Positions 1 through 31,913 of a DNA stretch of 31,913 nt are shown piece after piece. Made by a program: the position numbers and the translations under genes. The stretch comes from a virus (Duplodnaviria; Caudoviricetes). How positions within the stretch are numbered: the first letter of the stretch is position 1; each line of letters opens with the position of its first letter. The stretch is taken from IMG/VR virus record IMGVR_UViG_3300017912_002029, positions 1-31,913 of that record. One strand, given 5' to 3'. A model generated the notes under the pieces. That model was not told where the DNA came from. It was given only the letters and a program-made list of their open reading frames with translations, and ran no database searches.

Positions 1-1707
1 ATTGTAGTCTTCAAAAGCTTTTCTTACTTTAGGAATCTCACCTGCTACACCAGTAGGTCCTTGTGGAAACAATTGCGCTAAAAGACCAACCATTGGAATA
101 TTTTCTAAAAATGTATTAGGAACATTAGGATCTAATCTTCTAGCTTGTTCTTTTATAAATTTTTCAGATATTCTTTCTAATTCTGTGTCGGTAGGAATAT
201 AGTTAGATGGCATTGTTTTCCCAATATTTAATTCATCTCCCCACGGTCTACCTGTGCCAACACCAAAAGTATCATCTGCTCCTCCATATCTACGTATTCC
301 AATTGCAACATTTCTAACAATTTCTTTATTTTCTTGTTTTAAAATATCTTGTTCAGCTATTTCTTTCTCTAAACCCGAAAGGTTTCCTAAAAGAGCATCA
401 ACATTTAAAGCATTTGGATCAGTTTCTTTTGTAGTCAAAAAATTATTAAGTTGCTGATCAAGATCAATTTGATTTAAAGGATCTGAATAACCTGCAGCAT
501 CTCCATAACTTAGATTAAACTCAGGAGTAACCATACCTCTATCAGTCATTTCAGCCAATAAACTTTCTGAATAGTCACCCATTTGTTCAAATAAGTCATC
601 CATATTTTGCAAGCCTTCAACCGCTTGAACAGCTGCTGATGTTAATTGATAACCTTGTTGTGTAGATTGAATTAATCCAAGTTTTTGAAAATCTTTCATA
701 ACTATTTCTAAACTTTTGTATTCATCTGAATCTTTAGAATATTCACGTGCAGTTGTTTGAAAATTAATAAGCTCTTCTTTTGCATTTGCACTTAATTTAG
801 CAAAAGAATATATTGGAGATTTAGCATCTTCCATTGATGCGTTTCTAACAGTACTTGCTAATAACCTTGCAACATAACCATTTTTATCTAAACCATAATC
901 TTCACCTTTTACAATACTTTCAATTCCTTCTTGATAACTTTCAAAAGCATCATCATTATCACTTTTAGCATATATTAAAAGATTTGATACAGGTACCTTA
1001 GAATCAATTAAAGACATTATATCATTTTCAATGTTATTTAACGCTTTAATTCCTAAAGATTCAGCCATAGCAAATTGACCATTAGCAGTATTTAATCTAG
1101 AATTGTACAAATTGTTTTCAGTTTCCATATATTTTAAAGCACTTACTTGGTCCATATTGCCTGCAAGAAATCCTTGTTTAAATATATCTAAATCTTTACC
1201 TTCAAGACGATCTTCAAATTTTTCCATAGCAAATATTTGGTCAAACTCTTCACCACTAAACTGAACTGTTCCAACTGTTCCAGGTTTGCTTGGTACTAAG
1301 TTTGAAAATTCTGAAAATTCTCCTGATTGAGCCATTTTTTGACCAGATATAAAATCTGCATACATACTTTTTAATTCAATATTTTTTTCTCTAACACCAT
1401 CTAAAGCAGTGTTTAACATTTCAAGAGAACCAATATCGCCAGTAGCATTTTCTACTATAGTTGAATACGCAGAAGACCTATATTGTTCTCCTAAGTTTAC
1501 TCCTTGATCTAATAAAAAATCAGTGTATTTTGATTGTGCAGCAAGTTCATCTTGCAATGCTAAAGTTAAAAACTTTTCTTCTTTTGCGCTTTCTAATTCT
1601 TTTTCACGTATTAATGTTTCAAAGCCAGCTCCAATTATTTGATCTAATGAACGTTGAGCTGCCTGTAATCCTAAATCTGCTTTATATCTTCTTTTTGGTT
1701 CTGCCAT
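1..1707 (-). CDS. Large virion-associated protein, probably internal/ejection; runs off the left edge (>=569 aa)
   Basis: Not in the ORF track. ATG at 1707 with AAGGA RBS; starts MAEPKRRYKADLGLQAAQRSLDQIIGAGFETLIREKELE. No stops in the parts I translated (1-480 and 1501-1707); the middle was not checked codon by codon. Function inferred from position after the fibre and pilot-like genes. Confidence 0.7.
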   Translation of the reverse strand, partial: MAEPKRRYKADLGLQAAQRSLDQIIGAGFETLIREKELESAKEEKFLTLALQDELAAQSKYTDFLLDQGVNLGEQYRSSAYSTIVENATGDIGSLEMLNTALDGVREKNIELKSMYADFISGQKMAQSGEFSEFSNLVPSKPGTVGTVQFSGEEFDQIFAMEKFEDRLEGKDLDIFKQGFLAGNMDQVSALKYMETENNLYNSRLNTANGQFAMAESLGIKALNNIENDIMSLIDSKVPVSNLLIYAKSDNDDAFESYQEGIESIVKGEDYGLDKNGYVARLLASTVRNASMEDAKSPIYSFAKLSANAKEELINFQTTAREYSKDSDEYKSLEIVMKDFQKLGLIQSTQQGYQLTSAAVQAVEGLQNMDDLFEQMGDYSESLLAEMTDRGMVTPEFNLSYGDAAGYSDPLNQIDLDQQLNNFLTTKETDPNALNVDALLGNLSGLEKEIAEQDILKQENKEIVRNVAIGIRRYGGADDTFGVGTGRPWGDELNIGKTMPSNYIPTDTELERISEKFIKEQARRLDPNVPNTFLENIPMVGLLAQLFPQGPTGVAGEIPKVRKAFEDYN

Positions 1708-1721
1708 TTTAATCCTTTAAT

Positions 1722-2360
1722 TTAACACCCATTTAATCCCCATTGGATTTCATATTCACTACACTCTTCAGTTTCAGTTATAATTGGGACACATTGAAAT
1801 GCATCACCAACAAATTGCATTTGATATCCTGGAGGACATGTACCTTCTTCATGTAACATGTAATCACTTACATTTTCTGTTATACTTTCATCATCATCCC
1901 AAGTATCAATATCAGTTTCTGTTTCTGTTTCAAATTCATAGTCACCAATAGGTTTATCTAAAACTCCTAGCCTAATTAAATCTTGATACCTATCAACAAC
2001 CTCATCTTTATAATCTTTTCTTATTCCAGCTATAGATGTTAACTCACTAGCGTTTTTACTATTTAATATACTAGAAATTTTAGAAAAATAATTGTTTATA
2101 TTTTGTTCTAAATTAGCTGAAGTTAGACCACCTTGTTTTTGAAAACTTGAAGTAATATCTTTAACTCCAGTTAAGTTTTGATTTAATATATCTCTTTTAA
2201 CTAAATCTGAAGTTTTAGTAATCATACCTTCTTCAAAAGGATCGTAAGCTTTAAAAAAATCTTTAGTATTATACAAAAAATTGCTAGGATCAAAAGGTAT
2301 GTCTGTATCTTCTAAATAAGTTTCTGGAAAATATCCTTCTAGTATTTCATATAAATTCAT
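1722..2360 (-). CDS. Acidic hypothetical virion protein with Cys-containing C-terminus
   Basis: 212-aa ORF coupled to the upstream gene by a TAATG overlap; very D/E-rich; C-terminal CPPGY-x10-C...C...C. Confidence 0.7.
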   Translation of the reverse strand: MNLYEILEGYFPETYLEDTDIPFDPSNFLYNTKDFFKAYDPFEEGMITKTSDLVKRDILNQNLTGVKDITSSFQKQGGLTSANLEQNINNYFSKISSILNSKNASELTSIAGIRKDYKDEVVDRYQDLIRLGVLDKPIGDYEFETETETDIDTWDDDESITENVSDYMLHEEGTCPPGYQMQFVGDAFQCVPIITETEECSEYEIQWGLNGC

Positions 2361-3001
2361 TAAACGCCTCCAAGCTGTTCATCTAAAGTTGTCATAACTA
2401 TATCCCAAAAGCTTGCTCCCACATCACTAAAAAATCCTCTTCTTTTACTTTGAAAGTCACCTGCTAAAGTTTGAGCTTGAGTAGAATAGCTATCTAAATT
2501 TCCTGTAATACCAGAACCAAACGTTAAACCAGCTTGTCCAAACTTTCTTTTTTGACTTTCAGACTCACTAATAGAATCTAAAGTTAAATCTTTTAAATCC
2601 GCTTGATATTGTCTACGCATTCTATTTAAAGTAGGCTTAAAATAAGTAGCGTCATCACCAGCACCAATTGTTTGTAACTGATCATATAAAAAATCAAAAT
2701 TTATATCAACACCAAAATCATCTAAATCTGTACCTAAACCACTTGTTAACATACCGCTTAAAAATTGATCTAAAGCAAACTCATCACCTGTTTCTAAAAA
2801 TTCATCATATGCTTGAGAAAACATAAGCCCTGTATTATAATCTGAAAATGTTATGTCAGGGTTAAAATCAGGAGAGTCTGGGTTATCCTGTACTGGCTGA
2901 TCAAATGGGTTTACATACTCATCGTCACCTTCAGATATTAAGTTACCCTCTTCATCTTCTTCTAAATTAAATTCATCTGGAAATCCAAAATCATCAGGCA
3001 T
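2360..3001 (-). CDS. Acidic putative internal virion/ejection protein
   Basis: 213-aa ORF with GGAGG RBS; acidic N-terminus then a Gln/Gly-rich helical segment (KFGQAGLTFGSG); position typical of podovirus ejection genes (inference). Confidence 0.65.
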   Translation of the reverse strand: MPDDFGFPDEFNLEEDEEGNLISEGDDEYVNPFDQPVQDNPDSPDFNPDITFSDYNTGLMFSQAYDEFLETGDEFALDQFLSGMLTSGLGTDLDDFGVDINFDFLYDQLQTIGAGDDATYFKPTLNRMRRQYQADLKDLTLDSISESESQKRKFGQAGLTFGSGITGNLDSYSTQAQTLAGDFQSKRRGFFSDVGASFWDIVMTTLDEQLGGV

Positions 3002-3010
3002 AATATCCTC

Positions 3011-3469
3011 CTAAACTTTAAAGGTCTCTGCAATTTTATCCCAGCTATCATCTTTACCAGGAAGTTTGCTGTAATTCATTGCTACACTAAATAAATCGCC
3101 TACAGTATCTTGATACATTGCTATATCTTCTGCTGCATCAGCATATAATACATCATCTTTAAAAGAGTCCATAGCTAAAGGGTCAAACAATCCACCTGCT
3201 AACCTTGGATCGTCTAAATCGCTTGGATCAAATTCTTGTGGAGCAGCATAAGCTAAATTGCTACCTAAGTTATAACCCATATAAGCTCCTTTAAATCCAC
3301 CAAGACTAAAACCTAAAGCACCTCCAATAAAACTACCAACTAAACCATAAAGATCTCTATCTCTAGCATCTTCATCCATCATGTCGTATATTTCTTGCAT
3401 AGCCTGATCTTCGCTTAATTTTTCTTTTCTCATTTCAAGCATTAATTTTGTATTGGCTGCGTTGCTCAT
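3011..3469 (-). CDS. Putative DNA pilot/ejection protein
   Basis: 152 aa; Gly-rich hydrophobic stretch GLVGSFIGGALGFSLGGFKGAYMGYNLG like small podovirus ejection proteins; AAGGAG RBS. Confidence 0.6.
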   Translation of the reverse strand: MSNAANTKLMLEMRKEKLSEDQAMQEIYDMMDEDARDRDLYGLVGSFIGGALGFSLGGFKGAYMGYNLGSNLAYAAPQEFDPSDLDDPRLAGGLFDPLAMDSFKDDVLYADAAEDIAMYQDTVGDLFSVAMNYSKLPGKDDSWDKIAETFKV

Positions 3470-3493
3470 TTTCTAACTCCTTTTTACCAACCT

Positions 3494-3522
3494 AATTTAT
3501 TAAATGGTTTTTTAAAAAACAA
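3494..3522 (-). promoter_or_regulatory. Sigma70-like promoter for the ejection-protein cluster
   Basis: Minus strand TTGTTT-N17-TAAATT in the intergenic gap; shares TAACTATTGTTTT with the site at 26911-26940. Confidence 0.5.
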
Positions 3523-3544
3523 TAGTTAATTTCATAATTATTTT

Positions 3545-6500
3545 CTATCTTGTTATGAACTTTAATGTTATGTTACCTCTCATAGTTTGACTTGCACCAG
3601 CATTAGCATGACTAACAGTTGGAACAATAATATCTCCTGCTGTTAAATCTACATCATATGTGGCGCTACCAGAATATGCTCTTCTACTTGTTGTGATAGT
3701 TATAGTTGTAGCAGTACCTGCTAATGCTAAAGTTGTATCACTTGTTGTATCTAAATTAGGTGTGCCATGGTATATAGATAAAGTAACACTTGTAGCAGAA
3801 CTAAAGTTAGTAACTACTGCACTCATTGCTTTTAATGTACAATCTTCTGGCACAACATATTGTCCAGGTACATCTAAATAACTAAACCCTGTTGGATCTG
3901 TATCATAATCATCCCATAATGCAAAACTATTTACACCATCATCTACATCTCTATAATAATATCTACCTGCTACACCACTAGAAACTATAAAAGGAAATCT
4001 TTCCCATACTACTGCGCCTGCTATTATACCATTATCACCTTCAACAGATAAATCTTTTATAACATGTACATCGCCACCATAATCTTGTCTGTCAATTTTT
4101 AATAGCTGAGTAATATTATCTCTTATTTCAAAAAACCCTGCACTTGCTGCTGTACCACCTGCAATTTGTAAATTCCAAGCAGCATTATCATTAAGAAGAG
4201 CAAATGTTCCTGTTCTTGTTGCTCCTCCACCAGTTCCTGTTGCTTGAGCAGTTACTGTAGTATTTGATGCATCTGAAGCTAAAATATTACCTGCTACTTG
4301 CAATGGTGAAGTAGGACTTGAAGTACCTATTCCTACATTACCACTAGAACCTTCTACAAACATATCATCATTTATATTTATATCTACATCGCCACCATCA
4401 CCTAATTTTACATAGTCTTGTGAACCATCTTCATATAAATCTAATAAAACCTCACCACCTGCCGACATTCTAATTCTATCAGTAGTAAATTGTAAATATG
4501 TATTACCATCTCCATTATGATTTATTAAATGGTCTACACCTATATCTCCTGCTACATCTAGTTCATAATTAGGACTTGTAGTACCTATACCTACTCTTGC
4601 ATTTGACATATCAAAATTTAACACATCTGTATTATCACTTCTTCTAAATCTTATATCATTAGCAGTATCACTTGTTTTAAAATAGAATATTTCGCCACTT
4701 TGACCCATTTGTAACATATCTGTTCCACTATCATCACTAAATGATGCTTGTGGAAATGATGTTTTATAAAAACGTACTTGGTCTTGAAATCTTGCAGTAT
4801 TAGCCACATCTAAACCATAACTAGGACTTGTAGTACCTATACCTACATTGCCTGTATCGCCTTCTACCACCAAAGTATTAGTATTAATTGCAAAATCATT
4901 ACCTGAACTTGTTCCTGTAGTTACAGCAATAGAACCTGAACTTTTTAATCCTTTAGCAAGAGTAAGATTATCACTTAATGTTTCATCAATAGTTGGTAAA
5001 CTTGTTTCAAAAGTTATTGTCCAATCACCTTTATAATCATCTATGTCTGAAGCATAACCTACTTGAACATTTCTAACTGTTACCTGCATATAATTCCAAG
5101 ATGTAGTTGTTTCGCCAATTAATACACAATGGTTACTTGAATCGTGTCCAAATCTTACTGTATAATTATTTTGTTCTAAATTTCCAAATATTTGTGCCGA
5201 TACATTATGCCACTCATTAGAGCCTACATCTTGATATACATAACCTGCTATATATGTAGTAAATGCTTGATTAGTTCCATAGTCAAATACATCTACCCAA
5301 AAACTTATCATATCTGCAGGATTAGAGCCTGTACCACGAGGAACTGTAATTTTAATTGCTCCTGTATGAGTGTTGCTTGATGTTCTATACATACCACCTG
5401 CAGGTTGAATAATACTACCACCATTACCTATAGCGCTATTTTCTATAAATATTCCACCTTCACCACGAAGCATTAAATCACCTGATAAATCTACTTGTCC
5501 ATCACCATCTATTGCTAAACGAGATGTGTTATCAAGTTTAATATCTAATGTATCATCGCCTATTGTAATTTGATTATAAGAAGTATCATTATAATCTCTA
5601 CGAAGCACTAAATCTTCATCATAAGATGATACATATCCACCATCTACTGCAATATTATTACTAAAATAAAATTGACTTCTATCAGTTCTTATGTGTGCCC
5701 AACTTGAACTTTCTGCACCTATTCTAACATGTCCATAATTTGAAAATATTTTTAAAACATTTGCTTCCTCTCCAAGTCTAACTGTACCATCTGCTCCAGG
5801 GTCTGAAGGTGCTCCTGTTAATTCTATATAACCACCAGGAGTTACATCTCCACCTACAGTTAAATCATTACCTATTGATATATCTTGACTTGAATCTTCT
5901 ACTAATATTTTATTCCAAGTAGCAAAAGAAGTATTAACAGTAGTTGCACCTAAATACGCTTTCCAAGGTTCATTATAAACAAACGCTAATCCACCCCAGC
6001 CACCACCAGAGTCTCTATTTGCAACTTTGTGAAAATAAAAGTATTTACTATCTAAAGGCATACCTTCATCTGTGCCTAAACTTTGATGCATCATAGCGTG
6101 ATACCCAACAGGTAAATCAGCATATTCTTGTTCTGTATTTGTAGCACTATCTAATCCTGTACTGCCTGTTGCACCTATATTAGTTGCCTCTATACTAGTT
6201 AATACTGCATCTCTTGCAGCTATATCTACACCATCTACTGTTCCTGTTACTGCTATATTACCACTTACATCTAATGCTTCAGCAGGACTTGTAGTACCAA
6301 TACCTACATTACCTGCATTTATAAAATTATCTGTTCCATCTGTATATAATGCTATTTTTTCAACACCACCATCGTACATATGAAACCTACCACCATCAGT
6401 AGATTTTTCTGCTATCTTTACAATAGCATTAGTATTACCATTTGCTTGTACTGTAAATGCACTATTGCCTGAACTTGAACTATTAGATTTTATTGTTAGT

Positions 6501-8512
6501 GGACTTGTAGGACTTGTAGTTCCTATACCTACTCTATTGTTAGTAGAATCAACGTGTAATGTATCTGTGTCTACTGTTAAATCTCCATCTACTGTTAAAT
6601 CCCCCAAAAATCTAGCATTACCTGATGTGTTTATTTCAAATCTATTAGCAGTTCCAGTTTCATCTCTTATAATAAACTTATCTGAATTACCACCATCTAC
6701 TCTTATATCCCAATTTTGAGCATCATTTTCAAGCCTTACATATGCTACACCATTAGTATTAGCACTTTGTATTCTTGCTCTTGCATTACCACTATTCTTT
6801 TTAATATGAAATTCAGCACCAGAATTGTTTACATCTCCAACACTAAGATTACCATCTATATTAGTATTGCCTGTTACTGCTAAAGCAGAACCAAGTGTTG
6901 TATCACCTGTAACATTAGCAGTACCTGTTACTTTTAATTTATAACCACCTGCACTTGTACTACCTATTGCTACATTGTTACTACTATTATTAAAATAAGT
7001 ATCAGATGAACCTGCTGATACAAGTTTAACATTAACGCCATTAGATGTTCCAGCATATAACTGAAAAAACTGGTCTATATCGGAACCTTTTAATCTTGCA
7101 ATAGGTTGGTATTGATTAGAATCAGGGTTTGTATCATCACTATTTCTTGCCCATTCGTGCTGCACACCCCATCTTGCTGTCCAATAAGTAGTTCTATTAG
7201 TACCAGGAGTACCATCATCTACAATAATATTCATTCCATTATTACCTGTAGAGCCTAATCTTAAAACATTTTGCCAACCAGAACCTGATGGAACATAAGC
7301 ACCATTTCCTGGATGAACAGCATCACTTGCAGTTATTTGTAGGTGTCCTGTCATATCTCCACCTGCTAATGGTAGTTTTGTTGCTAAACTATTAGTAACT
7401 GTAGTAGCAAAGTTAGCATCATCACCAAGTGCAGCAGCAAGTTCGTTAAGTGTATCTAGTGCAGCAGGTGCAGAATCTACTAGAGCATCTATTTTAACTT
7501 GTGCTAAAGCATTTACCTCGCTGTCAAAGTCTGTAACTTGATTATGAGTTATTTCTATATTATTAGCATGTATATTTGTAGCACCTTGGTCAACAGTCCA
7601 GTCTATTATTTCATCTGCTGCTATACCAAGATCAGATAAAACTTCAGAACCTGTTCTATATTTTACAGTTCCACTATCACTAACTAAGAATTTATCTGTA
7701 TCTGTTGTAGCATTAGCAATATAGTTTACAACAAGTTCATTTGGTATATCATTTGTTCTACCAATAGCACTTACAAGCATTCCTTGTATTTGTCCTGCTG
7801 GTGTATTTGCTTTAATTACAATACCTACATTTTGTATTAAACAATCTGGTGCAGTAGGTTTAGTAAGTGTTAAACCAGCTGTATCTGAAACATATACTAT
7901 ATCACCTTCAGTTACACCTGAAAATCCACTAAGGTTTTTATTATATACGCCTGATGCAACAGCATAGTTATCCTTAGTACCTGTAGTATTCATTTCTTCA
8001 TAAGCAATACCAATACAAGGCATTTTAGCCGAATCATTAGCATCGCATATACCAACTAATATTCTTTCACTACCACCTATTTCACCTTTACTATATAGTG
8101 GAGCTCCTGCAGGTATAGTACTACCTTCATCATTTCTAACCTGTATTCTTGTTTGTTCAGTAGGAGCTAAATGATCATTAAAGGTTATTTGAATTAAATC
8201 ATTATTATCATTAACAAAATATATATCACCATTAATAACTTGTACATCTAATAAGTCTTTTAATTTATTAACTAAAGCTGAAGCTGGAGTTTTTTCATTA
8301 CCCTTTAAATTTTGGTTTGAGTTTAAAGAAATATTATACCATTTATTTTTATACTTTATAAATAACTTTATTCCACTAGATAAATTAGATATATGAATTG
8401 ATCCATCATTACCTTCTTTTTTAGATGGAACATTATTACTAGTTGTTACTCTAGGCTGTTTGCTGTTATTAAGTATATTATATATTTCATTTGCAGTTTT
8501 ATTATTTAACAT
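3545..8512 (-). CDS. Long tail fibre / receptor-binding protein (~1655 aa)
   Basis: Likely start ATG 8512 (GAGGA RBS) rather than 8542. Contains the fibre motif DSAPAALDTLNELAAALGDDANFATTV, five (N/R)VGIGT(T/S)SP repeats and Gly/Thr/Asn/Asp-rich beta-type sequence. Confidence 0.85.
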   Translation of the reverse strand: MLNNKTANEIYNILNNSKQPRVTTSNNVPSKKEGNDGSIHISNLSSGIKLFIKYKNKWYNISLNSNQNLKGNEKTPASALVNKLKDLLDVQVINGDIYFVNDNNDLIQITFNDHLAPTEQTRIQVRNDEGSTIPAGAPLYSKGEIGGSERILVGICDANDSAKMPCIGIAYEEMNTTGTKDNYAVASGVYNKNLSGFSGVTEGDIVYVSDTAGLTLTKPTAPDCLIQNVGIVIKANTPAGQIQGMLVSAIGRTNDIPNELVVNYIANATTDTDKFLVSDSGTVKYRTGSEVLSDLGIAADEIIDWTVDQGATNIHANNIEITHNQVTDFDSEVNALAQVKIDALVDSAPAALDTLNELAAALGDDANFATTVTNSLATKLPLAGGDMTGHLQITASDAVHPGNGAYVPSGSGWQNVLRLGSTGNNGMNIIVDDGTPGTNRTTYWTARWGVQHEWARNSDDTNPDSNQYQPIARLKGSDIDQFFQLYAGTSNGVNVKLVSAGSSDTYFNNSSNNVAIGSTSAGGYKLKVTGTANVTGDTTLGSALAVTGNTNIDGNLSVGDVNNSGAEFHIKKNSGNARARIQSANTNGVAYVRLENDAQNWDIRVDGGNSDKFIIRDETGTANRFEINTSGNARFLGDLTVDGDLTVDTDTLHVDSTNNRVGIGTTSPTSPLTIKSNSSSSGNSAFTVQANGNTNAIVKIAEKSTDGGRFHMYDGGVEKIALYTDGTDNFINAGNVGIGTTSPAEALDVSGNIAVTGTVDGVDIAARDAVLTSIEATNIGATGSTGLDSATNTEQEYADLPVGYHAMMHQSLGTDEGMPLDSKYFYFHKVANRDSGGGWGGLAFVYNEPWKAYLGATTVNTSFATWNKILVEDSSQDISIGNDLTVGGDVTPGGYIELTGAPSDPGADGTVRLGEEANVLKIFSNYGHVRIGAESSSWAHIRTDRSQFYFSNNIAVDGGYVSSYDEDLVLRRDYNDTSYNQITIGDDTLDIKLDNTSRLAIDGDGQVDLSGDLMLRGEGGIFIENSAIGNGGSIIQPAGGMYRTSSNTHTGAIKITVPRGTGSNPADMISFWVDVFDYGTNQAFTTYIAGYVYQDVGSNEWHNVSAQIFGNLEQNNYTVRFGHDSSNHCVLIGETTTSWNYMQVTVRNVQVGYASDIDDYKGDWTITFETSLPTIDETLSDNLTLAKGLKSSGSIAVTTGTSSGNDFAINTNTLVVEGDTGNVGIGTTSPSYGLDVANTARFQDQVRFYKTSFPQASFSDDSGTDMLQMGQSGEIFYFKTSDTANDIRFRRSDNTDVLNFDMSNARVGIGTTSPNYELDVAGDIGVDHLINHNGDGNTYLQFTTDRIRMSAGGEVLLDLYEDGSQDYVKLGDGGDVDININDDMFVEGSSGNVGIGTSSPTSPLQVAGNILASDASNTTVTAQATGTGGGATRTGTFALLNDNAAWNLQIAGGTAASAGFFEIRDNITQLLKIDRQDYGGDVHVIKDLSVEGDNGIIAGAVVWERFPFIVSSGVAGRYYYRDVDDGVNSFALWDDYDTDPTGFSYLDVPGQYVVPEDCTLKAMSAVVTNFSSATSVTLSIYHGTPNLDTTSDTTLALAGTATTITITTSRRAYSGSATYDVDLTAGDIIVPTVSHANAGASQTMRGNITLKFITR
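4313..6532 (-). repeat. Dispersed coding repeats (VGIGTTSP units) in the fibre gene
   Basis: Copies at about 4313, 4571, 4823, 6284 and 6509; those at 4571 and 4823 are identical over 24 nt (aggacttgtagtacctatacctac). Confidence 0.85.
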
Positions 8513-11500
8513 TCTTTCCTCTATATACAATATTAATATCATTAATAGAAAAATTACTAGGAACTTCTAAAAAACTATAACTTTCTGCAGTCATATCAGA
8601 AGAAGGATCGTTTATAAGAGAAACAGTTTCAATATCAAAATGTTTTAAATTAAATCCAGAAGGACAAATTCCAACTTGAATTGATAGTGCATTTTTTAGA
8701 TAATTCTCAGGATCATCAAATTGAATTTCTGCAACTTTAGATGAAAATGGATTAGATATATCAGAGCCAAAATCAACTAAAAAACCTCCAGATTGAAAGA
8801 AACTTTCTATTTCACCAGGGTTTAAATTAGAATCAACAGTAATATCTGATATTTCAGGATTTTGTATAATTCCATAATTTTTGCATTTTGAAGTATCTGG
8901 AAATAATAACTTTACACCTTTTTTAGTAGTTACAATAACAAATACTCTTGCATTAGCTATAGAACTTGCTATGTATGTAATGTATAATTTATAAATTCGT
9001 TTATTTCTTGATGCTTCTCCAAAATCTATATCTTTAGTTAAAACAAAAAAGTTACCAGAAGATTGAGGATTTCTATTTAAAAGTTGCATATTACTTTCTG
9101 GTATATAAGCATAATGATCTTCATTAGTCACAACAACTTTAGGAGTATTAGATAATGGATTACTACTTCTTAAATCATAATATAATCTAGAAAAATTAGG
9201 TATATTACCTCCTTGAGATTGAATAACTTGCCCATCTCCAAAGGCTGAAGATAATTCTAAATGAGTTCCTAAATTAGCTTTAACCCTATAATTTCCATCA
9301 AAATAATTGTTTTTATTTAATAAATGCCCATCAGTAATATTTCTTCTTTCTTTTTCAAATACAGTATTCCAATTTAAATCAGTTAAATTACCAACATTAT
9401 TTAAAAAATTAATAACAGTAGTGTCATCATCAATTGTTGATGCTGTATTTCTTATTTCATTAATTATTGCGCTAGTAACATCAATTCCTGTAGCATCATT
9501 ATATATCTTTAAATTTTCTTTATGTATACCTACACCTACATCTGTTCTTTTAGTTAATTTAAATGAATATGGATAATTTACTCCTTCTTGAATAATAACA
9601 TCATCATCTTCTTCAGTATCAGGAGTTCTTTCTTCTGTAGGTATTTCATCAATTATAAAAGGAGCTTCTGGTCTAACTTGTGTAACTTGCCAATAACCTT
9701 CTAATCCTTCTATTCTATATGTAGTATTATCAAAATTAAAATACAATACATTTTCATTAATTTTTAATATATCATTTATATCTATATGTGGAGCAGAATT
9801 GCCTGCTACAGAATCTGTAAATAAAGATATATTAGTATTAATACTAGTATCAAAAAAAGTAAATTTCTTAAAATTTAAACCATTGTCATTAATATAACTG
9901 CTAGTTAACCCTGTATTTTTAACATTTAATATTCTACCTACAGGAAATGCAGAGCTACTAAAAGTAAATGACTCACCATTTATATCTGTAGGTGATGTGC
10001 TAGATGTTCCTAAATAATGTTTACTACCATTATCATAATCATCTTTATAAAAATATAACCCATTTACATTAGATCCATCTATTTCACTATTAAATACAGA
10101 AAATACTAAATTGCCATTTTCATCATTTGCAAAATTTGAAAATTTACCAGTTACAGGAAATGATTCTTTTAATTTACACCAAGCTTGATTATCTATATGA
10201 TAACTTAATATATAGTTCTCTGGAGAATGTATATACACTGTTCTTTCTACAATATCATATCCTACTATAGGTTTTGATATAGCATCTGCAAAAAGTGATT
10301 TAATAATTTTAGAATCTAATTTGTATTGAGATACATCTTGAACAGTTTCACCATTAAATATATAAGCTCCTAATTCATTTATCCAAAATACTTCTTTATC
10401 AGTTTTAACAACATGATATGGTTTTTCTACACCTTTAAATTTATATGTTCCAGCAACTACAGGAGCAATCTGATCAGTATTTACATTTAATATATATAAC
10501 ACATCTTTTTTATATTGTAATAAATAACTACCTAAAGATTCTAAATGTACTATTTCATCACCATCATTTATTGCTACATCTAAATAATTTTCAGGATTTA
10601 ATATATCATATTGACGTGCAGGAGATACTATAATTCTATCACCATATTTAGTTCCTCTAGTTAAATCTTCAAATGAAGCATCTTGAACTTCTGATTTAGT
10701 TTCATCCCAATTTACAGGATAACATACATTACCAACATATCTTACTCCATTTATTTCTGTTGAACATTTATACAAAACATTTGTTATATCTCCACCTTCA
10801 TAAGTTGTACCTGAAGGAGGACTGTTAAATAACCATGCATTACCAGAATTTCTAACTGTAGATAAATCTATTCTATGTGAGTTATTTATATTAACTTCTG
10901 TATCATCACTTTTAGAAGAAACTCTATAATGTGATTTTAGTACATTAGATGCATTACCATAATTAACAGGACACCAAGGCATGTAAGATCCACCATCTCT
11001 TTTAATACCATTATTTTCATCAAAAGATGCTGTAAGTAACACAAATTTTTGATTATCATTATCTTCACTAGAAGAGTAATATATTTTACACCCTGTTACT
11101 CTTGGATTTATATATAATTCTTTATTTCTTTCTGTTTCTGTTGTTGTACTTTCAGTATTTGTTAAATAATCAGTTGTTGTTCTTTGCCCTGCATCATCAT
11201 TCATTCCTGTCCATTTAATAGATAAATTGCAATATAATTTAGCTTTTTTAGCAAGTATATTAGAATTAAGTGGAGTTATATCAACAAGAGAAGATTCTTG
11301 AAAATCAGAGTCTGTATCTCCATCATATAACAATGAAGCATAAAATCTATATTTAAATCCATCTAACCATGCTAACTCATCTTGATCAGTTTGTTCAACA
11401 AATTCATACATAAATTGTATGCCATCAAATTCTTGAGACCAGTTATTTATTCCATCTGTTGCAAGACCCCAACCATATGTTGAATCTGAAGCATTAGTTT

Positions 11501-12644
11501 CACCAGTAAAATCACCTGCTGGTTCACCAGGAGTTGTAGTTTCATACATATTATCTGCATCATCAGATTCTGTAAAATCTAAAGCTATAACCTGACAATT
11601 ATAATCTTTGTGACTTAAATTCTGTTCATTTAATGATGGATAATAACCATAATTAAAAGGACTATAAACTTGATTAGATGTTGAATTTCTCCAAACAAGA
11701 CGTACATTATCACCATTTGAATGTGATGTTGCTGTAGAACCATAAACTGCTCTAACTACAGTTAATTGATTTACAGATATACTTTCTATAAATATTAACT
11801 CATCATTTATTAATATTATATCTCCTTTTTGAAACTCTGATGCATCAGCAATATCAATAGTAGTTGTAGAAGAATCGCTACCTCCGCTTTCTGTAGTTTT
11901 AATTGTATTATCTTGCCAATTAGTATCTTGTATTCTATTAAATAATTCTGCTTGTATTGATGTAGGAGCTTTACACTCTGCATGTGTATATAGCCATGCG
12001 CTTTCTTTATTCCATGATGGAGTATCTGTAGAATCATAATTAACGTTATCTTTACCAATAAATTTAGTTTTCTTTACTACACCAAACCATTTATTAGTCA
12101 TACCAAATTGTTTAAAATTTGAATCCCATATTCTAATACTGTTATTTTTACTTACAAAATTAGAATGTACAGGAGCTTTAATATAATCTTCATCTTCATA
12201 CAATGGTAAAACATTTGTTAAAGCAGTCCATTGTTCACTTTGACTTTCTCTTAAAGCTATTCCTGCTTTACTTCCAGTGTTAGTATCTACAGGGTCAAAT
12301 AATTTAGCAATCACATTTACAGAAGTTTCACTACCTAAATTAGAATATACGTTTTTACCAATTGTATCTGACCCATGAAGATATGTACCACCTTTTAAAC
12401 CTTCTTCATTAACAATATCATAATCACTTCTAAAGAAAAACAATCCCCAACCATCTTCTTTGATTTCAATTTTATCAACTTCTTCAATATAATTGGTTGC
12501 TCCTCCAGAAAGTTTAATTTGTCCAATAGTGTCAATATTTACATTAGAAAGATTAGGAGATTGATTATCTTCTATATCTCTAGGACTAACATAATTATTT
12601 AAACCACCTTCAAATCTATCTATTTTTAATGAAGTTTTTGGCAT
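8502..12644 (-). CDS. Tail stabilisation/nozzle protein (P22 gp10 / T7 gp12-like), 1380 aa
   Basis: N-terminal FEGGLN...PRDIEDNQSPNLSNV and C-terminal TKDIDFGEASRNKRIYKLYITY resemble podovirus stabilisation proteins; propeller-like central region; adjacent to the fibre gene. Confidence 0.65.
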   Translation of the reverse strand: MPKTSLKIDRFEGGLNNYVSPRDIEDNQSPNLSNVNIDTIGQIKLSGGATNYIEEVDKIEIKEDGWGLFFFRSDYDIVNEEGLKGGTYLHGSDTIGKNVYSNLGSETSVNVIAKLFDPVDTNTGSKAGIALRESQSEQWTALTNVLPLYEDEDYIKAPVHSNFVSKNNSIRIWDSNFKQFGMTNKWFGVVKKTKFIGKDNVNYDSTDTPSWNKESAWLYTHAECKAPTSIQAELFNRIQDTNWQDNTIKTTESGGSDSSTTTIDIADASEFQKGDIILINDELIFIESISVNQLTVVRAVYGSTATSHSNGDNVRLVWRNSTSNQVYSPFNYGYYPSLNEQNLSHKDYNCQVIALDFTESDDADNMYETTTPGEPAGDFTGETNASDSTYGWGLATDGINNWSQEFDGIQFMYEFVEQTDQDELAWLDGFKYRFYASLLYDGDTDSDFQESSLVDITPLNSNILAKKAKLYCNLSIKWTGMNDDAGQRTTTDYLTNTESTTTETERNKELYINPRVTGCKIYYSSSEDNDNQKFVLLTASFDENNGIKRDGGSYMPWCPVNYGNASNVLKSHYRVSSKSDDTEVNINNSHRIDLSTVRNSGNAWLFNSPPSGTTYEGGDITNVLYKCSTEINGVRYVGNVCYPVNWDETKSEVQDASFEDLTRGTKYGDRIIVSPARQYDILNPENYLDVAINDGDEIVHLESLGSYLLQYKKDVLYILNVNTDQIAPVVAGTYKFKGVEKPYHVVKTDKEVFWINELGAYIFNGETVQDVSQYKLDSKIIKSLFADAISKPIVGYDIVERTVYIHSPENYILSYHIDNQAWCKLKESFPVTGKFSNFANDENGNLVFSVFNSEIDGSNVNGLYFYKDDYDNGSKHYLGTSSTSPTDINGESFTFSSSAFPVGRILNVKNTGLTSSYINDNGLNFKKFTFFDTSINTNISLFTDSVAGNSAPHIDINDILKINENVLYFNFDNTTYRIEGLEGYWQVTQVRPEAPFIIDEIPTEERTPDTEEDDDVIIQEGVNYPYSFKLTKRTDVGVGIHKENLKIYNDATGIDVTSAIINEIRNTASTIDDDTTVINFLNNVGNLTDLNWNTVFEKERRNITDGHLLNKNNYFDGNYRVKANLGTHLELSSAFGDGQVIQSQGGNIPNFSRLYYDLRSSNPLSNTPKVVVTNEDHYAYIPESNMQLLNRNPQSSGNFFVLTKDIDFGEASRNKRIYKLYITYIASSIANARVFVIVTTKKGVKLLFPDTSKCKNYGIIQNPEISDITVDSNLNPGEIESFFQSGGFLVDFGSDISNPFSSKVAEIQFDDPENYLKNALSIQVGICPSGFNLKHFDIETVSLINDPSSDMTAESYSFLEVPSNFSINDINIVYRGKNVK

Positions 12645-12820
12645 TATTTACCTTTCTTATTTAATACGCCTTCAAGTACTTCCATAAAAGCATCAAATAA
12701 AGAACCAAAGATTTTTTCTTCTTTAGCTTCAGAAATTAAAGGTAAGTTAACTTTTTTATTAATACCATCAATTATCTCTTCTCTATTGCTTTTTAAATAA
12801 GCTATTATCATATCTACCAT
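12644..12820 (-). CDS. Small hypothetical protein (58 aa)
   Basis: Not in track. MVDMIIAYLKSNREEIIDGINKKVNLPLISEAKEEKIFGSLFDAFMEVLEGVLNKKGK; GGAG RBS; TAATG overlaps at both ends. Confidence 0.8.
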   Translation of the reverse strand: MVDMIIAYLKSNREEIIDGINKKVNLPLISEAKEEKIFGSLFDAFMEVLEGVLNKKGK

Positions 12821-12945
12821 TATTTTCTCCCTTTTTTCATCATTCTTTTTTTCATAGCAGGTGTCATTTTTTTTCTCATTGCAGCTTTTTTTGCTTTTGA
12901 AGGTCTACCTACTTTAGACCCATATGTTCCTTTACCGTATGGCAT
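12820..12945 (-). CDS. Very basic microprotein (41 aa)
   Basis: Not in track. MPYGKGTYGSKVGRPSKAKKAAMRKKMTPAMKKRMMKKGRK; AAGGAG RBS; no acidic residues. Confidence 0.8.
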   Translation of the reverse strand: MPYGKGTYGSKVGRPSKAKKAAMRKKMTPAMKKRMMKKGRK

Positions 12946-12964
12946 TTGTTTCTCCTTTGATTAA

Positions 12965-13246
12965 TTAACAGTTCCATTTACGAAGTGACTTATTTATTCT
13001 GCTATTTGGATCTCTTGCAGTTTTTGCACTTGTAAGTCTTTTTTTCATACCTTTCATTCTAGCACAAAATGATTTACGTCTTTTAGCAGCCTTACTACCT
13101 TTTTTTAATTTTGAAGGTTTAGTAGTAACAGCCATTTTTAATTTAGATCCAGGGTTAGCTCTTCTATAAGATGCTATACCTTTTCTATTTAATCCACCTG
13201 ATTTACTCTTTCCTTCTTTTCTTTGCCATGCTGGAGTTTTAGCCAT
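12965..13246 (-). CDS. Basic phage protein (resembles DUF6321)
   Basis: 93 aa, K/R-rich, AWQRKEGK..GGLN and RRKSFCARM motifs; family name recalled from memory, not searched. Confidence 0.75.
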   Translation of the reverse strand: MAKTPAWQRKEGKSKSGGLNRKGIASYRRANPGSKLKMAVTTKPSKLKKGSKAAKRRKSFCARMKGMKKRLTSAKTARDPNSRINKSLRKWNC

Positions 13247-13488
13247 TATGCATTCCTCACTTTCTTTGCTACATCTTTAGAGTATTTAGCTTTAACTCTA
13301 CCAGATCTACTTGCTGCACGTTTTTTTCTATTTTCAGCAGATTTTTGACCAGGACTTAAACTTGCTCTAACAGATTGTGGTAAATATCTACCTCTATCTT
13401 TTTTAGGTTTTTTTTCATCACCTTTAGATAAATAACCCCATTTTTGTTGTGTCCATTTTTTTAATGATTGTTGTGATTTTTTTAACAT
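13246..13488 (-). CDS. Basic phage protein (C-terminal half of a DUF5872-like protein)
   Basis: 80 aa; QQSLKKWTQQKW...RYLP...ENRKKR; TAATG-coupled on both sides. Confidence 0.75.
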   Translation of the reverse strand: MLKKSQQSLKKWTQQKWGYLSKGDEKKPKKDRGRYLPQSVRASLSPGQKSAENRKKRAASRSGRVKAKYSKDVAKKVRNA

Positions 13489-13664
13489 TATTTATATCCA
13501 CCACCCTTTTTTTTGTAAGTACGCGCAAGAAGTTGAGCTTTACGAGCACTCCAAACACCAGCAGGTCCTCCTTTACTACCAGCTTTAATTCTTTGAAATA
13601 ATCTTTTTCTCATTGTAGGTTTTGTATAATTACCTGCTTTATTAACTGTGCTTTTCTTTGCCAT
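13488..13664 (-). CDS. Basic phage protein (N-terminal half of a DUF5872-like protein)
   Basis: Likely start 13664 (GAGGA RBS); NYTKPTMRKRLF...KGGPAGVWSARKAQLLA..YKKKGGGYK. Confidence 0.75.
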   Translation of the reverse strand: MAKKSTVNKAGNYTKPTMRKRLFQRIKAGSKGGPAGVWSARKAQLLARTYKKKGGGYK

Positions 13665-13665
13665 A

Positions 13666-13959
13666 CTAATCATCCTCTGTTTTGCGTAAAAACTTGTGTT
13701 TTAGGCCATTTCCTGATAAAGTGGCTATTATCTCCACTAAAGCTTTATATTGCCTATTTAACCCCTTCTGCTCGATTTGTATTATTTTTTGTTGATCTAT
13801 CAGCTTAATAATAATACCTTCCAACCTCCTGAAGTCTTGGTCGAGTTCTTGCATAAGAGTATGTTGGATGAATCTGTTTTGTTTCCAAATGAAGAATCCG
13901 AACGCCATGGCTACTGCCACGGGTAATCCAAATTCCTCCAATATTGTAATCATGTCCAT
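13666..13959 (-). CDS. Holin-like membrane protein (BhlA-type architecture)
   Basis: 97 aa; single N-terminal hydrophobic segment (FGLPVAVAMAFGFFIW) followed by a coiled-coil-like helix. Confidence 0.5.
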   Translation of the reverse strand: MDMITILEEFGLPVAVAMAFGFFIWKQNRFIQHTLMQELDQDFRRLEGIIIKLIDQQKIIQIEQKGLNRQYKALVEIIATLSGNGLKHKFLRKTEDD

Positions 13960-14735
13960 TATTTATTCCCATTTATTAACTCTCCCCACAGTGACGTTTT
14001 TCCGTTAATAATTTGTATAATATGTACCGTAAACAGCCCTCGAGCGTAAAAATCAACGATGGCAAAAGCATGAGCCCAATTAATTCTTCTATTATCCAAC
14101 CACTCATTTGAATTTGGCCCCATGTCTTTTAAACATCCTATACTCCATGCTGATCTTGGTCCTTCCATATGTGTAGCACTCATTTGTTGTAAATCGTGCC
14201 AATGTCCGTACATTATGTTGCATCCTAATTTGCGAATATGGTTAGCAGTATGATATTGACCCCCATATTGATGACCATGATAAAAGTATAATTTTCCCAT
14301 TTTAAGGTGTTTTCCAAATTTGACATATTTGTACCCACGGTCAGCAAGCTTAACAGCAGAAGCAAATCTATACTGAGGAATATAGGGATATTTCTCAACT
14401 GCCAAATTAAGCCAATTGTCATGATTACCCTCAGTAATATACTTTTCTTTACAACCTGCTTTATCGAGAGATTCATCAATTTGGTCCATACCTGCATTAA
14501 CATCTTTTACATCCTTATCAAAGTCTTTAATTAAATATTCTAATGGTGGTGCTTTCTTTCTTTTAAACTTCCAAGCAGAAAAACCTTCCCATTCTCCTAC
14601 ATCTCCCAGATCTACATAAGCATCTGGTTTAACTATTTCTATTGTCTTTTTTAGACAATTTATGGCTGGTTGATCGTGTAACGGAAAATGTTTATCTGGC
14701 GTTACTACGACTCTTTTTACAACTCCTTTATCCAT
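13959..14735 (-). CDS. Calcineurin-like metallophosphoesterase
   Basis: Motifs in canonical order: PDKH (DxH), LGDVGE, GNHD, HGH, GHWH. Confidence 0.9.
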   Translation of the reverse strand: MDKGVVKRVVVTPDKHFPLHDQPAINCLKKTIEIVKPDAYVDLGDVGEWEGFSAWKFKRKKAPPLEYLIKDFDKDVKDVNAGMDQIDESLDKAGCKEKYITEGNHDNWLNLAVEKYPYIPQYRFASAVKLADRGYKYVKFGKHLKMGKLYFYHGHQYGGQYHTANHIRKLGCNIMYGHWHDLQQMSATHMEGPRSAWSIGCLKDMGPNSNEWLDNRRINWAHAFAIVDFYARGLFTVHIIQIINGKTSLWGELINGNK

Positions 14736-14753
14736 AACTCCCCCTTTATTAGT

Positions 14754-14915
14754 TTAGTTTTTTAATTGTTTTCTTAACAGTGCTATTTTATAACCAAAGT
14801 ATATGATAGTAACAAACCCAACTCCTATACGTACCATATCTGGTAACATATCTAAAAATTGTATTGTTATACCACCACTACCTACTGCTACTGATTTTAG
14901 TGTATCTAAATCCAT
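14754..14915 (-). CDS. Small membrane protein (53 aa)
   Basis: Likely start 14915 (AGGA RBS); hydrophobic MVRIGVGFVTIIYFGYKIALL then a basic tail; possibly holin-like. Confidence 0.65.
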   Translation of the reverse strand: MDLDTLKSVAVGSGGITIQFLDMLPDMVRIGVGFVTIIYFGYKIALLRKQLKN

Positions 14916-14922
14916 AATAATC

Positions 14923-15675
14923 CTAATTTGTTGGAACATCATCTGCATATAATGCAGTATCTAATGTATTTATTGAATGAAATTCAAATCTATTTGAAGA
15001 TGGATCCATAAAATTGTGAACACTTGAAATATTATCAAAAGGATGATTTCCAAAACTATACCAAAAATAAGGATTATACAATCTCATATCTTGATAATTC
15101 CCATTATTATAGAATAAAGCTACATCACTAGTTTTATCTGACTTCCAAACAGCCCAATCAAAAATTTTGCCTGAAAACCAATCATTAGCTCCTCCAAAAT
15201 TTGGATTATAACCAATATATCTAAATTCACTTGCTACATCACTAGCTTCAGTATAGTTAGTGTCACTTATTACTTCACTACCATTTAAAAAAGCTTTTAA
15301 AGTATTTGTACTATTATTTAAAGATATAAATATATGATTCCAAGCTCCAGCAGTACAAGCAGAACTTGCAGTTTTTGCTGTATTATTAATTTTAACTATT
15401 AATGTCTCAGATGTATTTAACCATATTTGAACACCATCAGTGGCAGAATCAACGTGAGTATAAATAGGGCTTAAAGTAGTTTCATTATTTGGTTTAATCC
15501 ACATATGCATAGACCATGTATCTTTATGCCAAGGATCAGTCTTTTCTGCGCCAGCATCTTTTATCTGCCAGTAAGAAAGACGATTATCGGTATCTTCACC
15601 AAAATCATAGCATTTTGTAGGGCTGTACACATCTAGTGCTCCACCTTTTAAATTTGTTAAACCTAATCCTAACAT
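14923..15675 (-). CDS. LamG/concanavalin A-like domain virion protein
   Basis: MLGLGL N-terminus; WSMHMWIKP, GAWNHIFIS, FLNG and FSGKIFDWAVW match LamG-like jelly-roll signatures. Confidence 0.8.
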   Translation of the reverse strand: MLGLGLTNLKGGALDVYSPTKCYDFGEDTDNRLSYWQIKDAGAEKTDPWHKDTWSMHMWIKPNNETTLSPIYTHVDSATDGVQIWLNTSETLIVKINNTAKTASSACTAGAWNHIFISLNNSTNTLKAFLNGSEVISDTNYTEASDVASEFRYIGYNPNFGGANDWFSGKIFDWAVWKSDKTSDVALFYNNGNYQDMRLYNPYFWYSFGNHPFDNISSVHNFMDPSSNRFEFHSINTLDTALYADDVPTN

Positions 15676-15676
15676 T

Positions 15677-16018
15677 TTAAGAACCTAGATAAGCTATTAC
15701 TGCACCAGCATCTATATCTATAGTAGTCCATCTACCAAATATTGTTACCCCTCCTGGAAAAATATTAGTATTATCAATTGCATTTCCTGCAGATCCAGTA
15801 GTACCTATATATTTACCTGGTTCAGATGAAATTAAATCATTAAATTTAGCTGCTGAAACAATTGTAATTGCTACAAAGACTGTATTTGAATTACCATAAT
15901 TACTAGCTAAAAAATCAGTATCTGCAGTATCTATAAATATAGATCCACCTTGACCTAATCCTACATTATTTGATTCTTGAACTGTGAATCCGTTTAATCC
16001 ACCTTTTCTATTTGCCAT
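15677..16018 (-). CDS. Small virion structural protein
   Basis: 113 aa, beta-rich, ends FPGGVTIFGRWTTIDIDAGAVIAYLGS; AGGAGG RBS. Confidence 0.7.
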   Translation of the reverse strand: MANRKGGLNGFTVQESNNVGLGQGGSIFIDTADTDFLASNYGNSNTVFVAITIVSAAKFNDLISSEPGKYIGTTGSAGNAIDNTNIFPGGVTIFGRWTTIDIDAGAVIAYLGS

Positions 16019-16029
16019 ATTTACCTCCT

Positions 16030-16059
16030 GCCCTAAGCACTGGCTGTGCGTGAATGGGC
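16030..16059 (-). promoter_or_regulatory. GC-rich stem-loop abutting the RBS of gene 15677-16018
   Basis: Minus strand GCCC-attcac-GCAC-agcca-GTGC-tta-GGGC immediately followed by AGGAGG. Confidence 0.55.
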
Positions 16060-16066
16060 TTGTTTA

Positions 16067-16744
16067 TTATCTTATTGCATGTGAACCAGGAGCTACAACT
16101 CTCATTGTAGACACCCTAGTATTATTAAATTTTTCTACCTTTTTTCTAAATTCTTTCATAAAATATTCTTTTGCTTCTATATTTAACACTTCTTCTGCAA
16201 GCTTAGCTTTAACATAATCTACTAATGCTTTAGAAAGATACTCTGGTAAATCTATTTCTGATGTTTCGTCTGTTAAATAATTAACATCTTTATATATAAA
16301 AGGTGGTGTTAAAGTAGCTGCTCCACTAAAAGTTTGAACACTTCCATTATATTTTGTATTTAAAAATACAGCAGTAGAATTATCTACTTTTTCAATTATT
16401 TCATGAGGACCATTTAATGTTTTATGATTTGAAATAACAATATAATCACCTTTATTAAAAGTAGCAGCAGAGTCTAATGTTAATCTAAGTTTTCCATTAG
16501 TTTCTGTTAAACTAGCAATATCTACAGTATCTGATTCATCATTTATTCTATAAATAGGAGAATATACATATTGTATTTCTAATCCATTTGTTATACTTGA
16601 TAATGGAGATTTCCATTGAGCTCTATCACTACCAGGTCCAAAATCTTTAGAATTAAGATCATTATCAAAAGTAGTATCTCTTTCTACTATTGCTAAATTA
16701 TTGCTACCTTTTACATAATATCCGTATTGTTTTAGTTCTGCCAT
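16067..16744 (-). CDS. Head-tail connector/adaptor-type virion protein
   Basis: Likely start 16744 (GGAG RBS); C-terminal IDLPEYLSKALVDYVKAKLAE..AKEYFMKEF resembles adaptor C-termini; located after the capsid genes. Confidence 0.55.
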   Translation of the reverse strand: MAELKQYGYYVKGSNNLAIVERDTTFDNDLNSKDFGPGSDRAQWKSPLSSITNGLEIQYVYSPIYRINDESDTVDIASLTETNGKLRLTLDSAATFNKGDYIVISNHKTLNGPHEIIEKVDNSTAVFLNTKYNGSVQTFSGAATLTPPFIYKDVNYLTDETSEIDLPEYLSKALVDYVKAKLAEEVLNIEAKEYFMKEFRKKVEKFNNTRVSTMRVVAPGSHAIR

Positions 16745-16745
16745 A

Positions 16746-17027
16746 CTATACTCCGTCTGCATCTACAACTTTAGGTTCATATATAAGTCTTGGTATTCTT
16801 CTATATTCATCTTTGTTGTTTAAATGATTTTTTGCTCTTACTTCTAAAACTTTAATAACATCTTTAGGTAGCTCATAAAATCTTTTGTCCTTATCTATAT
16901 CTATTCTTTGTGTAGTAACGTGAGTTTCAGAAATAGTATTTATTTCTTCTAACCCATCTTTGATATAGGCTATAATTTTACCAGTAGAACTACTGTTTAC
17001 TCTTTCCATTAATTCTCTAACCTTCAT
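16746..17027 (-). CDS. Adaptor-like virion protein (93 aa)
   Basis: N-terminal helices (IIAYIKDGLEEI) followed by YELPKD, resembling adaptor N-terminal halves. Confidence 0.55.
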   Translation of the reverse strand: MKVRELMERVNSSSTGKIIAYIKDGLEEINTISETHVTTQRIDIDKDKRFYELPKDVIKVLEVRAKNHLNNKDEYRRIPRLIYEPKVVDADGV

Positions 17028-17860
17028 TATTCTTCTCCTCTAGCTTCTTGAGGTCTGCTAAATAAATTAAAAAATTGATTATATTGTTCTTGATAAGAAA
17101 GTTTAGCTTCTCTTAATGTTCTTACTAACTCTTCATCTTCTTCTTCATTTCCAGCTTTTATAATTAATGTATTTATTAAATGCATTATTACATACACAAA
17201 TAATATGTGTTGATATTTATCTGGATATTTGTAAAATACTGAATTATCAATAGAAAATAATATTTTAAACACACCATCAGTATTATCTAGTGGATTTAAA
17301 AATTCTTGATTCTCTCCTAATATCAAATCTCTTATACTACTATCAATATTATAAACAATTTGTTTTACTATAACTTTAGTTCTTTCTACTGAACCAGGTA
17401 TAGGTACAACTTTAACAACATTTTTAACATCACCAATTTGACCATCAACTGAAGATACAGAAACATTTTTTGGTGTAATAACATATCCTGGATTAGTAGA
17501 ACTTCTAAATTTTAAACTTGTTTTATCTTGTGCTATATAGTAATCATTTAAAGGTATTAAATCAGCACTTTTTATAAATTTACTACCATGAGTATTATTA
17601 CTATCAAATTCTTCTCTTAAAACTGAAATTACATCTCCTAAAACTATTAACTCAGAATCATAATCATTTTCTTCTTCCCTTATAGAATCATTATATTCAT
17701 AAAGTTCTGAAGTTTCCTGTATAAAATGTTGAGCTTTATTTGCATCTAAAGATATAATTCTTTGAGTAATTTCAGAAACACCATCACAAAATAAGTCTAT
17801 AAGAAATTTATCACTTTGATCATGTTGTACTATTGTTTGTATTTTATCTCTTAATTTCAT
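17027..17860 (-). CDS. Head completion/adaptor-like virion protein
   Basis: Likely start 17860 (AAGGA RBS) rather than 17881; C-terminal YPDKYQHILFVYV...EEDEEL...YQEQYNQF. Confidence 0.55.
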   Translation of the reverse strand: MKLRDKIQTIVQHDQSDKFLIDLFCDGVSEITQRIISLDANKAQHFIQETSELYEYNDSIREEENDYDSELIVLGDVISVLREEFDSNNTHGSKFIKSADLIPLNDYYIAQDKTSLKFRSSTNPGYVITPKNVSVSSVDGQIGDVKNVVKVVPIPGSVERTKVIVKQIVYNIDSSIRDLILGENQEFLNPLDNTDGVFKILFSIDNSVFYKYPDKYQHILFVYVIMHLINTLIIKAGNEEEDEELVRTLREAKLSYQEQYNQFFNLFSRPQEARGEE

Positions 17861-17873
17861 TTTATCCTTTATT

Positions 17874-17916
17874 TGCCCCACCCCCCAGGGGGAGAGAAGA
17901 ATCCCAGCGGGGGGCA
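17874..17916. promoter_or_regulatory. Very GC-rich intergenic stem-loop downstream of the capsid and decoration genes
   Basis: TGCCCC (17874-79) pairs with GGGGCA (17911-16), enclosing C6/G5 runs; no U-tract follows on the minus strand. Confidence 0.55.
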
Positions 17917-17942
17917 GAACAATTGTTATTAGATATTAACTA

Positions 17943-18257
17943 TTATGCTTTTTTAATAACTAAAACACGAATAGTGGCAGAACCTAAGTCCTTAGTAACA
18001 CCACCAATGTTTTTAGCATTAACAGTAACTACATCAGCAGCAGAGACAGATGCAGACATAATAATGTCTTCATTATCTATGCTTAAAGAAGCTAATGCAA
18101 AATCACCTAAAGCAGCACCAGGACAGCTTACTGTTGTAGCTTCATCAGCTTCGTCAACTAAACTTCCATAGTCATGTGTTTTAGACGCTAACAAAGCATT
18201 AGCAAATAAGTTTAACTTATCACCATCTTTGTTTTGTCCATACATTGGAATTGCCAT
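17943..18257 (-). CDS. Capsid decoration/auxiliary protein
   Basis: 104 aa, beta-rich (GAALGDFAL...VSAADVVTV), immediately after the major capsid gene; strong AAGGAGG RBS. Confidence 0.65.
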   Translation of the reverse strand: MAIPMYGQNKDGDKLNLFANALLASKTHDYGSLVDEADEATTVSCPGAALGDFALASLSIDNEDIIMSASVSAADVVTVNAKNIGGVTKDLGSATIRVLVIKKA

Positions 18258-18268
18258 AATTAACCTCC

Positions 18269-19843
18269 TTATGCTGTCCAGACAGCGTGAGCTTCAGGCA
18301 TAGACCATTCCATTCCCGCTTCTGTCAAGATTAAGTCAACTCTACGGTCAACACCTGAATTTTCGAGAGTTTGTACACCCACGTAAATTGAAGTATCTCT
18401 GTTGACACCGTTACCAACTAAAGGTCTATATGCACAATGCTTCATATCAATACCAAGCATTTTTACATTTGTTCCATCTAAGTGAATATTTCTTGCAACA
18501 TTCATATCACCATATGGAGTAGAGAAAGTAGTGATGTCTACACCAAATACTTTTTTCTTACCCATAAGAGCAATATCAGAAGTATACACGCTACCGCCTA
18601 CATAATCATTACCTGTTGCATTTTGGACTTTACCAATATTAGCATTGTTTAAGAAATATCCGCCTAGTTTATGCATCCAGTTATAAACATCTGTACTTAC
18701 AAAAAATACAGTTGCAGATGCATTGTTATATCTAGGATCAAGGTAATTAGACATATCATCTAAAAAGTCATCAGAAGTTTTAGATGCTGTATCTAAACTA
18801 AATTTATTACCATAGTTAATTACATAGTCTAAAGCACCTTGAGTTGTGTTATAGTCTTCATTTTGAGAACCAAAAAGTAAAGCTGTTTCAATATCATATT
18901 TATGTTCGATTAGCTTTTCTTTCCACATTCTAGCCCACTCATTTGAATCATACTTAAGAGAAGTTGCTCTTGCAGTATTAGTCATAGCACATGATGTTTT
19001 CCAAATTTGAGTAACACCATATTGAGTTGAGAATGGTTGATCTTGCCATGTTTCAGGATAACCAGTACCTTCATCATGAGCAGTACCTACAACATATGTT
19101 CTTTTAGCTTCTAAAGATCCAGCAATAGATTCGTCATATACTTGAGTATCAACATCATCACTTGCCCATCCAGCTAAATAAATTGCAGATGTACCATTAA
19201 TATCTTTTATTAAAGTACAATCTAATTGAACACACTCTCTACCATCTTTTGATAAACCAGTAGTAACACCTGTAACTTTCATAATTAAGTACTCAGTTCC
19301 TGAACCACCACCATCAGTAGCTGACATAGGAACTTTTATTAATTGACCAGGTAAGAAAAATGTTGGTTCAGTACCTGTTCCACCTACTGCAATAGCACCT
19401 TCAGATTGTCCATATCTATTTTGGATATTACCTGAAGATTCATAATCAGTAGCCATGAATAATTTAAAAGTATCACCAGATTCTAAAGAACCAGGTGCAC
19501 CACCATCATTGTATGCAGTTAAATCTGCATCACCATCAGTACCACCTACTACTTCTGTTCCATTACTTTCTATCCAACCAGTTACATATGCGTAACGTTT
19601 GTGCCATGAGCCTCTTCTTTCAGTAAATTTGAAAGTAGGATCATCTGTTGGTTTTTTTGCACATTGAGATACAAATCGGAAAAAAGGGTCTTGAGCGATT
19701 GCTAATTCAGAAACTCTGTCACCAAAATTAAATTTTCGTCTTAGGTCACCTGTATTTGGATTTCCAGCACTAGTACCAGGACCATTCGACTGAACATCCG
19801 TAACTCCTAATTCCGATAACTGTACAAAATCGTTTAAAGCCAT
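18269..19843 (-). CDS. Major capsid protein (SU10/DUF5309-like HK97 fold)
   Basis: 524 aa; TQIWKTSCAMTNTARAT...EKLIEHKYDIETALLFG and terminal ILTEAGMEW...EAHA; portal-scaffold-capsid gene order. Confidence 0.9.
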   Translation of the reverse strand: MALNDFVQLSELGVTDVQSNGPGTSAGNPNTGDLRRKFNFGDRVSELAIAQDPFFRFVSQCAKKPTDDPTFKFTERRGSWHKRYAYVTGWIESNGTEVVGGTDGDADLTAYNDGGAPGSLESGDTFKLFMATDYESSGNIQNRYGQSEGAIAVGGTGTEPTFFLPGQLIKVPMSATDGGGSGTEYLIMKVTGVTTGLSKDGRECVQLDCTLIKDINGTSAIYLAGWASDDVDTQVYDESIAGSLEAKRTYVVGTAHDEGTGYPETWQDQPFSTQYGVTQIWKTSCAMTNTARATSLKYDSNEWARMWKEKLIEHKYDIETALLFGSQNEDYNTTQGALDYVINYGNKFSLDTASKTSDDFLDDMSNYLDPRYNNASATVFFVSTDVYNWMHKLGGYFLNNANIGKVQNATGNDYVGGSVYTSDIALMGKKKVFGVDITTFSTPYGDMNVARNIHLDGTNVKMLGIDMKHCAYRPLVGNGVNRDTSIYVGVQTLENSGVDRRVDLILTEAGMEWSMPEAHAVWTA

Positions 19844-19880
19844 TTTAGGCCTCCTTTTCTGTTTTGTTGTATTTGACTAA

Positions 19881-20720
19881 TTAGCCAAACAAGTTATCTA
19901 GTTCCTCATCTACTCCTACAACAGCATCAAATATATTATCTGTTGGGTTGCCACTTGTAGAAGCAGAATTTAACCCGCTAGTACTTGCTGGAATGTTCCG
20001 AGCATTTTTCATTTGCTCTACCATATCTTTTTTTACATTTTGAGCTACCTTGTTATTGGCATTGTCTCTATTAATGATATAATGAATATCTTCCAATGAT
20101 AGTGTCCTTTTAGACGCTTGTAGTAATAAATCCTGATATTCATCATCAGTCATCTCTGGATGATTAGCTCTAAATTTTTGCTCTTCTTCAAGCCTTTTTT
20201 GTTTAATAGCTTGTTTTTGAGCTTCTGCAGTTTGAGCTTGATTCATCTGAGTTATTCTACTTTGCACTAACTTATCAACATGAGCATTTAAAACTTTAGA
20301 TGAATCTGAGCTTGGGTCGCCAAGTTCATTAGCGTCAAATTCAAAATCTTCATCAAGTCCTAATTGACTTTGTATTGATTCGTTAGAACCACCATTTTCT
20401 AGATACCCTCTAACATGATCCACAAGTCCGCCATCCTTTTTCATAGCATCTATGATGGCAGCATAAGGTTTTAGATCTTTAACTTCAGAATGCAATCTTT
20501 GCGCTTCTCGGCTAGAGTCTTGATACCTTTTTTTCCAATCTATTCTTTGAGAGCCAGTTTTTGCTGTGTTATTAGCTTGAACATTCTGGGTTGTCTCACT
20601 AGTTGGTTCTAATTGAGATTCTTCTGAAACCATAGAATTTACATCTTTTTCTATTGATTCAAAAAAGTCACTTGAAGAGTCAGAAAAATAATCTTCTGAG
20701 TTACTTTCATTTACTTTCAT
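19881..20720 (-). CDS. Capsid scaffolding protein
   Basis: Acidic and helical, DWKKRYQDSSREAQRL motif, located between portal and capsid. Confidence 0.8.
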   Translation of the reverse strand: MKVNESNSEDYFSDSSSDFFESIEKDVNSMVSEESQLEPTSETTQNVQANNTAKTGSQRIDWKKRYQDSSREAQRLHSEVKDLKPYAAIIDAMKKDGGLVDHVRGYLENGGSNESIQSQLGLDEDFEFDANELGDPSSDSSKVLNAHVDKLVQSRITQMNQAQTAEAQKQAIKQKRLEEEQKFRANHPEMTDDEYQDLLLQASKRTLSLEDIHYIINRDNANNKVAQNVKKDMVEQMKNARNIPASTSGLNSASTSGNPTDNIFDAVVGVDEELDNLFG

Positions 20721-20746
20721 TACTTCTCCTTAAAATTTTTGCCTTT

Positions 20747-20776
20747 AATATAATACTAATTATTCTTCAGTTGCAA
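20747..20776 (-). promoter_or_regulatory. Sigma70-like promoter for scaffold/capsid genes
   Basis: Minus strand TTGCAA-N18-TATATT overlapping the portal stop codon. Confidence 0.45.
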
Positions 20777-23075
20777 CATTATCTTTTTGCGTTTGAACTT
20801 TTTGTACTATATTATCAACAGTTTGTTTCATTCTTTGTTTTTCATTGGCCATTTGCATAGCTAATTGTTGTTGTTGAGTCATAGCATTATTTTTTACTTT
20901 ATTAGCTACAATAGCTACTGAAGATTTTTCTTGTTCTTTCTTTTTACTAATCTCCATTTCAGCTTGCATAACTTTTCCTTTAATACCAGCTTGAACAAGT
21001 TGTCTCTCAAGAGTTTCAATAGTACCTTCTTTATCTTTAAGAACATCTTGCATTGATTGTACTTGTGATTGTAACTGAGAGTATAAAGATTTTCTTTGAG
21101 CTATCTTATCTTTATTTCTTATATCTGTTTCAGCTAGTAATGCTATATCATCTATAACTCCTAAATTCATTAATTGTTTTAATTCTTCTAAATAAGCCCA
21201 TCTATTAACTGGTAATGTAGAACCTGAAACAATTCTAACATCAAACTTAGCAGAAGCATAATCATTAAATTTACCAATAACATCACCATAATCATTGTAC
21301 ATTGGTACATTAATTCTAACTTCTTTTTGTTCTTTTATATTATTAGGCTGAACTACTCTAAATACTTTTTCTGCTGTATAAATAGCTTGAGAAAACTGCA
21401 TCATAACAATACCTAAATGTTTTAATGCAGGTTCTATAGAATTTGTAAGCCACTGTTTTATTCTTCTAGTACCATACTCATCCATAGCAAGCATACCTCT
21501 ATAAGTATCTGCTTGTCTTGCAGTATCACCCATCATAGAACTATATATACCTGCTAGATATTCCATATCACCTTTACCTTGTTGCACTATATTAAAAAAT
21601 GCATTAGAAAGTGGTGCTGGCTGTATCGGTGTAGGGGCAGTAGCTCCTGGTCTTACAGGAAGTAATGCTCCTGGAGCACTAGAATACTTTTCCCAATAAT
21701 CAGTATCAACCGATCCTTCTTCATATAAGTATCTTAAACTACTACCAAGAGATGCGTTATGAACCATGATTTGATGAGCTTTATTTAATTCTCTTTGTTT
21801 TCCAACTAACGGAGAAACAGCACTAATAGGATAAGGAGTACCTGTCCATTTATAATGGAATGGTATAATAGGATATTCTGTAATATTAGAAGGTAAATAA
21901 ATATCAAATAATGTTTTATCTCCTACAACTAATGTATGCTTAATTCTTGGTTGATAAAAATCAACAGAGTCTACAATATATTTAGCAAACTCTTCATTGT
22001 CTTGCATAATTTTAAATTCTTGTTTAGTTATTACTTTATTATCTATAACAGATGCTTTAGTAATAAGTTCACTCATCATTTCTTTTTCTGCTGCATCTAA
22101 TTGTTGAGCCATTAACTCTTTAGCATTTTTTAACTCAAGCTCATATCTTTCAGGTAACATTTTACCTTCTTGAACAGCAATTTGCATTTCTTGCTGTTGC
22201 TCTAATAACTGAACGTTCATTTCTTCAGACATTTTAGATATTTTAATTTTAACTTGGTCTCTTACTAAACTTATTTGTTCTTCATCAGGTGGTACTCTAA
22301 AGAAAACATTTACATATAATATATTTTCTTTTTCATACATTTCGTATACTTCAATTAAATCATCATGCTCAGCAGTATCTGGATCTAAAGATTCTGAATG
22401 AGTTATATCTTTGTATCCAAAATCTTTTAACTGTGTACCATAAGCTTTTTCTGATAAATCATAACTATTTTCATTATCAGAATTTGCATTTTTAATTTTA
22501 CCTTTATATGCAGGATATACTTCATATAAATGTTTTTTAGGTAAAATCTTTCTAAGCATAATGTAGGAAGCGTCTCTAAATAACATATCTCTAGATTTAG
22601 GATCTACAAACAAATCAAATGGTTCAGGTTGTTTTAATACAACTTCTCCCATACCATAATCTTGATTTACATCAACTGATACTTGTAAATAACCTATAGA
22701 TTTAGTTATAGAGTCATTAACTGCATTTGCATATAATGTATTTGCATCTGAGTTATACCATATATAATCAGCCATATCAGAAAAAACAGCTGCAACATCA
22801 GTATCTGAACCTTCTGTAGCAACAGCTTGCCATCTAGGTGAGTTAGCAGTTGCATAAAAATTTAACATTTCTACAACAGGTGTAATCCTATTAATAGTAA
22901 ATGTTGGCATACCTTGTTGTTCTAACAATTCTCTTTCAGTTTCAGTTAATTGATTGTCATTAGAAAAATCATAACCCTTTTGATTTATGTATTCCCACTG
23001 TACTCTATTATTACTGTTAACCTGATTAAATAATTGTTTTACTCTTTCAGCTTTTTTATCTTTTCTCTTGGCCAT
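20760..23075 (-). CDS. Portal protein (P22-like)
   Basis: 771 aa; PTFTINRITP, FDLFVDP.SR, YPIIPF, QRELNK motifs and a long C-terminal coiled coil; downstream of TerL. Confidence 0.9.
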   Translation of the reverse strand: MAKRKDKKAERVKQLFNQVNSNNRVQWEYINQKGYDFSNDNQLTETERELLEQQGMPTFTINRITPVVEMLNFYATANSPRWQAVATEGSDTDVAAVFSDMADYIWYNSDANTLYANAVNDSITKSIGYLQVSVDVNQDYGMGEVVLKQPEPFDLFVDPKSRDMLFRDASYIMLRKILPKKHLYEVYPAYKGKIKNANSDNENSYDLSEKAYGTQLKDFGYKDITHSESLDPDTAEHDDLIEVYEMYEKENILYVNVFFRVPPDEEQISLVRDQVKIKISKMSEEMNVQLLEQQQEMQIAVQEGKMLPERYELELKNAKELMAQQLDAAEKEMMSELITKASVIDNKVITKQEFKIMQDNEEFAKYIVDSVDFYQPRIKHTLVVGDKTLFDIYLPSNITEYPIIPFHYKWTGTPYPISAVSPLVGKQRELNKAHQIMVHNASLGSSLRYLYEEGSVDTDYWEKYSSAPGALLPVRPGATAPTPIQPAPLSNAFFNIVQQGKGDMEYLAGIYSSMMGDTARQADTYRGMLAMDEYGTRRIKQWLTNSIEPALKHLGIVMMQFSQAIYTAEKVFRVVQPNNIKEQKEVRINVPMYNDYGDVIGKFNDYASAKFDVRIVSGSTLPVNRWAYLEELKQLMNLGVIDDIALLAETDIRNKDKIAQRKSLYSQLQSQVQSMQDVLKDKEGTIETLERQLVQAGIKGKVMQAEMEISKKKEQEKSSVAIVANKVKNNAMTQQQQLAMQMANEKQRMKQTVDNIVQKVQTQKDNVATEE

Positions 23076-23087
23076 ATTTATATCCTA

Positions 23088-23570
23088 TTAAGTTGTAACT
23101 ACAATGTATTCAACATCACATGCAGCAGTATCAGCTCTTAACCAAATTTCATCACATTCTACTAATGTTCCTGTAAAGTCTGGAGCACTGTCAGAATCTC
23201 CATCCGCAGCATTTCCATCTGTAAAGAAATCATCAGTTGTAAAGAAAAAGCTAGAACCTGGTTCTACTTTTATAGCTGCCTCATTATAAGCAGTTCCTGA
23301 TTTATATAAAATTACTGATATAAAATTAGTGTCGTCTAAGTTAGTAACTCTAAAATACTTTAAGTCTGCAGCTTTAACTGCACCTTTTGCATCTGCTGCG
23401 CCAAATGAAGCGATTTCAGTATTGGTTATAGGTACATTCATAATTCTTTGATCTACTTGACCACAAGATGCTTTTGTAAATGTATTAGAACCACCATAAG
23501 AGACACCATTTAATGTTATAGTTTCACTCACTTTTACTGTAAGTGTAGCTGGTGTTACTTTAGTTGCCAT
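23088..23570 (-). CDS. Hypothetical, probably virion structural protein
   Basis: 160 aa, beta-rich (YFRVTNLDDTNFISV, ADTAACDVEY); AAGGAG RBS. Confidence 0.7.
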   Translation of the reverse strand: MATKVTPATLTVKVSETITLNGVSYGGSNTFTKASCGQVDQRIMNVPITNTEIASFGAADAKGAVKAADLKYFRVTNLDDTNFISVILYKSGTAYNEAAIKVEPGSSFFFTTDDFFTDGNAADGDSDSAPDFTGTLVECDEIWLRADTAACDVEYIVVTT

Positions 23571-23581
23571 TATTATTCTCC

Positions 23582-23743
23582 TTATTTACCTTCTATGTAT
23601 TTATTATTTGCTATTTTATAAACTTTCCCTATTTTTTCTACTTTAGTTCCAGTTTGTTTTTTGTAAAAATTTTCTATAGTTTTTTTACTAAATTCTTTGC
23701 CAGATTTTTTGTCTTTAAAAGTAACTACTTTTTTATTTTTCAT
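23582..23743 (-). CDS. Lys-rich microprotein (53 aa)
   Basis: Not in track. MKNKKVVTFKDKKSGKEFSKKNYRNFYKKQTGTKVEKIGKVYKIANNKYIEGK; AAGGA RBS; fills the gap between TerL and 23570. Confidence 0.65.
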   Translation of the reverse strand: MKNKKVVTFKDKKSGKEFSKKTIENFYKKQTGTKVEKIGKVYKIANNKYIEGK

Positions 23744-23762
23744 TTTTCAATTCCTTTTCATA

Positions 23763-25322
23763 TTATGCTGTAACCCAACTTTTTGCTCTTGGTTTATGTT
23801 TATATATTTTGCCTTTTTCTGATTTAACAGATTGTAATGGGTATGCATATTTGCAAGCATAAGCGAGTGCGTCAATAGTATCATCATGACCCATCCTAGG
23901 ACCAAATGTATATATTTCTCTTTGAAGATCATACATATCTTTTTTAACAAATACACCTCCTACAGCAAAACGCTGTGCTAGTATTTCTTGTATTCTATCT
24001 CTTTTACTCATTCTGTTACCAGGCTTTTCAGCACAGTATTTAACAGTAAAATCATTTCTTCTTCTCATTTCAGCATTTAATGATTGAAATACAGGTTTAC
24101 TCATAGTAGTATCTTCTACTGTAAATAAACTTGGATTGTATTTCTTATTCATATCAAACATATAATCTACTATTCCTTTTTTGCTATCCCCAGGTATACC
24201 AACAACTGGTAAGCCACGCATTCTAAGATACTCCAAAACGTAGACATTATTATCAGGGCATACAGCGCAAATGATAATAACACTAAAATCACTATCCCTA
24301 CGGGTACTATCAGTAGCAGGGTCAACCCCAGCAAAAATGTTGACTGGTTTAATATCTCCATCGCTTGTGACGATATACGAGATGTTACCTTCTGCATCAT
24401 ATCTATAATTTCCCTCCCAAAATTTTACGTGATCTCTAGTAAATATAGAGTCTTTATCACTTTGAACTTCCATCATGTATTCTTGATAAAACTTCTGTGG
24501 CTGTCCTGAATCTGCATAGAACTTCTTTTTTCTATCCATTTCTTTTTGACCAAACCAAGAAGACCATAATGGTGTTCCGTCAGGTTGGATTGCCTTATAT
24601 GTTACGACTTTCCAACTAAATTCTTTTTCTTTTCCTTCACCCTTTGCCTTATCATATCCAACAAGGATATTATTAATGAAAGCATCGTAATGAACAGGTG
24701 TGCCATTAATACGCAACCTACCGCTACCAGGCTCAAGAGCAGGGAATACAACAGCTGTAACCAGATTCGAGATTTTAGCTCTAGACTCAGGCGTAACGGT
24801 ATTATTTTCATCTTCGAAATCATCCAACACGATGAGATCATATCTTTTGTGTAACTTAGCGCCTCCTCTAATACCCGAAAGGTTCGATTTACTAATAAGT
24901 TTACATCCGTTTTTAAGTTCGATGTCATCTTCTGTCCATTTCTTGCCCTTTAAATTACCGAAATAATACGAAACTTTATCATTATATTCCAAATGATATT
25001 TTATATAATCTAAATTAGGCACTGATATTTTACTACTTGCAGCAACCCAACCATAAAATAAAGGCTCTGTTGAAAAACAAAAATCTCTTAAGATATTACA
25101 CTTAGTAAGAACTGTTTTACCGTGACCTCTAGGTAAAATAACTGCCATTTGTCTGTAATCTGGATTTGATATAGCGTCTGCTACCTCATAATGAAAAAAA
25201 GGAGTCTCACTCCTTAAAAAATCATCAGGTAAAAATAACTTACCAAAAGCAATCATATCATTTTTAGCAAGCATTAAAGCTTCTTCTGCTTTGCTTACAT
25301 TTTGTGTATTAATATTTGCCAC
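23763..25322 (-). CDS. terL: Terminase large subunit
   Basis: Walker A LPRGHGKT, Walker B LIVLDD, coupling motif NGTP, nuclease motifs GVDPA and HDDTIDALAYA; GTG start. Confidence 0.95.
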   Translation of the reverse strand: MANINTQNVSKAEEALMLAKNDMIAFGKLFLPDDFLRSETPFFHYEVADAISNPDYRQMAVILPRGHGKTVLTKCNILRDFCFSTEPLFYGWVAASSKISVPNLDYIKYHLEYNDKVSYYFGNLKGKKWTEDDIELKNGCKLISKSNLSGIRGGAKLHKRYDLIVLDDFEDENNTVTPESRAKISNLVTAVVFPALEPGSGRLRINGTPVHYDAFINNILVGYDKAKGEGKEKEFSWKVVTYKAIQPDGTPLWSSWFGQKEMDRKKKFYADSGQPQKFYQEYMMEVQSDKDSIFTRDHVKFWEGNYRYDAEGNISYIVTSDGDIKPVNIFAGVDPATDSTRRDSDFSVIIICAVCPDNNVYVLEYLRMRGLPVVGIPGDSKKGIVDYMFDMNKKYNPSLFTVEDTTMSKPVFQSLNAEMRRRNDFTVKYCAEKPGNRMSKRDRIQEILAQRFAVGGVFVKKDMYDLQREIYTFGPRMGHDDTIDALAYACKYAYPLQSVKSEKGKIYKHKPRAKSWVTA

Positions 25323-25342
25323 GTTTTAATATACCTTTTGGT

Positions 25343-26074
25343 TTATTCATTTTCTATAATGCCTGGCCTTTCAGCCTTTAATAAGTCTTTATCTTTAAAT
25401 CCTTGAAATAATGCCCCAGTTACTTGAGTAACAGTAGTTTTATTCTTATCTTCAAGATCCATAATATCAGATAGTTTAAATAATGCCTTTAATCTTGTTT
25501 CATCTTTATCAGATGTTAATGCAATATTATTAATATTTTCTAATATACTTTTCTCATCTACACCTATTTCTTCTAGTATAGGTTTTAACTCTTCTTTCAT
25601 AGCAGTTATTATCCTTTTAGTTTTTACTAGTTGTGCTGATTTATGTTTAGCATAACCAGGATTAGTAGTAGGAAAAGCTTTCATATAAGCTTGTTGAGGT
25701 GATAGCCCTGATGCTATATATACAACGAAAAGATGCTCATGCTTACTCAGTACGGTCCGATCTAGCAGAACGTCTGCAGAGTTCTTATTCCCTCCAAAAG
25801 AATAAATGTTGACTCTGCGTGAAGTGTCCATCTTCACCCTGGAGGAGACTGGAAATGTTCCAGTGCACGTGCCTACATATTCCCTAACCTTGTTCCGCCC
25901 TTTCGGCACAACCATCTTTCCTTTGCGCAATATTTGAATAAAACAGCCATCATCAGCTTTAACCCAATCACCCACATTTGCTGTTCTCCAATCTATATAT
26001 TTAAAATCTTTAGGTAATTCTTCTACATCATCATATACAGTATGATCAATCCCATTTACTTTATAAAATCTCAT
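25343..26074 (-). CDS. Terminase small subunit-like protein with an extra N-terminal domain
   Basis: Directly upstream of terL; FVVYIASGLSPQQAYMKAFP...AKHKSAQLVK helix-turn-helix-like segment and DETRLKAL oligomerisation-type helix. Confidence 0.65.
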   Translation of the reverse strand: MRFYKVNGIDHTVYDDVEELPKDFKYIDWRTANVGDWVKADDGCFIQILRKGKMVVPKGRNKVREYVGTCTGTFPVSSRVKMDTSRRVNIYSFGGNKNSADVLLDRTVLSKHEHLFVVYIASGLSPQQAYMKAFPTTNPGYAKHKSAQLVKTKRIITAMKEELKPILEEIGVDEKSILENINNIALTSDKDETRLKALFKLSDIMDLEDKNKTTVTQVTGALFQGFKDKDLLKAERPGIIENE

Positions 26075-26652
26075 TCTGGCCTATAATCTGCTCTATTCAT
26101 CCAACCATTTAAAAATACTTTTTGAGTACTATCAGAATCTACAATGCTTAGATAATAGTTTTTTTGCTTATCAACAATCTTATTCATTAAAGCTTTATCA
26201 CCTACTTTATCTCTAATTAATTTATAAGCCATTCTAGTTTTATTACCCATTTTACCATCTTCATCTAACATACCACCATTTATAGGTAAATTATGTTGAA
26301 GAGCTAGAGCATTTAATGATTGTTGCATAAGAAGAGTAGATTTACCTGTATTTATTTGTACATCAGCCATCTTTAATGCTATAGGATTTTTACCATAATT
26401 AGCCTCAGAATTATTTAAGAAGTCATTATTGTATATCATCATAGCTTGCATTTGTGATAAGTTTTTAATATCTAAATTAGGATATTGTTTTTTGCTAATA
26501 CCAAATTTAGTCTCACCACCTCTATCAACAGCTTTGTTTACATAACCTCCCTCATGCTGTATAACATCATTAAGAAAGTTTTGTCTTTTCATTTCATATG
26601 AACTATCAGCGTTTATAACACTATCCATATCAAAATCTACATAATCTACCAT
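26071..26652 (-). CDS. Endolysin, glycoside hydrolase family 108 with C-terminal peptidoglycan-binding region
   Basis: HEGGYVN...DRGGETKFGISK catalytic signature; DGKMGNKT and QKVFLNGWMNR C-terminal motifs. Confidence 0.9.
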   Translation of the reverse strand: MVDYVDFDMDSVINADSSYEMKRQNFLNDVIQHEGGYVNKAVDRGGETKFGISKKQYPNLDIKNLSQMQAMMIYNNDFLNNSEANYGKNPIALKMADVQINTGKSTLLMQQSLNALALQHNLPINGGMLDEDGKMGNKTRMAYKLIRDKVGDKALMNKIVDKQKNYYLSIVDSDSTQKVFLNGWMNRADYRPE

Positions 26653-26701
26653 TATATACCCCAGCTTACTTGTCCGAAGGACAAATTAATTCTATTTATC
26701 A

Positions 26702-26887
26702 TTAACACTCACCTATAGTATAAGAAGTTATCTTTGCTATAGACTCATCATCCATACAATCTACTGCTAATATATTACCTATAAATGTTATTTGAGAATC
26801 ATTTGTAATAATAGCTTCACTAATAGATTCTATTTCATCACTATCAGGATCATATTCAATAATAAGCTCATATCTTTTTAATTTCAT
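26702..26887 (-). CDS. Small acidic hypothetical protein
   Basis: 61-aa ORF with AAGGGA RBS and an upstream promoter-like site. Confidence 0.65.
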   Translation of the reverse strand: MKLKRYELIIEYDPDSDEIESISEAIITNDSQITFIGNILAVDCMDDESIAKITSYTIGEC

Positions 26888-26910
26888 ATATATCCCTTTT
26901 AGTTTTTACA

Positions 26911-26940
26911 AGTTTAGTGAAAATTATATATATAAAACAA
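26911..26940 (-). promoter_or_regulatory. Sigma70-like promoter
   Basis: Minus strand TTGTTT-N18-TAAACT, with the same TAACTATTGTTTT as the 3494-3522 site. Confidence 0.5.
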
Positions 26941-26943
26941 TAG

Positions 26944-27120
26944 TTATTTTTCAGTTTTATTCTTTTTTTCTACAAATTTCTCAAATTCTTCTGAATGTTT
27001 GTTAAATTCAATATATAAAGTATTAACCTTTATTAATCTTTCAACTAAAAAATACAATTGATTTAAATGATGTTCTATCTGTTTGTTAGTTAATTTAGGT
27101 TTATTTTTACCTTTAGCCAT
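26944..27120 (-). CDS. Small hypothetical protein (58 aa), first gene of the leftward module
   Basis: Not in track. MAKGKNKPKLTNKQIEHHLNQLYFLVERLIKVNTLYIEFNKHSEEFEKFVEKKNKTEK; G-run RBS. Confidence 0.7.
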   Translation of the reverse strand: MAKGKNKPKLTNKQIEHHLNQLYFLVERLIKVNTLYIEFNKHSEEFEKFVEKKNKTEK

Positions 27121-27149
27121 TTAAAGCCCCCCCTTTTATTTTGCAATAT

Positions 27150-27179
27150 AATTTACAAAAAGTTAAGTTTGAAAAGCAA
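27150..27179 (-). promoter_or_regulatory. Sigma70-like promoter at the head of the leftward module
   Basis: Minus strand TTGCTT-N18-TAAATT. Confidence 0.5.
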
Positions 27180-27322
27180 CTTTTAAAAATTGTGCAATTT
27201 TAGTGTGCGGTGTTGTATATATGGTACACCCCCTATCAGGGGTTTTTCCCTAACGGGATTACGTTATTTTTGATTTTAGTTAATGTAATTTATGATTATT
27301 TTATTAATTAAAAGGAGAACAA

Positions 27323-27628
27323 ATGAGTACAGAATCTAAGAATGTTGAAGAGTTAAGTGAAGATATTAATGAACCAGTTAAAACTGTGGGGGATTTAAAG
27401 GATCTTATACTTGACGAAAACTTTGATGGAGCACTTGATGTAATTAAGAGAGCAGCAGTAGAAGTTAAGTTCACTGTTAAATCTAAAGCAGCAAGACGCA
27501 AACAAATGGAGAACCTTAGAAACTATCTGTCAAATGTACAACAACATGCAAGAGTCAATGGGCAAGATAAAGCTCTTAGACAAGAATTTAAAAATGCATG
27601 GTCTATATGTTATGATTCAGGTAGATAA
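27323..27628 (+). CDS. Hypothetical protein, first gene of the rightward (early) module
   Basis: 101 aa; AAGGAG RBS; followed by a terminator. Confidence 0.8.
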   Translation: MSTESKNVEELSEDINEPVKTVGDLKDLILDENFDGALDVIKRAAVEVKFTVKSKAARRKQMENLRNYLSNVQQHARVNGQDKALRQEFKNAWSICYDSGR

Positions 27629-27647
27629 GTTAGTTACTATGATAACT

Positions 27648-27671
27648 GGGTGTATTAATTTACACCCTTTT
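27648..27671 (+). terminator. Rho-independent terminator
   Basis: GGGTGTA-ttaatt-TACACCC followed by TTTTATCTATTATTTT. Confidence 0.75.
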
Positions 27672-27716
27672 ATCTATTATTTTGTTATTATTGTTGTTAA
27701 ACGATATGAGTAGTGG

Positions 27717-27752
27717 AAAGGATACCTTTGTTTGTTTTTGTAAAGGATACCT
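27717..27752. repeat. 11-bp direct repeat AAAGGATACCT x2 with internal dyad AGG-ATA-CCT
   Basis: Copies at 27717-27727 and 27742-27752 separated by a T-rich spacer. Confidence 0.7.
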
Positions 27753-27822
27753 AGTATATACATCATGCACGTGTGTGTGTAAGTATATATATAAACTTAT
27801 ACCAAACAATAAGAATTAATAA

Positions 27823-28151
27823 TAGGCGTTATGCAGGACTGTGGTATACAATATTAGTAAAAAGCATAATATAATATAGCTAGTGTTACATAGCGCCTAG
27901 ACGGATTAAATGTAGTATGTATTGCTGTCATGATTAACAAGGTGTAAGTCCTTGGAGACAATAAAAGCATACTACAAAAGAATAATACCCGACACACTGG
28001 AGCGATTCGAAAGTGAACCTTGACAGGTTATATACTACCTAGGAAGTATATTTAGAACACTATTAGATACCAATCTCGGCCCTGTTGATGGATGCTACCA
28101 ATAGAACCTTTATGGTCACTAAGCTAAAGCAATCACCAGGGCTGGTGTGTT
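27823..28151 (+). ncRNA. Candidate structured non-coding RNA(s), unassigned family
   Basis: Three consecutive base-paired domains (27823-27899, 27911-27976, 27991-28151) in a region with no credible ORF; G-U pairs favour the plus strand. Confidence 0.6.
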
Positions 28152-28192
28152 AAACAGTTAATATAAAACAGTTAATAAGAGGAGATCCTACC

Positions 28193-28375
28193 ATGGGAAA
28201 AAGAGAAGTTTTTAATGTATTACCAGAATCAATAATAGAAAACGATAGTTTAGATAATATCTTGAAGGCATTTCTTATTGCTAGAAAAGATATAATGAAA
28301 GCTAAATCAAGAAAGCAGGCTAAGTCTGTTATAACTCTTGGGAAAGGTAGTAAGGTAGTAGAAAAATGCATATAG
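28193..28375 (+). CDS. Small hypothetical protein
   Basis: 60 aa; GAGGAG RBS. Confidence 0.7.
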   Translation: MGKREVFNVLPESIIENDSLDNILKAFLIARKDIMKAKSRKQAKSVITLGKGSKVVEKCI

Positions 28376-28548
28376 AATCATTTGTACTGTTAATACTTGG
28401 TCTTATAAGTATTATAACATTTACTATGGCAATACATGGCTTACTTATGTTCTTTAAAGAATTAAATGATGATTGGAAAATTAGAAAAATACAGCGGCAG
28501 TACGCTGAAAAGTATGATGATCCATTCTATATAGAGGAGGATAAGTAA
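28366..28548 (+). CDS. Small single-pass membrane protein
   Basis: 60 aa; hydrophobic FVLLILGLISIITFTMAIHGLLMFF and a charged tail. Confidence 0.7.
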   Translation: MHIESFVLLILGLISIITFTMAIHGLLMFFKELNDDWKIRKIQRQYAEKYDDPFYIEEDK

Positions 28549-28718
28549 TGGCAGGTAATTATACAGAAATGTTAGAGATAGTCAAGCGACTACAAGAGGC
28601 AAAAGCCAAAATACTTTCTAAGATTGAGACTGAGACTAAAGCCTTGGAAGCATTAGATAAGGATATTAAGAAGTTTCAGTTTCAAATGTCTAAAGGAATT
28701 GGCAAACCTATAGATTAG
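28548..28718 (+). CDS. Small coiled-coil protein (56 aa)
   Basis: Not in track. MAGNYTEMLEIVKRLQEAKAKILSKIETETKALEALDKDIKKFQFQMSKGIGKPID; GAGGAGG RBS; TAATG overlap. Confidence 0.8.
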   Translation: MAGNYTEMLEIVKRLQEAKAKILSKIETETKALEALDKDIKKFQFQMSKGIGKPID

Positions 28719-28740
28719 AAAATAATTGGTAGGAGAGAAG

Positions 28741-28839
28741 ACCTGTAGGAGTAGACAAGGCTCAAAACAGCTACAGGTTAACATAACACCCATCATCGAT
28801 AGTACTACACTTAGGGCTTCGGCCTGTTGGTGGGTGTTA
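28741..28839 (+). ncRNA. Candidate structured RNA/leader (two stem-loops)
   Basis: ACCTGTAG/CTACAGGT (28741-48/28771-78); TAACACCCATCA/TGGTGGGTGTTA (28784-95/28828-39) enclosing a C(UUCG)G hairpin. Confidence 0.6.
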
Positions 28840-28859
28840 AATTTTAAAAGGAGAATAAT

Positions 28860-28949
28860 ATGTATTTATTAATATCAATGTTAATAATAGCTTTAGGAAT
28901 ACTATGGTTACTATTAACAAGGGCAGGTATAGATGACCTCCACGATTAA
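28860..28949 (+). CDS. 29-aa hydrophobic peptide
   Basis: Not in track. MYLLISMLIIALGILWLLLTRAGIDDLHD; AAGGAG RBS with normal spacing. Confidence 0.65.
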   Translation: MYLLISMLIIALGILWLLLTRAGIDDLHD

Positions 28950-29298
28950 TTATGTTATATATCATAGAAATAACAGACAACTTGAACTAACAAACCACAT
29001 TGAACCAGATGGTGATCTTGATCCTAACTATACACTTATTAGGAACAGAGCCTTAACAGGAATATATATCAATGATGAATTTGTAAGTCAAGATGAAAAA
29101 TCATTTAAATGGCTCATAGAATGTGCTAAAACGCAAAAAGAAGGGCAATATTGTCCTATATGTAGTGGCATATTTGAAGATGCATTAAATAATAACTATA
29201 AAATAACTAAGTTTTATAGAGATAACGTAGTAGAAGCTGATATACCACATCCATTGCTTGATGAGGTAATTAAAGTGTTTAAAAATAAGGAGAAGTAG
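28933..29298 (+). CDS. Hypothetical protein with a CxxC motif
   Basis: 121 aa; YCPICSG. Confidence 0.75.
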   Translation: MTSTINYVIYHRNNRQLELTNHIEPDGDLDPNYTLIRNRALTGIYINDEFVSQDEKSFKWLIECAKTQKEGQYCPICSGIFEDALNNNYKITKFYRDNVVEADIPHPLLDEVIKVFKNKEK

Positions 29299-29299
29299 T

Positions 29300-29797
29300 A
29301 TGGGATTTGATTTAAGTGGTATGAACCCTAAAATACACAAACATGAGTCTGAATACAAGTATTTTAAAGAAGATAGCGATTTATGGAAAGATGAGAACAT
29401 AGAAAGACGTAAAAAATACTTTAAAGACATGGAAAGGTATCATGAAGACAATCCGGGCGTGTATTTTCGTAATAATGTGTGGTGGTGGAGACCATTATGG
29501 TCATTTGTGTGCAATAATTGTGATTTTATGACAGAAGAACAGTTTAAAGCTGGTTCTTTCAATGATGGAAAAGAAATTGATCAAGAAACTGCTGCTAAAA
29601 TAGGTACACAACTAGAAATATTACTTGCAGATGGTACTGTTGACAAATGGGAAGAACGTATTAAAAAAGAAAACAAAGAATTAGAGAAATCTGATGATAA
29701 AGAAAAGAGATTCTTAGCAAGTTATCCGTTTTCAAGAGAAAATGTAGAGAATTTTGCTAAATTTTGTCTAGAATCAGGAGGTTTTATAATATGTTAA
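29300..29797 (+). CDS. Phage early protein of unknown function
   Basis: 165 aa; MGFDL, YFRNNVWWWRPLW and FAKFCLESGGF look like conserved-family motifs; AAGGAG RBS. Confidence 0.8.
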   Translation: MGFDLSGMNPKIHKHESEYKYFKEDSDLWKDENIERRKKYFKDMERYHEDNPGVYFRNNVWWWRPLWSFVCNNCDFMTEEQFKAGSFNDGKEIDQETAAKIGTQLEILLADGTVDKWEERIKKENKELEKSDDKEKRFLASYPFSRENVENFAKFCLESGGFIIC

Positions 29798-29937
29798 CAT
29801 TTTTACCTGTAAGAACAGAAGAAGATGTCTTAAAAGACATAATAATCAATAAAAATAAGCAATCTAAGCTAAAAATAGAGCTAAATAAGCTTATTGATGA
29901 GCTAGTACTGATAACAAATGGAGAAAATAATGACTGA
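29791..29937 (+). CDS. Small hypothetical protein (48 aa)
   Basis: Not in track. MLTFLPVRTEEDVLKDIIINKNKQSKLKIELNKLIDELVLITNGENND; AGGAGG RBS. Confidence 0.65.
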   Translation: MLTFLPVRTEEDVLKDIIINKNKQSKLKIELNKLIDELVLITNGENND

Positions 29938-30136
29938 TAAGCCAATAGATAGAGAAGAACCTAAAAAAAAGAGTAAAACTACTAAAAAAGATGATTCTAT
30001 GGACTATATTCTTAATCATATCGACACAATGAAAGAAGATATAAACAGAATCAACGAAAATGCTAATTTTGCTTGTGAACAACTAGAAGAACTAAGACCT
30101 CTTATAGATACCATTAGAAAAAGACTAGGATTATAA
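29930..30136 (+). CDS. Small coiled-coil protein
   Basis: Likely start 29930 (GGAG RBS); ends IRKRLGL. Confidence 0.75.
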   Translation: MTDKPIDREEPKKKSKTTKKDDSMDYILNHIDTMKEDINRINENANFACEQLEELRPLIDTIRKRLGL

Positions 30137-30312
30137 TGGATATTGGTAATATAGAGGCAAATACTATTCTTTTGAAAAAAACTATCAAATATTTACCAGA
30201 TGGTACTGAAAAAGAACAAGTAAAGAAACAAATAAAAACTAACTATAAACTTATTGATGATTTCTTTGACCAATTGGCTGAAGAGTCTCAATATTCATCG
30301 TATGAACACTAA
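30136..30312 (+). CDS. Small hypothetical protein (58 aa)
   Basis: Not in track. MDIGNIEANTILLKKTIKYLPDGTEKEQVKKQIKTNYKLIDDFFDQLAEESQYSSYEH; TAATG overlap. Confidence 0.7.
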   Translation: MDIGNIEANTILLKKTIKYLPDGTEKEQVKKQIKTNYKLIDDFFDQLAEESQYSSYEH

Positions 30313-30323
30313 AAGGAGGCCAT

Positions 30324-30542
30324 ATGGCAACTAAAACTATAAAATTCCTACAAGGTGGCGGCTTTGTAGAGAGACAAACTAACGCTGACACTGTTGAGCA
30401 ATTAAGAGCAGAGTTTCCAGATGATATTACTTCTAATGCATCTGTTGCTGTTAATGGTGTATCTGTAACTAATGCTCACGCTATTGCTGAAGGTGATATT
30501 GTTGCAGCTGTTAATAATAATAAATCTGGCGGTGATCAGTAA
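30324..30542 (+). CDS. Ubiquitin-like (ThiS/MoaD-type beta-grasp) protein with C-terminal GG plus a 2-residue extension
   Basis: 72 aa; TVEQLR helix, VAVNG, IAEGDIV and terminal KSGG-DQ reproduce the TV.EL...vNG...l.eGD.v...GG pattern; AGGAGG RBS. Confidence 0.85.
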   Translation: MATKTIKFLQGGGFVERQTNADTVEQLRAEFPDDITSNASVAVNGVSVTNAHAIAEGDIVAAVNNNKSGGDQ

Positions 30543-30558
30543 TTATTAATTTATAACT

Positions 30559-30637
30559 TATAGGGCTGTAGTGACAGGCGAGTCAATCAAGCGGGGCTGT
30601 AATCCTGTGAGACTAACGAGGGTCAATCAGCCCTATA
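30559..30637 (+). ncRNA. Candidate structured RNA between the Ubl and E2-like genes
   Basis: Perfect 10-bp outer stem TATAGGGCTG/CAGCCCTATA with nested TGAC/GTCA, AGTC/GACT and GCGGG/CCTGT helices. Confidence 0.65.
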
Positions 30638-30656
30638 TAACTTTTGGAGGAGAGAA

Positions 30657-31913
30657 ATGTCAAATTATAATAATTATGATTTAATTGTAGAATCAACAGA
30701 CATTAATGATGTAATTGATTCTATAGAAACAGAAGATCTTGGTGATCACATATATTTCGGTCCCCAAGCAGATATTATGGAAAGACTAAATAGATTTAAT
30801 ACTAATTATCATGCAGATTTAGAAATTACTAAAACATTTAAATGGAAACGTGGTACATATGATAAAGTAGCAAATTTAATGATGAAAGGTTTAGGATTTA
30901 AACGTAAACCTAGTGGTATGTATAACTTTTTATCACGTGAAGACTATTTTAGAAGAAATCGTTGGGATTGGATACAAACTGAACTAAGAGAAATGGATAA
31001 TATGATAGCTCATTTGCGTTATTATAATGAAGAATGGCTAGATGATCCTAGTGTTCTTGTAGAATACAAAGATACATTTAAAAATTATTTATCAGAACAA
31101 GCAGAAAAAGCAGCACCAGTAGCATATGGAATAGATATGTATGATTCAGTATGGTATAGATTATATGCACATCCTAGTAGCAGGTCAAATCAAAGATACA
31201 TGTTAAATACAGCAATTACATTTTCACCACCAGCTATTAAAGTGTATAGTAGTGCAAATACAAGAGCTGAAACAGAAGCTACACATGTTGCTGATATACC
31301 ATGTGATATGCAGGTTGAATTAAATCTAATAAGCTATCCAATTAAAGATATGATAACAAATAAACTTAGTTATACTAGACCAAAGTTTAATGTATATAAC
31401 TATGGTATTGTTTATCCTTTTGATAATAGAGGTAGACTAAGGTTCCCTTATATATCTGGAAATCATTACAGAGATAGTGGTAATATATTTGGTAATAGTG
31501 TATGTTGGGGTGATGATGCAACAAATGTGAGTAATGCTATGGGTAGATATGACTTAACATCCTTGTTAATTCAAATACCTAACTGGGCTACTAGATATAC
31601 TAATAATACTAATCCATATCACAATATTAAACAAGCATATCATGGTGAGCCAAAACTAATAAATGATGATTTTAGAGCTATATTTGGCACTAGTTCACCA
31701 GATGAGTGTTTTTATAGTCCATCAGGTGAAGATGATTACTGTGATACAGCAGAATGTGCACTTAGATCTAGATGTAGTAGGTATAAAGATGCATATCCTG
31801 AACCAGTATCACCAGAACAAGCTGAGCAATTAACGCTTCAATGGGCTACTAGAATGGGTGGTATTAATACATCAACAGGTAATATTCATGGTGGTGAACA
31901 AGAACCTGTTGAC
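30657..31913 (+). CDS. Putative E2 (ubiquitin-conjugating)-like protein with a C-terminal Cys cluster; runs off the right edge (>=419 aa)
   Basis: Not in track. GGAGG RBS, ATG 30657, open to the window end. Contains RFPYISG...NSVCWGD...YDLTSLLIQIPNWATRYT..TNPY and C351-x10-C362-x4-C367-x5-C373. The CDS is certain; the E2 call is inference. Confidence 0.65.
   Translation, partial: MSNYNNYDLIVESTDINDVIDSIETEDLGDHIYFGPQADIMERLNRFNTNYHADLEITKTFKWKRGTYDKVANLMMKGLGFKRKPSGMYNFLSREDYFRRNRWDWIQTELREMDNMIAHLRYYNEEWLDDPSVLVEYKDTFKNYLSEQAEKAAPVAYGIDMYDSVWYRLYAHPSSRSNQRYMLNTAITFSPPAIKVYSSANTRAETEATHVADIPCDMQVELNLISYPIKDMITNKLSYTRPKFNVYNYGIVYPFDNRGRLRFPYISGNHYRDSGNIFGNSVCWGDDATNVSNAMGRYDLTSLLIQIPNWATRYTNNTNPYHNIKQAYHGEPKLINDDFRAIFGTSSPDECFYSPSGEDDYCDTAECALRSRCSRYKDAYPEPVSPEQAEQLTLQWATRMGGINTSTGNIHGGEQEPVD

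Follow-up and report, generated by a model that had tools for sequence, protein, structure and literature searches.

A conserved E2-like protein with a predicted UBC fold in a phage Ubl-JAB-E1 gene cassette

The window analysed here, the whole 31,913-base contig of IMG/VR record IMGVR_UViG_3300017912_002029, ends inside an ORF for a protein that carries a predicted UBC fold and a cysteine, Cys283, that is invariant among its relatives. The gene is located between those for a ubiquitin-like protein (Ubl) and for JAB and E1 proteins. The E2-like active site proposed by a first-pass annotation is supported by these features. By analogy with characterised bacterial systems, the protein is probably the E2 in a Ubl conjugation system encoded by the phage itself, in which Cys283 would receive the Ubl for transfer to lysines.

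Genomic setting of the E2-like gene

The virus record is estimated to be 58% complete, and two relatives are complete at about 56 kb. The minus arm contains terminase subunits, a P22-like portal, an SU10-type capsid protein, a GH108 lysozyme and tail proteins (Pfam, PHROGs). The plus arm is composed of small genes and starts near 27 kb, where the GC skew flips sign; the flip between the divergent virion and early arms coincides with an AT-rich intergenic stretch (window about 27000-27300). Two very long minus-strand ORFs of 1665 and 1380 aa occupy window 3545-12644. The 1665-aa ORF shows short tail-fibre PHROG matches, and neither ORF has a Pfam match.

The genes and the spacer element at the end of the plus arm are as follows.

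30324..30542, plus strand: ubiquitin-like (beta-grasp) protein of 72 aa, ending NNKSGG-DQ; Pfam ThiS E 0.0017, under the curated cut-off
30559..30637, plus strand: stem-closed hairpin module in the 114-nt Ubl-E2 spacer, with a 10-bp closing stem
30657..31913, plus strand: E2-like ORF of 419 codons, its 3' end cut by the contig end

A GGAGG element lies 7-11 nt 5´ of the ATG of the E2-like ORF. The ORF is open at its 3' end because the contig ends there; the full-length protein has 432 aa in relatives at 96-98% identity. The motif residues were placed correctly by the first-pass annotation: F263 is encoded at 31443-31445, C283 by TGT at 31503-31505 and N319 at 31611-31613, and the Tyr codon of NPY ends at 31619.

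Gene context was examined at 73 loci (27 viral and 46 metagenomic, partly the same contigs). Wherever 450 nt or more of room is available, a Ubl gene precedes the E2-like gene (46/46 loci); at one locus with 447 nt, below this cut-off, the Ubl was not hit. JAB and then E1 genes follow in 29/29 loci with at least 3500 nt of room. The order Ubl - E2-like - JAB - E1 is thus that of the relatives, the window itself ending inside the E2-like ORF. Catalytic residues are intact in all four genes, and those of JAB and E1 are invariant wherever covered. The E1 of the relatives is a 217-aa protein with one ThiF domain and cysteines only at 22, 123, 168 and 176, and Cys168, the presumed thioester position, is kept in 24/24. 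The Ubl C-terminus NNKSGGDQ is found in 40/40 distinct relatives, and the Ubl is likely made in a longer form that the JAB peptidase trims. In one distant relative, at 22% identity, the locus comprises a Ubl ending KTGG-K, two small genes, an E2 with HPYIS, a JAB and an E1; for another distant protein, no locus was retrieved. Nothing recognisable as an E3 gene is present in the cassette.

Downstream in relatives are genes for an ERF recombinase and a primase-helicase. The cassette is situated in the non-virion arm, directly ahead of these genes, and it is therefore likely to work at an early stage of infection, with replication proteins of host or phage as targets. In 8/29 loci the E2-like gene and the JAB are separated by a radical SAM gene resembling spore photoproduct lyase (Pfam SPL E 4e-21; 7318-8184 in related locus L011). 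In another locus, L005, which has ambiguous bases, a short internal duplication splits the E2-like gene (8001-9406), probably as an assembly artefact.

The Ubl-E2 spacer has an MFE of -32.6 kcal/mol (z -2.5). In 40 distinct relatives, each spacer contains one to three stem-closed modules of a few types in varying combinations, and the modules are shuffled, sometimes nested, between phages (Ubl-E2 spacers of L006-L103). The window's module type has near-invariant arms and a hypervariable inside, with 23 distinct inserts of 26-121 nt. Insert ends covary, pairing with each other in 62/92 against 41.9 +/- 3.3 in shuffles, a count from related sequences that are not independent. This type occurs once per contig in 23 viral contigs, either here or in a second cluster 1.3-1.8 kb upstream, which in the window consists of two tandem long hairpins (28740-28845); relatives carry up to three hairpins at a similar upstream site, sometimes with the window's Ubl-E2 spacer type. 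The spacer hairpins have no match in Rfam. Judged from sequence, they are possibly processed small RNAs or shuffled regulatory cassettes.

Conservation of the active-site region

Two sets of relatives were compared. The close set comprises 56 aligned homologues with 41-91% identity to the query, 55 of which cover the site, one row being a fragment. When 1.84 billion cluster representatives were searched with a profile, 401 proteins were retrieved at E <= 0.001, corresponding to a family of 401 clusters at 50% identity; among the best 150 of these 401, 146 were new, and the 117 with at least 330 aa form the set of listed distant relatives (16-26% identity, median 21%). The profile that gathered them itself contains the active-site motif. 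In a 123-row alignment, whose mean column identity is 10%, C283 is the sole invariant column. The active-site features are given below.

31443..31457, plus strand: F263-P-Y-I-S, at the position of the E2 'HPN(I/V)'; HP(Y/F)(I/V) in most distant relatives
31503..31505, plus strand: predicted catalytic Cys283; 55/55 close and 117/117 listed distant relatives
31584..31622, plus strand: W310...Y314...T318-N-P320-Y-H322, covering the crossover-helix end and the proline loop, which reads T-N-P-L-N in the majority of distant relatives

P264, S267, C283, G285, D286, W310, Y314 and P320 are each present in 55/55 close sequences that cover the site, and the observation is therefore not due to chance. 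A poorly conserved Cys283 would have argued against an E2; the residue is kept throughout both sets. Among the 117 listed distant relatives, position 263 is H in 84, F in 28, Y in 3 and N in 2, followed by P264 in 112, and position 265 is Y in 89, F in 28 and never N, so that the canonical HPN is absent. The window protein has FPY in its place. The first-pass annotation took FPY for the HPN equivalent, and the position agrees; since HP(Y/F)(I/V) dominates the distant relatives, with HPY the majority form, FPYI itself is only a subclade variant. W310 is found in 109/117 listed distant relatives and P320 in 116/117, followed by L in 78/117 and N in 110/117. We take the T-N-P-L-N loop to resemble the 'P-L-N' loop of E2s, and the pattern shared across the family, HP-x-I…C-x-G…W…P-L-N, resembles the canonical E2 signature.

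The spacer to the Cys, earlier noted as long, is indeed long and also variable, with a P-to-C distance of 14-21 residues in the close set and 11-64 in the listed distant relatives. CWG and NPY fared less well as features: the Cys is invariant, whereas position 284 is W in only 2/55 close sequences (Y in 45, F in 8) and in 5/117 listed distant relatives, and N319 is kept in 30/55 close relatives. H329 is present in 51/54 members of the close clade and in < 60% of the listed distant relatives.

Predicted fold and family searches

The E2-like fold is a predicted UBC fold. The AlphaFold2 model of the ORF has a mean pLDDT of 80.4 and a pTM of 0.72. Two models show the UBC-type order of a helix, a four-strand meander and flanking helices, and place Cys283 in a loop after strand 4 and before the helices. 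The helix expected after Cys283 is modelled at residues 285-296 and followed by another at 300-312. Among the structure matches listed, 23/23 of those covering the domain are of E2/UEV/RWD type; some of these domain assignments are presumed. Foldseek against PDB returned blank results for the full-length and domain models.

Sequence searches identified no E2 family, either among PDB sequences (shallow and deep profiles) or among the Pfam, PHROGs, NCBIfam and PADLOC profiles searched with the E2-like protein. The earlier proposal of a new E2 subfamily holds because the families of all four collections are without a match. PF14460 and the PRTRC NCBIfam models matched neither the window protein nor 90 distant relatives, and PF14460 was found in 0/5 whole records at E <= 10. 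In the ESM Atlas, domain neighbours lie in clusters in which 14-39% of members have PF14460 (scores 0.88-0.89), a lead only. A search for short stand-alone E2 forms gave 12 proteins without a Pfam domain, 11 of which had already been identified as family members or fragments. GTDB (185,579 species genomes) contained no close relative of either the E2-like protein or the E1, and tblastn against cultured phages gave no match to the E2-like protein or the JAB.

Architecture outside the active site

The chain is conserved throughout, beyond the UBC part, and has a three-part architecture. Two of its elements, the four-cysteine module and the C-terminal helix, had been missed by the first-pass annotation.

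30657..31037, plus strand: residues 1-127, the N-terminal region; the predicted secondary structure has one strand plus long helices
31038..31655, plus strand: residues 128-333, predicted UBC/E2-fold domain made up of a long helix, a four-strand meander interrupted by insertions, a flap, Cys283, two helices and the P-x-N loop
31707..31775, plus strand: four-cysteine module C351, C362, C367 and C373, each Cys 55/55 in the close set
31812..31862, plus strand: conserved C-terminal helix ending WATRMGG, then a variable tail; mean top-residue frequency 0.92, the highest in the close set

The conserved residues of the N-terminal region are G35-P36-Q37, N48, T58 and W63-x2-G66-x-Y68. G35 (112/117), P36 (110/117), N48 (114/117) and G66 (115/117) extend to the listed distant relatives, and the region, which the first-pass annotation suggested may select substrates, is a candidate partner- or substrate-binding part. 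All four cysteines of the module are present in 105/117 listed distant relatives, and the last three are spaced x4/x5 in 67/105 and x2/x5 in 21/105; the model has low confidence at residues 363-368. The retention of all four cysteines in 105/117 distant and 55/55 close relatives suggests that the module likely binds metal, as a zinc site or an iron-sulfur cluster.

W396 of the C-terminal helix is found in 84/117 listed distant relatives; its GG is much weaker there, compared with 54/55 in the close set. The tail after WATRMGG varies from 30 to 131 aa in 53 close sequences. WATRMGG with its variable tail (window 31842-31862) mirrors the SGG-DQ end of the Ubl, and the motif could be a second JAB cleavage site that would make the E2 itself taggable.

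Comparison with known conjugation systems

BilABCD types I and II are bacterial anti-phage ubiquitination systems, as described in the consulted portions of PMC10557695 and PMC11601596. The cassette shares with Bil the order Ubl-E2-JAB-E1, Ubl residues past the Gly, the E1 and E2 cysteines and the absence of an E3 gene (PMC10557695, consulted portion). In contrast to the host-encoded anti-phage Bil, it is carried by a phage, on a contig that also encodes terminase, portal and capsid proteins. Its E1 is one 217-aa ThiF domain, whereas the Bil E1 has an IAD-AAD-CYS arrangement with a four-Cys zinc site, and its E2 also differs from that of Bil in length (> 430 aa) and in having an N-domain and the four-Cys module. 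BilB has C138/H151; here a conserved His just after the Cys is absent, and the only His columns of the close clade are 31, 210 and 329. PADLOC gave no match for the E2-like protein. The cassette may work like Bil by analogy, yet it falls outside that group: its E1 has a single domain, no conserved His stands just after the Cys and it is phage-encoded.

With Prok-E2 family D / PRTRC protein B (class 6d), the cassette shares a stand-alone E2-like gene, a Ubl, a JAB, a ThiF-type E1 and a mobile element. Class 6d lacks the classical His and has an absolutely conserved His downstream of the Cys (PMC1779556, consulted portion). Here, a His occupies the classical position in 84/117 listed distant relatives, H329 is not kept family-wide, and the protein is about twice the family D length. 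The kinship with family D that the first-pass annotation saw in 'CWG' is not supported by sequence, because W284 is rare, PF14460 is unmatched and most members keep the classical upstream His. 'CWG' as a family D signature was rejected on the W counts at position 284 (2/55 close, 5/117 listed distant relatives).

Eukaryotic UBC/E2 proteins (UbcH5, Ube2W, UBE2S, UFC1, UBE2O) differ in that HPN is here replaced by HPY, HPF or FPY, a longer spacer of highly variable length leads to the Cys, the strands have insertions, and identity in structural alignments is 4-12%. Bub (6E/DUF6527) forms Tyr/Ser oxyesters, with fused genes and with an E1 and E2 that lack catalytic cysteines (PMC11601596, consulted portion). 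Common to both cassettes are divergent E1, E2, Ubl and JAB proteins encoded by mobile DNA; unlike in Bub, E1 C168 is kept in 24/24, E2 C283 is invariant and the genes are separate.

In the consulted part of PMC1779556, phage Ubl-JAB pairs are mentioned only in a tail assembly context. JAB, Ubl and ThiF were not found in the available text of PMC7824862, and none of six terms checked occurs in that of PMC7886860. Within the range that it covered, the literature search returned no description of a phage-encoded E1-E2-JAB-Ubl set, and an earlier mention elsewhere is possible.

A similar cassette in crAss-like and Flavobacterium phages

The E1 matches 77 phage records, mostly of Bacteroides crAss-like and Flavobacterium phages. 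The same four-gene layout was observed in the 5 examined: crAss001 gp79-gp76, DAC15 gp91-gp88, Flavobacterium phage Fpv3 gp55-gp52 and two uncultured relatives.

Locus L060, 3232-7642: crAss001 gp79-gp76 cassette; Ubl-like, Cys-His protein, JAB and ThiF genes (the others: L061-L064)

The first gene encodes an N-terminal domain ending K-x-x-S-G (5/5), and its products are Ubl candidates with long C-terminal tails, unlike the window Ubl. The second encodes 373-444 aa, with H-S-H…C-x-G kept in all of them (5/5). Next come a JAB-like gene, matched by Pfam Prok-JAB in both of the 2 loci scanned, and a ThiF gene; replication genes adjoin. These cassettes are unannotated, the ThiF gene being mostly labelled 'thiamine biosynthesis protein', a label that is probably misleading.

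Homology of the crAss001 gp78 group to the E2-like protein was not significant in four profile comparisons (hhalign), one of which scored 9.5, below the shuffled mean of 13.0. The group is therefore linked by gene order and motif likeness only. The deep profile of the E2-like family matched 0/5 of the crAss-like/Flavobacterium phage records. An unnamed 420-aa BFVD entry was matched at E 4.4e-3; its length is the same as that of Fpv3 gp54.

Proposed mechanism and alternative readings

By analogy with Bil, the JAB would cut DQ from the Ubl and expose its C-terminal Gly. The 217-aa ThiF-type E1 would adenylate the trimmed Ubl and form a thioester on Cys168, from which the Ubl would move to Cys283. 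Lysines of target proteins would then receive it from the E2 without an E3, a modification that the JAB could reverse. As an E3 gene was not recognised in the cassette, recognition of targets or partners would fall to two parts of the same chain, the conserved N-terminal domain and the four-cysteine module.

Classical E2s have residues that assist the attacking lysine; here these are absent or altered, with Asn in 0/117 listed distant relatives and F for H in the window's clade. DNA recombination and replication genes adjoin the cassette, and 21/105 listed distant relatives have C-x2-C-x5-C spacing in the module, which we take to be that of the iron-sulfur 'staples' of DNA-processing enzymes. 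These features leave a small but real chance that the protein is an E2-type carrier whose Ubl acceptor is a nucleic acid end, lipid, small molecule or hydroxyl instead of a protein lysine. Nothing in the data, however, points to a specific non-protein acceptor. Moreover, the characterised bacterial systems with the same gene set form Ubl-lysine isopeptides and are E3-free, according to the consulted portions of PMC10557695 and PMC11601596.

It is unlikely that the cassette is a sulfur relay, in which the E1 would convert the Ubl to a thiocarboxylate, Cys283 would carry a persulfide, and nucleotides or proteins would be thio-modified. UBC topology and an HP motif are seen in the partner protein, the E1 keeps Cys168 in 24/24, and the neighbouring ORFs scanned, a subset, included no recognisable gene for sulfur donation or insertion. 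These points are set against a small single-domain ThiF E1 with best NCBIfam matches to ThiF/MoeB, a Ubl whose only Pfam match of note is ThiS, and the use of JAB, Ubl and E1 sets for sulfur transfer by some bacteria (PMC1779556, consulted portion). A thiamine role for the E1 as the main reading was rejected on the HP motif, the UBC topology and E1 C168. A non-catalytic RWD/UEV-like adaptor, or a protein with mere UBC resemblance, would have a structural Cys283; this is improbable for the single invariant residue of the family, more conserved than the four-cysteine module (complete in 105/117) and modelled in the loop that leads from strand 4 to the helices. The operon E1 also keeps its cysteine, and another E2 candidate is absent from the operon.

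Significance

In the consulted portions of PMC10557695 and PMC11601596, the characterised bacterial E1-E2-Ubl systems are host-encoded, Bil being anti-phage and Bub suspected to be so. The four genes of the present cassette are small enough for reconstitution in E. coli, and because a similar cassette exists in the cultured phages crAss001 and DAC15, the question is testable during real infection. The E2-like family is large (401 clusters at E <= 0.001) and has no Pfam, NCBIfam, PHROGs or PADLOC annotation. A complete, conserved version in phage early regions would mean that bacterial viruses use ubiquitin-like conjugation themselves. We tentatively suggest that this undescribed three-part E2 family may represent the phages' own reversible Ubl tagging of host proteins early in infection, with a built-in substrate receptor and a metal-bound module replacing an E3, as a mirror of the host defences Bil/CBASS and with a parallel in the cassette of gut crAss-like phages.
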